64,000 nucleotides of DNA from Planctomycetota bacterium (GTDB lineage: Bacteria; Planctomycetota; UBA1135; UBA2386). The notes under the pieces were generated by a model. The model ran no database searches and was not told the origin of the DNA. It saw only the letters and a list, made by a program, of their open reading frames with translations. Position numbers and translations under genes: made by a program. Shown here one piece after another: positions 1 through 64,000 of this stretch (positions are counted from its first letter, which is position 1; each line of letters begins with the position of its first letter). The stretch is from NCBI GenBank assembly GCA_035649575.1, contig DASRJH010000167.1:7185-71184 (forward strand). Direction: 5' to 3'.

Positions 1-811
1 GAGCAGCAGGCGGAGTTGCGGGTGGAGTTGCAGGCGCGGCAGCGGGCGGAGTCGCAGGCGGTGCTGCAGGCCCGGCAGCGGGTGGTCCAGCAGGCGACGC
101 AGGCGGCTTGGCTGCGGCTGCCTTCGCGGCCGCTTCCTTGGCGGCGGCCGCGGCGGCGTCCTTCGCCTTCTTCTTCTGCTCGCGTTCGGCGTCGACGCGC
201 GCTTTGTCCCCGGGCGAGTAGTAGCCGAATCCGTACATGCCGATCAGATGCTGGCCGGCCGGGTCGATGCGGGCATCGAGCCAGGTGCGGTCCTCGGGGC
301 CGAGCTGCTCGCGCGGCAGCTGGGCCAGCTGGTGCAGCCGGGTCATGTCGGCCTCGTCGAAGTGGACGTCGATCTGCGAGCTGTTGCGCATGAACAGGAA
401 GCGCGCGCCCTCCTGTCGCGGGCTCAGTTCGAACGAGGAGGTCATCGACAGCGAGTCGGTGGGACACGCGCGCACGCAGAGCCCGCAGTAGATGCACTTG
501 CTGAGGTCGATGTCGAACCTCGACGTGTGGATCTTGTTGTTCGCGTCGCGCTCGCCCTCCATCTTGAAGCAGTCGACGGGGCAGACGATGTCGCAGGCGT
601 GGCAGACGATGCACTTCGCCGCGTCGTTGTAGAGGTGGCCGCGCTGGCGATTGCCGATCATCTCGGCGGGCTGTTCCGGGTACTGACGCGTGATCGCCGT
701 GGCGCCGCCCTGGCCGCGCAGGTTCTCGACGAGGAAGTGGCCGGTCTGGCGCAGACCCGTGAAGAACGCGCTCACGCCGTCGAAGATGTCGTTGACCCAG
801 GCGAGGATCAT
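1..811 (-). CDS. nuoI: NADH-quinone oxidoreductase subunit I (NuoI). The C-terminal end runs off the window, and it carries a long non-canonical C-terminal extension.
   Basis: Absent from the ORF track because there is no stop inside the window. Hand translation of the minus strand from the ATG at 811-809 gives MILAWVNDIFDG... It has two 4Fe-4S motifs, CIVCHACDIVCP and CIYCGLCVRACP. ATGA start/stop overlap with nuoH. The frame stays open down to position 1. Confidence 0.88.
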   Translation of the reverse strand, partial: MILAWVNDIFDGVSAFFTGLRQTGHFLVENLRGQGGATAITRQYPEQPAEMIGNRQRGHLYNDAAKCIVCHACDIVCPVDCFKMEGERDANNKIHTSRFDIDLSKCIYCGLCVRACPTDSLSMTSSFELSPRQEGARFLFMRNSSQIDVHFDEADMTRLHQLAQLPREQLGPEDRTWLDARIDPAGQHLIGMYGFGYYSPGDKARVDAEREQKKKAKDAAAAAAKEAAAKAAAAKPPASPAGPPAAGPAAPPATPPAAAPATPPATPPAA

Positions 812-2244
812 GCGCCGCCCCCGGTGAGTTGGCGCAGTGCCGGGTGCATCTGACCGTGTTTCTTGCGGGCCGCGCGCACGATCAGGACGCCGAGCAGCAG
901 CGGCACGCCCCACGCGACGAGGTGGCCGAGCACGCCGAGGTCGGGGCGTGGGCGGGCCGGCAGACGCCCGTAAGCAACTCCCGGCGTGGTGCCGCCGGCG
1001 GCCAGCATCGTCAGCGCGATGCCGAACAGCGCGACCAGGCACAGCGGCACGAGCTGCAGCCAGCACAGACGCATGACCTGGTCGACGCGCAACCTAGGCA
1101 GCGTCCACCGGATCCACATCATGAACAGGAACGTCGCGAGCATCTTCGCGACGAGGATCGCGCCGTGCACGAGCGTCTCGAGCACGACCGGCAGCGCCAT
1201 GATCCACTCTTCGCCGATCGGGCTCTGGTAACCGCCGAGGAACAGCGTCGCGACGAGGGCGCCGATCAGCAGCATCTCGGTGTACTCGGCCATCGCGAAC
1301 ATGCCCCAGCGCAGACCCGAGTACTCGGTGTTGAAGCCGCTGACGAGCTCGCTTTCCGCCTCGGCCATGTCGAACGGAGTGCGCTGGCACTCGGCGAGGC
1401 CCGCGAAGAACAGGATGGCGCCGAGCAGCAGCAGGAACGGACTCTGCAGCGCATTCCAGCCGAGCAGCGAGAAGAAGCCGGGGTGGTACTGCTGGCCAGC
1501 GATAGCGTGCAGGTCGAGCGTGCCGCTCCACAACACGACACCCGCGACCGCGAGACCGACGGGGATCTCGTAGCTGACGAGCTGGGCCACGGCGCGCATG
1601 CCGCCGAGCAGCGACCACTTGTTGCCCGAACCCCAGCCGGCCATCTTGAGCGCCATCACCGTGATGCCGGCCGCGGCGATCGCGAACAGCGCACCGACCG
1701 GCGTCTCGAGCATGACCACGTGGTGGCTGAACGGCACGACGCAGAACGGCAGGAACGAGCCGATCAGCGCGAGGTACGGCGCGAGCCGGAAGACGAGGCC
1801 ATCGGCGCCCGCCGGCACGATGTCCTCCTTGCCGAGCATCTTGACGCCGTCGGCGACGAGTTGGCCGAGGCCGAGCCGGCGCGCCATGTGCAGCACAGGC
1901 CGCACGACCGGCAGTGCACAGAAGCGCGCGAGCGCCTTGTCCTGGGCCGCGCGCGGCAGGAAGAACAGCAGCGCGCGGAACAACAGGCGCAGCGGGCCGT
2001 CGAGGCCGACCGAGTTCGGACCGTGGCGGCGCTGGATCGCGGCCGCGATCTTGCGTTCAGCGATCTGGCCCAGCGCCGCGATCGGGAACACGACCGCGAG
2101 CATCGGTGCTATCCAGACCACGAGGATCGCGACCAAGGTCGCGAACCACCCGGGCTCCGGGGTTCCCGACAGCCAGGCGGCCAGCGCGTCGACCGCGTGA
2201 CCCAACCCTGCGCCGCTCGTCGCCTGCTGGCTCGCGGGCGTCAC
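808..2244 (-). CDS. nuoH: NADH-quinone oxidoreductase subunit H (NuoH)
   Basis: Last 478 codons of ORF 808..3255. The GTG at 2244 overlaps the nuoD stop (GTGA). Motifs QRRHGPN and VADGVKMLGKED, followed by a polytopic hydrophobic protein. The upstream part of the track ORF is Arg-rich wrong-frame read-through of nuoD. Confidence 0.9.
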   Translation of the reverse strand: MTPASQQATSGAGLGHAVDALAAWLSGTPEPGWFATLVAILVVWIAPMLAVVFPIAALGQIAERKIAAAIQRRHGPNSVGLDGPLRLLFRALLFFLPRAAQDKALARFCALPVVRPVLHMARRLGLGQLVADGVKMLGKEDIVPAGADGLVFRLAPYLALIGSFLPFCVVPFSHHVVMLETPVGALFAIAAAGITVMALKMAGWGSGNKWSLLGGMRAVAQLVSYEIPVGLAVAGVVLWSGTLDLHAIAGQQYHPGFFSLLGWNALQSPFLLLLGAILFFAGLAECQRTPFDMAEAESELVSGFNTEYSGLRWGMFAMAEYTEMLLIGALVATLFLGGYQSPIGEEWIMALPVVLETLVHGAILVAKMLATFLFMMWIRWTLPRLRVDQVMRLCWLQLVPLCLVALFGIALTMLAAGGTTPGVAYGRLPARPRPDLGVLGHLVAWGVPLLLGVLIVRAARKKHGQMHPALRQLTGGGA

Positions 2245-3428
2245 CGATCGATCTCCGGGACGACGACGTCGAACGAGCCGATGATCGCGACCACGTCGGC
2301 GAGGAACGCGCCGCGCATCACCTTGTGGAAGATGCCCGCGGCCGAGAACGAACCGGTGCGCACACGGACGCGCCACGGGACCTTGGTGCCGTCGCTGACG
2401 AGGAAGTAGCCCATCTCGCCGCGCGGCGCTTCGGTGCGGCAGTGCACTTCGCCCTTCGGCGGCCTCTTGATCACCTTGGTCACGTCGGCCTGCCAGCCGC
2501 CGACGGGATCGGCCGCTTTCGCGGCCGGTGGCGGCAGGATCTTCAGGACCTCGCGGCAGAGACGCACCGACTCCTGGATCTCGAGCAGGCGCACGAGGTA
2601 CCTGTCGTAGCAGTCGCCGACGACGCCGTGCCGCCCGGCAAAGGCCTGGCCCACGGGCACACGCACGCCGAGCTTGCCATAGATGCCATACGGTTCGTCG
2701 CGGCGCAGGTCGAAGTCGACGCCGCTGCCGCGCAGGTTCGGACCGACGAGCCCCCACGCGATCGCTTCGTCGCGGCTCACGACCGCGACGCCGGCACAGC
2801 GGTCGCGAAAGATCGTGTTCGTCGTGATCAGCTTGTTGAAGCGCACCATCTCGGGCTCGAACGCGTCGAGGAACGCCGTGATCTGCTCGGCCGCGTTCTC
2901 GTACAGATCGAACGCGACGCCGCCGATCGTGACGTAGTTGTAGGTGAGCCGCTGGCCGCAGAGCCGCTCGAAGATGTCGTTGACGTGTTCGCGCTGCGCG
3001 ATGCCGTGCAGGAACGGCGTGTAGGCGCCGACGTCCATCGCCATCGCTCCGACCGCGATCAGGTGGCTGCTGATGCGGTTCAGCTCGGCCACGAGCACGC
3101 GGATGCACTCGGCGCGCTGCGGCACCGTCACCGCGGTCGTGGGGCTCGTGTTGAGCAACTGCTCGGCCGCGATGCAATACGCGAGGTTCGCGTTCATCGC
3201 GCAGACGTAGTCGACGCGGTCCGTGTAGGGCACGAACAGCGGCCACTCGACGCATTCGCCGATCTTCTCGATCGAGCGGTGCAGGTAGCCGTGGTCGGGC
3301 GTGCAGGTCTCGACGACCTCGCCATCGGTCTCGACGACGATGCGCAAGACACCGTGCGTGGCCGGATGGTGCGGCCCCATGTTGAGCGTCATGCGCTCGC
3401 CGCTCGGCGTGGTGGCTTCGATCGTCAC
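2241..3428 (-). CDS. nuoD: NADH-quinone oxidoreductase subunit D (NuoD, 49 kDa)
   Basis: ORF 2241..3758 from residue 111 onward: VTIEATTPSGERMTLNMGPHHPATHGVLRIVVETDGEVV... The GTG at 3428 overlaps the nuoC stop (GTGA). Confidence 0.94.
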   Translation of the reverse strand: MTIEATTPSGERMTLNMGPHHPATHGVLRIVVETDGEVVETCTPDHGYLHRSIEKIGECVEWPLFVPYTDRVDYVCAMNANLAYCIAAEQLLNTSPTTAVTVPQRAECIRVLVAELNRISSHLIAVGAMAMDVGAYTPFLHGIAQREHVNDIFERLCGQRLTYNYVTIGGVAFDLYENAAEQITAFLDAFEPEMVRFNKLITTNTIFRDRCAGVAVVSRDEAIAWGLVGPNLRGSGVDFDLRRDEPYGIYGKLGVRVPVGQAFAGRHGVVGDCYDRYLVRLLEIQESVRLCREVLKILPPPAAKAADPVGGWQADVTKVIKRPPKGEVHCRTEAPRGEMGYFLVSDGTKVPWRVRVRTGSFSAAGIFHKVMRGAFLADVVAIIGSFDVVVPEIDR

Positions 3429-4006
3429 GGCGTGCTCTTCTTCGGGGCCGGGGCGACCGCCGGGATGCCGGGGCGCGCGGGCACGTGTTCGAAGTGCTGG
3501 CCGTCGCGCAGGTGCGGAACGCCGTGGTAGTCGACGGGGTAGAGGTAGTCCTTGCGCAGCGGATGGCCGGTCCAGTCGTCGGGACTCATGATGCGCTTCT
3601 GGCTCGGGTGACCTTCGAAGTGCACGCCGAGCAGGTCCCAGACTTCCCGTTCGAAGTAGAGTGCCGCGGGCCAGATCGAACTCGCGGTGGGTACGCGGCA
3701 GTCTGCGCGCGGGGCCAGCACCTTGACGGTCGTCTTGTGCCGGTGCACGTGGCTCCACAGCAGGTAGACGACGACGATCGCGTCGCTCGGCGGCACCATG
3801 GGGTACTTGAGCAGGTCGTATCCCGTCAGATCCATGAGCGTGTCGAAGCGCAGGTCGCGTTCAGAGCACAGGAACCGCAGCACCTGCTGCAGGTCGCCAG
3901 GCGCCACCTGCAGGAACGGCCTGCCGTTCTCGGTTGCGAGCGGCTGGACCTGCGGGAACGCCGCGCGCGTGCGCTGGCCGATCACCTCCGCGGTGAGCGC
4001 GCTCAT
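3425..4006 (-). CDS. nuoC: NADH-quinone oxidoreductase subunit C (NuoC, 30 kDa)
   Basis: ORF 3425..4174 from the internal Met: MSALTAEVIGQ...ALYFEREVWDLLGVHFEGHP. The ATG at 4006 overlaps the nuoB stop (ATGA). Confidence 0.9.
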   Translation of the reverse strand: MSALTAEVIGQRTRAAFPQVQPLATENGRPFLQVAPGDLQQVLRFLCSERDLRFDTLMDLTGYDLLKYPMVPPSDAIVVVYLLWSHVHRHKTTVKVLAPRADCRVPTASSIWPAALYFEREVWDLLGVHFEGHPSQKRIMSPDDWTGHPLRKDYLYPVDYHGVPHLRDGQHFEHVPARPGIPAVAPAPKKSTP

Positions 4007-4632
4007 GGGGCTTGCTCCGGCGGCTTGTCCTTTTCCGCGTGGCTGCCGAACGGAGCATCGGCACCAGCGACGATGTGCGGCGTGGTCGAGCGATGGCCGA
4101 AAGTGCGGTAGATGCGTACGCGTTCGCGCAGCGCCATGACGCCGTCGATCAGCGCTTCGGGTCGCGGCGGACAACCCGGGATGTAGATGTCAACCGGCAC
4201 GTACTTGTCGATGCCGTTCAACACCGAGTAGCTCCACTTGCTGAACGGGCCGCCGCTGTTGGCGCAGCTGCCCATGCTGACGACCCAGCGCGGCTCCGTC
4301 ATCTGCTCCCAGAGCGTGCGCACGCGCCCCGCCATCTTGTGGGTGATCGTGCCCGCGACGATCATCAGGTCGGCTTGTCGCGGCGTCGCGCGAGGGATCA
4401 TGCCGAGCCGGTCGATGTCGTAGCGCGGGCCACCGGCCTGCATCAGCTCGATGCCGCAGCACGCCGTCGCGAACAGCAGGTAGAACAGCGAGTTCTCCTT
4501 GCCCCACGCCAGGAACTCGTCGACCGCGGCGAGCTGTACCTGCTCGTCCTGCCGGTTGCCGGGCTTCTGGTTGCCGGGAGTCTGGGTCGGGTCGCGCGGC
4601 GCTTGCGGAGCGGGTGTGATCGGTTCAGCCAC
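4003..4632 (-). CDS. nuoB: NADH-quinone oxidoreductase subunit B (NuoB, 20 kDa)
   Basis: 209-aa ORF with the N2 cluster-binding pattern: ATACCGIEL, SMGSCANSGGPF, PGCPPRPEAL. Confidence 0.95.
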   Translation of the reverse strand: MAEPITPAPQAPRDPTQTPGNQKPGNRQDEQVQLAAVDEFLAWGKENSLFYLLFATACCGIELMQAGGPRYDIDRLGMIPRATPRQADLMIVAGTITHKMAGRVRTLWEQMTEPRWVVSMGSCANSGGPFSKWSYSVLNGIDKYVPVDIYIPGCPPRPEALIDGVMALRERVRIYRTFGHRSTTPHIVAGADAPFGSHAEKDKPPEQAP

Positions 4633-5107
4633 GGCGCACCTCCGGTGCCCTCGCGCTGCTGCGGTCCCAGACGAAGCCGCCGACGGCCGCGACCCACATG
4701 AGCCCGATCGCTAGCGAACCCACGAACGCGAGGATCTCGAAGAACACCAGCGAACCGCGGCCCGCGCCGAGCCAGTCGAGGCACCGCGGCAGGATCGGCC
4801 ACAACAGCGCGAGCTCGGCGTCGAACACGAGGAACGTCAGCGCGACGGTCGTGAAGCGGTTGTTGAAGCGGAACCAGGCCGAGCCGACCGGCTCCTCGCC
4901 GCATTCGTAGGTGGTCAGGCGCTCGGACGAATCGCGGATGCGGTCGAAGACGCGCGTGACCAGGCGCACCACGAGCAACGCGCCGCCGACGACGGCGAAC
5001 GCGAGGGCTCCGACCACGGCGACGCTGGCCCAGGCGCCGTAGGCACCCTCGGCGTCGAGGGTGGCGATCGTGCCGACGGTCGGTTGCCAGACGGAGTGAA
5101 CGTGCAT
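4625..5107 (-). CDS. nuoA: NADH-quinone oxidoreductase subunit A (NuoA)
   Basis: 160-aa ORF with three hydrophobic segments and YECGEEP...FLVFDAELALLWP. It overlaps the nuoB start by 8 nt. The exact start is uncertain. Confidence 0.85.
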   Translation of the reverse strand: MHVHSVWQPTVGTIATLDAEGAYGAWASVAVVGALAFAVVGGALLVVRLVTRVFDRIRDSSERLTTYECGEEPVGSAWFRFNNRFTTVALTFLVFDAELALLWPILPRCLDWLGAGRGSLVFFEILAFVGSLAIGLMWVAAVGGFVWDRSSARAPEVRRG

Positions 5108-5165
5108 TTCGGGCCGATGATTGTTCGCAACGAGCGGACAAAGTCAAAGAGCAAAGAGCAGACGC
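5108..5165 (-). promoter_or_regulatory. Relatively AT-rich leader/promoter region upstream of nuoA
   Basis: The least GC-rich stretch I noticed. On the minus strand it has a tandem CTCTTTG CTCTTTG ACTTTG and a TTGACT -35-like hexamer (5142-5147). The -10 candidate ACAATC, 17 nt downstream, is poor. No promoter model was run. Confidence 0.25.
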
Positions 5166-5440
5166 CTAAACGAGCGTGGCAAGCAGCGCCACCGCCGGCG
5201 CCACGCGGATCCCGTCCGGCGTCCGGTAGTCCTTGCTCCCCGTTGCGTGCACCTGCCGCGCCGCGCAGTCGGGGAAGCGCTCGTGCATGGCGCGCAGGCT
5301 GCGATCCACCTCGTCGTCGCCGAGCTTCGCCTCGACGAGCAGCACGGGGCGGCGCCTTTCCACGACGACGAAGTCGACCTCGCGGCCATCGCGGTCGCGG
5401 AAGCCGCGGCTATTCTCGCATGGTGGCTGGTTCAGCCGGA
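5166..5440 (-). pseudogene. C-terminal remnant of a DUF4143-type AAA ATPase (the N-terminal ATPase part is missing)
   Basis: Hand extension of ORF 5166..5363 gives ...ENSRGFRDRDGREVDFVVVERRRPVLLVEAKLGDDEV... This resembles the (W/F)RxxxGxEVDFV...EVK end of DUF4143 proteins. Upstream, the frame runs into the 3' end of the M14 gene, leaving no room for an ATPase domain. Confidence 0.4.
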
Positions 5441-5454
5441 GTCGCAGTCGGGAC

Positions 5455-7029
5455 TCACTCGACGAGCCGCAGCACCGGATAGAAGTCCGCCGTCTGGCTC
5501 TCGAAGAAGTTCCACGACGATAACGAGTCTTCGCTCTGTGGCTCGAGCAACTGCGCCGCGAGCCTCGCGAGCGGCTGGCGCGCGGTGATGACGATCGCGC
5601 CCTTGCCCAGCTCGACCGGGGCTGATGGCTGCCACTGGCCGTCGAGCATGAGCTCCTGATGCCCTTGATAGGGGCGCTTTGGTTTCCTCTTCGCGGTCAC
5701 GGCGAATCGTTCGGCGATCACACTGCGGCCCGCGTCGAGCTGCTGGAACTGGATGCCGTGGCGCCGCAGCCGCTCGACGACCTCCGGCGTCGGCTCCGCG
5801 ATGGCCCAGGCCTGCGGCAACGCGAGCTGCTTCTGCGCGCGGAACGAACGGCACACGGGCATCGTCTCGGGCACGCCGTCGCCCTTGCGCACGAAGCGGT
5901 GTGTGCCTTCGCCGGTGGCCTCGATGCGATCCGCTTCGCCGACGAGCACGGGCAGCTTCTCGACCTCGCCGTATGTCGTGTCGAAGCCGAAGGACACCGG
6001 TTGCGCGGGTTTGACGAGGCGGCGGTCGGCGGCCGCGCACGTACCGAGCACCTGGTCCGCGGACCGCGCGAGACCATCGAGCAGGCACAACACGAACGCA
6101 CGCGTCGCCGCGATGCGCGTCGCGAAGTCGCAGTAGCTGTAGGCCTCGCTGAGGATGCCGATGCGGTTGCGCAGGCCGAAGTAGTTGACGCCGTAGCGCG
6201 CGCGGTGGTCGTAGGAGTACCAGCCGCGCACGCCTTGCGGCGATTCGGGCGCTCCGCCGCCGTCCCAGTCGTGGGTCTCGAAGTTGCCGTAGTCGAACGT
6301 CGCGAACTTGTGTTGGTCCTTCATCGCGACCGTCGCCGCGTCGAGCATGGCGCGCGACAGACGCGCGACCTCCGGGTCCACGTTCGGCGACAGGCTCGGC
6401 GCGTAGGTCAGGTGGTAGCCGTGGAAGGAGCCGTTCGTCGTGTGCAGGTCGACGAACAGGTGCGGATCGATCTCGGCGAACAAGCCCACGAGCGTGCGCG
6501 TCTCGGGCGCGTCGAGCTTCACGAAATCGCGGTTGAGGTCGAGGCCCTTGGCGTTGGCGCGCTGCCCCGTGATCTCTGGTCCGTTCTGGCCGGGGCGGTT
6601 CTTCGGACCGACCGCTTCGTTGCCGTCGACGTTGTAGATCGGCAGGAACCAGATCTCGCAGCGCTGCAGCAGGTCTTCGTGCTCGCCGTTCGCGAACTCG
6701 CGCAGCAGCAGCTGCAGCGCTTCCTTGCCCTCGACTTCGCCCGCGTGGATGTTGCCGATCACGAGGGCCCGCACGCGCTTCACGTCCGCAAGCCGCAGCG
6801 CAACCTTGACCAGCAGCTGTGAGCGGTCCTGCGTCGTCTTGCCGGCGACGCGCACCGCGAGCCGGGCGCTGTGTGGCAGCTTCCGCAGGGCCTCGCAGAA
6901 CGACTCGACGTCGGCGGCGCGCGAGGTGGCGGTGTGGCCCGTGGCCTCGGGCACGGTCTTTGGCTCGGGGGGTGCCTGGGCCGCCAGCAACGAGCAGAGA
7001 GCGAACGCCGGGAACTGCATGCAGCGCAT
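5455..7029 (-). CDS. Secreted M14-family zinc carboxypeptidase
   Basis: 524-aa ORF. Signal-peptide-like N-terminus (FPAFALCSLLAAQA). Zinc-ligand pattern GNIHAGEVEG, plus NRDF and DLHTTNG. Confidence 0.88.
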   Translation of the reverse strand: MRCMQFPAFALCSLLAAQAPPEPKTVPEATGHTATSRAADVESFCEALRKLPHSARLAVRVAGKTTQDRSQLLVKVALRLADVKRVRALVIGNIHAGEVEGKEALQLLLREFANGEHEDLLQRCEIWFLPIYNVDGNEAVGPKNRPGQNGPEITGQRANAKGLDLNRDFVKLDAPETRTLVGLFAEIDPHLFVDLHTTNGSFHGYHLTYAPSLSPNVDPEVARLSRAMLDAATVAMKDQHKFATFDYGNFETHDWDGGGAPESPQGVRGWYSYDHRARYGVNYFGLRNRIGILSEAYSYCDFATRIAATRAFVLCLLDGLARSADQVLGTCAAADRRLVKPAQPVSFGFDTTYGEVEKLPVLVGEADRIEATGEGTHRFVRKGDGVPETMPVCRSFRAQKQLALPQAWAIAEPTPEVVERLRRHGIQFQQLDAGRSVIAERFAVTAKRKPKRPYQGHQELMLDGQWQPSAPVELGKGAIVITARQPLARLAAQLLEPQSEDSLSSWNFFESQTADFYPVLRLVE

Positions 7030-7106
7030 GCGGGAGTCGTACGCACGAAGCTCCTCGATAGCCAGGGGGGCAGGTAGGCTGCGCAGCAGACCTGTCCGCG
7101 AACCTC

Positions 7107-7715
7107 GTGAGCGATTCCCCTGGCAAGCCTGCCGTGCCCGTCGTGATCCGCCTCGGCGATCAGCCGATCACGCGTTGGCGGAACGGCGGTGGCTCGACGC
7201 GACAGATCGCGATCGATCCCCCAGGAGCAGGCCTGGCCTCGGAGTTCCGCTGGCGCGTGAGCCGCGCGCAGGTCGCGAGCGACGGTCCGTTCTCGGTCCT
7301 GCCCGGCGTCGATCGTTCGCTCTGGCTGCTGCGCGGCAACGGCATGCGGCTCGACGTCGGCGGATCCGACGTCGTGATCGACCGCGTATGGCAGCGCTTC
7401 GACTTCGCGGGCGAGGCGACCGTCATGGCGCGTCTGCTCGACGGACCGTGCGAAGACCTCAACGTGATGACGGCGCGCGGCAAGGTCGCCGCGGATGCGC
7501 GTGTCGTTACGGTGCTGTCGCAGCAGAGCCTCGAAGTGCCGGCGGCGGCGCAGCGGCTCGTGGTCGTGCTGGTGGGGACGGTGGACGCAGAGCGTGGGTG
7601 CGTGCTCGGCGGGGGGGATGCCCTACGGCTCGACGGCCCCGGCGAGCTGAGCGTGAGGTCGATGGCGGAGCCTGCTCGATTGCTCGTGGTCCGCTTCGCT
7701 GCACTCGCAGGCTGA
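7107..7715 (+). CDS. hutD: HutD/Ves-family protein
   Basis: 202-aa ORF with the characteristic TRWRNGGGSTRQI motif near the N-terminus. Size fits the cupin-like family. Confidence 0.78.
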   Translation: MSDSPGKPAVPVVIRLGDQPITRWRNGGGSTRQIAIDPPGAGLASEFRWRVSRAQVASDGPFSVLPGVDRSLWLLRGNGMRLDVGGSDVVIDRVWQRFDFAGEATVMARLLDGPCEDLNVMTARGKVAADARVVTVLSQQSLEVPAAAQRLVVVLVGTVDAERGCVLGGGDALRLDGPGELSVRSMAEPARLLVVRFAALAG

Positions 7716-7736
7716 GCGGCGCATCAGGGCGCGCGC

Positions 7737-8240
7737 TCAGAGGCCGAGGACCAGCAGAGCGGCGTCCGAAGTCGGCAGCGCATCGAACGTGCATGGCGGG
7801 ATGATCCCGCATTGCACGACGGTAGCGAACCACTGCGCGTAGGCGGTGAAGCCGATCAAGCCGGGAATGTTCGGCACGGCGATGTTCACCTGGGTCGCGA
7901 ACGGCCCCGTCGGCGTGGGCAGCATGACCTCGATGAGCAGCGGCATGACCCACACGGTGCAACCTGCGGGCTGCAGCGGCAGGATGCTCGGTGGGATCGG
8001 CGTGGCGTCCGGCGCGAACCCGAGGGCCAACGCCGGCTGGATCGTGAGCGTCGAATGGAAGTTCGGCCCCGAGTAGGTGATCGTGAACGTCGTGCCGAGC
8101 TGGGGCAGTCCCTGGACGCCGATGGCCAGGTTCTGGCCCGCGTAGGCGCAACCGGTGCCGTAGAACGACACGCCGGCGGCCTGGGCCGGGAGCAGCGGGA
8201 CGGCGGTCGACAACAGAGTCGCGAGGAGCAGGATTCGCAT
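7737..8240 (-). CDS. Small secreted protein of unknown function (beta-rich module)
   Basis: 167-aa ORF. Signal peptide MRILLLATLLSTAVPLLPAQAAG, followed by YGTGC...GLPQLGTTFTI...PNIPGLIGFTAYAQW. It shares a pattern with the C-terminus of the amidase protein at 56089..59058. Confidence 0.6.
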   Translation of the reverse strand: MRILLLATLLSTAVPLLPAQAAGVSFYGTGCAYAGQNLAIGVQGLPQLGTTFTITYSGPNFHSTLTIQPALALGFAPDATPIPPSILPLQPAGCTVWVMPLLIEVMLPTPTGPFATQVNIAVPNIPGLIGFTAYAQWFATVVQCGIIPPCTFDALPTSDAALLVLGL

Positions 8241-8364
8241 AACGTGGTGCCTCCGGTGGTGGAATAGCGAAGCCTACCCGCCCAGTTGCACACGGTGGAC
8301 GATTTCCCGCGCGCGGGCGGAACGGGCGGGCATCGGGATCGCGTCTCGTGCTAGCGTCCGGCCA

Positions 8365-9774
8365 ATGAGCGAGGAGCGAGCCATACCGCCTGCAGAGCCG
8401 ACCCGAGCACCTGCGACGGGGGACCCGGCGCCGAGTCTCGGCGCGTTCGACGTCGGCTGCGTCGTCGTCGGCGGCATCATCGGCGTCGGCATCTTCTTCA
8501 CGCCGCAGAAGGTCGCCGCGCGTGTCGACAACGCGGATCTCGTGATCGCGGCCTGGGCCATCGGCGGCGTGCTCGCGGTGCTCGGAGCGCTCGTGTTCGC
8601 GGCCCTGAGCACGCTCGTGCCCGGGCACGGCGGCATCTTCCGCTACATCCACGCCGCGTTCGGTCGCTGGCCCGCGTTCCTCTATGGCTGGGCCAACTGG
8701 CTCGTCATCCAGTCGGGAGCGCTCGGTGTCGTTGCGCTGGTCCTGGTCCAGAATCTCGAAGTGCTGTGCTTCGACAAGCCAGGCCTCTCGCCCGACGCGC
8801 AGGTCGGCATCGCCGCCGCGGCCATTTTGCTGTTCACGGCCACCAACGTGGTCGGTCTGCAGGTCGGCAAGCGCGTGCAGAACCTGCTGACCGTGCTCAA
8901 GGTGCTGGCGCTGGTGTTCCTCGTCGCGCTGTCGTGGTGCACCGTCGCGCGGCCCGAAGAGGCGCCGCCGCCGCCCAGCGGCAAGAATGTGGTGGCACAG
9001 CTCAGCAGTGCGCTGCTGCCCGTGTTGTTCGCGATCGGCGGCTGGCAGCAGGGGTCGTTCCTCGCGGGCGCCGTGCGGCGGCCCCTGCGCAACCTGCCGC
9101 TCGGCATCCTCGGCGGGGTCGCCATCGTCATCGTGACATACATCACGGTGAACCTCGCCTACCTCGACCTGCTCGGGTTCGAGGCGGCGCGCGCGAGCAA
9201 GGCGATCGGGACCGAAGCCGCGCGCGCGGGGCTCGGCGAAGCCGGCGGCCGCGTGCTGGCACTGATGGTCGTGATCAGTGCTGCGGGCATCATGAACACG
9301 ATCTGCATGGCACCGCCCTACGTGCTGCTCGCGATGGCGCGCGAAGGCCTGTTTCCGGCGGCGTTCGGCCGCCTGCACGCGCGCTTCGGCACCCCGTTGC
9401 TCGGCGTGCTCGGACAAGGCCTGTGGGCCGTGGCACTGGTGTTCGGCGTGCACCTGTTCGCGCGCGCGGCCAACCAGACGACCGACACGCTGGACTTCGT
9501 CTGCGATGGCGTGGTGTTCGTGGACTGGCTGTTCTTCACGCTGTGTGGTGCCGCGCTGCTGCGGCTGCGGCGCAGGGCGGTTCACGGCGCATTCCGCCTG
9601 CCGGGCGGTGACCTCGTCGCCGCGCTGTTCGCTGCGGGTGCTTTGGGTGTGACTATCGGTGCGTTCGTGGCGCAACGCGAGGCGTCGTTGACCGGGGTGG
9701 CGATCGTTGCCGTCGGGCTCGCGATCTACGTGGCGTGCATGCGAGGTCGCCCGATGCCTGGCTCGCGGGGCTAG
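8365..9774 (+). CDS. APC-superfamily amino acid permease
   Basis: 469-aa ORF with about 12 hydrophobic segments and an N-terminal VVGGIIGVGIFFTPQ motif typical of APC transporters. Confidence 0.88.
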   Translation: MSEERAIPPAEPTRAPATGDPAPSLGAFDVGCVVVGGIIGVGIFFTPQKVAARVDNADLVIAAWAIGGVLAVLGALVFAALSTLVPGHGGIFRYIHAAFGRWPAFLYGWANWLVIQSGALGVVALVLVQNLEVLCFDKPGLSPDAQVGIAAAAILLFTATNVVGLQVGKRVQNLLTVLKVLALVFLVALSWCTVARPEEAPPPPSGKNVVAQLSSALLPVLFAIGGWQQGSFLAGAVRRPLRNLPLGILGGVAIVIVTYITVNLAYLDLLGFEAARASKAIGTEAARAGLGEAGGRVLALMVVISAAGIMNTICMAPPYVLLAMAREGLFPAAFGRLHARFGTPLLGVLGQGLWAVALVFGVHLFARAANQTTDTLDFVCDGVVFVDWLFFTLCGAALLRLRRRAVHGAFRLPGGDLVAALFAAGALGVTIGAFVAQREASLTGVAIVAVGLAIYVACMRGRPMPGSRG

Positions 9775-9821
9775 TAGCTCACCAGTCCAAGCCGAACGCA
9801 GCTGTCGGGAAGCGCCCCGCC

Positions 9822-10274
9822 TCACGCGACGTCGTTGAGCCGTCGGTCGAGGCCGAGCCGCAGGTTGATGCCATGCATCAGCCAGGCCTTCAGGCAGCAC
9901 AGGAAGTAGCTCCACCCTGCCGCCTGTCCGAGGGCGCGTTGCACGCCGTCAGCATCCATCGGCCATCCGGCCTCGTGGATCGCGACCGAGGTGGTGCCGG
10001 GCTCGTCCGCGGCCAGCGTGATCGTGACACGCGTCCGCGTGCCACAGCCCGCCGACTCGTAGACGACCTTGCGGGCCGGTTCGACCTCGATCACGTCCAC
10101 CGCGATCCTGGCCCCGACGTCCGCGAACTCCCATTCGACCGTGGTCCCGGCGACCATCGGCCCGCTGCCGCCGGTGATGAAGTACTGCGACATCCGGGCC
10201 GGGTCGACGATCGCGGCGAACACCTCGTCGGCGGGCCGCAGGATGCGTTCTCGCACGTTCACTTGCACGTCCAT
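9822..10274 (-). CDS. SRPBCC/AHSA1-domain protein
   Basis: C-terminal 150 codons of ORF 9822..10502, from MDVQVNVRERILRPADEVFAAIVDPARMSQYF... The upstream part of the ORF is Ser/Arg-rich junk that overlaps the arsR gene. Confidence 0.8.
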   Translation of the reverse strand: MDVQVNVRERILRPADEVFAAIVDPARMSQYFITGGSGPMVAGTTVEWEFADVGARIAVDVIEVEPARKVVYESAGCGTRTRVTITLAADEPGTTSVAIHEAGWPMDADGVQRALGQAAGWSYFLCCLKAWLMHGINLRLGLDRRLNDVA

Positions 10275-10293
10275 GGTTTTCTCCTGTTCCTGT

Positions 10294-10644
10294 CTACTTC
10301 GCCTCGCCGTCGAGGAAGGTCTTGAGCCGGTCGAGGGCGATGTCCCACTGCCGAGAGATCTGGTCGAGGTACTCACTGGCCTCGGAGAGTCGTCTCGGCT
10401 CGAGCTGCCAGATCCGTTCGCGCCCGCGTCGGCGCGCGCGTGCGAGGCCGGCCCGCGCGAGCACCGTGAGGTGCTTGCTGATCGCCTGCCGCGTGATCGC
10501 ATGGGTCGCGCAGAGCGCGGTGATCGACTCCGGCCCGTTCGCGGCGAGCCTTGCTACGAGCCGGAGCCGGACCTCGTCGCCGAGCGCGGCGAACAAGGGA
10601 GCCGCACCGCGCGCCGGCGCCACGGCTGTGCTAGACCTCGACAT
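10294..10644 (-). CDS. ArsR/SmtB-family winged-helix transcriptional regulator
   Basis: ORF 10294..10680. FAALGDEVRLRLVARL...ITRQAISKHLTVLARAGL is the ArsR HTH pattern. The start is taken at the internal Met (MSRSST), which overlaps the upstream gene's end by 14 nt. Confidence 0.85.
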   Translation of the reverse strand: MSRSSTAVAPARGAAPLFAALGDEVRLRLVARLAANGPESITALCATHAITRQAISKHLTVLARAGLARARRRGRERIWQLEPRRLSEASEYLDQISRQWDIALDRLKTFLDGEAK

Positions 10645-11095
10645 GGCGGCGCAGGCTCTCCGCCTGGGCGTCCCATCCACCGCTGTTCATCCGGAACGCC
10701 AGGGCGCGCCGCTCGGCGGGGATGCGGTCGAACCCCGACTCGACGACCGTCAGCAGCGTGCCGCCGTCCTGCTCGGCGAGGCGGAACTCGACGAGCGTGG
10801 TCGGCTCCTTACCGTAGTCGACCTTCGGATCGATCGCGTACGGGTGCCAGCGGAACGAGAACAGCCGCTCCTTGTCCATGCGTTCGACCGTCGCCTCGAA
10901 CGTCACGTGCTCGTAGCCCGGGTGCGTGATCCTGCCGGTCGTGCGCCGGCCGACGGCGAAGCCCGTGTCGAGCTTCACCTGGAACCAGCGGCCGAACTCG
11001 GCGGCGTCGGTGAGCGCCGTCCAGACGCGGGCCGTGGACGCGCGCAGGTGGATCGTCTTCTCGATGCGGTCGGTGTGCTTCATATGCAACCTCAT
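10631..11095 (-). CDS. SRPBCC/AHSA1-domain protein
   Basis: 154-aa ORF: IEKTIHLRASTARVWTALTDAAEFGRWF... The second ATG (11083, MKHTD) is an equally plausible start. Confidence 0.83.
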   Translation of the reverse strand: MRLHMKHTDRIEKTIHLRASTARVWTALTDAAEFGRWFQVKLDTGFAVGRRTTGRITHPGYEHVTFEATVERMDKERLFSFRWHPYAIDPKVDYGKEPTTLVEFRLAEQDGGTLLTVVESGFDRIPAERRALAFRMNSGGWDAQAESLRRHVEV

Positions 11096-11142
11096 GGTTG
11101 CATTTCTAGCCGGGCTGCCAGGAAAGGCAACCAGAAAGTTGC
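11084..11142. promoter_or_regulatory. Candidate ArsR-type operator: two inverted repeats sharing a GCAACC half-site
   Basis: ATGCAACC-TCAT-GGTTGCAT is a perfect 8-4-8 palindrome at 11084-11103. GCAAC-CAGAAA-GTTGC lies at 11127-11142. Both sit immediately upstream of, or overlap, the start of the SRPBCC-ArsR-SRPBCC operon. Confidence 0.4.
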
Positions 11143-11206
11143 TCTTGTTCGGGCGCCGGGGCAGGTGGGCCGTCGGCGGGCGGCAGACCGCGTGTACTGC
11201 CGCCGC

Positions 11207-14200
11207 TCAGCGCCGCGCGAGCTCGATGCTGGACTGGTCGGCGCGGTCCGCGTTCGCGAGAGCGCGCATCCAGCCGGCGAACTTCGCGGCCGGCAGCGTG
11301 CCCGCCTGCAGGCGCACGCTGCGCGAGAGACGCAGATGGTCGCCGTGACGCGTGCAGGTGAGCTCGTAGGCCAGCATCGCCTGCTGGATCGAGACCGGCT
11401 CCGGGACGGCGACGAAATGCAGCTCGGAGCCCGGCGCGAAGTCGATCTGCCAGTCGGTGATCATGTCGGCGGGCAGGTGGTAGGGCAGCGTGCGTTCGGT
11501 GCGATCGCCGTAGTCCGCGACGTAGCGACCCGGTGGCATCGGCAGCGGCACGACGAACTGCTCGCCGCGAGCCTGCACGCCCGTGCGCGTGAGCTTCGCC
11601 TCGAGGCGGAACGGCCCCGTCGTAGATACGATCTGAGCGCTCTCGACGCGCCAGTCCGGGAACAGCTGCTGCGCGATCTGGCGCGCCGCGAGCTTCTGCA
11701 CGTTCTCCTTGAGCTCGCGTGTCCGGTCCGCGAGGTCGAAGCCCTGCACGTCGCCGACTTCGGCCGTCGCATGCAGCTGCACGTCGTTGCCGGCGACCGT
11801 GGCCTCGCCGCGCACGTGCAGCGTCTGCACCGCGTCGGGATTGCCCGGCAGCGTCACGGCCTCGATGTCGTCGCCGCGCAGCACGTAGGCGCGGCTTCCG
11901 GCGCGGCCCGCCGGTACGGCACCGAGCGGCCAGTGGCGCGGTGTGTCGACGAACAGGAACACGCGTTCGCCGTTCCCGAGCGTGACGAGCGCGCCGGGGA
12001 TGTTGATGTGCTCGGTGTTGGCAAACAGCGACTCGGCGCCCGGGCCGAGCTCGGGCCGGACTTCGGCGCACGCCATCGGCACGACGTCGATCTGTGCTTC
12101 GCGCAGCAGGGCCACGGTCAGCAGGAAGCGGCTGCCCTTCTTGCGCAGCAGGACGTCCAACGCGGTGTCGGCGGGCCCCTTTTCGATCGTGCGCTGGCAG
12201 AAGTCCCACGCCGCGGCGAGGCGTGCGCGATCGTCCGTGAGGCCGGCGAAGATCTGCGCGGCGGCGGCGGTGATGGGTGCCAGCGGCTGCGTGCGCACGC
12301 CGAATTGCGTGCAATGCTCGCGCAGCGTCGCGAACGGCGGCGTGTCCTCGCCGAACTCGGCGAACGGCAGCAGTTCGGGTGGCGGCGGCAGGTGCTGCTC
12401 CTGCGGCAGTGCTTTGATGTCGGTGCGCGTGAACACGAGCGCCTTGCGACCATCGGGCAGCTCGTGGCTCGCCGTGGGGGTGTCGAAGTCGTGCGTGCGC
12501 AGCTCGCCGCGGGTGCGCAGTTCGCCCGGACCGCTCTTGGGGAGGATCAGCACGAGCTCGCTGCGCTGGCACGGCTCGTCGGTCGAACCGAAGTAGAATG
12601 GCGCCGTCGACAGAGGAGCCGCGTCGGGGGCGCCGCCGCGCTCGCGGTAGCGCCACTCGATGAAGGCTCCGGGTTCGAGACGCTGCATCGCATACTCGCC
12701 TTCGACGCGATGCGGCACGTAGGAGCGGCCGTCGACGCCGATCGTGCGCACGAGCAGCACTTCGGAAGCACCCGCGAGTGGAGGCGCGGTGCGCCAGGCC
12801 TCGACACCTGCCAGATCGTTGATGCGACGCAGCTCGTGCGACTCCGCGAGCCAGCCGCCATCGGGTCGGAAGGCGACGATGCGCTGGTCGTACAGCACGG
12901 TCGTCGACGCACCGCGTTCGCGCTCGCCCGCCCGGAAGGCGGCGCGCACGGCGTCGACATCGACGCGGAAGCGCGCGAACTCGGTGTCCTCGGGTTGGGT
13001 CTCGCCGAGCTGCGCGAGCCAGGTGCGCACGTGGGGCTGGTCGGAGTCGAGCTCCAGCGAGCGGCGCAGACAGGCCACGGTCTGCGCGGGGGCGCCGTTC
13101 TTCGCCCAGAGCGAGGCCAGGTGGAGCAGCGTGTCGGGATCGACGTCGGGGTGGGCTGCGATCGTGTGCATCAGGTCGGGCACGGTCGGAAGGCCCCTCT
13201 GCTGCGCAAGCTCGAGCTCGGCACGCAGGTGTGCCACGGTCGGAGCGGTTCCGAAGGAAGGCGCGATCGCGGGCAGCAGCTCGGCGGCGAGATCGTGTTC
13301 GCCGACGTCGAGAGCCGTGCGGAAGACCTGCTGCGGCAGGCCCGGCTGATCGGGTCGCAAGGCAAACGCCTGTCGTTGCCAGCCGAGCACCTGACGAGCG
13401 TCGCGCGCCGAGCCGCCTTCGTTGGCCAGCGCCAGCAACGGGCGGGGGTCGCGCGGGCACGCAGCAGCCCAGGCCTGCAGCAGCGGCACGACCTCGGCGT
13501 CGAAGCGCAGCTTGCGCACGAGCGCGAGTCGCCTCGAGTACGTCTCGGGGCCGGCGAGTCGAGACTCGGCGAGCAACCGCAGCGCTTGCTCACGCTGGTC
13601 CTGTTCGTCGAGCAGGCTCGCCTTGGCGACACGGGCTGCGTGGTGTTCTGCGGGCAGCGAGGCAATGGCGCGCTCCTCGAGGGCTCGCGCTTCGGCCTTG
13701 CGCAACTCGTCGGGCAGACGCACGGAGCGCAACAGCCGCGCGAACGCGAGCGCCTCCTGAGGATCGCGCGGCGGATCCCTGCGCAGCAGCTCGGCGAGGT
13801 CGACCGCGAGATCCTGGTCCCCGTCGCGTTGGGCGCGGTGCAGCGCTGCGATGCGCACGGCGGCCGGCGCGGCCTCGGCGCGCGCGGCGCGTCCGAAGAC
13901 CTCGCGCGGGCTCAGGAGGGTCTGTTGGTTCGGCGTCGCCGGCTTCGTCACCGCGGCCAACGGCTCGGTCGCCGCGACTTCGCGCAGACCCGCCGGCGAG
14001 TTGCCCTCGGCGTCGAGCCAGCGCAGCGACAGCTGGTCGTTGTTGGTCGAGCACGTCTTGACCAGCACGTGGTGTTCACCGGCCGGAAGGTGCATGCCGA
14101 GGCAGTGGTATTGCGGCTCGGTGCCGAGCTGCTGTTCCACGCGCAGCACTTCGGCCCCGTCGACGAAGACCTGGTGATCACCCTCGTGCACGACGACGAG

Positions 14201-14839
14201 GAACGCGTCGTTGTCGGCCGCGGCCACGACCCGGTGCAGGGCGTACCAGCAGCCGGGCCGCGGTCGGCCGACGGGACCGAGGCGGAACTGGCGCGACTCG
14301 CGTTGGCGTTCGACGACGCGCACACGCGCGACCGTGCTGCGGCCCGGCAGTTCGGCGCCGAGCGCCGGGAAACGCAGTTCGGGCGCGAACGGGACTCCGA
14401 CGTAGTGATCGCCCGAGTCACCGAACGGACCGACGACGAGCAGTGAGGTCGCGTGGTTGGTGGGCGGCGGCGGCCCGGCGCGATGAATGCCCAGGATCGC
14501 GCGGTCGAGCGTCCAGCGAAGGTCCGCGAGATTGTGGGCCAGCAGTCCGTGCTGGCGTCCGGCGCCGTCGGCTTCGAGCAGTTCGCGCAGGCTCTTCGGA
14601 TCCTGGAGCCAGCGCACCAGGTAGCCGGCTTCCTCGATCAGGAAGCTCGAGCCCGGCGAGCGCGGGTGCGCGAGTGCCTGCGTCACGAGGTCGCGGGCCG
14701 TCGCGTCGGGGTCGTCCGCACTCGGAGCCAGGGCCCTCGTTACGGCGGCCGCGAGCGTCTGGGTCTCGTCCTGCGCGCGAACCGGACCGGCGAGCGCGAG
14801 CGCGAAGCACCAGATGACTCTGCTCGAGGCAAGATTCAT
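11207..14839 (-). CDS. Large secreted TPR / transglutaminase-like protein, with the catalytic Cys apparently lost (pseudoenzyme paralog)
   Basis: 1210-aa ORF. Signal peptide VIWCFALALAGPVRAQ. It has the same overall layout as the gene at 14836..18600. The equivalent of the GDCKDKA motif reads KKGSRFLL. ATGA overlap with the upstream gene. Confidence 0.72.
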   Translation of the reverse strand: MNLASSRVIWCFALALAGPVRAQDETQTLAAAVTRALAPSADDPDATARDLVTQALAHPRSPGSSFLIEEAGYLVRWLQDPKSLRELLEADGAGRQHGLLAHNLADLRWTLDRAILGIHRAGPPPPTNHATSLLVVGPFGDSGDHYVGVPFAPELRFPALGAELPGRSTVARVRVVERQRESRQFRLGPVGRPRPGCWYALHRVVAAADNDAFLVVVHEGDHQVFVDGAEVLRVEQQLGTEPQYHCLGMHLPAGEHHVLVKTCSTNNDQLSLRWLDAEGNSPAGLREVAATEPLAAVTKPATPNQQTLLSPREVFGRAARAEAAPAAVRIAALHRAQRDGDQDLAVDLAELLRRDPPRDPQEALAFARLLRSVRLPDELRKAEARALEERAIASLPAEHHAARVAKASLLDEQDQREQALRLLAESRLAGPETYSRRLALVRKLRFDAEVVPLLQAWAAACPRDPRPLLALANEGGSARDARQVLGWQRQAFALRPDQPGLPQQVFRTALDVGEHDLAAELLPAIAPSFGTAPTVAHLRAELELAQQRGLPTVPDLMHTIAAHPDVDPDTLLHLASLWAKNGAPAQTVACLRRSLELDSDQPHVRTWLAQLGETQPEDTEFARFRVDVDAVRAAFRAGERERGASTTVLYDQRIVAFRPDGGWLAESHELRRINDLAGVEAWRTAPPLAGASEVLLVRTIGVDGRSYVPHRVEGEYAMQRLEPGAFIEWRYRERGGAPDAAPLSTAPFYFGSTDEPCQRSELVLILPKSGPGELRTRGELRTHDFDTPTASHELPDGRKALVFTRTDIKALPQEQHLPPPPELLPFAEFGEDTPPFATLREHCTQFGVRTQPLAPITAAAAQIFAGLTDDRARLAAAWDFCQRTIEKGPADTALDVLLRKKGSRFLLTVALLREAQIDVVPMACAEVRPELGPGAESLFANTEHINIPGALVTLGNGERVFLFVDTPRHWPLGAVPAGRAGSRAYVLRGDDIEAVTLPGNPDAVQTLHVRGEATVAGNDVQLHATAEVGDVQGFDLADRTRELKENVQKLAARQIAQQLFPDWRVESAQIVSTTGPFRLEAKLTRTGVQARGEQFVVPLPMPPGRYVADYGDRTERTLPYHLPADMITDWQIDFAPGSELHFVAVPEPVSIQQAMLAYELTCTRHGDHLRLSRSVRLQAGTLPAAKFAGWMRALANADRADQSSIELARR

Positions 14840-17800
14840 CGGTGGCTGTCCTTCGAGAGCAGCACGAGCTGCGTGTCGGCCGCGTGAACCGCGGCCGCGA
14901 AGTCGCGGAACGCCGCGTAGTCGCGCGTCGTGATGCGAGAGGCCGTGAACGCGAGGTGACGCTCGATCACGACCTGATCACCTTCGGTGCGCCACTGCAT
15001 GTGGAAGCTGCCGAACGGCGCCTGCCGCTGCACGGCGGGCGGCAGATCGGCGGCATGCAGGCCGGGCGGCAGCACATAGCGCACAGTGCGCACTGCTCCG
15101 CGCGGCACGCCGAGCAGGAGCGGCGTGCGCCGTTCGGGTTCGCCGGCCAGATCCTGCAGGTCTTCTTCACCCCAGGTGCTCGGCAATTGCCAGCCCTGGG
15201 CCGTCCTGTTGCCTAGCTCGGGCAGCGAGGCCACGGCGACGAGCTGCACGGGTGCTTGCAGGTCCAGCACCGGACTGCAGTCCAGCGACTCCAGCGAGAG
15301 CTTGCCGAACGTGTGCACGAGCTGCCGTTCGACGACTTCGTTCCTCCGCGCCGGCTCGGTCGCGAGCCTCGCACGCAGATCGACCGCGAGGTTGCCGATG
15401 GGCCGATACTCGACGCGCAGCTGCGCGGGCCCCGCAGGCTGCAGCGTGATCTGGAACTCCTCGCGCTCCGCGTTCCGTTCGGGCGTCGTCTCGGGCACCG
15501 TGCGCATGACGGCGCGCCCGTTGTCGACGATCAGCACCTTCGCCCCCTGGTCCATCTCGGGCAGCGTGTCGGTCGGGTGCCAGGTCGCAGTGCCGTCGAG
15601 GAACTGCTCGGGCCGGTCGCCCGCGGCCGGCAACCACGCGATGCAGTGGTTGAACTGCTCGACCATCGCGAGCTCGAGGTCGTCGAGGCTGCGCCGATCG
15701 TCGGCGAAGATCAACACAGGGTGAGACTCGACGCCGATCTCGCCGAGCAGCGCGCAAAGCAGCAGCGCCTTGTCCTTGCAGTCGCCGTGGCGGCGTTCGT
15801 AGATGACGGGCGTGCTGTAGGGTTTGTAGCCGTGCACGCCGAACTCCCAGGCTTCGTAGCGCACGTCGGTCGTCACGAAGCGGTAGATCGCGGCGATCTT
15901 CGCGCCGGTGGTCGTGCAACCTTCGCAGAGCTGTGCTGTCTTCTCGCGCATCGCCGGCGTGACCTCGAGCTGGTTCTTGATCAGGTTCCACCACCACGAG
16001 GCGAAGTGATCCCAGTCGCGGTAGGTCGTGATGCGAACGATCGGATCGAATTCGCGTCGCGAGGGGCGGCGGATCTCGGGCACGTCGCGCGGCAGATCCT
16101 GCATGTGCCAGCGGAACATCAACGTGCCGTCCTCGAGCTTCGTCTTCGTCGGCTCCGGCGCGCCGTTGCTCTGCTGGGTGCGGTAGTTGCGGCCCGGATC
16201 GGCGAGCACGACGAGCTCGTTCGATCGCACGGGCGAACCGTCCGCTGGCTCGAACTCGTGCACGTAGCCGAAGTAGTCGCCGAAGAACGACGGACCCGTG
16301 TCGTCGATGCGGCCCTCGACCGCGACGATGTCGCCGGGCCGCAGCTCCGGCATCGCGACGCTCGCGCCCTGCAGTGCCGGCCGCTGCACGGTGCCGTCCT
16401 TGCGATAGACGGCGCAGGCCAGCAGCCGCGCGCGTTGTTCACCCTGCCACCAGGGCAGCCGGTAGCGAGCGAGCTGGCGCGCGCCCTGTTCGGTCAGCAC
16501 GCGCACGATCTCGTGCTGATAGGTGTTCGTCGTGCCGTTGCCGTTGGCCCGCACGACGCGCTGGCGCAGGATCCAATGCAGCGGGTCCTTGGCCGCAGCG
16601 GCGTCGGCCGGGGGGCCCGCGTCGGCCGCGATCAGCGCAGCGGCGTCGTGCCGATACGGCGTGTAGAACGCCGTAATGACGGATTGGGGATCGCCGTGTT
16701 CGGCAGCGACCAGATACTCGAGGTAGCGCTCGTCGTCGCGGCGGTTCGGCTCGACGGACAGAGCCTGCCGCAGGAGCTCCTGCTGGCGGCTGCCGGCATC
16801 GGCGCTGCGTTCGCCGAGCAGCCGGCAGCAGCGGCTCGCGGTCACCATGACCGCGCTGTCGTCCGGTGCGATCTCCAACCACGTCTCGCAGACGGCGAGA
16901 GCCTGTGGATACTCGGCGCGCGCCAGGTGCATCGCGGCGAGTTGCTCGGAGACCTTTGCCGCGAATGGGTCGCCCTTCAGCGTCTTGGCGAGCAGATCGA
17001 TCGCCGCGTCGGCTTTGCCGGTGCGCGCGAGCAGTCCCGCGGCGGCCACGACGTCGTTCTCGGTCGCGCTGACGGCAGGCACCCTCGCGCGCAGCTCGAG
17101 CGCGCGGGTCGGCTCTCGATCGTCCACGATGTCGGCAGCCGTGCGCAGCAGCTCGGGGGATGCTTCGGGCAGCGCTGCCGCGGCGAGCACTTCGACCTCG
17201 GCGAGCGCGGACACTCCCTCGTCGTGCCACGTGGCGGCTCGCAGCATCACGGCGGCTGCGTGGCCCGGTCGGACCCGCAGCGCGTGATCGACCAGTTCGC
17301 GCGCCTGCCGGAACAGGCCACTGCCCGAACGCAGCAGCTTCGCGAGGCGCAACAACGCCTCGACGTGGTCGGGGCAGAGCGACAGCGCTTGCTCGAGCGA
17401 TCGCCGCGCGTCGTTGTCGTCGCGGTCGGCAGCGCTTCGCACCTGGCTCTCGCGCGAGATCGCCATCAGCACGTGGGTTTCGGGGAGCGTTGGCAGTTCG
17501 GTCGTGGCGCAGAGAGCGGCGGCCTGGTCGCGGCGGTTCAGGTCGCCATCCGCGGCGCGAGCCCGCCAGAGCCAGGCGAGGCGCAGCGCATCGGCTCCCT
17601 TCTGCTTGCCGATCTGCCAGTGCGTGCGGGCACCGAGACTCGGCAGTGGCAGCGCCTCCGCGACGACCGGCGCCGTCTTCGCGGCTGCCTGCAGGTCGTC
17701 GACGTCGGTCGAAACACGCACGCCGCCGAGCGGACTGCCGTCGAGCGCGCGCAGGCGAGCCGCGGCCTGCCACTCGACGCCCTCCTGGTGGCAGAGCTTC

Positions 17801-18600
17801 CACACGAGCAGGTTCGGGCCGGCAGCGAGCGGCAGCACGACCGCGTCCTGGTCATACGCGAACGTGCGCTCGACCTCCCTGCTGCCGACTTCGACGCCGT
17901 TGCAGAAGACGCGGAAGCTGCCGGTGCAGCCGATCTCGAACACGGCCGTCGTAGGGGTCGCGGCGACGATGGCAACGGCCGCGTAGACGAGCGACTGCTC
18001 GTGGGGGTGCACGATGCGCGAGAGCGGCAGCACGTGCGAGCCCGTGAGCGGCGGCAGCCGCCGCCAGCGCACGGCGCGCCGCTTGCCCTTCCACTCGGCT
18101 GCAGCGTCGAAGCCGCGCTCGGGTGGCAGCGCGCTGCGATAGCCGACACCGCGTTCGTTGTCGAACGGGCCGACGAGCCAGTATCGACTCAGGAAACCGA
18201 GTGCTTCGGCGCGGCGGCCGGCGTCTTCGCCGGGACCGGCGGCGATCAAGCCGGCGATGCCGACCCGGTCGCGCAGCAACGGCAGCGCCGTGGCGAGCTT
18301 GCTCTCGCGCAGTGCATCGAGCTGCTGCAGCTGGTCCGGTGAGCTGCGCACGCGCAGGAGGCGCGAAGCTTCGGTGGCCCAGGCTTCGACGCGCGCTGCG
18401 GCGTCCTCGTCGTTGGCCTCGCGGGCGGTGTCGGTCGCCAGGGTCAGCAGCGCTGTGACGGCGCTGCCGGTTTCTCCGGCGGCCTTGTGGCCGAGTGCTT
18501 TGGCTTCGAGCGGCAGCAGTTCCTGCGCGCGGGCCGCTGCGGCGAGCAGCAGGAGGGACAGCAGGGAGCGGCGGATGCGCCCAGTCTTGGCGGGAATCAC
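14836..18600 (-). CDS. Large secreted TPR + transglutaminase-like cysteine protease-fold protein (DUF3857/DUF3858-type architecture)
   Basis: 1254-aa ORF. Signal peptide LLSLLLLAAAARAQ. N-terminal beta-sandwich (YWLVGPFDNERG...), a long helical repeat region, then the transglutaminase core RRHGDCKDKALLLCALLGEIG ... FNHCIAWL ... FLDGT. Confidence 0.84.
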   Translation of the reverse strand: MIPAKTGRIRRSLLSLLLLAAAARAQELLPLEAKALGHKAAGETGSAVTALLTLATDTAREANDEDAAARVEAWATEASRLLRVRSSPDQLQQLDALRESKLATALPLLRDRVGIAGLIAAGPGEDAGRRAEALGFLSRYWLVGPFDNERGVGYRSALPPERGFDAAAEWKGKRRAVRWRRLPPLTGSHVLPLSRIVHPHEQSLVYAAVAIVAATPTTAVFEIGCTGSFRVFCNGVEVGSREVERTFAYDQDAVVLPLAAGPNLLVWKLCHQEGVEWQAAARLRALDGSPLGGVRVSTDVDDLQAAAKTAPVVAEALPLPSLGARTHWQIGKQKGADALRLAWLWRARAADGDLNRRDQAAALCATTELPTLPETHVLMAISRESQVRSAADRDDNDARRSLEQALSLCPDHVEALLRLAKLLRSGSGLFRQARELVDHALRVRPGHAAAVMLRAATWHDEGVSALAEVEVLAAAALPEASPELLRTAADIVDDREPTRALELRARVPAVSATENDVVAAAGLLARTGKADAAIDLLAKTLKGDPFAAKVSEQLAAMHLARAEYPQALAVCETWLEIAPDDSAVMVTASRCCRLLGERSADAGSRQQELLRQALSVEPNRRDDERYLEYLVAAEHGDPQSVITAFYTPYRHDAAALIAADAGPPADAAAAKDPLHWILRQRVVRANGNGTTNTYQHEIVRVLTEQGARQLARYRLPWWQGEQRARLLACAVYRKDGTVQRPALQGASVAMPELRPGDIVAVEGRIDDTGPSFFGDYFGYVHEFEPADGSPVRSNELVVLADPGRNYRTQQSNGAPEPTKTKLEDGTLMFRWHMQDLPRDVPEIRRPSRREFDPIVRITTYRDWDHFASWWWNLIKNQLEVTPAMREKTAQLCEGCTTTGAKIAAIYRFVTTDVRYEAWEFGVHGYKPYSTPVIYERRHGDCKDKALLLCALLGEIGVESHPVLIFADDRRSLDDLELAMVEQFNHCIAWLPAAGDRPEQFLDGTATWHPTDTLPEMDQGAKVLIVDNGRAVMRTVPETTPERNAEREEFQITLQPAGPAQLRVEYRPIGNLAVDLRARLATEPARRNEVVERQLVHTFGKLSLESLDCSPVLDLQAPVQLVAVASLPELGNRTAQGWQLPSTWGEEDLQDLAGEPERRTPLLLGVPRGAVRTVRYVLPPGLHAADLPPAVQRQAPFGSFHMQWRTEGDQVVIERHLAFTASRITTRDYAAFRDFAAAVHAADTQLVLLSKDSHR

Positions 18601-18610
18601 TGACTCGTCT

Positions 18611-19477
18611 TTAACGCACCGGCCCTTCTGACGGCAACTGCGCAGGCGTCGCCGCCTGCGCCGTGCCGATGTCGGGGCTCGACAATTCTTGCCGGTCGAG
18701 GCGCTTGTCCTGGTTGCGGTCGAGCCGCTGCATCAGCGTTGCGGCCCAACGGCCGAGGCTCGGGTCGAGGCGCTGCAGCATGTGGGTGAGCTCGGGCTCG
18801 TCGATCGTGCTGTCGCCGTTCTCGTCGCCGACGACCGCGGGTGCCTCGGCACCTGCGAGCAGACCCGGTGGCAACAAGGTCTGGACCTTGTGCTGCTTGA
18901 ACCAGGGAGCGAGCTCTGGTTCTTCGACGCGGCCCGTGCGGTCGAGATCGAGGCTGCGCAACTGCTGAATGGCTTGGGGGTTCACGAGGCCGATCCGCGC
19001 GAGCTGGTCGATCTCCGCCGGGTCGAGGCCGCCGTTGCGATTGGCGTCGAGCAGCTGCAGGAACACCTGCAGCGGCGTCGGCGCAGTGGCCTTCTGCTGC
19101 TCGGGCGCCTGCTCGACGAGACGGCGACACGGGTCGACGCGGAACGGGGCGCCGCGCTTCACCGTGGCCTGGAACTGGCGATCGAACTCGGGCCAACCGA
19201 CATAGCCATCGCGGTCCTGGTCGAGACGCGCGAATCCGGCGTGGTCCTTCTTGCCGCGCAGCCAATCGAACGCGGCGCTGGCTTCGAAGAAATCGAGACG
19301 ATCGTCGCTGTTGGCGTCACACGACGTGAACAGACTGCGACTCTTCGACTCCGTGTAGGTCTCGGCCGTGGCGCCGGCCGTGCCCGCGTCATCGGCGGTG
19401 GAAGCGCTGCGCGACGTCTGGGCGAGCAGCGTCGCGGTCAGGAACCACAGGGTCGCGAACTTGGTCCAAGGAGACAT
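18611..19477 (-). CDS. Secreted multi-EF-hand calcium-binding protein
   Basis: 288-aa ORF. Signal peptide FATLWFLTATLLAQT. Six DxDxDG-like loops: DANSDDRLDFFE, DQDRDGYVGWPE, DANRNGGLDPAE, DLDRTGRVEEPE, DENGDSTIDEPE, DRNQDKRLDRQE. Confidence 0.8.
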   Translation of the reverse strand: MSPWTKFATLWFLTATLLAQTSRSASTADDAGTAGATAETYTESKSRSLFTSCDANSDDRLDFFEASAAFDWLRGKKDHAGFARLDQDRDGYVGWPEFDRQFQATVKRGAPFRVDPCRRLVEQAPEQQKATAPTPLQVFLQLLDANRNGGLDPAEIDQLARIGLVNPQAIQQLRSLDLDRTGRVEEPELAPWFKQHKVQTLLPPGLLAGAEAPAVVGDENGDSTIDEPELTHMLQRLDPSLGRWAATLMQRLDRNQDKRLDRQELSSPDIGTAQAATPAQLPSEGPVR

Positions 19478-19587
19478 CGTGCCAGGGCAGCAGGCGCTTC
19501 GCGGGTCGGCGCCTCCGACTTTTTCGTCACTCGTTCTGCAGGACTATAGCGCCTCGCCGTCACTTGGGTCGCCGCAGGTCGGAAGCG

Positions 19588-20538
19588 TCAGGGAACGAAC
19601 AGGCAGTCGCGCCCCAGCCGGCGCGCAGGGGCCTCGGTCGCAGAAAAGCCCGTCAGTTCCACGGTGTGGCCGGCGGCACGCAGCGCCGTTGCGAGCTTGC
19701 GGATCGGATCGGACGTGGGCGCCATCACGAGCACAGGGGCTACGCGCAGCAACTCGACGGCTGCTGCAGCGAACTGCACACCCGCTGAGAATCCTCCGCT
19801 CGAGACGATGAGATCGAAACCACTGGGCGCGGCACCGGCCGTCTTGGCGATGGCAAGGGCCTTGGCCACGGTGCGGCCGCTGCAGAGACCGGAGCGCAGG
19901 CGGTGCATGGCCAGCTCACCCTGCTGAGCCCGGGCTTCGGCTTGAAGGCCCTCGAGGTCGACGAGCAGGCCCACGGTCTGTGGTGCCACTGCGGGCGGGG
20001 AGGTGTTGCGTTCGATCGGTCGCACCGGCTCTCGCCCTGTGGACGCGCGCTGGGGGCGGCCTTCGCTGCCTTCGTGACGGGAACGGAACTCCGTGTGTCG
20101 CTCCCTGTGCTGCGTCTCCACTGGTGGTTCGGTTCGACGCTGTGCCGGGTCACGCTGGTGGTCGGCCGGCTCCCGGGGCGGCTGGCTCGGAATCCGCTTC
20201 GGGTCGTCGCGCCAGCGCGACCCCGTCTGTTCGGGACGTTCGTCCCGGTCGCGCCGATCCTGCTCGCGAGCAGGCCGGACCTCGCGCGGGCGTGCGAGAT
20301 GAGCCGGCACCTGCTGCAGCGCGCCTGCTTCCGCGCGCGGTGTTTCCGGAAGCCCGGGAGCGACCGCCCTGGTTGCCTGGCTGGCCGCCTGAAGCGGAGA
20401 CGCCTTCGCCACGGGCTCCTTCGCACCAAGCTCCTTTCTGACTGCGGCCGGCGGCGACGCCGGGCGTTCGTCCTCGGATCCGCGGTGCTTGCCCTTGGGA
20501 CGGTCCTGGTCGAAGACGTCGGCGCCGAAGTCGCTCAT
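19588..20538 (-). CDS. Hypothetical protein: a long Arg/Glu/Pro-rich low-complexity region plus a C-terminal NYN/LabA-like (degenerate) domain
   Basis: ORF 19588..20697, with the start taken at the internal MSDFGADVF. The C-terminus reads VGLLVDLEGL...FDLIVSSGG...PVLVMAPTSDPIRKLATALRAAGHTVELTGF, which loosely follows the NYN layout. Assignment is from memory only. Confidence 0.5.
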   Translation of the reverse strand: MSDFGADVFDQDRPKGKHRGSEDERPASPPAAVRKELGAKEPVAKASPLQAASQATRAVAPGLPETPRAEAGALQQVPAHLARPREVRPAREQDRRDRDERPEQTGSRWRDDPKRIPSQPPREPADHQRDPAQRRTEPPVETQHRERHTEFRSRHEGSEGRPQRASTGREPVRPIERNTSPPAVAPQTVGLLVDLEGLQAEARAQQGELAMHRLRSGLCSGRTVAKALAIAKTAGAAPSGFDLIVSSGGFSAGVQFAAAAVELLRVAPVLVMAPTSDPIRKLATALRAAGHTVELTGFSATEAPARRLGRDCLFVP

Positions 20539-20739
20539 TGCAACCGCCAAGGTTAGCCGACCCCCGCGGGGATGGCCATGGTGCTGGCTTTTTGAGCCAG
20601 GAGGCTTGTTGTGGCGGGGCGTCCACGCTTGCATCAGGCCCCAGTCCCCCTCTCTTTCGAACCCAACGACTGCGAAGATCGCGTGCCGCGCCGTCATTGG
20701 CGCCTCACGACGGGTCGCCGTCTCGACATAGGAACCAGA

Positions 20740-21186
20740 GTGAATCGCCCTCTCCTCACCGTCTCTGCCCTCCTCGCGACCACGTTGGCATCGTGCGGCA
20801 CGCTGAACCGCGCCGGCAAGGACGCCGTGCTCGGCGTCGCCACCCCGTTGCTGATGATCTACGGCGGCGCGACCGACGGCGCGTCATCGGCCAAGAGTGT
20901 GCGCACCGGCATGGATGCCGGTGGCGTGGTCGAGGTGCTCTCCTTCCCCTTCACGTTCACCTACCACGCGTTCGAGCACTTCATGTATGGCGCGATGCAC
21001 ATCATCGACCTCCCGATGTGCCTGTTCTGGGGCGCCGCGGAGTTGAACCCGAACGGGCCAGAGGTCAAGCCGCTCGACATCTACCAGGGCACCTGGTTCG
21101 ACACCTGGGCCGGGAGCGGCAAGAAGACGGGCACCGACCCGCAGACCGGCGAACCTGGTTCGGAGACAGGCCCCGGGTCGAAGTGA
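20740..21186 (+). CDS. Lipoprotein of unknown function
   Basis: In frame with ORF 20611..21186. The GTG at 20740 is preceded by AGGAACCAGA. Lipobox LLATTLASC|G. Confidence 0.6.
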   Translation: MNRPLLTVSALLATTLASCGTLNRAGKDAVLGVATPLLMIYGGATDGASSAKSVRTGMDAGGVVEVLSFPFTFTYHAFEHFMYGAMHIIDLPMCLFWGAAELNPNGPEVKPLDIYQGTWFDTWAGSGKKTGTDPQTGEPGSETGPGSK

Positions 21187-21195
21187 CCTCGCGCC

Positions 21196-22059
21196 TCAGC
21201 GGATCGCGGGTGCGGGCAGTCCGAGCAGTTTCTCCGCGTAGATCGGCAGGCGCGCGACCAGAGCGAGTGCGGCCGCCGGGTCGGTGGCCGCCCTCTCGTT
21301 GACCGTGTCGCGCAGCGTGTTCAACAGGCTGCGATACTGGGATTGCTCGGGGTCGTGCAACAGGGCCTCGAGGTTGGTCTTGAACTTCTCGAGGTAGGGC
21401 TGGGGGTCGCCCGGGAGCTTCGGTGGCTGCCAGTTGGAGAACCAGAGGGCTCGCCGCGCATCGGCTCCGGTCCGCCAACCTCCGAGTTCCGCGCGCAAGA
21501 TGTCCACCGCGTTGGCCTTGTTAACCCAGGAGTAGCCGTTGCCGCCGGAGCGGCGACTGTTCTGTTCGCGGTTCTTCAGCAACTCGCGCAGGCTCGGGAT
21601 CTGCATCTGCGCGAGTCGCCATTCCTCGGCCACCAAGGTGATCGGGTGCAGCGGCGGCAACAGGGCCGGGTTGCCCTGCACTCGCTCTAGCAGGTCGGCA
21701 ACCGGCAGTGGCGCCGAGTTGTTTTCGAACGGGGCGCGCAGCGGCTCGGGGACCTCCTTGGGGTCCACGCGCAACGTCACGTCGACGCCGAGTCGCTTCA
21801 GCTCCGCGAGTCGGGCCACGGCGACCCAGCGATCGAGGTTGGCGGGGCGTTGGTCGGCAGCCACCTTCTCATAAGCAGCAACGGCCTTCTTGATGTCGAG
21901 GTCGAGCACCTCGAAGAGCCAGGCGTCGTGCAGCGTCGGCGACGCGGGCTGGTTGGTGGGATTGGCAGGAACAAGCGCGCGCTCGGGCGGCGGAGTCTGT
22001 GCTCGTGCGTCGCACAGGAAAGCCAGCAGCATCACGCAGCACCAGGGTCGCAGGACCAT
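21196..22059 (-). CDS. Secreted hypothetical protein, last gene of the two-component operon
   Basis: C-terminal 287 codons of ORF 21196..22929, from MVLRPWCCVMLLAFLCDARAQ (signal peptide). Its ATG overlaps the response-regulator stop. Confidence 0.6.
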   Translation of the reverse strand: MVLRPWCCVMLLAFLCDARAQTPPPERALVPANPTNQPASPTLHDAWLFEVLDLDIKKAVAAYEKVAADQRPANLDRWVAVARLAELKRLGVDVTLRVDPKEVPEPLRAPFENNSAPLPVADLLERVQGNPALLPPLHPITLVAEEWRLAQMQIPSLRELLKNREQNSRRSGGNGYSWVNKANAVDILRAELGGWRTGADARRALWFSNWQPPKLPGDPQPYLEKFKTNLEALLHDPEQSQYRSLLNTLRDTVNERAATDPAAALALVARLPIYAEKLLGLPAPAIR

Positions 22060-22799
22060 CACGGTTCCTCCGAAAGCAGCGGGGACTCGAAGCGATAGCC
22101 GAGACCGTGCACGGTGATCACGTGCACGGGGTTCTCGACATCGCGTTCGAGCTTCTTGCGCAGCCGCGCGATGTGGTTGTCGACGGTGCGCGTGGTCGGC
22201 AGGTGTACGTAGCCCCAGACCTTGCGCAACAGATCCTGGCGGCTCACGACCTCGCCGCGATGCTCGATCAACATGCGCAGGATCTCCGCTTCGTAGCGGG
22301 AGAGCTGCGTTTCGGCGCCGTCGCGCACGATCGAGAACCGCTTCCAGTCGACCACGAGGTCCGGGAAGCGCATCACGCCGCCGACGGCATGACGCTCGCC
22401 GACGCCGGCCTTGGCTCCGGCCTGGGTCCGCCGCAGCACGGCCCGGATGCGGGCCGTCAGCTCGGTGAGCCCGAACGGCTTCGTGAGGTAGTCGTCGGCC
22501 CCGAGCTCGAGCCCCTGCACTTTGTCGCGGTCCTGGCCCTTCGCCGAGATGATGATGATCGGCGTCTCGTGCCCCGTCTCGCGCAGGTGACGCAGCACTT
22601 CGAGGCCCGGAATGCCGGGCAACATCAGATCGAGCAGGATCAGCGCCGCGCGACCATCGCGCGCCTTGCGCAGACCCTCGCGGCCGTCGGCGGCCGTCTC
22701 CACCTTGTAGCCCTCGAGCTCGAGGTTGTGCAGCAGGCCGGCGCGCAGGTCGGGCTCGTCTTCGATGACGAGGATGTTCGTGTCGGTCAGGTTGGTCAT
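22059..22799 (-). CDS. OmpR/PhoB-family response regulator
   Basis: MTNLTDTNILVIEDEPDLR...LILLDLMLPG...winged helix TVHGLGYRF. ATGA overlap with the kinase stop. Confidence 0.95.
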   Translation of the reverse strand: MTNLTDTNILVIEDEPDLRAGLLHNLELEGYKVETAADGREGLRKARDGRAALILLDLMLPGIPGLEVLRHLRETGHETPIIIISAKGQDRDKVQGLELGADDYLTKPFGLTELTARIRAVLRRTQAGAKAGVGERHAVGGVMRFPDLVVDWKRFSIVRDGAETQLSRYEAEILRMLIEHRGEVVSRQDLLRKVWGYVHLPTTRTVDNHIARLRKKLERDVENPVHVITVHGLGYRFESPLLSEEP

Positions 22800-24988
22800 G
22801 TTCTCTGGGTCGGGGTCCCTTCGGTCCGTGGGCGTTCGGCGGACGCTCGGGCGGCCTGGGCAGCTCGGTCGGGTGCTGTGACCTTGGGCAAGGAGAGGCG
22901 GAAGACGGTGCCGCCGCCTTCGCGCGCAAGCGCGGTGATGTTGCCGCCGTGCGACGTGACGAAGTGGTGCACGAGGCTCAGACCGAGACCGGCCCCGCGG
23001 ACTTCCCCCGCGTTGCTGGCGCGGTAGAAGCCTTCGAACACGCGGTCGAGCTCCGCGGGCGGGATGCCGCGGCCGTGGTCGCGCACTTCGATGACGACCT
23101 GGTCGGCGCGCGCAAACAGCTCGAGCTCGATCTCCTGTTCGCGGTCGCCCTCGCGCGCGTATTTGGCCGCGTTCTCGAGCAGGTTCACAACAGCGCTCTC
23201 GCACGCGTTGGCGTCGCAGTGCACGAAGATGCCCGGGGGCAGCGTCTCGACGAGGATCGCGCCGCTGGCTTCGAGGTGCGGCGTGTAGGCGTCGCAGACG
23301 CTGCGCAGCAGCGGGCCGAGCTCGATCGTCTGCGGGGAGTAATGGAGCGTGCCGGCCTGTTGTCGCGAGAAGTCGAGGATGCGTTGGATCAGCATCGTCA
23401 ACCGTTCGGACTCGCGCGAGATGATGCCGCCGAACTGCTGGGCTTGCTGGCTGTCGCGGGCCCGGCCCATGCCGAGCGTCTCGCCATACATGCGGATCAA
23501 GGCGAGCGGCGTCTTGAGCTCGTGCGAGACGCGCGACACGAGATTGATCTTGAGCGCCGCGAGCTCCGCCTCGCGCGACACCGAACGCCACGACCACAGA
23601 GCGCCGCCGAGCGCCGTCACGAACAGCGCCACGACGAGCAGCGTGCGCGTGCGCGCCGCCGCTTCGGTCGACGCGATCAGCGCAGGGGCGTCCGCCGGAT
23701 ACGCGAGCAGCTTGAGGCCGTTGGTTTCGGTCGACGGTGGCGCGAACCCGACCGGCGTCGTGGTCGGCGGAGGCACGATCGGGTAATCATCGGGATCGAA
23801 GATCGCGAGCACGAACTCGCGCCCGGTGCCGTGGATCCGGCGGCGGACCGGCTCGAGCATCTGGCCGAGATCGATGTGCAGTCCGACGTCGGTGCACCGA
23901 TCGTGTCTCTCCTTCTCTTCTGGAGTGGCGCTGCGCACGCACAGCAGCGAAGTCACTCCTGCCAGCGAGCTGATCAGGCGCTCGTCCTGGTTGCCGGCCC
24001 TCTCGTCGGGGTTCGGCTGCAGGTTGCGACGCTTGAGCAGCTCGAGCTTCAACGCGAGGTCGTAGTTCTCCGCCACGAAGGCGCGAGTTTGCGTGCGCTG
24101 GCGATTCTCGGCCAGCAGGGTCTCCTCCTCGGCGCGTCCCTCCCCGGTGCCGATCCTGGCGGCGAGCAGGCGGGCGACCGACGACAGCAGGTCGTCCGAG
24201 AGCCACCAACGTTCGCCCTGCGCGATGGCTTGCAGCAGCTTGAGCCGGGCCGCAGTCGTGCCCGTGTCGGCGAGCTTGTACTCGCTCAGCAGCACGAGCG
24301 CCTTCGCGCTGTTGCCGACACCCCTGTTCTGCCGCGCGGGGTCCGCGAGCCGCACCACTTTCTCGAACTCCGCGCGCGCCTCGGCAATCTCGCCGAGCGC
24401 GTTGTGCGCCGTGGCCAGCTCGAAGCGCGCGTGCAGCTCGGCTTCGAGGACTTCGAACCGGAGCCGGTTGTTCTGGGGCGGCGTGCTGGCGGCTTCGAGC
24501 GTCTTGAGGAAGTGGTCGAGCAGGTTGATCGCGTCCCGGTGCTTGCCGTGCAGGAGCAGCAGTTGTGCGGCGTCGACGGCGCCGACGATCGGGCGCTCGG
24601 TGCGCAGCAACGGGAGGCTCATGGTCGCAGACGCCAAGGGTGTGGGCCAGACCAGGTCCACCCTTTCGTCGAGCAGGATGATGTCGCGCAGTGCCGAGAA
24701 CGCCGGCTGATGCCGCAAGGTGAGCGCGGTGAGCGCGGGCCCGCGCTTCGCGAGCATTTCCTCGGAGGCGGTCAGCATCTGCGGCAGCAGCTCCCCGAAT
24801 TCGCGTTCGACCGCGCGGCTGGCACCGCGCAAGAACTCGCTCGCGGCGAGCACGAGTGCCGACTGTGCTTCCTCGCCGCTGCGCCGCAGTTCGCTCTGGC
24901 CGAGCATGGCGAGCACACCGAGCGGCACGAGGAAAGTACAGAGTGCCAGCAGGTGCCGGTGACTGAAGCGCTGGCGCGTAGGCTGCAT
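22796..24988 (-). CDS. Sensor histidine kinase with a large extracytoplasmic helical sensor region
   Basis: 730-aa ORF. Two TM segments flank about 430 aa. H-box SHELKTPLALI, N-box NLLENAAKY, G-boxes DHGRGI and GAGLGLS. Confidence 0.9.
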   Translation of the reverse strand: MQPTRQRFSHRHLLALCTFLVPLGVLAMLGQSELRRSGEEAQSALVLAASEFLRGASRAVEREFGELLPQMLTASEEMLAKRGPALTALTLRHQPAFSALRDIILLDERVDLVWPTPLASATMSLPLLRTERPIVGAVDAAQLLLLHGKHRDAINLLDHFLKTLEAASTPPQNNRLRFEVLEAELHARFELATAHNALGEIAEARAEFEKVVRLADPARQNRGVGNSAKALVLLSEYKLADTGTTAARLKLLQAIAQGERWWLSDDLLSSVARLLAARIGTGEGRAEEETLLAENRQRTQTRAFVAENYDLALKLELLKRRNLQPNPDERAGNQDERLISSLAGVTSLLCVRSATPEEKERHDRCTDVGLHIDLGQMLEPVRRRIHGTGREFVLAIFDPDDYPIVPPPTTTPVGFAPPSTETNGLKLLAYPADAPALIASTEAAARTRTLLVVALFVTALGGALWSWRSVSREAELAALKINLVSRVSHELKTPLALIRMYGETLGMGRARDSQQAQQFGGIISRESERLTMLIQRILDFSRQQAGTLHYSPQTIELGPLLRSVCDAYTPHLEASGAILVETLPPGIFVHCDANACESAVVNLLENAAKYAREGDREQEIELELFARADQVVIEVRDHGRGIPPAELDRVFEGFYRASNAGEVRGAGLGLSLVHHFVTSHGGNITALAREGGGTVFRLSLPKVTAPDRAAQAARASAERPRTEGTPTQRT

Positions 24989-25051
24989 CGATGAACTGCC
25001 GCTCGGAGCCGACCCAGTCTAACGCCGTCCTGCGATGGCGGATAGCAGCCA

Positions 25052-25085
25052 TTGCGGCCATGGCCGCAACCAAGGTCGTGGTTGC
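25052..25085 (-). terminator. Palindromic hairpin cluster between the GH15 stop and the kinase start. Could be a terminator or a protein-binding site; there is no U-tract.
   Basis: TTGCGGCCATGGCCGCAA is a perfect 18-bp palindrome (25052-25069). It overlaps GCAACC-N8-GGTTGC (25066-25085). Confidence 0.3.
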
Positions 25086-25104
25086 AAGCCACGCCCAGGC
25101 GATC

Positions 25105-26871
25105 TCAGGCGTATCCCGACCATGGCGGGGCCGCGGCGAACGCGGCGTGGATCAGACCCACGTGCGAATAGGCCTGCGGGAAGTTGCCGCACATCGCGCC
25201 GGACGCGGGTTGCACACCCTCGGACAACAGCCCGAGCGGAGCGCGCACGCTCTGCAGGCGCCCCATGAGACTGCGCGCCTCGTCGATCCGGCCGATCGTG
25301 GCCAGCGCCTCGACGAGCCAGAAAGTGCACAGCGTGAAGGCTGTGGTCGGTACGCCGAAGCCGTCGTCGGTGCGGTAGCGGCGCAGCCAGCCGCCTTGGT
25401 CGAGCTCCTTCTGCACGACGTCCACGGTGGCGTGCATGCGCGCGTCGTCGGGCGGCAGCAGGCGCAGCGTGACCGCCTGCAGCAGCGCCGCATCGACCTC
25501 CTTGCCGCCGAAGTCGGCGACGAGGCACCCTCGCGCCGGGTCCAATGCCTGCGCCATCAGCAGCGCGCGGATCCGCTGCGCCGCGAGCTCGAACTCTTCG
25601 ACGAGCCCCGGGCGGTGGTGGGCCGCGATGCGGCTCATGCGGTCGGCGGCGGCCCAACACATCACGGCACTGAAGGTCTGCGGCCGCCAGTTCTCGCGAT
25701 ACTCCCAGATGCCGGCATCGGGCTGGCCTGCGACGAGCACGGCCTTGCGCGCGAGCCTAGTTACGAGATCGAGCACGGGTTCCGTGACCTGTTCGCGGAA
25801 CCGCGCGTCGAGAAAGAACGGCGCCAGCGCGATCACCATCTCGCCGAAGACGTCGTTCTGGCGGTGCGTCGCGGCCTGGTTCCCGACGCGCACCGGCCGT
25901 TGGCCGCCGAAGCCGGGCCAATCGTCGAGGACCTGCTCGGCCGGCACCGCCTTGCCGTCGATGCAGTAGAGCGGCGCGAGGTCGAGCTCCTTCGTCGAGC
26001 TCGCGACGTCGAGCAGGTATTGCAGGAACTGTTCGAGCTCGGCGAACTGGCCGAGCAGCCGGAACGCGCCGAGCGCATAGAACGAATCGCGCAGCCAGCA
26101 GTAGCGGTAGTCCCAGGTCCGCGTCGTGCCGGGCGCTTCAGGAATCGAAGTCGTCAGCGCCGCGACGATCGCGCCCGTGTCCTCGTAGCAATGCAGCTTC
26201 AGCGCGAGTGCCGAGCGGATGACTTCCTCCTGGTAGATCGACGGGATGTCGCACTGCTTCACCCATTGCCGCCAGTGCCGCACGGTCTGCTGCAGGAACC
26301 TGTCGCACAGCGGCTCGAGCGGTTCCTCGACCGGCGCCCCCCAGGACAGCACGAAGTGGCGGCGCTGGGTCAGCGCGAACGGCTCGCCGTCGAGATGCGC
26401 GAGCGCCGCATCGGTCGTCAGTCGCAGCTGGGCCGGATAGCCGTGCCACGCGATGTGGTGGGAGCCCATGTCCGAATGCGGCTGCTGCTTGGTCCAGCCG
26501 AGCACGGGACGGCAGTGCACGCGGATGCGCGGCGTGCCCGCGAGCGGCTCGATGATGCGGACGAGCTTGGCCGGACGGAAGACCCGCTCGTGCTGCATGA
26601 AGCGCGGCGCGAAGTCGAGCACGCGGAACTCGCCGTCGGCGGCCTTGAAGCGCGTCTCGAGCACGTTCGTGTTGCCGAGGTAGCTCTGGGTCCCCGACGA
26701 GCGGTCTGCCGGCGAGACCTCGAAACTGCCGCCATCCTGCGCGTCGAGCAGCGCGCCGAAGACCGGAGGGGAATCGAAGCGCGGCATGCAGGACCAGACG
26801 ATGGCGCCGCTGCGGTGCACCAGCGCGGAGATCTGGCAGTTGCCGATGAGACCGAGGTCGGCTAGATCCAC
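25105..26871 (-). CDS. Glycoside hydrolase family 15 (glucoamylase/trehalase-like)
   Basis: ORF 25105..27039 from the GTG at 26871: VDLADLGLIGNCQISALV...; YCWLRDSFYA; (alpha/alpha)6-type C-terminal region. Confidence 0.88.
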   Translation of the reverse strand: MDLADLGLIGNCQISALVHRSGAIVWSCMPRFDSPPVFGALLDAQDGGSFEVSPADRSSGTQSYLGNTNVLETRFKAADGEFRVLDFAPRFMQHERVFRPAKLVRIIEPLAGTPRIRVHCRPVLGWTKQQPHSDMGSHHIAWHGYPAQLRLTTDAALAHLDGEPFALTQRRHFVLSWGAPVEEPLEPLCDRFLQQTVRHWRQWVKQCDIPSIYQEEVIRSALALKLHCYEDTGAIVAALTTSIPEAPGTTRTWDYRYCWLRDSFYALGAFRLLGQFAELEQFLQYLLDVASSTKELDLAPLYCIDGKAVPAEQVLDDWPGFGGQRPVRVGNQAATHRQNDVFGEMVIALAPFFLDARFREQVTEPVLDLVTRLARKAVLVAGQPDAGIWEYRENWRPQTFSAVMCWAAADRMSRIAAHHRPGLVEEFELAAQRIRALLMAQALDPARGCLVADFGGKEVDAALLQAVTLRLLPPDDARMHATVDVVQKELDQGGWLRRYRTDDGFGVPTTAFTLCTFWLVEALATIGRIDEARSLMGRLQSVRAPLGLLSEGVQPASGAMCGNFPQAYSHVGLIHAAFAAAPPWSGYA

Positions 26872-26942
26872 GCCGCCATTCTGCGCCTCGTCGGTCCGGT
26901 CGCAAGGCTTGCCTTCGTGGGCATGTGGGGCATGATGGATCG

Positions 26943-29177
26943 ATGCGCCGCGCAGTGTGGTTCCTCGTGCTGCTGCTCGCGGGGCTGGGAGTGCTGGCGC
27001 TCGCCGGCTACTTCGTCCTGGCGCAGACGACGGGCGCATGGTTCGAGCGCGATCTCGAGCTGCGAACGCGTCTCGCAGTGGCCGCGGGTAGACGCAGCAT
27101 CCTCCACAACTGGGAGGACCCGAACAGCCTGAGCGGTGTGCTCGAGGACATCACGCGCGACGAGCGCATCCTCGGCGGTGCCGCGTGCTCCCCGACCGGG
27201 GATCCGCTTGCCGCGACAAGCAAGTTCCCGCGCGATCTGTCGATCAAGGCGATTCTCGGCACCACGGAAGACGACGGCTCTACGCACGCCGAGTCCTGGT
27301 GGAGGATCCGGGATCTCGAACACGGACGCGTGCACATCAGCGTCAATCCGATCCGGTCCACCGAGGGCGACCTGCTGCGCGGCTACGTGATCCTCGTGCA
27401 CGACCTGACCTTCGTGGCGCGACGCGAGTCGACGACGCGCCACCTGCTGCTCGCGGCGTTCTTCGTGCTCTCGATCGGCGCGGCGCTGATCACGATGGTC
27501 GCGGCTCGCCTGGCCTGGCGCCGGTGGACCGACGAACTGCGCGCGGCGCTGTCGGGCGGGCCCGCCGGCGGGTTCAAGCCGCTCGTGCGCGACGTGCGCT
27601 CGCTCGTGGCCAGGCTGGTCAGCGAGCGCCGCAGCGAAGCCGGTGCGGGGACCTGGAACCCGGCGCGGCTGCGCGCCACGCTGCGGCAGCACCTGCACGG
27701 CGAACGCGTGGTCGTCCTCGCCAACCGCGAGCCATACATCCACGAGCGCGTGAAGAACGTCGTGCACGTGCAGCACCCGGCCAGCGGCCTGGTCACGGCG
27801 CTCGAGCCGGTCATGCGCGCGTGCTCGGGCACCTGGGTCGCGCACGGGAGCGGCGGCGCCGACCGCGACTATGTCGACGACAAAGACCGGTTGCGCGTGC
27901 CGCCGGGCGAAGAGTCGTACACGGTGCGGCGCGTGTGGCTCGATGAAGCCGAGGAGAACGGCTACTACTACGGCTTCGCGAACGAGGGGCTGTGGCCACT
28001 CTGCCACCTCGCCCACACGCGCCCGGTGTTCCGCGTCGAGGATTGGGAGCACTACATGCAGGTGAACCGCAAGTTCGCGAAGGCGGTCACCGAGGAGGTG
28101 GACTCCGACGATCCGATCGTCCTGGTCCAGGACTATCACTTCGCGCTGGCGCCCAAGATGATCCGCGAACGGTTGCCGCGCGCCACGATCCTCACGTTCT
28201 GGCACATCCCGTGGCCCAACGCGGAAGTCGTCGGCATCTGCCCGTTCCGCGAAGAACTGATCTCTGGGTTGCTCGGGTCGAGCATCCTCGGCTTCCACAC
28301 CAAGCAGCACTGCAACAACTTCATCGACTCGGTCGACGCCTACGTCGAGAGTCGCATCGACCGCGAGACCGAGGCGATCGTGCAGGGGGCACGGCGAACG
28401 CTCGTGCGGCCCTACCCGATCTCGATCGACTGGCCCGTGCGGTGGCTCGAGGGCATGCCGTCGGTCGCCGAGTGCCGCGCTGCGGTGCGCAAGGAGCTCG
28501 AGCTGCCCGACGATGCGCTGCTCGGCGTAGGCGTCGATCGGCTCGACTACACGAAGGGCATCGAGGAGCGTCTGCTCGCCGTCGACCAGCTGCTCGCGCG
28601 TTACCCCGAATACCGCGGCCGGTTCTCGTTCGTGCAGTTGGCAGCGCCGAGCCGCACGAAGATCCAGCGGTATCGCGAGCTCGACGAACGCGTCGCGGCT
28701 CTCGTGACGTCGATCAACGACCGCTGGGGCACGGAGACCTGGCGGCCGATCAGACTGCTGCGCACGCACCACGAGCCGCCGGCCGTGTACCGACAGTATC
28801 GCGCCGCAGATTTCTGTTTCGTGAGCAGTCTTCACGATGGCATGAACCTCGTGGCCAAGGAGTTCGTCGCCGCGCGCGATGACGAGCGCGGCGTTCTGAT
28901 CCTCAGCCAGTTCACGGGTGCCGCGCGAGATCTGACCGAAGCCCTCGTGGTCAATCCGTACGACCTGCAGCAGTCCAGCGAGGCGATGGCGACCGCGCTG
29001 CAGATGCCGGTCACCGAGCAGACCGAGCGCATGCGGTCGATGCGGCGCCTCGTGGGGGAGTTCAACGTCTACCGGTGGGCAGGCCGCATGCTGATCGAAG
29101 CGGCCGAACTGCGGCGGCGCGAGCGACTGTCCGGGCGCATGATGTCGGTGTTCCGCTCGTCGGTCGCGAGCTCGTGA
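26943..29177 (+). CDS. otsA: Trehalose-6-phosphate synthase (GT20) with an N-terminal two-TM extension of about 250 aa
   Basis: ORF 26925..29177. The N-terminus has hydrophobic segments VWFLVLLLAGLGVLALAGYFVL and LLLAAFFVLSIGAALITMVAA. The GT20 core then follows: LANREPY...YYYGFANEGLWPLCH... Confidence 0.88.
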   Translation: MRRAVWFLVLLLAGLGVLALAGYFVLAQTTGAWFERDLELRTRLAVAAGRRSILHNWEDPNSLSGVLEDITRDERILGGAACSPTGDPLAATSKFPRDLSIKAILGTTEDDGSTHAESWWRIRDLEHGRVHISVNPIRSTEGDLLRGYVILVHDLTFVARRESTTRHLLLAAFFVLSIGAALITMVAARLAWRRWTDELRAALSGGPAGGFKPLVRDVRSLVARLVSERRSEAGAGTWNPARLRATLRQHLHGERVVVLANREPYIHERVKNVVHVQHPASGLVTALEPVMRACSGTWVAHGSGGADRDYVDDKDRLRVPPGEESYTVRRVWLDEAEENGYYYGFANEGLWPLCHLAHTRPVFRVEDWEHYMQVNRKFAKAVTEEVDSDDPIVLVQDYHFALAPKMIRERLPRATILTFWHIPWPNAEVVGICPFREELISGLLGSSILGFHTKQHCNNFIDSVDAYVESRIDRETEAIVQGARRTLVRPYPISIDWPVRWLEGMPSVAECRAAVRKELELPDDALLGVGVDRLDYTKGIEERLLAVDQLLARYPEYRGRFSFVQLAAPSRTKIQRYRELDERVAALVTSINDRWGTETWRPIRLLRTHHEPPAVYRQYRAADFCFVSSLHDGMNLVAKEFVAARDDERGVLILSQFTGAARDLTEALVVNPYDLQQSSEAMATALQMPVTEQTERMRSMRRLVGEFNVYRWAGRMLIEAAELRRRERLSGRMMSVFRSSVASS

Positions 29178-29944
29178 TGACCCGGTTGCCACGGACGCTG
29201 GTGCCGGTGCTCGAGCGGCTTGCGCGCCGCCGTGTCCTGCTGGGTTTCGATTTCGACGGCACGCTGGCCCCGATCGTCGCCGACCGGACGGCCGGCCAGA
29301 TGCGTGCTGAGACGCGGGCGCTGCTGGCCCGGGTCTGTTCGCTGTATCGGTGCGCGATCATCTCGGGGCGCAGTGTCGGCGACCTGCGCGGGCGGCTCGC
29401 GGGTGTCCACCCGCGGTATCTGTTCGGCAACCACGGCATCGAGCCGAGTCCGAGCATGCAGCGGTTCCGGCCGGCGATCGCGGCAGCTCGGGCACACCTC
29501 GTCGCCGCGCTGCAGTCGTGGTCCGACATCGACATCGAGGACAAGACCTATTCGCTGTCGCTGCACTATCGCGATTCGCCCCGGCCGGCCAGCGCGCGCC
29601 GGGCCATCGTTCGGGCCCTCGCCGCGCTGCGCCTGCCGTTGCGCCTCGTCGCGGGCAAGCAGTTGGTCAACGCGGTGCCGCTCGGCGCGCCGCACAAGGG
29701 CGACGTCATGTCGGCGCTCTGCCGGCGCGAACGCGTCGAGGCGGCGCTCTACGTCGGCGACGACATCACCGACGAGGATGTGTTCGCGCTCGATCGCAAG
29801 GACCTGGCAACCGTGCGGGTCGGGCGATCGCGGCGATCACGCGCCCGGGCCTTCCTGCGCGACCAGGCCAGCGTGGATTCGCTGCTCGAGCTGCTCGCGG
29901 AGCTGCGCGCGGGCGGTCTGCGCCGCGGAATTGCGCCGGCATGA
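29177..29944 (+). CDS. otsB: Trehalose-6-phosphate phosphatase (HAD)
   Basis: In frame with ORF 29075..29944. The ATG at 29177 overlaps the otsA stop. HAD motif I is LGFDFDGTLAPIV. Confidence 0.85.
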   Translation: MTRLPRTLVPVLERLARRRVLLGFDFDGTLAPIVADRTAGQMRAETRALLARVCSLYRCAIISGRSVGDLRGRLAGVHPRYLFGNHGIEPSPSMQRFRPAIAAARAHLVAALQSWSDIDIEDKTYSLSLHYRDSPRPASARRAIVRALAALRLPLRLVAGKQLVNAVPLGAPHKGDVMSALCRRERVEAALYVGDDITDEDVFALDRKDLATVRVGRSRRSRARAFLRDQASVDSLLELLAELRAGGLRRGIAPA

Positions 29945-29988
29945 GGCGTTGCGCTGCAACCGGGCGCGCGTCCGGTGCACATTGCAGC

Positions 29989-30684
29989 ATGCACGAAGTG
30001 AACGACGAACGGGCGCCGCCGCTGCAGCACGGTCCGCGGGAGCGCATCCTCCAGCTCGGCGAACCACGTCTCAGCGATGCCGAGTGCCTCGCATTGATCC
30101 TGCGCACGGGCAGGCGCGGCGAGGGGGCGGAACAGGTCGGGCAGCGCTTGCTGCGGCGATTCGGCGGCATGCCGGGGCTCGCGGCGGCGAGTGTGCGCGA
30201 GATCGCGGCGACGGCCGGCGTGGGGCCGGTGCGCGCGGCGGCGCTCTCGGCCGCGTTCGGGCTCGCGCGCCGGCTCACGGAGGCCGCGCTGCGGCCCGGC
30301 ACGGCGGTGCGGCGCGGCGGCGACGTGGCGCGCATCGTGCGCGATTCGGCCCGCGGCACGCGTCGCGAGAGCTTCTTCGCGGTGCTGCTCGACGTGCGCC
30401 ACCGCGTGTTGTCGCTGCAGGTAGTCAGCACGGGCAGCGTCGACGGCGCCCCCGTGCATCCGCGCGAGGTCTATTCGCCGGCGATCCGCGACGGGGCCGT
30501 CGCCGTCGTCGTCGCGCACAACCATCCTTCGGGGGATCCGTCGCCGAGTGCCGAGGATCGCGTGGTCACCGACCGCCTGCGTCAGGTGGGGGTCGTCGTG
30601 GGCATCCACCTGCTCGATCACCTCGTGGTCGGCGCCCAGCGTTACTACAGCTTTGCCGAGGAAGCGTTCTTCCCCATGACGTGA
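29989..30684 (+). CDS. radC: RadC-family JAMM-motif protein
   Basis: C-terminal 231 codons of ORF 29350..30684: MHEVNDE...LSDAECLALILRTG...VAHNHPSGDPSPSAED. Confidence 0.9.
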   Translation: MHEVNDERAPPLQHGPRERILQLGEPRLSDAECLALILRTGRRGEGAEQVGQRLLRRFGGMPGLAAASVREIAATAGVGPVRAAALSAAFGLARRLTEAALRPGTAVRRGGDVARIVRDSARGTRRESFFAVLLDVRHRVLSLQVVSTGSVDGAPVHPREVYSPAIRDGAVAVVVAHNHPSGDPSPSAEDRVVTDRLRQVGVVVGIHLLDHLVVGAQRYYSFAEEAFFPMT

Positions 30685-30818
30685 CGGTTGCTCGCGTTCG
30701 CAAGGCGAATGGGATATGGAACGCGGTGCGCGGAGCCCACTTGCCGTCATCGCATCGAGCCCTCGAGCCCAGGCACGGAGCAGAGCCGGATCACGGCGAG
30801 AGGTTCGAGCGTCACCAC

Positions 30819-32312
30819 GTGTCGTGCCTGCTGCTCGTCACGGCGATCGCCGCCGCGCTGCGTCTCTGGCACCTCGGCGAGTGGTCGATGTGGGTCGACG
30901 AAGCCCACACCTGGCGCGACGCGACGATGCAGCTCGTGGGCGAACACGGGCTCCTGCGCGAAGACCGCGTGTTCTACGCGCTGACCTTCCTCGGGCTGCG
31001 AGGCCTGCTGAACCTCGGGTGGATCGGCGGCGACGAGTTCTCACTGCGGCTGCCGTTCGCCCTGGTCGGCATCCTCTCGGTGCCCGTGATCGCGATGTGC
31101 GGACGGCGCCTCGTCGGGGCCTGGGCCGCCGTACTGGCGGCGGCGTTCTGCGCCGTGTGTCCGTGGCACATCTACTGGAGCCAGAACGCGCGCGGCTACA
31201 TCCTCGTGTTCCTGTTCGCGGCCATCGCTGCGAATCGGGCGATCGTCGCGATCGAGACGGGACGCGCGCGCGACCTGCTCGCGACGTTCGCCGCGATCGG
31301 CGTTGCCACGCTGTTCCACACGACCGGAGGCCTGCTGGCGGCCGGGTTCTTCGGGTTCCTGTTCTTGCGCCGGTCTGCCCCGCGCGGTCGCGCGGTCGCG
31401 CGCGTCGCGGTCTTTGCACTCGTCGTGGGCTTGGTGCTGCCCTGGCTCGTGCAGCACTCGCCGTTCCAGGACTTCGTGAGGTCGAAGGGGGAGGAGCTGT
31501 CCGTGCTGCATCTCGTGCAGACGACCGCGTACTACTTCCGGCCGCTCGTCCTGCTCGTCGGCGCGGCTGGGCTCTGGCTCGCGCTGCCCGTGCTGGGCCG
31601 CGACCGCACGCTGCTGCTCGGTTGCCTGCTGCTCGTGCCTTTCTTCGTGCTGGTCGCCGTAGCGGGCCAGGTCGCGAAGGTCACCGCGCGCTATGCCTTC
31701 TGCGCGCTGCCCGCGCTGCTGTGGCTCGCGGCGTTCGCCTGCACGCGGCTCGCGGCCGCAGTCACCCAGAGCAGGATCGACGGTCAGAGCAGCGTGCGCA
31801 CGCACCGCGTCGCGGCAGCCCTGTTGCCCGTGCTGCTGCTCGCCGAGTATGGCCTTCACGACGTCTGGTATCACGGCTCGCAGCACGGCCAGCGCGGTCT
31901 CTGGCGCGAGGCCTGCGCGATGGCGAGAGAGCGGGCCGGCGCCGGTGCGCTGCGTGTGCTGAGCACGAACGAACCGACGTGCCTGTATTACCTGCGTCCG
32001 CGCCACTGGTCGTCCGGCAACGTGGACGAGTATCGGAAGCTCTCGGTGTGGCCGCTGGAGCGTTGGCTGATCGCTCTCGAGAAGGTCCATCCACCTGGCG
32101 GCGAACCCCATCTGCGTTGGCACATCGACCAGGCACAGCGCGACGTTGCCCAGTTCGTCGTGCTCGTGACGCTGCCGGAACTGCAGGCAAAGGACCAGGA
32201 CGGCTCGGTGCTGGCCACGCTGCGGCGCGACTTCGAGCTCATCGCGCACCTGCCGTGCTGGGTCGGGCCGAAGGACGAGAGCATCTACGTCTACGTTCCG
32301 AAGGGAACCTGA
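30819..32312 (+). CDS. GT-C fold membrane glycosyltransferase (PMT_2/ArnT-like, GT39/83-type)
   Basis: C-terminal part of ORF 29220..32312: polytopic, with WVDEAHTW near the first loop. The start is uncertain; the GTG at 30819 is used, and the TTG at 30741 is possible. Confidence 0.72.
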   Translation: MSCLLLVTAIAAALRLWHLGEWSMWVDEAHTWRDATMQLVGEHGLLREDRVFYALTFLGLRGLLNLGWIGGDEFSLRLPFALVGILSVPVIAMCGRRLVGAWAAVLAAAFCAVCPWHIYWSQNARGYILVFLFAAIAANRAIVAIETGRARDLLATFAAIGVATLFHTTGGLLAAGFFGFLFLRRSAPRGRAVARVAVFALVVGLVLPWLVQHSPFQDFVRSKGEELSVLHLVQTTAYYFRPLVLLVGAAGLWLALPVLGRDRTLLLGCLLLVPFFVLVAVAGQVAKVTARYAFCALPALLWLAAFACTRLAAAVTQSRIDGQSSVRTHRVAAALLPVLLLAEYGLHDVWYHGSQHGQRGLWREACAMARERAGAGALRVLSTNEPTCLYYLRPRHWSSGNVDEYRKLSVWPLERWLIALEKVHPPGGEPHLRWHIDQAQRDVAQFVVLVTLPELQAKDQDGSVLATLRRDFELIAHLPCWVGPKDESIYVYVPKGT

Positions 32313-32350
32313 CGTTGCCTTGGGACCGGAAACGGCCGATCATCGCGCCC

Positions 32351-33523
32351 ATGCAGCCGTCCGCGATCTTGTGCGCCTTCTTCACCCCGCTGATGGTGCT
32401 CGGCGCACAAGAGCCGCCGAGCGATGCCCCGAACAAGGTGCCGAGCGACTTCGCGCGCTTCGTCGCGGTCGGTGACGGCGGCCACTTCGACACCGCGATC
32501 ACCACCTACAAGAAGGGTCCGGTCGAGTTGGTGCTGTTCGCGGCCGTGCACATCGCCGACCAGGCCTGCTACGCGACGCTCAACGATCGCTTCACGACCT
32601 GCGATGCGCTGCTCTACGAGCTCGTCGGCCCGGCCGACTACCGGCCGACGAAGGACCGCGAAGAGGGCTTCAATCCGCTCTCGATGCTGCAGCACGGCAT
32701 CAAGAACTCGATGGAGCTCACGTTCCAGCTCGACGAGATCGACTATTCGCCGGCCAACTTCGTACATGCGGACATGACTCCCGAGGAGTTCCAGGACAGC
32801 ATGGACGAACGCGGCGAGACCATCCTCTCGATCATGCTCAACATGATGATGTCGGGCATGAAGCTGCAGCAGGAGCAGGCCGAGAACCCCGACGCGACAC
32901 CGCCGCCACAGCTCGACCTCGTGAAGGCGTTCCGCAGCGGCGAGGGCCGGCACCAGCTGCGCATGGTGTTCGCTTCGCAGCTCGAGGCGATCGAGACCCT
33001 TGCCGTCGGCGGCGAGAAGGGCAGCACGCTGCTCGAAGGTCGCAACGAGAAATGCCTGCAAGTGCTGCAGCGCGAGATGGAGGCCGGCAAGAGGAAGCTC
33101 GGGATCTACTACGGCGCCGCGCACCTGCCGCACATGGAGCGGCGTCTCGTCGAGGACCTCGGCTTCCAGAAGACCGGACACGAGTGGCTCGTCGCGTGGG
33201 ACTGCACGAAGCGGCCCGATGCGAAGTACGACCGCGCGCTCGTGAAGCTGCGACAGCAGTGCAAGTCCGAGCTGCAGACCCTCGCGGCCGCAGCGCGCGC
33301 GTTCCGCCGCGCGCAGGACGCCCCCGCCGTGCCGACCGTGCGCGAGCTCGCCGCCGAGCGCGACCAGCGTTGGTACACCGGTCCCGTGCAGGATCCGTGG
33401 GGGCGCGACTACGTGGTGCGCAAGCGACCGACCGGCCTGCGCTGGGAGGTCATGAGCGCCGGCCAGGACGGCGCAGCGGGCACCGCGGACGATCTCGTCG
33501 CGCAGGAACCACGCGGGAAGTGA
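32351..33523 (+). CDS. Secreted TraB/GumN-like domain fused to a C-terminal type II secretion GspG-like globular domain
   Basis: C-terminal 390 codons of ORF 30716..33523. Signal peptide MQPSAILCAFFTPLMVLGAQ. LFAAVHIAD...IYYGAAHLPHMERRLVEDLGF fits a TraB/GumN-like pattern. The end, DPWGRDYVVRKRPTGLRWEVMSAGQDGAAGTADDL, matches the GspG C-terminal pattern. Confidence 0.62.
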   Translation: MQPSAILCAFFTPLMVLGAQEPPSDAPNKVPSDFARFVAVGDGGHFDTAITTYKKGPVELVLFAAVHIADQACYATLNDRFTTCDALLYELVGPADYRPTKDREEGFNPLSMLQHGIKNSMELTFQLDEIDYSPANFVHADMTPEEFQDSMDERGETILSIMLNMMMSGMKLQQEQAENPDATPPPQLDLVKAFRSGEGRHQLRMVFASQLEAIETLAVGGEKGSTLLEGRNEKCLQVLQREMEAGKRKLGIYYGAAHLPHMERRLVEDLGFQKTGHEWLVAWDCTKRPDAKYDRALVKLRQQCKSELQTLAAAARAFRRAQDAPAVPTVRELAAERDQRWYTGPVQDPWGRDYVVRKRPTGLRWEVMSAGQDGAAGTADDLVAQEPRGK

Positions 33524-33526
33524 ACG

Positions 33527-35128
33527 TCACCAGTCGGACTGCACGCCGAGCTCCTTGGGCCTGCCCTTGGCCGCTGCCACCTGCCAGCCTGTCCAGAACG
33601 CGAGCCGCGCCACGGCCTCCATGCGCACGTAGTCGAGCTTGTCCGCCGAGTCGCTGACCTGGTGGTAGTCCGGGTGCTCGCCGTCGCAGAAGAACACGAC
33701 GGGCACACCCTTGACTGCGAAGTTGTAGTGGTCGCTGCGCTGATAGTACTGGTCGCCGCTGATGAAGGTGATGCCGAACCTCGCTCCGAGCGCCACGCCA
33801 TCCTGCACGATCGACGAGTACTTCTCGTGCTGAAAGCTCGGCGTCACCTGCATCAGCGTCTTGCCGTCCTTCTCGGCGGCGCGCCCGATCATGTCGATGT
33901 TGATGTCGGCGACGATCTTGTCGAGCGGCCACGACGGGTGCTCCGAGAACCACTTCGAGCCCCACAGGCCGAGCTCCTCGCCGCTCACCGATAGGAACAC
34001 GATCGAGCGCTCGGGACGCTCGCCGCCCTTGGCGAACGCTTCCGCGATCTCGAGCAGGCCCGCGGAACCGCTCGCATTGTCGTCGGCACCGTTGAACGCG
34101 TCGCCGTCGAGCCGTTGGCCGATGTGGTCGTGGTGCGCCGAGAAGACGACGCACTCGCTCTTGCGGCTCCTGCCTTCGAGCACTGCCACGACATTGGACG
34201 AAGTCGCCTTGTCGTCGACCTTGATCCCGATCACGAGTTTGCCGGTCACCTTGTCGTTGGTCGGCGCCGCCGCTCCGCCCTCCTCGCGGACGACTATGCC
34301 GATGCGCGCGAACAACAGCTGGCTCTGCTCGGCCGACAGCACGAACAGCGGGATTGCATTGCCGGGGTCGCCGCCGCTCGCGTCGTAGCGCAGCAACGGG
34401 TGGTCGGGCAGCAGTCCCTGGTTGTTGAGCACGTCGCCGTACGAGGTCTTGTCGTCGAGCAGGCAGACGACGCCGGCCGTGGCACCGCGGCTGCCGAGTT
34501 TCTGCGCGACGTCGGCGAAGCGGTTGGTCGCCATCGCGCTGCCGGCCAGCCCCATGGCCTTCGGCAGCTTGTGCAACACGACGAGCGGGAGCTTGCCTGC
34601 GAGATCGCTCGTGATCTGGCCGGCGGTGCCGTTGCCGCACCAGACGAACTTGCCGCCGAGCGCGATCTTCGCATCGCGCCGCGGCGCCAGCACCGCGAAC
34701 CTCGTCGCAACCTTGAGATCGCCGACCTGCAGCGACGTGCTCGGATCGAGTGCCGTTCGGATCAGCGGGTAGCTCTGCAGGAAGCCCTTTTTGTCGCCGA
34801 GCGGCCTGAGCCCGAGCTTCTGGAAGTGCTCAGCGACGTACTTGGCGGTCGCCTGTTGGCCCTTGCTGCTCGTGTAGCGTCCTTCGCGCGCATCGTCGGC
34901 GAGCCAGTAGGCGTGCGTGCGCAGCCCGTTGCGCTCGACGAGCTGCAGATGCGGGGGTGCGCCTTCGGGCAGCGCCGCAGGCGCGCCGAGGTCCGGCAGC
35001 GAGGGAGCGCTCTCGGTGCCGCCCGGCGCCGGCGCCGGGGCCGGGGCCTGGGCCGACAGCACGCAGGCACAGGCTGCCACGACAACAAAGGGGATCCGCA
35101 GCATTCGTGCGATCGTAGCGCGTGTCAT
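33527..35128 (-). CDS. Secreted M28-family aminopeptidase
   Basis: C-terminal 533 codons of ORF 33527..35872. Signal peptide LRIPFVVVAACACVLSAQA. Motifs SAHHDHIG, GADDNASGSAGLLE, SGEELGLWGS. ATGA overlap with the TerC stop. Confidence 0.88.
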   Translation of the reverse strand: MTRATIARMLRIPFVVVAACACVLSAQAPAPAPAPGGTESAPSLPDLGAPAALPEGAPPHLQLVERNGLRTHAYWLADDAREGRYTSSKGQQATAKYVAEHFQKLGLRPLGDKKGFLQSYPLIRTALDPSTSLQVGDLKVATRFAVLAPRRDAKIALGGKFVWCGNGTAGQITSDLAGKLPLVVLHKLPKAMGLAGSAMATNRFADVAQKLGSRGATAGVVCLLDDKTSYGDVLNNQGLLPDHPLLRYDASGGDPGNAIPLFVLSAEQSQLLFARIGIVVREEGGAAAPTNDKVTGKLVIGIKVDDKATSSNVVAVLEGRSRKSECVVFSAHHDHIGQRLDGDAFNGADDNASGSAGLLEIAEAFAKGGERPERSIVFLSVSGEELGLWGSKWFSEHPSWPLDKIVADINIDMIGRAAEKDGKTLMQVTPSFQHEKYSSIVQDGVALGARFGITFISGDQYYQRSDHYNFAVKGVPVVFFCDGEHPDYHQVSDSADKLDYVRMEAVARLAFWTGWQVAAAKGRPKELGVQSDW

Positions 35129-35877
35129 TGCACCGGGGTTTCGGGACCGTGCAGGTTCACGGGTTTGCCGCCCTTGCGCAGGCGCAGATTCAGGCACTCG
35201 ACGCCGACGCTGAACCCCATCGCGAAGTAGACGTAGCCCTTCGGGATGTGCATGCCACAGCCTTCGCCGACCAGCGTGAAGCCGATCAGCAGCAGGAAGC
35301 TCAGCGCGAGCATCTTCACCGTCGGGTGCCTCTCGACGAACGCGCAGATCGGGTTCACGAACACGACCATCACGCCGACCGAGATCAGCACCGCGATCAC
35401 CATGACCGCCAGATACTCGCTGGCCATGCCGACTGCGGTGATCACCGAGTCGAGCGAGAACACGAGATCGAGCAGCATGATCGAGAAGATCGTTCTGCCG
35501 AACGAAACCGCACGGTGGCCGCCGCTGTTCGGGTCGCTGTCGTCGCCTTCGAGCCTGTGGTGGATCTCGGTCGTGCTCTTCCACAGCAGGAACAGCCCGC
35601 CGGCCAGAAGGATCATGTCCTTGCCCGAGAATGCGTGCTCGCCGATCGAGAACCATGGCTGCGTCAGGCGCATGATGAACGTGATGGCGAACAGCAGCGC
35701 GATGCGCATGGCCATCGCGAGCAGCAGGCCGATCCGGCGCGCCTTCGACCGCTGTTCCGGCGGCAGCCTGCCGCTCTGGATCGAGATGAACACGAGGTTG
35801 TCGATGCCGAGCACGACCTCGAGAAGCGTCAGGGTCAGCAGCGCGACCCAGGCGTCGAGTTGGAAGATCCATTCCAT
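35125..35877 (-). CDS. TerC-family integral membrane protein
   Basis: C-terminal 250 codons of ORF 35125..36114: MEWIFQLDAWVALLTLTLLEVVLGIDNLVFI...SLDSVITAVG. Confidence 0.9.
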   Translation of the reverse strand: MEWIFQLDAWVALLTLTLLEVVLGIDNLVFISIQSGRLPPEQRSKARRIGLLLAMAMRIALLFAITFIMRLTQPWFSIGEHAFSGKDMILLAGGLFLLWKSTTEIHHRLEGDDSDPNSGGHRAVSFGRTIFSIMLLDLVFSLDSVITAVGMASEYLAVMVIAVLISVGVMVVFVNPICAFVERHPTVKMLALSFLLLIGFTLVGEGCGMHIPKGYVYFAMGFSVGVECLNLRLRKGGKPVNLHGPETPVQ

Positions 35878-35986
35878 GGCGCGGGGACGGTAGCGGGGGT
35901 GCCGCGGCGGTGCGAGTACACTTGCCGGGCAGACCTGCACCGCGGATGCTCGGCGGGGCGAGACGCCGCTACCATGCGCCCGCTCG

Positions 35987-37862
35987 ATGCTCACGACCTT
36001 CGCCGAACCGACCCGAACCGGCTGGCGCACGCGGACCGCGTTCTTCGGCGCGCTGTTCGCCGCGGCCATCTTCGGCGCCTGCCGCCTCGAGTTCATCCTC
36101 GACGATGCGTTCATCGCGTTCCGCTACGTGTCGAATGCGCGCGACGGTTTCGGCCTGGTCTGGAACCCGCCGCCGTTCGAGCCGGTCGAGGGCTACACGA
36201 GTTTCCTCTGGAACCTGCTGCTCTGGGCGACCTGGAGCTGGTTCGGCGTCGAGCCGCCGGATGCCGCCAACGTGCTGTCGATCCTCTGCGGCCTCGCGCT
36301 CCTGGCGGTCACCGCGAAGGCGGCGTTGGGTCTGCGCGACCGACATGGCAGTCGGGTCGGTGACGCGGTCGCGTATTGCACCCGCCGCGGTCATCGGCAA
36401 CCACACCTTCCTGCAGTGGATGACCGGCGGACTCGAGACTGCGCTGTTCAACCTCGGATTCGCGGTATGGGTCGTGCTCGCCTTCCGGCGACGCGAAGCG
36501 CGCGCAGGGCGCTGGCACTTCGGCTGGTCGGCAGCTGCCGCGATGGTCGCGTTGACCCGACCCGACGGCCTGTTGCTCGTGGCTGCCACGGTCGCTACGG
36601 CACTCGTCTCACTCGCGCGCGGTGAACGCAGAGCGCGCGAAGTCCTGTTCGGTCTCCTGCCGCTGCTTCTCGTGGTCGTGCACGTCCTGTGGCGGCGTTG
36701 GTTCTACGGGGCGTGGCTGCCCAATACCTACTATGCGAAGGTCGGGGCACCCTGGCCCGAAGCCGGCCTGCGCTACCTTTTCTGCTTCGCGGTCGAGAAC
36801 GGCGTGTGGCTCGCAATCGGGGTGGCCTTCGGGTGGCTCGTGGTCGAGTGGAGGCGCGGGCCACGGACGTTCGTCCGCGGTTTCACTGACAACGTCCCGT
36901 GCGTGGCTGCAGTGAGCGCTCTCTGCGTACAGGTCGGCTACTACGTGCTCTGGGTCGGCGGCGACACCTTCGAGTTCAGGGTCCTGAGCCACCTGATCCC
37001 GATCTGCACGCTGGGCGCAGCCGCGATGGCGGCGCGCCTGCGGGCCGGCGCAGCCGTGCCGATCGCCACCGTGTTGGCGATGGGCCTCTTGTCGTCGACT
37101 GGCTGGATCCAACTTGCGCTCACGAGGCCGGTGGGGCCGCCGCAGTACGATGCGCTACAGCTGCACGTACCGTCGTGGGCACGGCCGCTCGTGCGCTGGT
37201 ACGACCGCCACCGACTCTGGCTGCAGCTGCACTACGTCGCCGTCCGGCACGGCTGCGATCCGACGCTGCAAGAGGTGCTGCGCAACATGCCGGAACGGCG
37301 CCGGACACCGTTCGATCGCGCGGACGTGCCGGTGATGTTTCTGGGTGCAGCTGGTCTGCCCGGCTGGCTGCTGCCCGATTGCGCGGCGATCGACCTGTAT
37401 GGCCTCAGCGACTGGGTCGCGGCGCGCACGCCGGCGCCCGATTGGAGTGTGCCGTGGCTGCCGAAGACCGTGCTGCAGGCCGCGCTGGGTGCGGCCGACG
37501 CGGACCGGGACGGCCGCGCGACGCGCGAGGAACTGCAGGCAGCGTTCGCGGCGCCGGGCAGTCCCGCCGAAAGCTCCGCGTGGTTCGTCGAGTACCTGCT
37601 GCTGTTGTTCGCCGACGAGCAACCCGACTCCCTGACTGCGCGCGAGGTCGCGCAGATCGAGTCGTTCTTCACGAGCCTGCGGCTCATGTCGCACGAGCGG
37701 CATCCGCCTGTGGAGTATCTGCAGGCATTCGACGCCAACGTGACCATCGAGGGTCGCGAGGTGAGGGTGCGCAAGCGCGCGGTGCCTCTGACCGAAGAAC
37801 GCGTCCGGGCCATCGAACGCGAGTGGCGCGAGAAGATCCGGCGCGGCGGGTCGCCGCGCTGA
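35987..37862 (+). pseudogene. GT-C-like polytopic membrane protein split by an apparent frameshift near 36330-36380. Either a pseudogene or an assembly error.
   Basis: Frame of 35987 looks protein-like (DDAFIAFRYVSNARDGFGLVWNPPPFEPVEGYTSFLWNLLLW...) until about 36350, then turns Arg-rich. Frame of 35910 is Arg/Ser junk until about 36350, then looks protein-like (NHTFLQWMTGGLETALFNLGF... through to the stop at 37862). Confidence 0.6.
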
Positions 37863-37868
37863 GCCTGG

Positions 37869-39389
37869 CTACTCTGCGTCGCCGCCGGCCGAGTCGAGCA
37901 GTCGCTTGAGCCGCGCCTCGTCGAAGTGGACCGAGATGGTCTTCGTCTGTGCCGGGACGACGGCGCCGGCGGGCAGCCCCTTGGGTTTCCGCACGTGCTT
38001 GCGCTGCGTGTAGACGACTTCGATGCGGGCCTGGCCACGCGCCTTGCTGAAGTGCACGGCGAGCGTCGCGGCGTCGAGCAGCGTCTCGAGGCTCGCCGTC
38101 TTCTGCTTCGGCAGGCGCACGATCACGTGGGAACCGGCGCGGCCGCCGCCGACGTGCAGCCACAGGTCGTTGCCGTTGGCGAGGCGCATCGTGAGCTCGT
38201 CGTTCTGCTCGTTGTCGCGGCCGACGAGCACCGCGTAACCCTCGGCCGAGACGAAGTGCCGGAACTTGTCGCCGCGCGTCTTCTTCGTGCTCGGTTTCGG
38301 TGTGGCCTCGCGTCTGGTCTTGGGCAACACACCGAACGGCCGCAGCGCGCTCCGGATCGCATCGAGCCGCTCGGCATCGCCGGCATCTTCGCGCGCGACG
38401 GCGTCGAGATCGGCCAAGGCCTGTTCGAGCACCGCGACCGCAGCCGTTGCCTCGGCGTGTCGGTGCTCTGCGATCGCGCGGCCATCGTCGAGGCGGCGCG
38501 CCTTCTCGTAGAGGCTCTGCGCCTGGGCCACGACGGGCTTGCTCGGGTCGAGCTCGAGCGTGCATGTCACTCCGTCGCGCTCGGGATCCGGCACGGTCAT
38601 CTGCTTCGCACCACGCTGCACGGTGTGGGCATACGCGAGCATGAGGTCGGCGCGCGCGCGCATGGTCTGCGACCGGCCCGCGTCGGCCAGTTGTTCGCCG
38701 AGCCCCTTCTTCTTGTCGCGCTGCTTCTGCAGCGCGCGCTGCGCCGCGCGCAGCAACTCGTCGTGTTCGCGCGCGGCCTCGGCGGCGAGATCGAGCGCGG
38801 TGAAGGACGCATCGACGGCCGCGAGCACGGGCGCGTCGAAACGGTTCACGGCCGCGACGCGCTCGGCCCGTCCGGCAGGAGGCCGATACGCGTCGCCGAG
38901 GCGCAGCGTGCGCGCTTCCGACTCGACGGGCCGCGACAGCGCGAGGACCCTGCCCTCGGCGTCGAGCAGCGCCAACAAACCGCGCGCGCCGAACAACTCG
39001 CAGACGAGCCGGCGTTCGCCGTGTTTCGTGCGGAAGCCGAAGGTGCAGCAGCGTTCGCCGGCCGGCTGACCGATGTGCCACAGCGTGGCGCCCAGCAGTT
39101 CGCGCTGCAGCACGTCGCGCGCGGGTCCGCGGCCGAAGTCCTCCTTGCCGAACCGCCGCGCTGTTGTCGTGACGCGCGCGCGTGCGCCGCCCGGTACGAG
39201 GTGCACGAAGCTCTTCGCGCCGCGTTCGCCCCCTCGCTGCAGCACGAGCAGTAGGTCGTCTCCGGGGGTCGGCTTCGCGAGCGGCGCGACGTCGATCACG
39301 ACGCTACCGGTGAGAGCCTGCAGCTCGGCCACGACGACCGCGAGCTCGGCGGGGGACAAGCCGCGCTGAGGCTGGCCCGGCGTGGCCAT
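37869..39389 (-). CDS. NFACT-family protein (FbpA/RqcH-like, with NFACT-N and NFACT-R/DUF814)
   Basis: 506-aa ORF. C-terminal DUF814-like stretch FVSAEGYAVLVGRDNEQNDELT...DLWLHVGGGRAGSHVIV. Confidence 0.82.
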   Translation of the reverse strand: MATPGQPQRGLSPAELAVVVAELQALTGSVVIDVAPLAKPTPGDDLLLVLQRGGERGAKSFVHLVPGGARARVTTTARRFGKEDFGRGPARDVLQRELLGATLWHIGQPAGERCCTFGFRTKHGERRLVCELFGARGLLALLDAEGRVLALSRPVESEARTLRLGDAYRPPAGRAERVAAVNRFDAPVLAAVDASFTALDLAAEAAREHDELLRAAQRALQKQRDKKKGLGEQLADAGRSQTMRARADLMLAYAHTVQRGAKQMTVPDPERDGVTCTLELDPSKPVVAQAQSLYEKARRLDDGRAIAEHRHAEATAAVAVLEQALADLDAVAREDAGDAERLDAIRSALRPFGVLPKTRREATPKPSTKKTRGDKFRHFVSAEGYAVLVGRDNEQNDELTMRLANGNDLWLHVGGGRAGSHVIVRLPKQKTASLETLLDAATLAVHFSKARGQARIEVVYTQRKHVRKPKGLPAGAVVPAQTKTISVHFDEARLKRLLDSAGGDAE

Positions 39390-39395
39390 GAATCG

Positions 39396-39866
39396 CTACT
39401 TCTTCTTCAGTTCCTCGACCGGATCGTAAATCCAGCCGTAGGCGGCGTAGTCGTAGTTGACGATGCCTTCGGGGAAGAACAGGCCGATCTCGCGCGTGGC
39501 CGCCTCGGGCCCGTCGCTGCCGTGCACGAGGTTGTAACTGCGGCTGCTGCCGAAGTCGCCGCGGATCGTGCCGGCCGCCGCATCGGCGCCGAAGGTCGCG
39601 CCCATGAGCGTGCGGCAGATCTTGATCGCCTCGATGCCCTCGAGCACGAGGGCCACGACCGGGGAGCTCGTCATGAACTTCACGAGGCCAGGATAGAACT
39701 TCTTGTCCCGGTGGGCCTCGTAGTGCTTGGCGGCCAGTTCCGGCGTGATCTTCATGAGCTTCATGGCGACGATCTTGAGTCCCTTCGCTTCGAAGCGATT
39801 CAGGACCTGGCCAACGAGGCCGCGCTGGACAGCGTCGGGTTTCAGCAGGATGAGCGTGCGTTCCAT
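39396..39866 (-). CDS. ndk: Nucleoside diphosphate kinase
   Basis: C-terminal 156 codons of ORF 39396..40448: MERTLILLKPDAVQRGLVG...NLVHGSD. Confidence 0.97.
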   Translation of the reverse strand: MERTLILLKPDAVQRGLVGQVLNRFEAKGLKIVAMKLMKITPELAAKHYEAHRDKKFYPGLVKFMTSSPVVALVLEGIEAIKICRTLMGATFGADAAAGTIRGDFGSSRSYNLVHGSDGPEAATREIGLFFPEGIVNYDYAAYGWIYDPVEELKKK

Positions 39867-40569
39867 GGATTCTCGGCGAGACAGATCGTGGTCGAGGGCA
39901 AGCAAGATACCAACCTCGGGCTCTGCCGCCGCACGCATTCTGCGGGTTTGTGGCGCGGCCGCGAGCCTCGTGCTCCTGCTCGCGAGCTGCGCGACCGATC
40001 GCGAGACCACGCTGTCGCGCACAGCGCGCGGCCGCGAAGCCGGTGCGGCCCGGGCCGAACGCGAACGGCAGCAACGCGAGCTGGCGCGGTTGCGCGAGAC
40101 CAGCGCCGAAACGCTCGCGGCGATCGCCGACGCGAACGCCGAGTCCGTGCGCCGCAGTTCGGAGCTGCGCGCCGTGCTGGCCGAATTGCAACACCGGATC
40201 GGGGTGCAGCAGATGGCCGAACAGGACCTCGCCGATGCCAAGGCGCGCGCGGCCGCGATCGAGCTCGAGCTGCAGCCGCTGCGCCAGCTCGAGCAGACGC
40301 TGCGCGACCGCGAACGCCTGCTCGCGGAGGCTTTCGCGCGCGACGGCGCCTTGCAGGCCGAGCTCGAAGCCGCGACGCGCGCCGTGGAGCAGAAACAGAC
40401 CGAGCTGCAACCGAAGCTCGCGGCGCTGCAGCGGCTGGTCGAGTCCATGAGCCAGCTCGAGCAGGCGACGGCGGGGGCCCAGGCTTCGATCAGCGCGGCG
40501 ACGAAGCTGCTGTCGCCGGCGGCACCGGCACCGGCTGCGCCCGCCGCACCAGAAGGGCCGAAGAAGTGA
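39865..40569 (+). CDS. Coiled-coil lipoprotein of unknown function
   Basis: In frame with ORF 39727..40569. Lipobox SLVLLLASC|A, followed by a long heptad-like Ala/Glu/Leu/Arg/Gln-rich region. The start is uncertain: the ATG at 39865 is the only canonical start before the signal peptide. Confidence 0.55.
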   Translation: MDSRRDRSWSRASKIPTSGSAAARILRVCGAAASLVLLLASCATDRETTLSRTARGREAGAARAERERQQRELARLRETSAETLAAIADANAESVRRSSELRAVLAELQHRIGVQQMAEQDLADAKARAAAIELELQPLRQLEQTLRDRERLLAEAFARDGALQAELEAATRAVEQKQTELQPKLAALQRLVESMSQLEQATAGAQASISAATKLLSPAAPAPAAPAAPEGPKK

Positions 40570-41973
40570 CTACGGCCACTCGTGGTGGAAGGTGCCGGGC
40601 CGGTCCACGCGCTCGAACGTGTGCGCGCCGAACAGATCGCGCTGCGCCTGCGTCAGGTTCTGCGGCAGCAAAGCACGGCGGAACGAATCGAAGTAGCTGA
40701 GGCTGGCGCCCATCGCGAGCGTCGGCACGCCGTGTTCGGCGGCGAGTGCCACGACCTTGCGCCATGCGGCCTGGTGCTGCTGCAGGAAACCGCCGAGCTC
40801 GGGATCGAGCAGCAGGTTTCCCAGCCGCTTCTGCTTCTTGAACGCGGCCTGGATGCTGCGCAGGAAGCGCGCGCGGATGATGCAGCCGCCCTTCCAGATC
40901 CGCGCGATCTCGCCGAAGTCGAGACCCCACTTCTTGTCGGCATCGGCCACGGCGAGCAGGTCGAGCCCCTGCGCATACGAGCAGATCTTGCTGCAGTAGA
41001 GCGCGTCGCGCACCGCGTCGACGAGGTTGGCACCAGCCTTCTGCGGGTTCGGGCCACGCAGCACCTTGCTCGCGGCGACGCGCTGGTCCTTCATCGCGCT
41101 GAGGCAGCGCGCCTCCACGGCCGCATGCATGGTCGGCGCGGGCACGCCGTAGCGCAGCGCGATCTCGCCGGTCCATCGGCCGGTGCCCTTCTGGCCCGCC
41201 TTGTCGAGGATCACGTCGACCATGGGCCGCTTCGTCTCGGGATCGGTGGCGCGCAGGATGCGCGCGGTGATCTCGATCAAGAAGGACTCGAGGAAGCCCT
41301 GATTCCACTCGGTGAACGCCTTCGCCATCTGCTCGTGCGAGAGGCCGAGCACGCTCTGCATCAGGTCGAAGCACTCGGCGATGAGCTGCATGTCGCCGTA
41401 CTCGATGCCGTTGTGCACCATCTTGACGAAGTGGCCAGCGGCCCCGGTGCCGACGTGCGTGACGCATGGTCCGTCGTCGACCTGGGCCGCGATCTTCTTC
41501 AGGATCGGCGCGAGCTCGTCGTACGAGCTGCGATCGCCTCCCGGCATCAGGCTCGGGCCGTGCAGGGCACCGTCTTCGCCGCCCGAGACGCCCATGCCGA
41601 CGAAGCGGAAGCCCTTGCCGTGCAGCTCGCGCGCGCGTCGCTCCGTGTCATCGGGGTGCGAGTTCCCGGTGTCGATGATCATGTCGCCGGGCTGCAGCAC
41701 GGGCAGGAACGTGGCGATGGTCTCGTCGACGGGCAGCCCGGCCTTCACGAGCAGCAGCACCTTGCGCGGGCGCACGAGCGACGCTGCGGCCTCCTGGACC
41801 GTGCGCGCGCCGATCATGCGGTAGCCCGGAGCGCAACGCGCGAGCGTCGCTTCGGTCTTGTCGAACGAACGGTTGAAGACCGTGATCGCAAAACCGTTGC
41901 GGGCGATGTTCAGGGCGAGGTTCTGGCCCATCACGGCCAGGCCGACGACGCAGATCTGTGAGGTTGCTTCCAT
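40570..41973 (-). CDS. gnd: 6-phosphogluconate dehydrogenase, decarboxylating
   Basis: 467-aa ORF: ICVVGLAVMGQNLALNIARNGF...GAAGHFVKMVHNGIEYGDMQLI. Confidence 0.95.
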   Translation of the reverse strand: MEATSQICVVGLAVMGQNLALNIARNGFAITVFNRSFDKTEATLARCAPGYRMIGARTVQEAAASLVRPRKVLLLVKAGLPVDETIATFLPVLQPGDMIIDTGNSHPDDTERRARELHGKGFRFVGMGVSGGEDGALHGPSLMPGGDRSSYDELAPILKKIAAQVDDGPCVTHVGTGAAGHFVKMVHNGIEYGDMQLIAECFDLMQSVLGLSHEQMAKAFTEWNQGFLESFLIEITARILRATDPETKRPMVDVILDKAGQKGTGRWTGEIALRYGVPAPTMHAAVEARCLSAMKDQRVAASKVLRGPNPQKAGANLVDAVRDALYCSKICSYAQGLDLLAVADADKKWGLDFGEIARIWKGGCIIRARFLRSIQAAFKKQKRLGNLLLDPELGGFLQQHQAAWRKVVALAAEHGVPTLAMGASLSYFDSFRRALLPQNLTQAQRDLFGAHTFERVDRPGTFHHEWP

Positions 41974-42049
41974 GCGCTCCCGTAGAAGAGCACTGACTCT
42001 ATGGGAAGCGGGGGGTGCCTCTCCAGGACGCGCCGCGTTGCCAGTTGGT

Positions 42050-43336
42050 TCAGCGCTTGCTCGTCGTCGGTGCGCTACCAGCAGGCGACAGGCTGGCCAA
42101 CCAGCCGCCCCAGACCCGCGGGTCCGCGGGCGGATCCTGCTTCACGAGCTTCCGCAAGGCCTGCTGGTAGGTCCGCACGATCCGCACCTCTTGCACGCCG
42201 TGCACCGTGACGTCGAGCACGGTGCCGCTCTGCAGCACGTCGACCTTCGGATCGGCGATGAACGCCGCCTGCGCGACTTCGACGTCGTAGTCGCGGATGT
42301 AGGCCTGCTGCTGCAGGAACGCGACGTGCGCGCGAACGCCGTTGTCGGCGGCGGCCAGCGCCACGCCCGCGTTGGGGCCCGCGAGCACGAGCAGCTTCAC
42401 GGCGTCGGGGTGGCCGAGCTCGCCGAACGCCTCCGCGGTGCGGACGCGGACCTTCGGGTTGCTGTGCATGAGCCCGGCGCCGAGGTAGTTGATGTCGTCG
42501 CTGTCGACAGTCGGGACGCTGATTTCTGCGGCGGCTTTGCGCACGTCGCTGCTGCCGTCGAGGATCGTCGTGCGCAGCACGAAGCGTTCGTTGCCGGCCA
42601 GCGGGCGGCGATGCAAGGCAGCCAGGGCGCCGATGCGGCGGCGGTCGGAGCTGTTGGTCCGCGCCTCGAGGCGGAGATCCTCGTCGGCGCTCTGTTCGCG
42701 CACGAGCAGTTCTTCGATCGCGCGCTCGCGGCCCCGGCCAGTGTCGGCGCGCAGCAGGTCGAGCAGTTGGTGGACACGCGTCTTCGTCGGCGCGGTGCGC
42801 CACTTGCGCGGCAACAACTCGGGCTCGAGCTGGGCAAGGAAGTCCTCGAGGCGCCGCTGCAGCGGGCTGCGCGCCGCGGGGCACGCGGTGGCCTCGGGCT
42901 CGCTCGAGACGGCCTGGGTCGGTTCCGTCTTGGCCGGCGCCGCGGCGACCAACTCGATGGTCCGGTCCAGGTGGCTCCACATTTCGCGTTCGAGCCCGAC
43001 CTCGCGCGCTCGCATCGCGAGGTTCAAGTGAGCAAAGGCCGTATCGCCGGAGTCGCGCGTCCTCTTGGCGAGCTCGACGCGCAGGTCTTCGTCGCTCTTG
43101 CGCCCCTTCACCTGGTCCTTCTGCACGAGGACGACGCCGTCGCGCGTGGTCACTTCGAGCGTGTCGCCCTTCTCGACCACCTTGCCCACGAGGACGCGGC
43201 CGTCGGTGAGGCGCAGTTCGTCGGCCGACAACGTCGCCGCGGTTGTGGCGAACATTGCCACCGCACACAAGAGGGAGAGTCGCGAAGGAAGCTGAAGGAA
43301 GGACGTCGGGAGCGAGCGGTTCATCGAGCTGTTCAT
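42050..43336 (-). CDS. Secreted HEAT-repeat protein of unknown function
   Basis: C-terminal 428 codons of ORF 42050..43675. Signal-like LSLLCAVAMFATTAATLSA. HEAT-like NPKVRVRTAEAFGELGHPDAVKLL. Confidence 0.6.
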   Translation of the reverse strand: MNSSMNRSLPTSFLQLPSRLSLLCAVAMFATTAATLSADELRLTDGRVLVGKVVEKGDTLEVTTRDGVVLVQKDQVKGRKSDEDLRVELAKRTRDSGDTAFAHLNLAMRAREVGLEREMWSHLDRTIELVAAAPAKTEPTQAVSSEPEATACPAARSPLQRRLEDFLAQLEPELLPRKWRTAPTKTRVHQLLDLLRADTGRGRERAIEELLVREQSADEDLRLEARTNSSDRRRIGALAALHRRPLAGNERFVLRTTILDGSSDVRKAAAEISVPTVDSDDINYLGAGLMHSNPKVRVRTAEAFGELGHPDAVKLLVLAGPNAGVALAAADNGVRAHVAFLQQQAYIRDYDVEVAQAAFIADPKVDVLQSGTVLDVTVHGVQEVRIVRTYQQALRKLVKQDPPADPRVWGGWLASLSPAGSAPTTSKR

Positions 43337-43412
43337 GCTGGGCGCTGGGACGACGGGCGATTCTGGAGCATCGGGATGAGGGCGGGCCCGGGTGCGGTTA
43401 GAATCAGAGCCG

Positions 43413-44303
43413 ATGAGCACGAACCGTACCGCGATCCGGGCATGCGGGGTGGTCCTGGCCGCGATGGCCCCGGCGTGGGCCCAGGAGGCGGGCAAGCCAG
43501 CGACCCCGCCGGCGCAAAGCGATGCCATCGGTAAGATTGTGGCCGCGATCCAGGCCGCGGAGAAGGACCTGCAGAGTGCCCGGATCGAGATCGCGACGAC
43601 GGGCCTCTGCGCGCCGGGCATCGAGTTCCAGACCCGCGGCGTGCTGCATGTCCTGCGAGGAGCACAGCCCGCCATTCACACGCTGGTCGAGATCTCGTTT
43701 GGAGACGGGATCAAGGCAACGATGGAGTCGGCACAGACGACGAGCGGCATCACGCACTACGAAGACCATCCCGCCATCGGGGCGATCCACCTGCACTTCG
43801 AGCCGTCGATCGTGAGCGACCTCGAATGGGCGGGCACCGTGCTCGACGAAGCGAAACTGCCGGGCATGGGAGACCGCCGCGCCAAGGCACCTCTCGGCAG
43901 CGCGATGGTGACGGAGCTGCGGCGGCACTTCGAGGTGCAGCTCGACGCGCGCACGGAGCGCAATGGCGAGGCCGGCCAGTGGCTCGCGGGCAAGCGGCGC
44001 TCGGGTCTCGAGGACGCCGATCCCGAGCTGCCTCTGGCCGACCGCGTCGAGCTGTTCGTGCGGCAACGCGATCACGCGCTGGTCGAGATGAAGCAATGGC
44101 AGGGCGACAAGGTCGTGCAGCACATCGTGGTCGAAAAACTCGAGTGCGGGCTCGAGATCCCGGCCTCGAAGTTCCTGGTCGATGGTCGCGGGCAGCCGCA
44201 ACGCGAGGTGGATCAATACAAGCCGATGTGGGACCAGATCGAGAAGGTGCTGCTGCAGGCCGAGACGGAGAGCGGAGAGGTGCGTCCGAGCAAACGCAAG
44301 TGA
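43413..44303 (+). CDS. Secreted hypothetical protein (possibly a LolA-like fold)
   Basis: ORF 43392..44303, with the start taken at MSTNRT. Signal peptide ACGVVLAAMAPAWAQ. The fold guess rests only on size and beta-rich pattern. Confidence 0.45.
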   Translation: MSTNRTAIRACGVVLAAMAPAWAQEAGKPATPPAQSDAIGKIVAAIQAAEKDLQSARIEIATTGLCAPGIEFQTRGVLHVLRGAQPAIHTLVEISFGDGIKATMESAQTTSGITHYEDHPAIGAIHLHFEPSIVSDLEWAGTVLDEAKLPGMGDRRAKAPLGSAMVTELRRHFEVQLDARTERNGEAGQWLAGKRRSGLEDADPELPLADRVELFVRQRDHALVEMKQWQGDKVVQHIVVEKLECGLEIPASKFLVDGRGQPQREVDQYKPMWDQIEKVLLQAETESGEVRPSKRK

Positions 44304-44324
44304 CGTGGCGCCGGTACGCGCCGC

Positions 44325-45911
44325 TCAGCCCATTTCCTCTTCGGTCGGCGGCGTCTCGAGCAGCTCGAGTCCCTTGTAGCGCGAGAGCGCGTATTCGATC
44401 TCGAAGTCCGAATGGAACAGCGCGACGAAGCGGCCGGCTTCGTCCTTCACGACCATCGGCAGCACGTCGATCAGCTCGTCGGTGACGTTCTTGATCCAGC
44501 GCGCGCGCGTCCAGGCCTTGCGGTCGAGCCGCAGGTCGACGTTGTATTCGTTTTCGAGGCGCCACTGGAACACCTCGAGTTGCAGCTCGCCGACCGCGCC
44601 GAGCACGGGCTCGCGCGCGCCGTGGCGCGGCCAGAACACCTGAACGACGCCTTCCTCGCCGAGCTGCTCGAGCGCCTTGCCGAAGCCCTTGGCCATCGAC
44701 GGCTCGCGCGGTGCCACCTGCGCGAAGATCTCGGGCGGAAACCGCGGGAAGTTGCGCACCTCGAACGACGGGCCCGAGCTCAGCACGTCGCCGACGCGGA
44801 ACATGCCGGGGTTGATGAGCCCGATCACGTCGCCGGGCCACGCCTCTTCGATCGACACGCGTTCCTGGCCGAAGAACCGGTGCGGGTGCGACAGACGCAC
44901 CTCGCGCTGCAGGCGCAGGTGCTTGCACGACATGCCGCGCTCGAAGTGGCCCGAACACACGCGCACGAACGCGATGCGGTCGCGGTGCATCTTGTCCATG
45001 TTCGCGGCGACCTTGTAGACGAAGCCCGAGAAGAACGGCGCGTTCGGCGGCACCATGCCGTCCAGCGTGGGCAGCGGTCCCGGCGGCGGCGCGATCTCGA
45101 GGAAACGCTGCAGGATGTTCTCGACGCCGAAGTTCACGAGCGCGCTGCAGAAGAACATCGGCGAGATCTTCTGGTGCAGGAAGGCCTCCATCTGAAACGG
45201 TTGCACGCAGGTCTCGACCATCGCGAGGTCCTCGAGCAGCTGGGCATGGGCCCGTGCGCCGAGTCCCTCGCGCAGCACGGGGTCGGAGGGGCCGGTCGTC
45301 TGCACGAGGGCCTTGGTCGCGTTGTGGGCCGTGCGCTCGAACAGGAAGACCTGCTTGTCGCGCAGCGAGTAGACGCCGCGGAAGCCGTCCCCCGAGCCGA
45401 TCGGCCAGGTCGCGGGCACGACCGTGATGCCGAGCACCTTCTCGACCTCGTCCATGAGATCGAGCGGCGAGCGCGACGGCCGGTCCATCTTGTTGACGAC
45501 GGTGAGGATCGGGATGCCGCGGTCCCGGCACACCTTGAACAGCTTGATCGTCTGCGGTTCGACGCCCTTGGCGCCGTCGATCAACATCAGCGCAGCGTCG
45601 GCCGCGACCAGCGTGCGGAACGTGTCCTCGCTGAAGTCCTGGTGGCCCGGCGTGTCGAGCAGGTTGATGCAGTGGCCCTGATACTCGAACTGCAGCGCCG
45701 AGCTCGTGATCGAGATGCCGCGCTGTTTCTCGAGCTCCATCCAGTCGGAAGTCGCGTGCGCTCCGCCGCGGCGCGCCTTGACCGAACCGGCTTCGCGGAT
45801 CGCGCCGCCGTAGAGCAGCAGCTTCTCGGTCAGCGTCGTCTTGCCGGCGTCCGGGTGCGAGATGATCGCGAATGTGCGCCGGCGTCGGATCTCGGTGTCG
45901 AGGTCGGCCAT
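44325..45911 (-). CDS. prfC: Peptide chain release factor 3
   Basis: ORF 44325..45950 from MADLDTEI. G1 AIISHPDAGKTTLTEK, G3 DTPGHQDF, G4 NKMD. Confidence 0.96.
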   Translation of the reverse strand: MADLDTEIRRRRTFAIISHPDAGKTTLTEKLLLYGGAIREAGSVKARRGGAHATSDWMELEKQRGISITSSALQFEYQGHCINLLDTPGHQDFSEDTFRTLVAADAALMLIDGAKGVEPQTIKLFKVCRDRGIPILTVVNKMDRPSRSPLDLMDEVEKVLGITVVPATWPIGSGDGFRGVYSLRDKQVFLFERTAHNATKALVQTTGPSDPVLREGLGARAHAQLLEDLAMVETCVQPFQMEAFLHQKISPMFFCSALVNFGVENILQRFLEIAPPPGPLPTLDGMVPPNAPFFSGFVYKVAANMDKMHRDRIAFVRVCSGHFERGMSCKHLRLQREVRLSHPHRFFGQERVSIEEAWPGDVIGLINPGMFRVGDVLSSGPSFEVRNFPRFPPEIFAQVAPREPSMAKGFGKALEQLGEEGVVQVFWPRHGAREPVLGAVGELQLEVFQWRLENEYNVDLRLDRKAWTRARWIKNVTDELIDVLPMVVKDEAGRFVALFHSDFEIEYALSRYKGLELLETPPTEEEMG

Positions 45912-45993
45912 GGGGGGGAAGCAGAGTAGCGACGCGGCGCGAGATCTCAAACTGTCGCGCTGCGCGACAGTTTGCAGGTTTCTGGACCCACGC

Positions 45994-46875
45994 TCAGGCG
46001 CGGTCGGGATCCTGGCCGCGCAACACCGAGTTGCCCTCGAACGTCTCGCGCAGATTCGCGCGGGCCGGCTTCAGCAACATCGTTTCGTTCAGGCGTCCAC
46101 TCTGCGCGAAGAAACCGATGGGGTTCTTCCAGACCAGCTGCTCGATGGCTTCGCGCGGCACCAGGGCCTGTTCGAGCTTCGCCACCGTGCGCGGCACCAT
46201 CAGCGGGTCGCTGACGCCCCAGTCGGCGGCGCTGTTCACGATCATGTGGTCGACGCCGTACTCGAGCACGATCGAGACCATGCGCGCGGGGTCCATCTTC
46301 GTGTTCGGGTAGATCGAGAATCCCGACCAGCAGCCCAGATTGCGCGTGAGCTTGATGGTCTCCTCGTTGCCGTGGTCGAGCAGCACGCGCTCCATCGGGA
46401 AGCCGCTCTCCTTGATGATCGCGATGCAGCGTTCGAAGCCCCTCTTCTTGTCGCGGTGCGGCGTGTGTACGAGCACGGGCAGCTTGTGGCGCCTGGCCAG
46501 CTCGAGCTGCAGCGACATGAACTTCTCTTCGGTCGGGGTCTGGTCGTCGAGACCGATCTCGCCGATGCCGACACACGAGTCCTTCTCGCAGTAGCGCGGC
46601 AGGATCGCGAGCACGTCCTTGTTGACGCGCTCGTCGTTGGCTTCGCGGGGATTGAGGGCCATCGTGCAGAAGTGGTGGATGCCGAACTGCTGCGCGCGGA
46701 AGTGCTCCCAGCCGACCAGCGTCTCGAAGTAGTCGACGAACGTGCCGACCGAGGTGCGGTTCTGGCCGAGCCAGAACGCCGGCTCCAGCACGGCGCGGAC
46801 GCCCGCGAGGCAGAGCCGCTCGTAGTCGTCCGTGATGCGGCTGAACATGTGGATGTGCGGTTCGAAGATCAGCAT
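45994..46875 (-). CDS. TatD-family metal-dependent hydrolase (a subfamily resembling EboB)
   Basis: 293-aa ORF: MLIFEPHIHMFSRITDDYERL...EPAFWLGQNRT...LPVLVHTPHRDK...NSAADWGVSDP. Confidence 0.84.
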   Translation of the reverse strand: MLIFEPHIHMFSRITDDYERLCLAGVRAVLEPAFWLGQNRTSVGTFVDYFETLVGWEHFRAQQFGIHHFCTMALNPREANDERVNKDVLAILPRYCEKDSCVGIGEIGLDDQTPTEEKFMSLQLELARRHKLPVLVHTPHRDKKRGFERCIAIIKESGFPMERVLLDHGNEETIKLTRNLGCWSGFSIYPNTKMDPARMVSIVLEYGVDHMIVNSAADWGVSDPLMVPRTVAKLEQALVPREAIEQLVWKNPIGFFAQSGRLNETMLLKPARANLRETFEGNSVLRGQDPDRA

Positions 46876-46903
46876 CGGCGAAGGTTCCGGGAGGAGTGGG
46901 GGT

Positions 46904-47740
46904 TCACGTGGCGAGACGCTGCACGAGATTCTGCAACTGGGCGCGGATCTCGGCGCGTGGTTCGCGTGGCAGCCGTTCGGCCGCGAACGGGCGCAGGTCC
47001 TTGCGGTTCAGTGCGAGCAGGCCCTCGGCCGCGGCCGCGCGCACGCCGTCGTCGCCGTGTTCGAGACCGCCGACGAGACGCGCGGCGGTGCCGGCAGTCG
47101 GCGACATGCCGATGAGCCGCCACGTGTCGCGCCAGACGGCGCGGCCGGCGGCTTCGCGTTCGGTCGCGAGATCCTGCAGCATGCGCGAGAGATCGGGGTT
47201 CGCGTGGCGTTCGGCCGCGAGCACGCGGTGCAGCGGTAGATCGAGGAACGCGAGCTTGAGCAGCAGCTTGTTGGCCCCGGCCTGGTCGAGTCCCGGCTGG
47301 CCTACCGTGCGCGCGAGCAGATCGCTGTCGCACAACGCTGCCTCGAAGTGCAGGACCATGTTCGTGCGCTGCACCTCGCCGAGCAGCCGCACGGTCGCGG
47401 GGCCCAGCGGCAGGAAATGCAGACTGCGCAGCAGCATCGCGCGTTCTTCGATGTCACCGTGCGCGTAGAGGTCCCAGAGCTCGGCGTCGGTGGCGTGGCA
47501 CGAGAGCAGCAAGAAGGCCGCGGCGAGATCGCAGGTGCGGAACGCGCGCAGTTCCACCGTGCCGGGGCCGATCGCGACGCGGCCGCCCGTCTTGGCATCG
47601 CGGCCGAACCGTCGCGGCAGACCGGGGAACAGCACGGGCAGCTGGCTCCGGTCCGCGCGGATCTCGGCGAGCATGGACCCGGCGAGGTCGAGCAACTCGG
47701 GCGCGAGATGAGCGGAGAGCTCGGTGATCGTCTTCGACAT
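46904..47740 (-). CDS. Hypothetical protein with a HEAT-like C-terminus; possibly EboA-like
   Basis: ORF 46904..47779, with the start taken at MSKTITEL. It lies 28 nt upstream of the TatD-like gene on the same strand. The EboA call comes from remembered gene-order context and is not verified. Confidence 0.4.
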   Translation of the reverse strand: MSKTITELSAHLAPELLDLAGSMLAEIRADRSQLPVLFPGLPRRFGRDAKTGGRVAIGPGTVELRAFRTCDLAAAFLLLSCHATDAELWDLYAHGDIEERAMLLRSLHFLPLGPATVRLLGEVQRTNMVLHFEAALCDSDLLARTVGQPGLDQAGANKLLLKLAFLDLPLHRVLAAERHANPDLSRMLQDLATEREAAGRAVWRDTWRLIGMSPTAGTAARLVGGLEHGDDGVRAAAAEGLLALNRKDLRPFAAERLPREPRAEIRAQLQNLVQRLAT

Positions 47741-47833
47741 CGGGGCGAGCAGGATACAGCCCCGACACGCCGTCGTCATGCGGACGGCGTTGGCGGGTGC
47801 TTTCGGACCGGTCCCGGGCTAGCCTGCTCGGCG

Positions 47834-48949
47834 ATGCAGTTTCCCGCCTGGGACCCCGTGTTGTTCGACATCCCCGGGTTGCCGATCGACATCCGCTGGT
47901 ACGGCATGATGTATGTGGTCGGGTTCGTGATCGGGCAGTGGATCCTGGTGCGGCTGGCGCGCGCTCACTTCTTCCCGGGCAAGCCCGAGCTCGCTGCCGA
48001 TCTCATCTTCTATCTCGTGTTGGGCGTCATGCTCGGCGGCCGCACCGGCTATGCCCTCTGGTACCAGCCCGACCTGCTGAATCCGCTGCAATTCATCCAG
48101 GTCTGGAAGGGGGGACTCGCGTTCCACGGCGGCGTGATGGGTGTTGCGGTCGCACTGTGGTTGTTCGCGCGCCGCCACAAGCTCGGCTGGCGCCGCGTCG
48201 GCGATGCCTGCGCGCTCGCGGTCACTCCCGGCATCCTCGCGGTGCGCTTCGCGAACTTCATCAACGGCGAGCTCTACGGGCGCGTGACCGGGAAGGGCGT
48301 CTTCGGCGCGATGCAGTTCCCTACCGACCCCACGGCGGAGCACCTGCTCGGCATTTCCAACAACTGGAGCATGCGCGACCGCGAGCTGTGCATCCAGGTC
48401 GCGTTCGGCAAGCGCACGTTCGCGGACGTGAAGGATCAGCTCAGCACGGTCGACGAGCTCGGCAACAAGATCGACTGGGCTCTCGTGGAGCCGAAGCTCC
48501 ACTGGGCGAAGGTCAGTTCGATGACCGACGCGAGCGGATTGCCCGTCGTCCCGTATCGCCATCCGTCGCAGATCTACGAAGGCCTCGGCGAAGGGCTCGT
48601 GCTCGGGTGTGTTCTGCTCCTGCTCTACCTGGCGACGCGCCGCCGTCCCTTGCGCACCGGCTACTACGCGGTCGTCTTCTTGTTGGGCTACGCTGCGATC
48701 CGCTGGTCGCTCGAGCTCGTGCGCGAGCCCGATGCGCAATTCCGGCATGGCAACGGCAACGGCACCGTGTTCGCCGGAATGACCATGGGGCAGACGTTGA
48801 GTCTGGGGCTCGTGGTCGTTGCGATATTGATCGTCGTGTGGCCGCGCCGCGGCGAGGGGGCCATCCCGCCGGGACTTGGCGGCAACGGATCCGCGCGTGT
48901 CGATCCTGGTGGCCGTGATCCTGGTTGCCGGGGCCGGCAGCAGGAATAA
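47834..48949 (+). CDS. lgt: Prolipoprotein diacylglyceryl transferase, with an internal insertion
   Basis: In frame with ORF 47348..48949, from MQFPAWDPVLFDIPGLPIDIRWYGMMYVVGF. Motifs WKGGLAFHGGVMG and FANFINGELYGR. Confidence 0.9.
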   Translation: MQFPAWDPVLFDIPGLPIDIRWYGMMYVVGFVIGQWILVRLARAHFFPGKPELAADLIFYLVLGVMLGGRTGYALWYQPDLLNPLQFIQVWKGGLAFHGGVMGVAVALWLFARRHKLGWRRVGDACALAVTPGILAVRFANFINGELYGRVTGKGVFGAMQFPTDPTAEHLLGISNNWSMRDRELCIQVAFGKRTFADVKDQLSTVDELGNKIDWALVEPKLHWAKVSSMTDASGLPVVPYRHPSQIYEGLGEGLVLGCVLLLLYLATRRRPLRTGYYAVVFLLGYAAIRWSLELVREPDAQFRHGNGNGTVFAGMTMGQTLSLGLVVVAILIVVWPRRGEGAIPPGLGGNGSARVDPGGRDPGCRGRQQE

Positions 48950-49011
48950 TGGTGTTCAGGTCGGCGTCTTCCCGCTGCCGCGGGCCCGCCACGTTCCACT
49001 TGCTCCTCCCG

Positions 49012-51909
49012 ATGCCGATGTTCCGATTCCAGCCAGCGTGGCTGTTGCTGCTCGCCCTCTGTGCCTCCGGCTGCGACAACGTGGGTCGGGCGTGGGATCC
49101 GATCCTCGATCCGGGCACTCCCGAACCGGGCGACACCTTCTCCGCGATCCAGGTCGTGCCGACCGGTGGGGATGCGCGCGACGGCCGGCCCAAAGTCCGC
49201 GCGACGTTCCCGTCGGAGGGCGGCTGGCCATTGAAGGTGCCGATCGTGGTCGAGTTCAGCGAGAGCGTCAACGAAGCATCGATACTGCCCACGACACCGA
49301 CGGGCACCGACGCGCGCGTGATCGTGCGGGTCCGAGGAACGCCCCAGCCGATTCCGTGCCAGTACGACTTCCTCGCCGGTGGCCGACTGCTGATCATGCG
49401 CCCGATTGCCGAGCTGTCGAACGCGCAGAATCAGACCTACGAGGTCCTGCTGCTGCCCGATGCGCGCGACGTGGATGGCGTGCGGTTCCAGGTCGAATCG
49501 GGTGGCAAGCTGCTGTCCGAGTTCCAGGTCAACCAGGACGAACAGTTCACCGACGGCCGGATCCTGACGACGTTCCCGCGCGACAACGCGTCGCAGGTGG
49601 CGCGCGAGACGGACTACATCGTCGTGTTCGACCGTCCCGCGAACCCGACTTCGGTCCAGCCGACCAACCTGTTCCTGCGCCCCGCGGGCGGATCCGCGAT
49701 CGCGGGTGACCGCGAGTTTCCGCTGTTGATCTTGAACCTGCCCGACCCGCGCGTCGTGGTGTTCAATCCCGACGATTCGCTGGACCCCGCGACGGGCTAC
49801 GAGCTGGTCGTCGACGACACGATCACGTTTCCCGACGAGGGCGAGCTGGACTTCCGCGGCCGTACTCCGTTCGCGCGTTTCGACACGACCGCGCCCGCGG
49901 CGCCGACGTTGGTCGAGCTCGGCAATCCGCTGCCGAACTACCTGGACAAGATCAACCAGACGAACCTGGCCAATGCGATCCTGCGCGTCACCCCGCCTGC
50001 CGATGCAGCGATCGGGGACCGCGTGCGGGCCCGCGTCTACGGTTTCGACGCCGATACCACCCCGGCGGCCGACATCACCTTCGTCGAAGCCTTTGCGGAC
50101 CTGACGAACGCGGGCGCGCAGCCCGTGGACCTCGACCTGTCGGGCGCGCTCGGCACGCTCGAGCATCCGAAGTTCGACGACGGCCCGATCGTGTTCGTGG
50201 CACAGATGCAGCGCGGTTCGGGCAGCTCGGGGTTCGTGCGCCATGCGCAGGGAGCGTCACCGCGGTTCGACATCACGCTGCCGACCCTGACGCGGGCGGG
50301 CCCACCGTCGGGCGGCAATGCGACGGACATCCTCTCCGACGTCGAAAACGTCTCGTTCTACGGCAAGGCCAGCGAGGACATCGCAGAGGCGAGCCTCGTC
50401 GCCGGCACGAACCCGGCTGCGACTCTGTTTGCGTCCGATTCGTCGGGCAACTTCCTGATGCGACCGGTGGCGGTCGGACGGTTGTCCACGCCGCTCGCGT
50501 ATTCGCTGCACTTCACCGACCGGGCCGGCAACGTCTCGTCGGAGGTGACGGGCAACATCGTGATGCGTGGGTTCTTCACGGGGCTCGTGGCGGGTGCGCT
50601 GACCGTCGAGGCATACGACCAGACCACGCTGCTGCCGATCGCGGGGGCGACGGTCCTCGTCGATCCAGGCGCGCCCACGGTGCCTGCCTCGCCGGGGCAG
50701 GCCCCCGGCACCACGGACAGTGCAGGGCGGGCGACGTTCACGGTGTCCGGCACCGACCACACGATCACGATCGTGCGCGCCGGCTACGACCTCGTCACGC
50801 TCTATCGCACGGGCTCCGCGTTCGTGTCATTGCCGCTGCGCCCGACCGCTGCGGCGACGGCGACGCTCAAGGGAACGGTTGCCTTCCAGTCGGCGCCGGG
50901 GACCACGGTCGTGGTGGGCTCGAGTGCGCTCGATTCGCGCAATCCGATCGGTGTGAACACGACGAGCACGGCACCCAACACGATCCCCGACAACACTCCG
51001 ATCGTCCCGAACCGCCCGCAGGTCATGACCGCGTTCGGCGGCGTGATCGAACCCACGGGTGCGCCACCGGCGTTCTCGTCGCAGGGCTGTCAGATGTTGG
51101 GCGCGACGCTGCAGGTGCCGACGCCGCCGACCGTGCCGGCCGGGCCGGGTGCCGAGTCGCAGCAGTCCTTGGCATTGGTGCCGACCGCGGGGTTCTTCTC
51201 GCCGGTCGCCTCGTACCAGAAGGACTTCGGCCTTGCGGCCGGCCTCAACACGTCGAGCCTCGTGGGCGGCAAGCCGGTCGTGCGCGTGACCATGTCGTTG
51301 CTCGGCTTCGAGGGACAGGTGCTCGCCGGGCTCGGCTCCGCGACCGCGCCGGTGGCCGCTTCGTACACGATCAACGCCGACCTCGGCGCGCCGGCCGCGT
51401 TGGGGCTCGCATCGTTCGGTCCGCTCGGGTGGGTAGTGGCGGAAGCGCGCGACACGGGGGAGCGCGTGAGCCGGCACCGGGCCCTGCTCGATCTGCCCAC
51501 GGGCGCCGTGACCGCGATCCTCGACGCGCCTTCGATTCCCATCGTGACCGCGCCGGTCGGGGCCATCACGGGTTCCCCGGCCGTGTCGTTCGACGACGTG
51601 CTCTTCGCGGCTGCCGTTCCGGGCGGACAGGGCATGGTCGATCTCACGGCGAAGGACGGCGCGGGACGCCGCTGGGTCATCCTGTTCGTCGACCGCGACG
51701 CCGCGGGCGGCACCGACACGCTGCAATACCCCGACCTCGCCACGGCAGGCGTGGCCGGTCTGCAGACGGGAACCTGGAGCTTGCAGGCCGAGGCTCGGCT
51801 GCTGATCTCGCTGACGCTGTCGACCAGTGACGATCTGATGCTGACCGAACGGGTTCGCCAGGAGATCCTCTATTCGCGGTCTGCACCGCAGCCGTTCACG
51901 ATCCAATGA
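49012..51909 (+). CDS. Large surface lipoprotein with repeated Ig-like (SbsA/Big_5-type) modules
   Basis: ORF 48925..51909 from MPMFRFQPAWLLLLALCASGC|D (lipobox). Repeated segments follow, e.g. IVVEFSESVNEASI... and YIVVFDRPANPTSV... Confidence 0.72.
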   Translation: MPMFRFQPAWLLLLALCASGCDNVGRAWDPILDPGTPEPGDTFSAIQVVPTGGDARDGRPKVRATFPSEGGWPLKVPIVVEFSESVNEASILPTTPTGTDARVIVRVRGTPQPIPCQYDFLAGGRLLIMRPIAELSNAQNQTYEVLLLPDARDVDGVRFQVESGGKLLSEFQVNQDEQFTDGRILTTFPRDNASQVARETDYIVVFDRPANPTSVQPTNLFLRPAGGSAIAGDREFPLLILNLPDPRVVVFNPDDSLDPATGYELVVDDTITFPDEGELDFRGRTPFARFDTTAPAAPTLVELGNPLPNYLDKINQTNLANAILRVTPPADAAIGDRVRARVYGFDADTTPAADITFVEAFADLTNAGAQPVDLDLSGALGTLEHPKFDDGPIVFVAQMQRGSGSSGFVRHAQGASPRFDITLPTLTRAGPPSGGNATDILSDVENVSFYGKASEDIAEASLVAGTNPAATLFASDSSGNFLMRPVAVGRLSTPLAYSLHFTDRAGNVSSEVTGNIVMRGFFTGLVAGALTVEAYDQTTLLPIAGATVLVDPGAPTVPASPGQAPGTTDSAGRATFTVSGTDHTITIVRAGYDLVTLYRTGSAFVSLPLRPTAAATATLKGTVAFQSAPGTTVVVGSSALDSRNPIGVNTTSTAPNTIPDNTPIVPNRPQVMTAFGGVIEPTGAPPAFSSQGCQMLGATLQVPTPPTVPAGPGAESQQSLALVPTAGFFSPVASYQKDFGLAAGLNTSSLVGGKPVVRVTMSLLGFEGQVLAGLGSATAPVAASYTINADLGAPAALGLASFGPLGWVVAEARDTGERVSRHRALLDLPTGAVTAILDAPSIPIVTAPVGAITGSPAVSFDDVLFAAAVPGGQGMVDLTAKDGAGRRWVILFVDRDAAGGTDTLQYPDLATAGVAGLQTGTWSLQAEARLLISLTLSTSDDLMLTERVRQEILYSRSAPQPFTIQ

Positions 51910-51922
51910 TTGGCACGATCCA

Positions 51923-52564
51923 GTGATTGGCGTAGCGCTGTTGTCGGGCGGGCTCGATTCGGCGGTTGCCGCGGTCTTGTTCGCGCGCGAGCCAGGCAAT
52001 CGCCTCGCGCTGTGCCTGTTCTTCGACTACGGCCAACGGGCTCGCGAGCCGGAGGCCGCGGCCTCGCGCGCTCTGGCGGCGCGCTGGGGTGTGGCCTGGC
52101 AGAGGGTCGAGCTGCCCTGGCTCGGCGTTCTCGCGCAGCGCAGCGGGTCGCGGCTCGTCGACGGGACCGGGCCGGTACCACACGGTACGGCGGCACGGCC
52201 CGGCGACAGCGCGAGTGCTCTGGCCGTATGGGTGCCCGCGCGCAATGCCGTCTTCGTGGCCGCTGCGGCGGCGCACGCCGAGGCTCTGGGTGCTGGCTGC
52301 ATCGTCGCGGGCTTCAACCGCGAAGAGGCCGCCACCTTCCCCGACAACTCGCCGCGGTTTCTGGACGCCGCGACTTCGTTCCTCGGGCACGGCACGCGAA
52401 ACGGCGTCGCGGTCGTCAGTGCCACGCTGCTCATGGACAAGCGGCAGATCGTGACTACGGCGCGCGAGCTCGGCCTCGGCCCTGCTGACTTCTGGTCCTG
52501 CTACGAGGCCGGTCCCGAGCCCTGCGGCCGCTGTGAGTCGTGTCTGCGTAGTCGTTGGCAGTGA
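51923..52564 (+). CDS. queC: 7-cyano-7-deazaguanine synthase
   Basis: 213-aa ORF. PP-loop LLSGGLDS. C-terminal zinc cysteines CGRCESC. Confidence 0.9.
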   Translation: MIGVALLSGGLDSAVAAVLFAREPGNRLALCLFFDYGQRAREPEAAASRALAARWGVAWQRVELPWLGVLAQRSGSRLVDGTGPVPHGTAARPGDSASALAVWVPARNAVFVAAAAAHAEALGAGCIVAGFNREEAATFPDNSPRFLDAATSFLGHGTRNGVAVVSATLLMDKRQIVTTARELGLGPADFWSCYEAGPEPCGRCESCLRSRWQ

Positions 52565-52626
52565 GATCCGGCTGCTGGCCGCACCGGCGCGTTCCCAGTT
52601 CACGTTGGGCCGTCTAAGCTGGGTCC

Positions 52627-53430
52627 ATGGTGTGGACCTTCGGCATCGTCAACTTGACGAGGGATTCGTTCTCGGACGGCGGGCGGTTCCTGCGGCCCGA
52701 GGCGGCGCTCGAACACGCCGACCGGCTGCTCGCCGACGGTGCCGACGTGCTCGACCTCGGCGCCGAGTCGACGCATCCGGATGCCGAGGACGTGTCGGCT
52801 GAAGAGGAGCTGCGGCGGTTGCAGCCGGTCGTCGAGAAGCTGCTCGAGCGCGGAGCCACGGTCAGCATCGACACGTGCAAGCCCGTGGTCATGCGCGCGA
52901 TGACGGCGCTCGGCGTGCACTGGCTCAACGACGTGAGCGGCTTCCGCACCGCGTCGGCGATGGAGGCTGCCGCGGCCACGCCCCTCAGGGTCCGGTTCGT
53001 CGTCATGTTCTCGCGCAGCCAGGGACCACGCGCCGACCGCCCGGACGCCGATGCGGCGCGCGTGCTCGGCGAGATGCAGGCATTCTTCGCAGAACGCCTG
53101 CAGAGCTTCGCCGCGGCCGGCATCGCGCGCGAGCGACTCGTGTTCGATCCCGGCATGGGGTTCTTCCTCGGCCACAACGCGGCGCCGAGCCTCAGGGTCT
53201 TGAAACACCTGTCCGAGCTGCGTGCGTTCGACGTGCCGCTGCTCGTCTCGGTGTCGCGCAAGTCGTTCCTCGGTGAGGTGACGGGGCGGCCCACTGCCGA
53301 ACGCGGCCCTGCGAGTCTGGCCGCGGAGCTCTGGGCGCTGCGAAACGGCGCTTCCTTCGTGCGCACGCACGACGTCGCGGCGTTGCGCGCGGCGTGGGCC
53401 GTCGAACAGGCGATAGCGAGCGCCTCGTGA
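52627..53430 (+). CDS. folP: Dihydropteroate synthase
   Basis: 267-aa ORF: GIVNLTRDSFSDGG...DVLDLGAEST.P...DPGMGF. Confidence 0.92.
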   Translation: MVWTFGIVNLTRDSFSDGGRFLRPEAALEHADRLLADGADVLDLGAESTHPDAEDVSAEEELRRLQPVVEKLLERGATVSIDTCKPVVMRAMTALGVHWLNDVSGFRTASAMEAAAATPLRVRFVVMFSRSQGPRADRPDADAARVLGEMQAFFAERLQSFAAAGIARERLVFDPGMGFFLGHNAAPSLRVLKHLSELRAFDVPLLVSVSRKSFLGEVTGRPTAERGPASLAAELWALRNGASFVRTHDVAALRAAWAVEQAIASAS

Positions 53431-54188
53431 TCCCGCTGCGCGACAGCATCCCGGCCAGCCGGACTCCCGTCGTGACCTGGGCGATCGTCGCGGCGTGCGC
53501 GGTGGCCTTCCTGCTGCAACTGCGCGACGACCAGGGCGAGCTGATCGAGCAATATGGCATGGTGCCGGCGCGCGTGTTCGATCCGCAGGCGCGGCACGTG
53601 CTGAGGGACATCGTGGACCATCGCGGCGGGTCCCACGTGCTGATGCAGGCCGCCGTGCCCGACTGGCTCACGCTGCTCACGTGTACGTTCCTGCACGGCG
53701 GCTGGCTGCACTTCCTCGGCAACATGTGGTTCCTGTGGATCTTCGGCGACAACGTCGAGGATCGTTTCGGCCGGCTGCGGTTCCTCTGCTTCTACCTCGG
53801 TTGCGGGATCGCGGCCTCGCTCGCGCATCTGCTCACGGCGCCGCAGTCGAGCGTGCCGACCATCGGCGCGAGTGGTGCGATCGCGGGCGTGATGGGGGCC
53901 TACTTGTTCCTGTATCCGCGGTCGCGCGTCGAGATGCTGTTCATCTGGGGCTTCTTCGTCGACGTGATCGTGTTGCCGGCGCCGTTCTTTCTCGGCTACT
54001 GGTTCCTGCTGCAACTCGTGCAGGGCATGGTCGAAATCGGCGGCCGCGGCGGCGGTGTCGCGTGGTGGGCCCACATCGGCGGCTTCGCGGTGGGGGCTGC
54101 GGTGGCCGCGCTGCTTCCAAAGATGCGCCCGGTGCCCCCGACGATCGTGCTCACGCGACGGCGTCACAGCTGGCCGCCGCGACGGTAG
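53427..54188 (+). CDS. Rhomboid-family intramembrane serine protease
   Basis: ORF 53394..54188, with the GTG at 53427 overlapping the folP stop. Motifs HGGWLHFLGNMWFLWIFG, GASGAIAG (Ser) and AHIGGF (His). Confidence 0.9.
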   Translation: MIPLRDSIPASRTPVVTWAIVAACAVAFLLQLRDDQGELIEQYGMVPARVFDPQARHVLRDIVDHRGGSHVLMQAAVPDWLTLLTCTFLHGGWLHFLGNMWFLWIFGDNVEDRFGRLRFLCFYLGCGIAASLAHLLTAPQSSVPTIGASGAIAGVMGAYLFLYPRSRVEMLFIWGFFVDVIVLPAPFFLGYWFLLQLVQGMVEIGGRGGGVAWWAHIGGFAVGAAVAALLPKMRPVPPTIVLTRRRHSWPPRR

Positions 54189-54365
54189 TGACGGGCCGCG
54201 CACTCAAGCAACGGTGCGACGGGCAGGTCGACGGTCGCGCGATGACGGCCTCGATCGGGAGTCCGGGGTCACCAAGTCGACACGAACGCCAGTTCGGCCT
54301 CAAGTCAGCCGGGGGGAACGTCGAATAATGCCTCGTGGTGCCGCCGAGCGGGCCATGTCTGACGC

Positions 54366-54980
54366 ATGGAATCTGTCAACGACGTCAAGCAAGCTCTCTC
54401 CGCGCGTTCCCGGACCGCGACTCTCGACGAGTTGCGCAACGAGGGGCGCAAGCGCGTGCGGCTCATCCGCGCCGAGCACGTGGCATCAATGATCACCGAA
54501 GCGGTCAATGCGGCCGTGGAGCAGTCCGGCCTCGTCGACCCCGAAGAGGTCAAGAAGCTCGTCGACAAGAGCCGGCAGGAGTTCCGTTCGATCCTGCGCG
54601 AGCGCGAGCAGGAAGCCCAGGAGACCAATGAGGCCCAAGAGCAGCTCGAGGCCCGCGATCGCGAGATCGCCGAGCTGAAGAAGCGCCTCGAGCAGATGTC
54701 GGGCGGCAAGGCCGGGGCGTCGGTGCCGGTCAGTGGCGACCTCTCGGCCGTCCTCGCGAAGATCGAGGGCTCGATCAACGATCGACTCGAGAAGATCGGC
54801 AAGAAGATGGGCGTCAGTGCCGCCGTCGAGTCCGACACGCCGGTGGACTTCTCGGGCTTGTTCAAGGAAGCGGACAAGAAGCTCGAGTCCAACATGGAAA
54901 ACATCGAAGTCAAGAAGACGGAAGGCGGCGGTATCGCTGCCAACCTCGCTCGACTCAAGAAGCTCAAGGGCGGCAGCTGA
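54366..54980 (+). CDS. Coiled-coil protein of unknown function, upstream partner of the actin-like gene
   Basis: 204-aa ORF. Central charged helical stretch EREQEAQETNEAQEQLEARDREIAELKKRLEQ. I recognised no signal peptide, TM segment or HTH. Confidence 0.65.
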   Translation: MESVNDVKQALSARSRTATLDELRNEGRKRVRLIRAEHVASMITEAVNAAVEQSGLVDPEEVKKLVDKSRQEFRSILREREQEAQETNEAQEQLEARDREIAELKKRLEQMSGGKAGASVPVSGDLSAVLAKIEGSINDRLEKIGKKMGVSAAVESDTPVDFSGLFKEADKKLESNMENIEVKKTEGGGIAANLARLKKLKGGS

Positions 54981-55019
54981 CCGCTGCCGGTCCACATTGG
55001 GAAAGCAAGGCGGAGATCA

Positions 55020-56048
55020 ATGACGAAGCAAGACAAGAAGGAACACACCGAGACGCAAGTCGCCCTGGGCAAGGGCCTGGACGTGGGAACGGCCAACTTC
55101 GCTGCCGCAGTGCAGAACGAAGACGGCGGCATCACGGTGACCGTGGAGCGCAACGCGTTCCTCGACATCCCGAGCGACGTCTACAGCAAGAACATGCTGG
55201 TCAAGCTCAAGGTGCCCTATGTCGTGCACAACAACAGGCTCGTCGTCATCGGCGAAGCGGCCTTCGAGCTCGCGAACGTGTTCGGCCGTGAGACGCGCCG
55301 CCCGATGCGCGACGGCCTGATCAGTCCGAACGAGCAGGACGCGCTGCCGATGATGAAGATGATCATCACGAAGATCCTCGGCGAGCCCCGGGTGTCCGGC
55401 GAGAACTGCTACTTCTGTGTGCCAGCCCCGTCGCTCGACGTCGACAACAACGTCGACTACCACCGCGGTCTGTTCGAGAGCGTGATCAACAAGATGGGCT
55501 ACCGCGCGCACGCGGTGAACGAAGCCCACGCTGTCGTGTTCGCCGAGCTGGCCGAGCAGGATTTCACGGGCATCGGCCTCTCGTTCGGCGGCGGCATGGC
55601 CAACGCCTGCATCTGCTACAAGTCGATCCCGTGTCTCTCGTTCTCGGTGGCGCGCGGCGGCGACTGGATCGACAAGAACGTCGCGAACGTGCTCGGCTGC
55701 CCGCGCAGCAAGGCCACGCACATCAAGGAGCGCGGCATCGACATCCGCGACCCGAAGAGCCGCGAAGAGGAAGCCGTCGCGATCTACTACCGCAGCCTGA
55801 TCAACTACGTGCTGCAGAACATCAAAACGCGGTTCGAGTCGGGCCAGAACATGCCGAGCTTCACGACGCCGATCGACATCGCCTGCGCGGGCGGTACGTC
55901 GCTGGTCGGGGGCTTCATCGAGGTCTTCCGCGACGAGTTCGCGAAGATCGACTTCCCGCTGCCGGTCGGTCGCATCTTCCGCAGCGAAGAAGCCCTGACG
56001 GCCGTCGCGAAGGGCTGCCTCGTCGCCGCCGCGATCGGCGAAAGCTGA
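55020..56048 (+). CDS. Divergent MreB/MamK-like actin-fold (ASKHA) ATPase
   Basis: 342-aa ORF with motifs in MreB order: GLDVGTANF, VVIGEAAFE...RRPMRDGLIS, AVNEAHAVVFAE, GIGLSFGGGMAN, SVARGGDWID, IACAGGTSLVGGF, ALTAVAKGC. Confidence 0.8.
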   Translation: MTKQDKKEHTETQVALGKGLDVGTANFAAAVQNEDGGITVTVERNAFLDIPSDVYSKNMLVKLKVPYVVHNNRLVVIGEAAFELANVFGRETRRPMRDGLISPNEQDALPMMKMIITKILGEPRVSGENCYFCVPAPSLDVDNNVDYHRGLFESVINKMGYRAHAVNEAHAVVFAELAEQDFTGIGLSFGGGMANACICYKSIPCLSFSVARGGDWIDKNVANVLGCPRSKATHIKERGIDIRDPKSREEEAVAIYYRSLINYVLQNIKTRFESGQNMPSFTTPIDIACAGGTSLVGGFIEVFRDEFAKIDFPLPVGRIFRSEEALTAVAKGCLVAAAIGES

Positions 56049-56060
56049 TCGGCATGGCTC

Positions 56061-56087
56061 GCACCGCCGGCCATGCAACGGCGGTGC
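56061..56087. terminator. Stem-loop between convergent genes; a possible bidirectional terminator without a clear U-tract
   Basis: GCACCGCC (56061-56068) pairs perfectly with GGCGGTGC (56080-56087) around an 11-nt loop. It sits between the stop at 56048 (+) and the stop at 56089 (-). Confidence 0.4.
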
Positions 56088-56088
56088 G

Positions 56089-59058
56089 TCACAACGCGAG
56101 CGTCAGCCGGATCCAGTTCGTGAGCTTGCGTTCCTGTTGCCCGCTCGCGTCGAGCGAGAAGCCCGCGAAATAGAGCGGCAGTCCGGCCAGGAACGGCAGA
56201 GCCGGCACGTAGAGCGTCGGCTGAGCAGTGCCGGTCGCGCTCAGCACGCCCTGGAAGTCCACGAAGAACGGGCTCGTCGGATCGAGGCCGGCCTCGAGGA
56301 TGAAGCCGTAGTTGAGCGGCAGCAGATTCCCGGCCGGCAGCACGAGGCCCGGCGAGAAGCCTTCGCTGAGGCAGAGGATGTAGCGGAGCCCCGCTTCGGT
56401 CGGCAGCGACAGCGACATCGGCACAGGTTGGCCCATCGTCGCGGTCGCAGGGCCGCGCAGCGGCATGCCGTCGAGCAGGAACGACAGGCTCTGCCTCAGC
56501 AGCCGGGCGCGCGCACCCGGATCGGTGATCGTGTCGAGTGGCAGGCCGAAGCAGACGACGCGCGCCCCCGTGACGGGGTCGAGCTTCTGGATGCCCGCGG
56601 CGAGCCCGTTGCCGTAGCGCAGGCAGACGGTGCTGTTGGCAGTCGTCGCCGCGAGCACGTCCGCGTACTCGACCTGGTAGGTGCCGGACATGCCGTCGTC
56701 GAAGCTCGTGGCCGGGACTCCGGCGCTCACGGTGCCTGGGATGCCTGGCTGCAGCGCGTAGGTGTTCGCGTCGTCGGCGACGTAGGTCGTGCCGAGCACG
56801 TTGCGGTAGAAGTTGCGGTCGCTCGCCGAGCCGTTCGCGTCGAGATCCCAGCCGACCTCGGCGCCGCTCACGAGCAGGCTGCCGCCGCCGTTGAGGAAGG
56901 CCGCGACGAGGGCCTGTTCGAGGTTGCCGAAGGTCTCGTCGGCGGTGCTCTCCTCGCCGAGCGACCAGACGACGGCTTCGTAGCTCGGCAGCTGCACGCG
57001 TCCGAGCGTCACGGCTTCGTTGCTCGCCGCGTCGAAGCCCAGCGAGTAGCTCGCCTCGCGCCGCAGCGCGTCGCCGAAGTGGCGCAGGTAGTCGCGCGTG
57101 TTGTCGGGGCCTTTCACGTGGCGGTCGAGGCGGTCGAATCCCTGTACGAGCAGGACCTGTGCTTCGCCGAGGTGGTCGGTGCCCGCGGTCATCACTTCGG
57201 TCGGAAACGATCGTCCGGTCGTGTTCCAGGCGCGCACGCGGAACGAGAGCATCGTGTGGTGCGGCAGGGGGCCGGTCGACCAGTTCGTTCCGGTCACCGA
57301 AGCTACCTCGAGGAAGCCCTTGCCGTCGGCCGACTGTTCGACGGTGTAGTGGGTTGCTCCGACAGCCGGGTCCCAAGCGACGCGCAGGCCGCGCGCGCCG
57401 TCCTGCACGACACGCAGCGCGGCCGGCGGCTCGGGCGGGAACGGGGCCAGCGGCGCGAAGTAGCGCAGCACGCCTCGCGCATACGCGCGCGCGGCGAGGT
57501 AGCGGAAATCGGGGTCGTGCAGCGAGGAGTGGTCGAGCGAGCCCGGGCTGTCGTGGAACGCGAGCTCGACGAGGATGCCCGGCATCGTGGCGAGCAGGCG
57601 CAGCTCGCCGAAGTTCGCGCCGTGCTGGCCGCGGTCGACCCACGCGGGGTTCCAGAACACCTGCAGGTCGCCGACGATCTGCGTGTGCACGCTCTGGCTC
57701 AGCGCGGCCGAGCCCGGCGTCGCGCCGCCGCTGTAGACGAACGTGTCGGTGCCGCTGCCGCCGCCGGCATTCGTGTGTAGCGAGACGAACGCGTGCGCGG
57801 TGCGCCACTCGGCGAAGCGCGGGCGCGCGGTCACGTCGTCGTCGTTGTCCTGACCGGTCGAGACCGGGTTCCAGACGGTGCTCGGGGCGCCCGCGAACTG
57901 GGCCCAGTAGCGCGCGCATTCCTTCCATCGCAGCTGGTTGCTCGTGGTGCCGCCGCGCGCGATCGAACCGAGGCCGCCGCCGAGTCGCACGGTGTCGGCG
58001 ATCGCGACGCCGGGACTCGCGGACTGGTTGCTGAGCACGACGCGCGCGCCCGCGGCTGCAGAGAACCAGAAGTCGCCGAGGTGCGTCCAGGTCAGGTTGT
58101 CCTTCTGCTGGTCGACCGTCGCGGTGCCGATGCCGCCCGTGTGGTGGATGCGGTAGTTCGCGGCCGGCGTGCGGTTGGCGCTCGCGCGATAGCACGCGAA
58201 CACGGGGTAGAGCCCGTCCTCGGCGACCGGGATGGTCCAGGTCGCGGTCGCGGTCTCGGTGGCTCCCGTGCTCACGAACCGATAGCCGCCGCCGTTGTAG
58301 CCCGACGAAGCCGACGTGGTCCAACTGCCGGTCTCGCTGTACCCGGGGGCTCCGGCGTCGTTGTCGACGAGGGCGTCCTGGTCGACTTCGCCGTGCTCGC
58401 GGCAGAACACGACTTCGGCGCCGAGGTTGTGCAGGAACGGGATCAGGTACTGGTTGCAGATCTCGGCCGTGTGGATGTCTTCGATGAGGCCGTCGATGAG
58501 GCCGCGCTGCGTGGTCCAGCCGAGCGTGCTGTGCCAGTAGTAGCCGTGGCCTGGCGACACCGCGATGCGCTTGCCGCTCAGCGCCCCGAACGGGCTCGTG
58601 AACGCGAACGGCGGTGGGGGTGATGGTGCTGGCGGCTGCGCGGGTGGATGGCCGAGCAGGTCGCCGAGGTCGGGCTCGCTGCCGTCGGGTTGCCGGACCG
58701 CGATGCGCACGCTGTGCACGAAGGGGGCGAGCAACGCGGTCTTGTCGACCTGTTCGATCGCGTGCTCGAGCTGACGGCCCGCGGTCGCCGTGAGCAGCGT
58801 CGTGTCGAAGACGAGATGCAGGATGCCGCCCTGCTGCCGTGCATCGACCAGCTGCGTGCCGGGCGGCACGTGGCTCGTGTAGCCCGCGGCGAGCTCGACG
58901 GGGCTCGGGCCCAGGCACAGGTGGCGGATCGCGCTCGCGACGTCGCGGTGGCGCGGCGGAACGCTCGCGAGGTTGTGGTCGCGAAAGAACAGGACTTCCT
59001 GTGCCTCTGCGGTGGCGCACAGCGTCAGCAGGACGAGCGCGTGTGAAGCCGTGGCCAT
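56089..59058 (-). CDS. Secreted multidomain N-acetylmuramoyl-L-alanine amidase. Layout: GerMN-like N-terminus, Amidase_3 split by an inserted beta-sandwich, an FN3-like module, and further C-terminal modules.
   Basis: ORF 56089..59142 from MATASHALVLLTLCATAEAQ. Amidase halves are RIAVSPGHGYYW...IEDIHTAEI and FVSLHTNAGGGSGTDTF...ILVELAFHDSP. The insertion reads VDNDAGAPGYSETGSWTTSASSGYNGGGYRF... Confidence 0.82.
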   Translation of the reverse strand: MATASHALVLLTLCATAEAQEVLFFRDHNLASVPPRHRDVASAIRHLCLGPSPVELAAGYTSHVPPGTQLVDARQQGGILHLVFDTTLLTATAGRQLEHAIEQVDKTALLAPFVHSVRIAVRQPDGSEPDLGDLLGHPPAQPPAPSPPPPFAFTSPFGALSGKRIAVSPGHGYYWHSTLGWTTQRGLIDGLIEDIHTAEICNQYLIPFLHNLGAEVVFCREHGEVDQDALVDNDAGAPGYSETGSWTTSASSGYNGGGYRFVSTGATETATATWTIPVAEDGLYPVFACYRASANRTPAANYRIHHTGGIGTATVDQQKDNLTWTHLGDFWFSAAAGARVVLSNQSASPGVAIADTVRLGGGLGSIARGGTTSNQLRWKECARYWAQFAGAPSTVWNPVSTGQDNDDDVTARPRFAEWRTAHAFVSLHTNAGGGSGTDTFVYSGGATPGSAALSQSVHTQIVGDLQVFWNPAWVDRGQHGANFGELRLLATMPGILVELAFHDSPGSLDHSSLHDPDFRYLAARAYARGVLRYFAPLAPFPPEPPAALRVVQDGARGLRVAWDPAVGATHYTVEQSADGKGFLEVASVTGTNWSTGPLPHHTMLSFRVRAWNTTGRSFPTEVMTAGTDHLGEAQVLLVQGFDRLDRHVKGPDNTRDYLRHFGDALRREASYSLGFDAASNEAVTLGRVQLPSYEAVVWSLGEESTADETFGNLEQALVAAFLNGGGSLLVSGAEVGWDLDANGSASDRNFYRNVLGTTYVADDANTYALQPGIPGTVSAGVPATSFDDGMSGTYQVEYADVLAATTANSTVCLRYGNGLAAGIQKLDPVTGARVVCFGLPLDTITDPGARARLLRQSLSFLLDGMPLRGPATATMGQPVPMSLSLPTEAGLRYILCLSEGFSPGLVLPAGNLLPLNYGFILEAGLDPTSPFFVDFQGVLSATGTAQPTLYVPALPFLAGLPLYFAGFSLDASGQQERKLTNWIRLTLAL

Positions 59059-59163
59059 GGGCTCCGCAAGCATAGAGGACTCTGTCGCGACATGCTGCAC
59101 GCGAGGCCGCCGGGCCGGCTGCGAATCTACGCTCGATGGCAAGACCGAACTTGCGCGTTCTGG

Positions 59164-59745
59164 CTACCAGACGCCCGGGATCAGCCGCTTCGTGCGCGCC
59201 CGGTAGGCGTCGTACTCGGCACCGAACCGGTCGAACATCATCTGTTCCTCGCGCGACAACCGGCACGCGAACATGACCGTGAACGCGACGAAGCACGAGG
59301 GGCCGCTGAGCCAGTTCGGTTGCAGCAGCGCCTGCGCGATGCCGTAGAGGAAGATCGCGGTGTACATCGGATGGCGGATCCAGCGATAGACGCCGTGATC
59401 GACGATCCGGTGGCCTTCGCGCAGCTCGAGCGTCACCGACCAGTTGCGGCCCAGATCGGCGTGCGAGAGATGGAACAACCACAGCCCGGCCAGCATGCAG
59501 ACGGCGCCCACCGTGAACGCGGGGGGATGCAGTTCGTACTCGGCGAACGCGAGCAATTGCGTCATGGCCGCGACGGGCAACACCAGGAATCCGAACCCCA
59601 TGAGGAACAGCAGCAGGGTCTCGAGGCGACCGCGCCGGCTCTCGGCGACTGCGATGCGCTTGCCCTGCTTCTCGTACGGAGCGCGGATGGCAATGCACAG
59701 CACGAGGCCGAGCAGCAGTGCACCGTGACCGAACCAGGGGTTCAT
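59164..59745 (-). CDS. Isoprenylcysteine carboxyl methyltransferase (ICMT/PEMT)-family membrane methyltransferase
   Basis: C-terminal 193 codons of ORF 59164..62076: MNPWFGHGALLLGLVL...HGVYRWIRHPMYTAIFL. Confidence 0.84.
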   Translation of the reverse strand: MNPWFGHGALLLGLVLCIAIRAPYEKQGKRIAVAESRRGRLETLLLFLMGFGFLVLPVAAMTQLLAFAEYELHPPAFTVGAVCMLAGLWLFHLSHADLGRNWSVTLELREGHRIVDHGVYRWIRHPMYTAIFLYGIAQALLQPNWLSGPSCFVAFTVMFACRLSREEQMMFDRFGAEYDAYRARTKRLIPGVW

Positions 59746-60026
59746 GCCGGTCGATCGCGCTCGACGATCGCCCGCGACGCGGCGAAGACCGCGCGAAAGA
59801 TCGATTCGAGCGCCGGTGCCGGATAGCCGCCGGGCCTCGTCTGCTGCAGCACCTTCGAGAGCATGGCCGCCTCGCGCTCCGGATCCGCGCCGGGCAAGCC
59901 GCGCGCGCGCTTCCACGCGCCGATCGTCGCCACCAGCTGCGCGCGTTCCTGCAGCACGCTGAGCAGCCGCAGATTGCAGACGTCCATGGCGGCGCGCAGC
60001 TGGTCGAGTTCGTGGTCCGATGGCAT
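59742..60026 (-). CDS. Chorismate mutase, AroQ class (monofunctional)
   Basis: 94-aa ORF: LDQLRAAMDVCNLRLLSVLQERAQLVATIGAWKRARGLP...REAAML. A 4-nt overlap with the ICMT start. Confidence 0.82.
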   Translation of the reverse strand: MPSDHELDQLRAAMDVCNLRLLSVLQERAQLVATIGAWKRARGLPGADPEREAAMLSKVLQQTRPGGYPAPALESIFRAVFAASRAIVERDRPA

Positions 60027-60093
60027 CGCGATCTTCGGCCCGTGCCGCGCGTCGATTGCGGGCCCGGAGCGCCGCGGATACTACCTCCCTGCG

Positions 60094-62697
60094 ATGCGCG
60101 ATCGTCCGCACAAACCCGAGGTGCTGGCCCCGGCGGGCTCGATGCCGGCCCTGGTCGCCGCGCTGCATCGCGGCGCCGATGCCGTCTACTTCGGCTTGCA
60201 GGACGGTTTCAACGCGCGCGCTCGCGCGGCGAACTTCGCACTCGCAGAGCTGCCTGCCCTGGTCGGCCGCATCCACCGGGCCGGCGCGCGTGCCTACGTG
60301 GCGCTCAACACGCTCGTCTTCGAACCCGAGCTGCCCGCGATGGAACGTGTGCTGCGCCACCTCGCGGTCGCGGGCGTCGACGCGCTGATCGTGCAGGACC
60401 CCGCCGTTTGCCTGCTCGCGCGCGCGGTTTGCCCCGGACTCGAACTGCACGCGAGTACGCAGATGACGATCGCCGAACCGGCGGCGGCTGCGTTCGCGAA
60501 AGCGCTCGGCATCACGCGCGTCGTCGTGCCGCGCGAGCTCTCGGTCGCCGAGATCGCACAGTTCGCCGCCGGCACCGACCTCGAGCTCGAGGTCTTCGTA
60601 CACGGTGCTCTGTGCGTCTCGTGGAGCGGCCAGTGTCTCACGAGCGAGGCGTGGGGCGGCCGTTCGGCCAACCGCGGCCAGTGCGCGCAGAGCTGCCGCA
60701 TGCCATACGAACTGGTCGTCGACGGCGAGCTGCGGCCGCTCGGCGACGTCGCGTATCTGCTGAGTCCGAAAGACCTCGCGGGCGCGCGCGCCGTGCCCGA
60801 CCTGCTCGCCGTGCCCGTGCACGGCCTCAAGATCGAGGGCCGCCAGAAGGGGCCCCAATACGTCGCGACGGCGACAGGTGGTTACCGCCGCTGGGTCGAT
60901 GCGCTGGTCTCGGGAGGCGATCGCAAGGAGGCCGAGCGCCAGCTCGCGCAGGACCTGCTCGCGATGTCGCTGTCCTACTCGCGCGGTTTCACGGACGGGT
61001 TTCTGGGTGGCAGCGATCACCAGACCCTGGTCGAGGGGCGTTTTCCCAAGCACCGGGGCGTGTATGTCGGCCGCGTGACCCGGATCGCGCGCGATGCGGT
61101 GTTCGTGCGGTCCGATCCGGATCGGCGATGGACGGGCGGGCTCGCGATGGGCGCGCGGCCCGCGGAACCGGCCGGAACGTGCAGCGCGCCGCTGCAGGCC
61201 CCCGGTGAGCCGGCCCCGCTCGTGCTGCGGCCCGGCATGGGCGTCGTGTTCGATCAGGGCAATCCCGAGGACAAGAACGAGCCCGGCGGCGCCGTGTTCT
61301 TCGTCGAGACCGAGGGCGACGAACTGCGGCTCGGCTTCGGCGATCCGGGGCCCGACCTGTCGCGCGTGCGCGTGGGGGACCGCGTCTTCGCGACGAGCGA
61401 CCCGGCGCTCGCGGCGGCCGTGGCGCGCGAGCTGCGCGACGAGGAAGCCGAGCCGGAGGGGCGCAACGCGGTCGACCTGCGTGTGCAGGGGCAGCTCGGA
61501 CAGGCGTTGACCGTGCACGCGACCTGCCGCGGTTACACGGCGAAGGCAGCGACGGCCTCCGCGCTGCAGGCGGCGCGCGGTGCGGGCCTCGATACGACGC
61601 TGCTCGCCGCCAAGGTTGGAGCCTTCGGCGGCACGCCGTTCCGGCTCAGCCACCTCGACGCGGAGGATCTCGCCGCGGGTCTGCACGTACCGGCCAGCGA
61701 GCTCAAGGAGCTGCGCCGGGCGCTCGCCGCGGCGCTGCTGCCGCAGATCGAGCGCGGCCCTGTGCGCACGGTCGTTGCCGAGCCCGCGATCGCGCGCGTG
61801 CGCGCTGCGCGCGCCATGGCGCCGTTGCCGAGCACGCCTGCAGCGCTCGTGCCGCTCGTGCGCAGCGAGGAGCAGCTGCTGGCGGTGATCGCGGCAGGCT
61901 GCCGCGAGGTGGAGCTCGACTGGATGGAGTTCACCGGTCTCGGGCACGCCCTCGACCGGGCGCGGGCAGCCGGCCTCTCGGTCACGATCGCGACGACGCG
62001 GATCGGCAAGCCCGGCGAGGAAGCGCTCGTCGAGCGCATCCGGAAGCTCTCTCCCGACGGCATCCTCGTGCGCCACTTCGGGGCCTTGATGCGCTTCTTG
62101 CGGTTCCGAGCGGCCGGGGACCAGTTCGTGCTACACGGCGACTTCTCGCTGAACGCGGCGAACTCGCTGACCGCGTTGCACCTGCTCGGGCTCGGGCTGC
62201 AGACGATCACGGCGTCGTTCGACCTCGATGAGCGGCAGCTGTTCGCGATGCTCGCAAACATGCCGGCGAACCGGCTCGCCGTCGTCGGCCACCACCGCAT
62301 CCCGACGTTCCACACCGAGCACTGCGTCTACTCGCATCTGCTCAGCAACGGGCGCGACTTCCGCTCGTGTGGGCGGCCCTGCGAACGGCACCAGGTCGGC
62401 CTGCGCGATCACCTCGGCCGCGAACATCCGGTGATCGTCGATGTCGGCTGCCGCAACACGGTGTTCCACCACGCGGCGCAGCAAAGTGCGGCATGGGCCA
62501 GGAGACTGCTCTCAGCCGGCGTAGAGCGGTTCCGCGTCGAGTTCGTGCGCGAGGGGGCTTCCGAAGTGTCGAGGGTGCTCTCGGCGTGGCGCGACCTGCT
62601 GGCCGGCCGCTGTGATGCCGAACTCGTGGGCCGGCGCACGGGGGCGACGAGCCAGTTCGGCGTCGCCGAGGGCGGCATGAAGTTGCTCGCGGAGTGA
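60094..62697 (+). CDS. U32-family protein (peptidase U32 / Fe-S hydroxylase-type), tandem U32 modules
   Basis: ORF 59863..62697 from MRDRPHKPEVLAPAGS. DAVYFGL..FNAR, EVFVHGALC. The Cys motif is C-x6-C-x15-C-x3-C (CVSWSGQC...C AQSC). A second, degenerate U32-like half lies in the C-terminal third. Confidence 0.88.
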   Translation: MRDRPHKPEVLAPAGSMPALVAALHRGADAVYFGLQDGFNARARAANFALAELPALVGRIHRAGARAYVALNTLVFEPELPAMERVLRHLAVAGVDALIVQDPAVCLLARAVCPGLELHASTQMTIAEPAAAAFAKALGITRVVVPRELSVAEIAQFAAGTDLELEVFVHGALCVSWSGQCLTSEAWGGRSANRGQCAQSCRMPYELVVDGELRPLGDVAYLLSPKDLAGARAVPDLLAVPVHGLKIEGRQKGPQYVATATGGYRRWVDALVSGGDRKEAERQLAQDLLAMSLSYSRGFTDGFLGGSDHQTLVEGRFPKHRGVYVGRVTRIARDAVFVRSDPDRRWTGGLAMGARPAEPAGTCSAPLQAPGEPAPLVLRPGMGVVFDQGNPEDKNEPGGAVFFVETEGDELRLGFGDPGPDLSRVRVGDRVFATSDPALAAAVARELRDEEAEPEGRNAVDLRVQGQLGQALTVHATCRGYTAKAATASALQAARGAGLDTTLLAAKVGAFGGTPFRLSHLDAEDLAAGLHVPASELKELRRALAAALLPQIERGPVRTVVAEPAIARVRAARAMAPLPSTPAALVPLVRSEEQLLAVIAAGCREVELDWMEFTGLGHALDRARAAGLSVTIATTRIGKPGEEALVERIRKLSPDGILVRHFGALMRFLRFRAAGDQFVLHGDFSLNAANSLTALHLLGLGLQTITASFDLDERQLFAMLANMPANRLAVVGHHRIPTFHTEHCVYSHLLSNGRDFRSCGRPCERHQVGLRDHLGREHPVIVDVGCRNTVFHHAAQQSAAWARRLLSAGVERFRVEFVREGASEVSRVLSAWRDLLAGRCDAELVGRRTGATSQFGVAEGGMKLLAE

Positions 62698-62730
62698 GCC
62701 CGGGAGGACGTGCTCTGGAAGGGCAGCAAG

Positions 62731-63678
62731 TCAATCGGCCGCGAACACCTCGGCGAGGGTCCGCGCGTCGAGCAGGCGTTCGCCCCAACGGTCGAGTTCG
62801 GCGATCGTGGCAGAGTGGATGCGTGCGGCGGTTTCAGTGGGTAGAGGGCCGAAACGCTTGGTCAGTAGGCGCACCAGCAGCCTGGCGCTTCCTTCGCGTC
62901 TCAGCTTCTCGGCGGTGCTCATGATGGTCTCCTCAGGTCGTTTCAGGATGCGTTCGAAGGTCACGTGCAGGTCCTCCGCAGGGATCTTTGTCACGTGCAG
63001 ACAATACCACCCGATTGTGGCAACTGCCTCGCGGCCGAGCGGTGGTCCCTCGTCGCGGTCGACGGCAGACAGCAGGTCGCTCCAGCGGTCGAGCCCAGCG
63101 AGCGCTTCGACGGCAGTCCACTCGCGCAGGAAGCGAAGGCACAGGAAGGTGAGCTGGGCGAGCGGCGTCAGTCCAGCGCGACGCAGCTCGGGTTCGGTGC
63201 AGCGCTTCAGGTCGTCGATGAGCATGCGCATGCCCGGTTGCAGTGTCGCGAGCACGGCGGCTTCGGGGTCGAGCCCTTGCAGGTGGGGGTGCGGTGGTTC
63301 GGACTCCGGCCACGGGGTCTCGCCGTGGCACAACAGGATCGGCACGACGAGAGCAGGTGGTTCGCCGTCCGCACGCGTGCTGTGGCCGATATGGACTGAA
63401 TAGCGAAGGATCTGGCCTGGCGCCTCGCGGTCGACGTAGCTCTTGTGCTCGGTGAGCACGAACAGGCGATGCCCGGCTCGCAGCAGTGCAACCTCGAACA
63501 GGTTGTCGGTGATCAGCAGGCGCAGCGTCTGGCCATGGACCTTGTCTGGTGCCTCACGCAGCGTCGCCCAGTCGATGGCCGCGACGAGTGCTGCGGGCAT
63601 GACCGTGCGCAGCCACCCGGCCGCATGGCGGGAGTGACGGAACGTGAAGTGGAACAGAGCGTCGTGCGGGGTCGCCAT
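62731..63678 (-). CDS. Rpn/YhgA-like recombination-promoting nuclease (PD-(D/E)XK) with a DUF4351-like C-terminus
   Basis: ORF 62731..63879 from MATPHDALFHFTF...FVLTEHKSYVD. The C-terminus reads LLTKRFGPLPTETAARI...LDRWGERLLDA. Confidence 0.78.
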   Translation of the reverse strand: MATPHDALFHFTFRHSRHAAGWLRTVMPAALVAAIDWATLREAPDKVHGQTLRLLITDNLFEVALLRAGHRLFVLTEHKSYVDREAPGQILRYSVHIGHSTRADGEPPALVVPILLCHGETPWPESEPPHPHLQGLDPEAAVLATLQPGMRMLIDDLKRCTEPELRRAGLTPLAQLTFLCLRFLREWTAVEALAGLDRWSDLLSAVDRDEGPPLGREAVATIGWYCLHVTKIPAEDLHVTFERILKRPEETIMSTAEKLRREGSARLLVRLLTKRFGPLPTETAARIHSATIAELDRWGERLLDARTLAEVFAAD

Positions 63679-63740
63679 GCCGGTGCAGGCAGTGGATTCC
63701 CGACCGCGCATTTGGGCAGGAAACCACCGCTGCCGCGGCG

Positions 63741-64000
63741 TCAGCGCTTGGCCGGAGCCTTCGTCCCCGTCATGGGCAGCAGCAACGCACAGTAGCTGGC
63801 CGCGAACGCACAGGCCCCGTGCCAGATGGCGCGCAGCCACAGGCTCGTCTCGCTCGGGAGGTAGGGCTGCACGATCCACTCCATCACGCCGCCGAAGATG
63901 GCCACGAGGGTGCCGAGAATCGAAGCCGCGAGCGCGGCCAGCGCGGCCGGGTTGGCGCCTTCGGGCAGCGGCGGCACGGGACGCTGCCGGCGCAGGCGCA
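63741..64000 (-). CDS. Possible small membrane protein. The 5' end is uncertain, and the frame is open to the window edge.
   Basis: ORF 63741..63977 has two hydrophobic segments (ALAALAASILGTLVAIFGGV and HGACAFAASYCALLL). No family recognised. The upstream frame has no stop before position 64000. Confidence 0.3.
   Translation of the reverse strand, partial: RLRRQRPVPPLPEGANPAALAALAASILGTLVAIFGGVMEWIVQPYLPSETSLWLRAIWHGACAFAASYCALLLPMTGTKAPAKR

Follow-up and report, generated by a model that had tools for sequence, protein, structure and literature searches.

The question raised by this locus is what kind of system is formed by two adjacent, same-strand genes in a 64-kb window (the whole stretch of 64,000 nucleotides that was analysed), which originates from a Planctomycetota MAG. 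An earlier note, made from the DNA alone, had described the pair as an orphan, highly divergent MreB/MamK-like actin-fold ATPase next to a coiled-coil protein, together a candidate self-contained cytoskeletal module. We consider it probable, at roughly 60%, that the pair is a chromosomal unit of two genes, which probably form an operon, and that it encodes a Volactin-family actin-like ATPase that forms filaments, along with a helical partner dedicated to this actin and co-evolving with it.

Organization of the locus

The partner gene (54366..54980, + strand, ATG start), which encodes a family-less, all-helical protein of 204 aa, is preceded by an intergenic region of 177 nt (54189..54365) that presumably contains the promoter and separates it from the end of a rhomboid gene at coordinate 54188. 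It is followed by a 39-nt spacer (54981..55019, + strand), in which an SD-like GGAG (55012-55015, read from the sequence) is located 4 nt ahead of the ATG start codon of the Volactin-family (PF25216) actin-like ATPase of 342 aa (55020..56048, + strand). Both gaps are as the earlier note gave them, and because of the 39-nt distance and the SD-like site the two genes probably form an operon. The codon-position GC of both ORFs is of the coding type, with GC3 values of 0.86 and 0.92 and a GC2 of about 0.40. In the window the two ORFs share the same frame, a TGA and then 13 sense codons lying between them; stop-codon readthrough into a partner-actin fusion was considered and rejected, since this frame is shared in only 13 of 74 loci, which is below chance.

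Downstream of the actin gene, an inverted-repeat scan identified a GC hairpin (56060..56088) between the convergent stop codons. The hairpin that had been described as 8 bp long is real, but its arms, CGCACCGCCG and CGGCGGTGCG (56060-56069 and 56079-56088), form a perfect repeat of 10 bp around a loop of 9 nt; it has no T-run and was not called by the terminator scan. The next gene (56089..59142, - strand) is convergent, as had been noted, and encodes a peptidoglycan amidase of 1016 aa with Germane, Golvesin_C and Amidase_3 domains (Pfam). Neither mreC, mreD, rodA or pbp2 nor any other elongasome or divisome gene was found among the annotated ORFs of the 64-kb window, the flanking genes being of the housekeeping type with a uniform GC content of 67-70%. 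Consensus promoter and terminator scans, which are uninformative at 68% GC, returned nothing, including no sigma-70 site in 54189..54365. The same 177-nt upstream region is free of iterated centromere-like repeats, with only two-copy 8-nt matches between 54150 and 54400, and no tandem array was detected near the operon.

The actin is a member of the Volactin family

All six actin/ASKHA signatures that had been claimed for the 342-aa product were found in its translation: GLDVGTANF (residues 19-27), RPMRDGLIS (94-102), AVNEAHAVVFAE (165-176), GLSFGGGMAN (186-195), IACAGGTSLVGGF (287-299) and ALTAVAKGC (325-333). The Pfam model PF25216 (Volactin) matches the protein with 272.3 bits (cutoff 35, E 8.6e-81) over positions 3-321 of the 321 of the model, and is present in all of the top 120 actin homologues. 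As a full-length member of this Pfam-curated family, whose sequences fall into over 1,000 clusters at 50% identity, the actin cannot be called an orphan. Homologues from the haloarchaea Natrinema, Haloarcula and Halogeometricum are 38-40% identical to the protein along 94% of its length (tblastn, E 2e-75 to 4e-72), and the published adenosine motif of volactin, VPVVVTGGTSSP, is also found in the Haloarcula homologue. Members of PF25216 are located on haloarchaeal megaplasmids, which account for all plasmid matches, and on huge phages. Most clusters of distant members had no taxon name; the labels recovered are Minisyncoccales and Planctomycetota only.

The phosphate-1, connect, phosphate-2 and adenosine motifs are conserved over 129 aligned family members. 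The phosphate-2 motif reads S-F-GGG, as the earlier note had it, and 122 of the 129 members carry Ser at this position, which is, judged from the aligned sequences, a signature of the family. The hydrolysis chemistry of the actin may differ from that of MreB, ParM and actin, because the Asp that these proteins have in phosphate-2 is a Ser here.

The AF2 model of the protein displays an actin-type fold with a pTM of 0.72, obtained from a shallow input alignment (76-90% identity) with one of five models confident. Its nearest structures by Foldseek are MreB, MamK and BeeR, with a probability of 1.00 to these three and to actin. MreB structures are the best matches, with E 1e-14, TM 0.62-0.64 and about 20% identity, and the MamK filament with TM 0.67-0.70 and about 18% identity, whereas ParM is a poor match (TM 0.51, 13% identity). 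Together with the PF25216 match, this establishes the protein as a Volactin-family member with an actin-type fold.

The MreB fold matches, together with a weak match of MreB_Mbl to residues 70-222, could be taken to indicate a divergent second copy of MreB that works in an ordinary elongasome. Such a copy is extremely improbable and is already contradicted: all MreB models stay below their cutoffs (MreB_Mbl 23.7 vs 27; PRK13927, an NCBIfam MreB model, 20.6 vs 293; TIGR00904 19.5 vs 365.75), a sequence search of the PDB gave no MreB match at E <= 1, the phosphate-2 Asp is replaced, the elongasome genes are missing nearby, and the identity to MreB structures is low, while the curated family that does match, with 272 bits, is another one. 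The FtsA models (Pfam FtsA 20.8 vs 31.8; TIGR01174 13.6 vs 175.85) likewise stay below cutoff, and PHROGs and PADLOC gave no meaningful match for the actin. The description as MreB/MamK-like thus stood for the fold, but not for the family, the NCBIfam MamK model (NF040964) reaching 15.9 bits against a cutoff of 400.

The partner protein and its linkage to the actin

Actin identity ranges from 75 to 93% across 80 Planctomycetota species. Its median over 75 loci is 87.6%, compared with 66% for FolP, 66% for the rhomboid protein, 67% for the amidase and 54% for the partner, and it exceeds that of each neighbouring gene in every paired locus. At the level of protein identity, the actin is clearly under very strong purifying selection, and the genomes compared show it as a chromosomal gene, present in one copy and under tight constraint, across a wide range of Planctomycetota.

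The partner is located directly upstream of the actin on the same strand in all 75 informative loci, while the outer flanks vary. Partner homologues also precede actins of only 37-53% identity (L086, L088 and L089), and the C-terminal block described below is common to the partners of the distant actins in L086 and L088. Independent confirmation came from L090 and L091, whose upstream proteins (L090_up324 and L091_up403) match the N-domain profile with 66-77 bits and the C-block with E-values of 1e-5 and 6e-8; both partner blocks are thus present upstream of distant actins in L086, L088, L090 and L091. By gene order in these loci, the linkage of the partner to the actin is obligatory.

No family above cutoff was recovered for the partner from Pfam or NCBIfam, including their DNA-binding families and GrpE, and neither a sequence-profile nor a fold search of the PDB gave a match; PHROGs and PADLOC returned nothing meaningful, apart from two coiled-coil matches below 15 bits. 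When the N-domain alignment was used as query in a large homology search, the matches were limited to 14 short fragments, all of them from this clade. The AF2 model (mean pLDDT 71, pTM 0.30) contains helices and no strand, in agreement with the helical protein without a recognisable family that the earlier note had described. The protein can be divided into an N-terminal conserved domain of about aa 1-85 (54366..54620, + strand), near-invariant within the clade; a long central helix, probably a coiled coil, at aa 59-114 (54540..54707, + strand; AF2 pLDDT 86-91); and a C-terminal conserved block of about aa 125-204 (54738..54977, + strand) with invariant or near-invariant columns, ending in LESNMENIEVKKTEGGGIAANLARLKKLKGGS. 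The stretch of about aa 81-125 is poorly conserved and variable in length, and the homologues are 203-333 aa long. The window partner defines an unnamed family, present in none of Pfam, NCBIfam, PHROGs and PADLOC, with an N-domain of about 85 aa, a coiled coil and a C-block of the form LESN...LxRLKxLxGG; its members are encoded immediately ahead of a Volactin-type actin gene.

Two candidate features of the partner were considered. A ParR-like ribbon-helix-helix had been suggested by KRVRLIRAEH..., which resembled a strand followed by a helix, but AF2 places this stretch inside helix 20-54, and the feature was rejected. A membrane-targeting helix of the MinD/FtsA type at the C-terminus is not supported: the terminal helix (190-200) is weakly amphipathic (muH 0.26-0.41), and in the homologues the hydrophobic moment stays modest and varies from 0.11 to 0.53. 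Neither the partner nor the actin has a transmembrane segment or a convincing membrane-targeting helix.

In other lineages the N-domain of the partner is fused to the actin itself. It was found on the actin N-terminus in eight independent clusters at 50% identity, with phmmer E-values of 4e-7 and 5e-6 between the partner N-domain and the fused heads and an hhalign probability of 93.8% (E 1.7e-7, 75 columns); the one fusion cluster that was checked at the DNA level is a single ORF. On this comparison of domain sequences the fusion is established, and the partner is a previously undescribed family, linked or fused to an actin in all of the loci and clusters compared. Since neither of the two findings that would speak against a self-contained module of a divergent actin-fold ATPase and a coiled-coil partner was obtained, namely an ordinary MreB or a partner unlinked in relatives, this part of the earlier note stands, supported by the non-MreB scores, the partners beside distant actins, the fusion clusters and the universal linkage.

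The gene order, the size of the partner and its coiled coil recall the grpE-dnaK layout, and the actin could accordingly be an ASKHA ATPase that does not polymerise, resembling a chaperone or EutJ and served by an upstream coiled-coil cofactor. The Hsp70 nucleotide-binding domain and EutJ are indeed among the fold matches and the phosphate-2 residue is atypical, but these two folds match more weakly (TM 0.52-0.54) than MreB and MamK (0.62-0.70) and the partner has no GrpE match in Pfam or NCBIfam. A head fused through a long linker, or swapped for a ParB-HTH as described below, suits an adaptor better than an exchange factor, and the characterised member of the family forms filaments (PMC10869688). 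We regard this alternative as very unlikely.

For the preferred reading, a filament-forming actin with a dedicated partner, we infer both filament formation and adaptor activity. The actin would polymerise with ATP into dynamic cytoplasmic filaments, like volactin, and the partner would dimerise, probably via its central coiled coil, and act as an adaptor or regulator that couples the filaments to a cellular target. With roles assigned from the architecture alone, the N-domain would most likely be a targeting or cargo-binding module, because it occupies the same place as a ParB-type DNA-binding head in sister lineages, and the C-terminal conserved block, whose last helix is basic, is the most plausible element to contact the actin.

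The process served and its relation to known systems

Nine clusters, likewise from Planctomycetota, carry a ParB-HTH head on the actin in place of the partner N-domain (6 of 7 match PF17762, best E 1.4e-7), and these headed actins sit in arrays of partner, actin and headed actin. Such paralogous actins of the same module in sister lineages would fit a chromosomal segregation machine resembling ParMRC, in which the actin moves DNA and the partner is a centromere-binding adaptor like ParR, AlfB or Alp7R. The presence of family members on haloarchaeal megaplasmids and huge phages points in the same direction, as do the contribution of salactin to DNA partitioning (PMC10746226) and the ParM-like dynamic instability of volactin and salactin (PMC10869688, PMC10746226). 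We nevertheless consider a segregation machine of this type unlikely, as the partner is all-helical and has no DNA-binding fold (no RHH strand, HTH family or PDB match), the 177-nt upstream region has no iterated repeats, the order of partner and actin is the reverse of parMR, and the context is chromosomal and housekeeping rather than plasmid-borne; moreover, no ParB-headed second actin was found in the window or in 80 related loci.

The convergent neighbour bears on a second possibility of similar, low probability: a morphogenesis or division cytoskeleton of a bacterium that lacks FtsZ, in which partner-guided filaments, perhaps acting with the amidase, would organise budding, septation or growth of the envelope. 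An amidase homologue (Amidase_3) is located downstream in 34 of the 61 loci with enough DNA, directly adjacent and convergent in 26 of these 34, and among the 15 most divergent loci it is kept in seven while folP and the rhomboid gene are kept in none. Planctomycetota are without FtsZ (PMC11032199, PMC6952346), volactin affects cell-shape transitions (PMC10869688), and the actin is as strongly conserved as a core cytoskeletal protein. The amidase gene, a loosely associated neighbour, is, however, missing in 44% of the loci and, being convergent, is not co-transcribed with the pair; the lack of membrane-binding segments in both proteins and of elongasome or divisome genes in the window also argues against this role. 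With respect to the process served by the adaptor-actin pair, positioning or segregation of DNA or other cargo and FtsZ-independent morphogenesis or division are about equally likely.

The volactin family owes its name, given in 2024, to a single haloarchaeon and has so far been studied only in salt-loving archaea; the present locus adds a bacterial pair with a specific, unannotated partner, which is a concrete and testable candidate for an actin adaptor and offers a handle on interior organisation, DNA segregation or division in a phylum without FtsZ. A bolder proposal, of low probability, is that the partner is the first representative of a family of adaptors that bind volactin and that the pair, with the ParB-HTH-headed actin, constitutes a phylum-wide core cytoskeleton of FtsZ-less Planctomycetota that positions DNA or directs budding or division. 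If so, the anchoring of volactin tips to the membrane in haloarchaea would find its explanation in the same design, an adaptor encoded upstream that combines a variable head for targeting with a short tail for binding actin. More ordinarily, this candidate bacterial module would be a positioning system restricted to its lineage and modest in scope.

Among known systems, volactin (VolA, HVO_2015, Haloferax volcanii), the namesake of PF25216, belongs to the same curated family as the window actin, and both are plain actin folds of about 340 aa; the window protein is bacterial and volactin archaeal, and volactin has Asp in phosphate-2 according to a published figure where the window actin has Ser (PMC10869688). 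The filaments of volactin are dynamic and contact the membrane with their tips; the factors that bind volactin were described as unknown (PMC10869688). In the haloarchaeal megaplasmid loci, too, an uncharacterised gene lies directly upstream of the actin on the same strand, but its product has four TM segments and an acidic tail, whereas the window partner is a soluble coiled-coil protein. A narrow C-block profile was not significant against the haloarchaeal, phage and CPR upstream proteins; a broad one gave 14.9 bits for Halogeometricum, compared with 9.7 for the best of 820 shuffles, and 2.2, 4.9 and 0.7 bits for the Haloarcula, CPR and phage proteins. Salactin of Halobacterium salinarum, likewise an actin homologue from an archaeon, is dynamically unstable and has a role in DNA partitioning, which echoes the ParB-HTH heads of the planctomycetal paralogues; poor synteny and no partner were reported for it (PMC10746226). 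Saltatorellin, a MamK-like protein of Saltatorellus, represents a second actin within a clade related to planctomycetes and assembles into filaments when expressed heterologously (10.1101/817700). It was considered as a cultured counterpart and rejected, since its similarity of 71-78% to true MamK places it in another family.

MreB with RodZ provides the nearest solved fold and, like the window pair, joins an actin to a helical partner, but the HTH and TM segments of RodZ are absent from the window partner and no mreCD, rodA or pbp2 is nearby. MamK resembles the window actin in fold and also works with an adaptor, MamJ, but differs in family score, and the window locus has no magnetosome genes. 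ParM/ParR, Alp7A/Alp7R and AlfA/AlfB share with the window pair a filament and an adjacent small, dedicated adaptor that links it to cargo, a logic that would apply here by analogy. In ParM/ParR the adaptor is encoded downstream and here upstream, without RHH or centromere repeats, and type II partition systems are plasmid-borne, whereas the window locus is chromosomal, in a housekeeping setting.

Organization of the locus and identity of the actin

The locus comprises two genes on the forward strand, one encoding a 204-aa partner protein (54366-54980) and one encoding a 342-aa actin homologue (55020-56048). As previously described, they are separated by 39 nt and preceded by a 177-nt gap; a GGAG is located 4 nt ahead of the actin ATG, and a rhomboid protease gene on the far side of the 177-nt gap. 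Both ORFs display a coding-type GC distribution over the codon positions (GC3 of 0.86 and 0.92, GC2 of approximately 0.40), and the GC content of the window is 67-70% throughout. The actin stop codon is followed, after 40 nt, by that of a convergent gene (56089-59142, reverse strand) encoding a 1016-aa amidase with Germane, Golvesin_C and Amidase_3 domains. The GC hairpin reported between the two stops is present, its stem being a perfect inverted repeat of 10 bp (56060-56069/56079-56088, no T-run) rather than of 8 bp. The other annotated genes of the window have housekeeping functions (NADH dehydrogenase subunits, RF3, 6-phosphogluconate dehydrogenase, Lgt, TatD, QueC, FolP, chorismate mutase and U32 peptidase). 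On the gene map, which is GC3-based and carries some stretches with no annotation, no mreB/C/D, rodA, ftsZ or parAB was found among the annotated genes, in line with the earlier note, which saw no mreC, mreD or rodA following the pair, and no Rfam family was found in the window. The two-gene observation is confirmed. Elsewhere in the window (11210-19477), a gene for a 288-aa EF-hand protein (18614-19477, reverse strand) adjoins those of two giant proteins, one of 1210 aa with no Pfam match and one of 1254 aa with TPR, DUF3857 and transglutaminase core domains.

All six actin motifs listed from the sequence were found in the 342-aa translation. The protein had been called an orphan; it is instead a full-length member of the Volactin family (Pfam PF25216; score 272.3 bits, cutoff 35, the alignment spanning positions 3-321 of the 321-position model). 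The profile searches proposed at the time gave scores below cutoff for Pfam MreB_Mbl (23.7 bits, cutoff 27) and FtsA (20.8, cutoff 31.8), and for NCBIfam MreB (PRK13927; 20.6, cutoff 293), MamK (15.9, cutoff 400) and FtsA (13.6, cutoff 176). That the gene is an ordinary second mreB copy, the reading which the earlier note had set against its own, is therefore contradicted by the cutoff of every MreB model, in Pfam and NCBIfam, and by the genomic context. Saltatorellin, the MamK-like second actin of Saltatorellus, was considered and belongs to a different family, being 71-78% similar to true MamK.

A PDB sequence search with the window actin matched no chain. Its AlphaFold model (pTM 0.72, pLDDT 77) has actin topology, with MreB as the nearest solved fold (E 1e-14, TM 0.62-0.64, about 20% identity), MamK (TM 0.67-0.70) and BeeR (0.67) also being near, and ParM and Hsp70 domains matching less well (TM approximately 0.51-0.54). 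The serine noticed in the phosphate-2 motif is a family signature (of the 129 members aligned, 122 have Ser and two have Asp). Among annotated plasmids, tblastn matched haloarchaeal megaplasmids only (Natrinema, Haloarcula pNG700 and Halogeometricum pHBOR01), whose homologues are 38-40% identical over 94% of the window actin (E 2e-75 to 4e-72). The adenosine motif of the Haloarcula protein is exactly that of volactin, as printed in PMC10869688 (Supplementary Fig. 8b). Volactin (HVO_2015), an actin homologue of Haloferax volcanii, forms dynamic filaments whose tips touch the membrane, promotes the rod-to-disk transition and, according to its authors, has unknown binding factors (PMC10869688).

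The partner protein and its linkage to the actin

The partner is predicted to be all-helical (H4-14, H20-54, a long H59-114, H126-147, H165-186 and H190-200). Its ends, about 80 N-terminal (the N-domain) and 80 C-terminal residues (the C-block), are near-invariant in the clade, and its middle region is variable in length and sequence. No Pfam or NCBIfam family scored above cutoff for this protein, PHROG gave no match, PADLOC no credible one, and the PDB none by profile or by fold. A protein with 100% identity to it is encoded in a MAG labelled "Planctomycetota bacterium".

Partner and actin are tied together by four independent lines of evidence: adjacency, deep conservation, independent hits and fusion. 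A scan that took one genome for each GTDB species yielded 80 related loci, nearly all labelled Planctomycetota, each with one actin gene, as in the window, 75-93% identical to the window actin. The actin is their most conserved gene, exceeding each neighbour in every paired comparison (median identity of 87.6%, against 66.9% for the amidase, 66.0% for FolP, 65.9% for the rhomboid protease and 53.7% for the partner). Five of the loci are cut within the actin gene; in the other 75, all of which include upstream DNA, the gene immediately before the actin, on its strand, encodes a partner homologue. The outer flanks, unlike the partner, come and go. The amidase gene is retained in 34 of 61 loci, and in the most divergent set in 7 of 15, folP and the rhomboid gene in none of the 15.

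This linkage, on which the earlier note had staked its proposal, extends to distant actins and to fusions. Actins 37-53% identical to that of the window have recognisable partner homologues upstream with both conserved blocks (loci L086, E 4e-9; L088, E 1e-8; L089, via L086, E 9e-5). Two further upstream genes, independent since they are absent from every profile built, match the N-domain profile at 66-77 bits and the C-block at E 1e-5 and 6e-8. Of the best 150 family representatives, 35 are extended at the N-terminus by 45 aa or more; the partner groups with the extensions of eight of them (E 4e-7 and 5e-6), and its N-domain matches the fused heads in profile-profile comparison (93.8% probability, E 1.7e-7, 75 columns). 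One N-domain-actin fusion was confirmed in its contig as a single ORF. In locus L092 (176-3389), the fused actin P0267 comes before a separate protein of 368 aa with the partner N-domain (78 bits), so some lineages have the domain twice. In the window, the two ORFs share a frame, with TGA and 13 sense codons between them (54978-55022); readthrough mimicking the natural fusions was considered, and this layout, found in only 13 of 74 loci, is probably due to chance.

Spread of the family and ParB-headed actins

When 1.84 billion cluster representatives were scanned exhaustively with HMMER, 1,132 Volactin-family clusters passed E <= 0.001, and 376 of these also passed E <= 1e-30; members with recovered labels come from Planctomycetota, one Minisyncoccales (CPR) MAG and Haloarchaea. 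Two uncultured phages, LR745208 (485 kb) and LR756511 (595 kb), encode family actins, which share 42% and 32% identity, respectively, with that of the window. In LR745208 (L084, 4334-5981), an ORF of 207 aa shares 20 nt with the start of the actin gene, and its tail (...DAMGALKAVRKK...) loosely resembles that of the partner, the match not being significant. In the Minisyncoccales MAG (GCA_049642725.1; L085, 4001-5044), the family gene lies within a gas-vesicle-like cluster (a weak GvpH, a CDC48/AAA ATPase, two GvpL_GvpF proteins, one with a DnaJ domain, and ArsA), which, as read from the genes, would place a CPR actin in unexpected association with gas-vesicle genes. Gene calls also predict tandem Volactin domains in one polypeptide (P0241, P0242 and P0245, about 730 aa) and a 1160-aa protein (P0256) combining a Volactin domain with Wzz/GNVR and a ParA/BY-kinase-like ATPase.

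Nine other representatives, likewise from Planctomycetota MAGs, carry a different N-terminal head, which matched Pfam HTH_ParB in six of the seven tested (best E 1.4e-7; the first representative at 25.3 bits, cutoff 22.6). Three-gene arrays were found in the order partner homologue, plain actin, ParB-headed actin. Their plain actin is the closest relative of the window actin beyond its own clade (399-416 bits), so the window clade has the two-gene version of the module; elsewhere in the phylum, judging from the domain matches, the same module takes in a DNA-binding head. A chaperone-like ASKHA ATPase with a GrpE-like cofactor is a less consistent reading of the pair, as it fits both the fold ranking and this swapping of heads less well than does a filament with its adaptor.

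Proposed working and comparison with known systems

The analysis establishes the family and fold of the actin, the strong constraint on it, its obligatory linkage to the partner and the fusions; for the remaining mechanism, we infer that the actin would polymerise with nucleotide, as volactin does, and that the partner would dimerise via its coiled coil and serve as adaptor or regulator. Its N-domain, placed like the ParB HTH of the sister proteins (head, linker, actin), is read as a putative targeting module, and the conserved C-block, of importance only where the partner is a polypeptide of its own, is the best candidate for actin contact. The cellular role may be DNA or cargo positioning, or morphogenesis or division. 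The ParB heads, together with the analogy to salactin of Halobacterium salinarum, which aids the partitioning of DNA (PMC10746226), favour the former; the volactin shape phenotype, the lack of FtsZ in the Planctomycetota (PMC11032199) and the peptidoglycan amidase gene lying convergent to the pair favour the latter.

The Volactin family, to which the window actin is a new addition, was named only recently, and those of its members that have been characterised come from archaea. In the limited collection of literature searched, no description was found of Volactin members in bacteria, of the partner, of its fusions to the actin or of the paralogues with ParB heads. On the strand of the haloarchaeal actins, and immediately upstream of them, lies a gene for a 4-TM protein with an acidic tail (pNG700, L082, 3926-4834; pHBOR01, L083, 3800-4699), conserved between the two (E 2e-55) and a candidate membrane anchor of volactin-type filament tips; an SMC-related gene is also found near the pHBOR01 locus. 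In Haloferax volcanii, the abundances of the conserved hypothetical protein HVO_2016 and of CetZ5 (HVO_2013) shift parallel to that of HVO_2015 across proteomics comparisons (PMC10869688 supplementary tables).

The finding of a two-gene module stands; the module is robustly conserved and can be tested directly. A ParMRC-type system would share its working logic, but membership fails: the modelled partner appears to have no DNA-binding fold, upstream repeats were looked for at the locus and none were found, the two genes stand in the opposite order, and the locus lies on a chromosome. By analogy, the module fits best with an already known type of arrangement, in which an actin-like filament has an adaptor dedicated to it.
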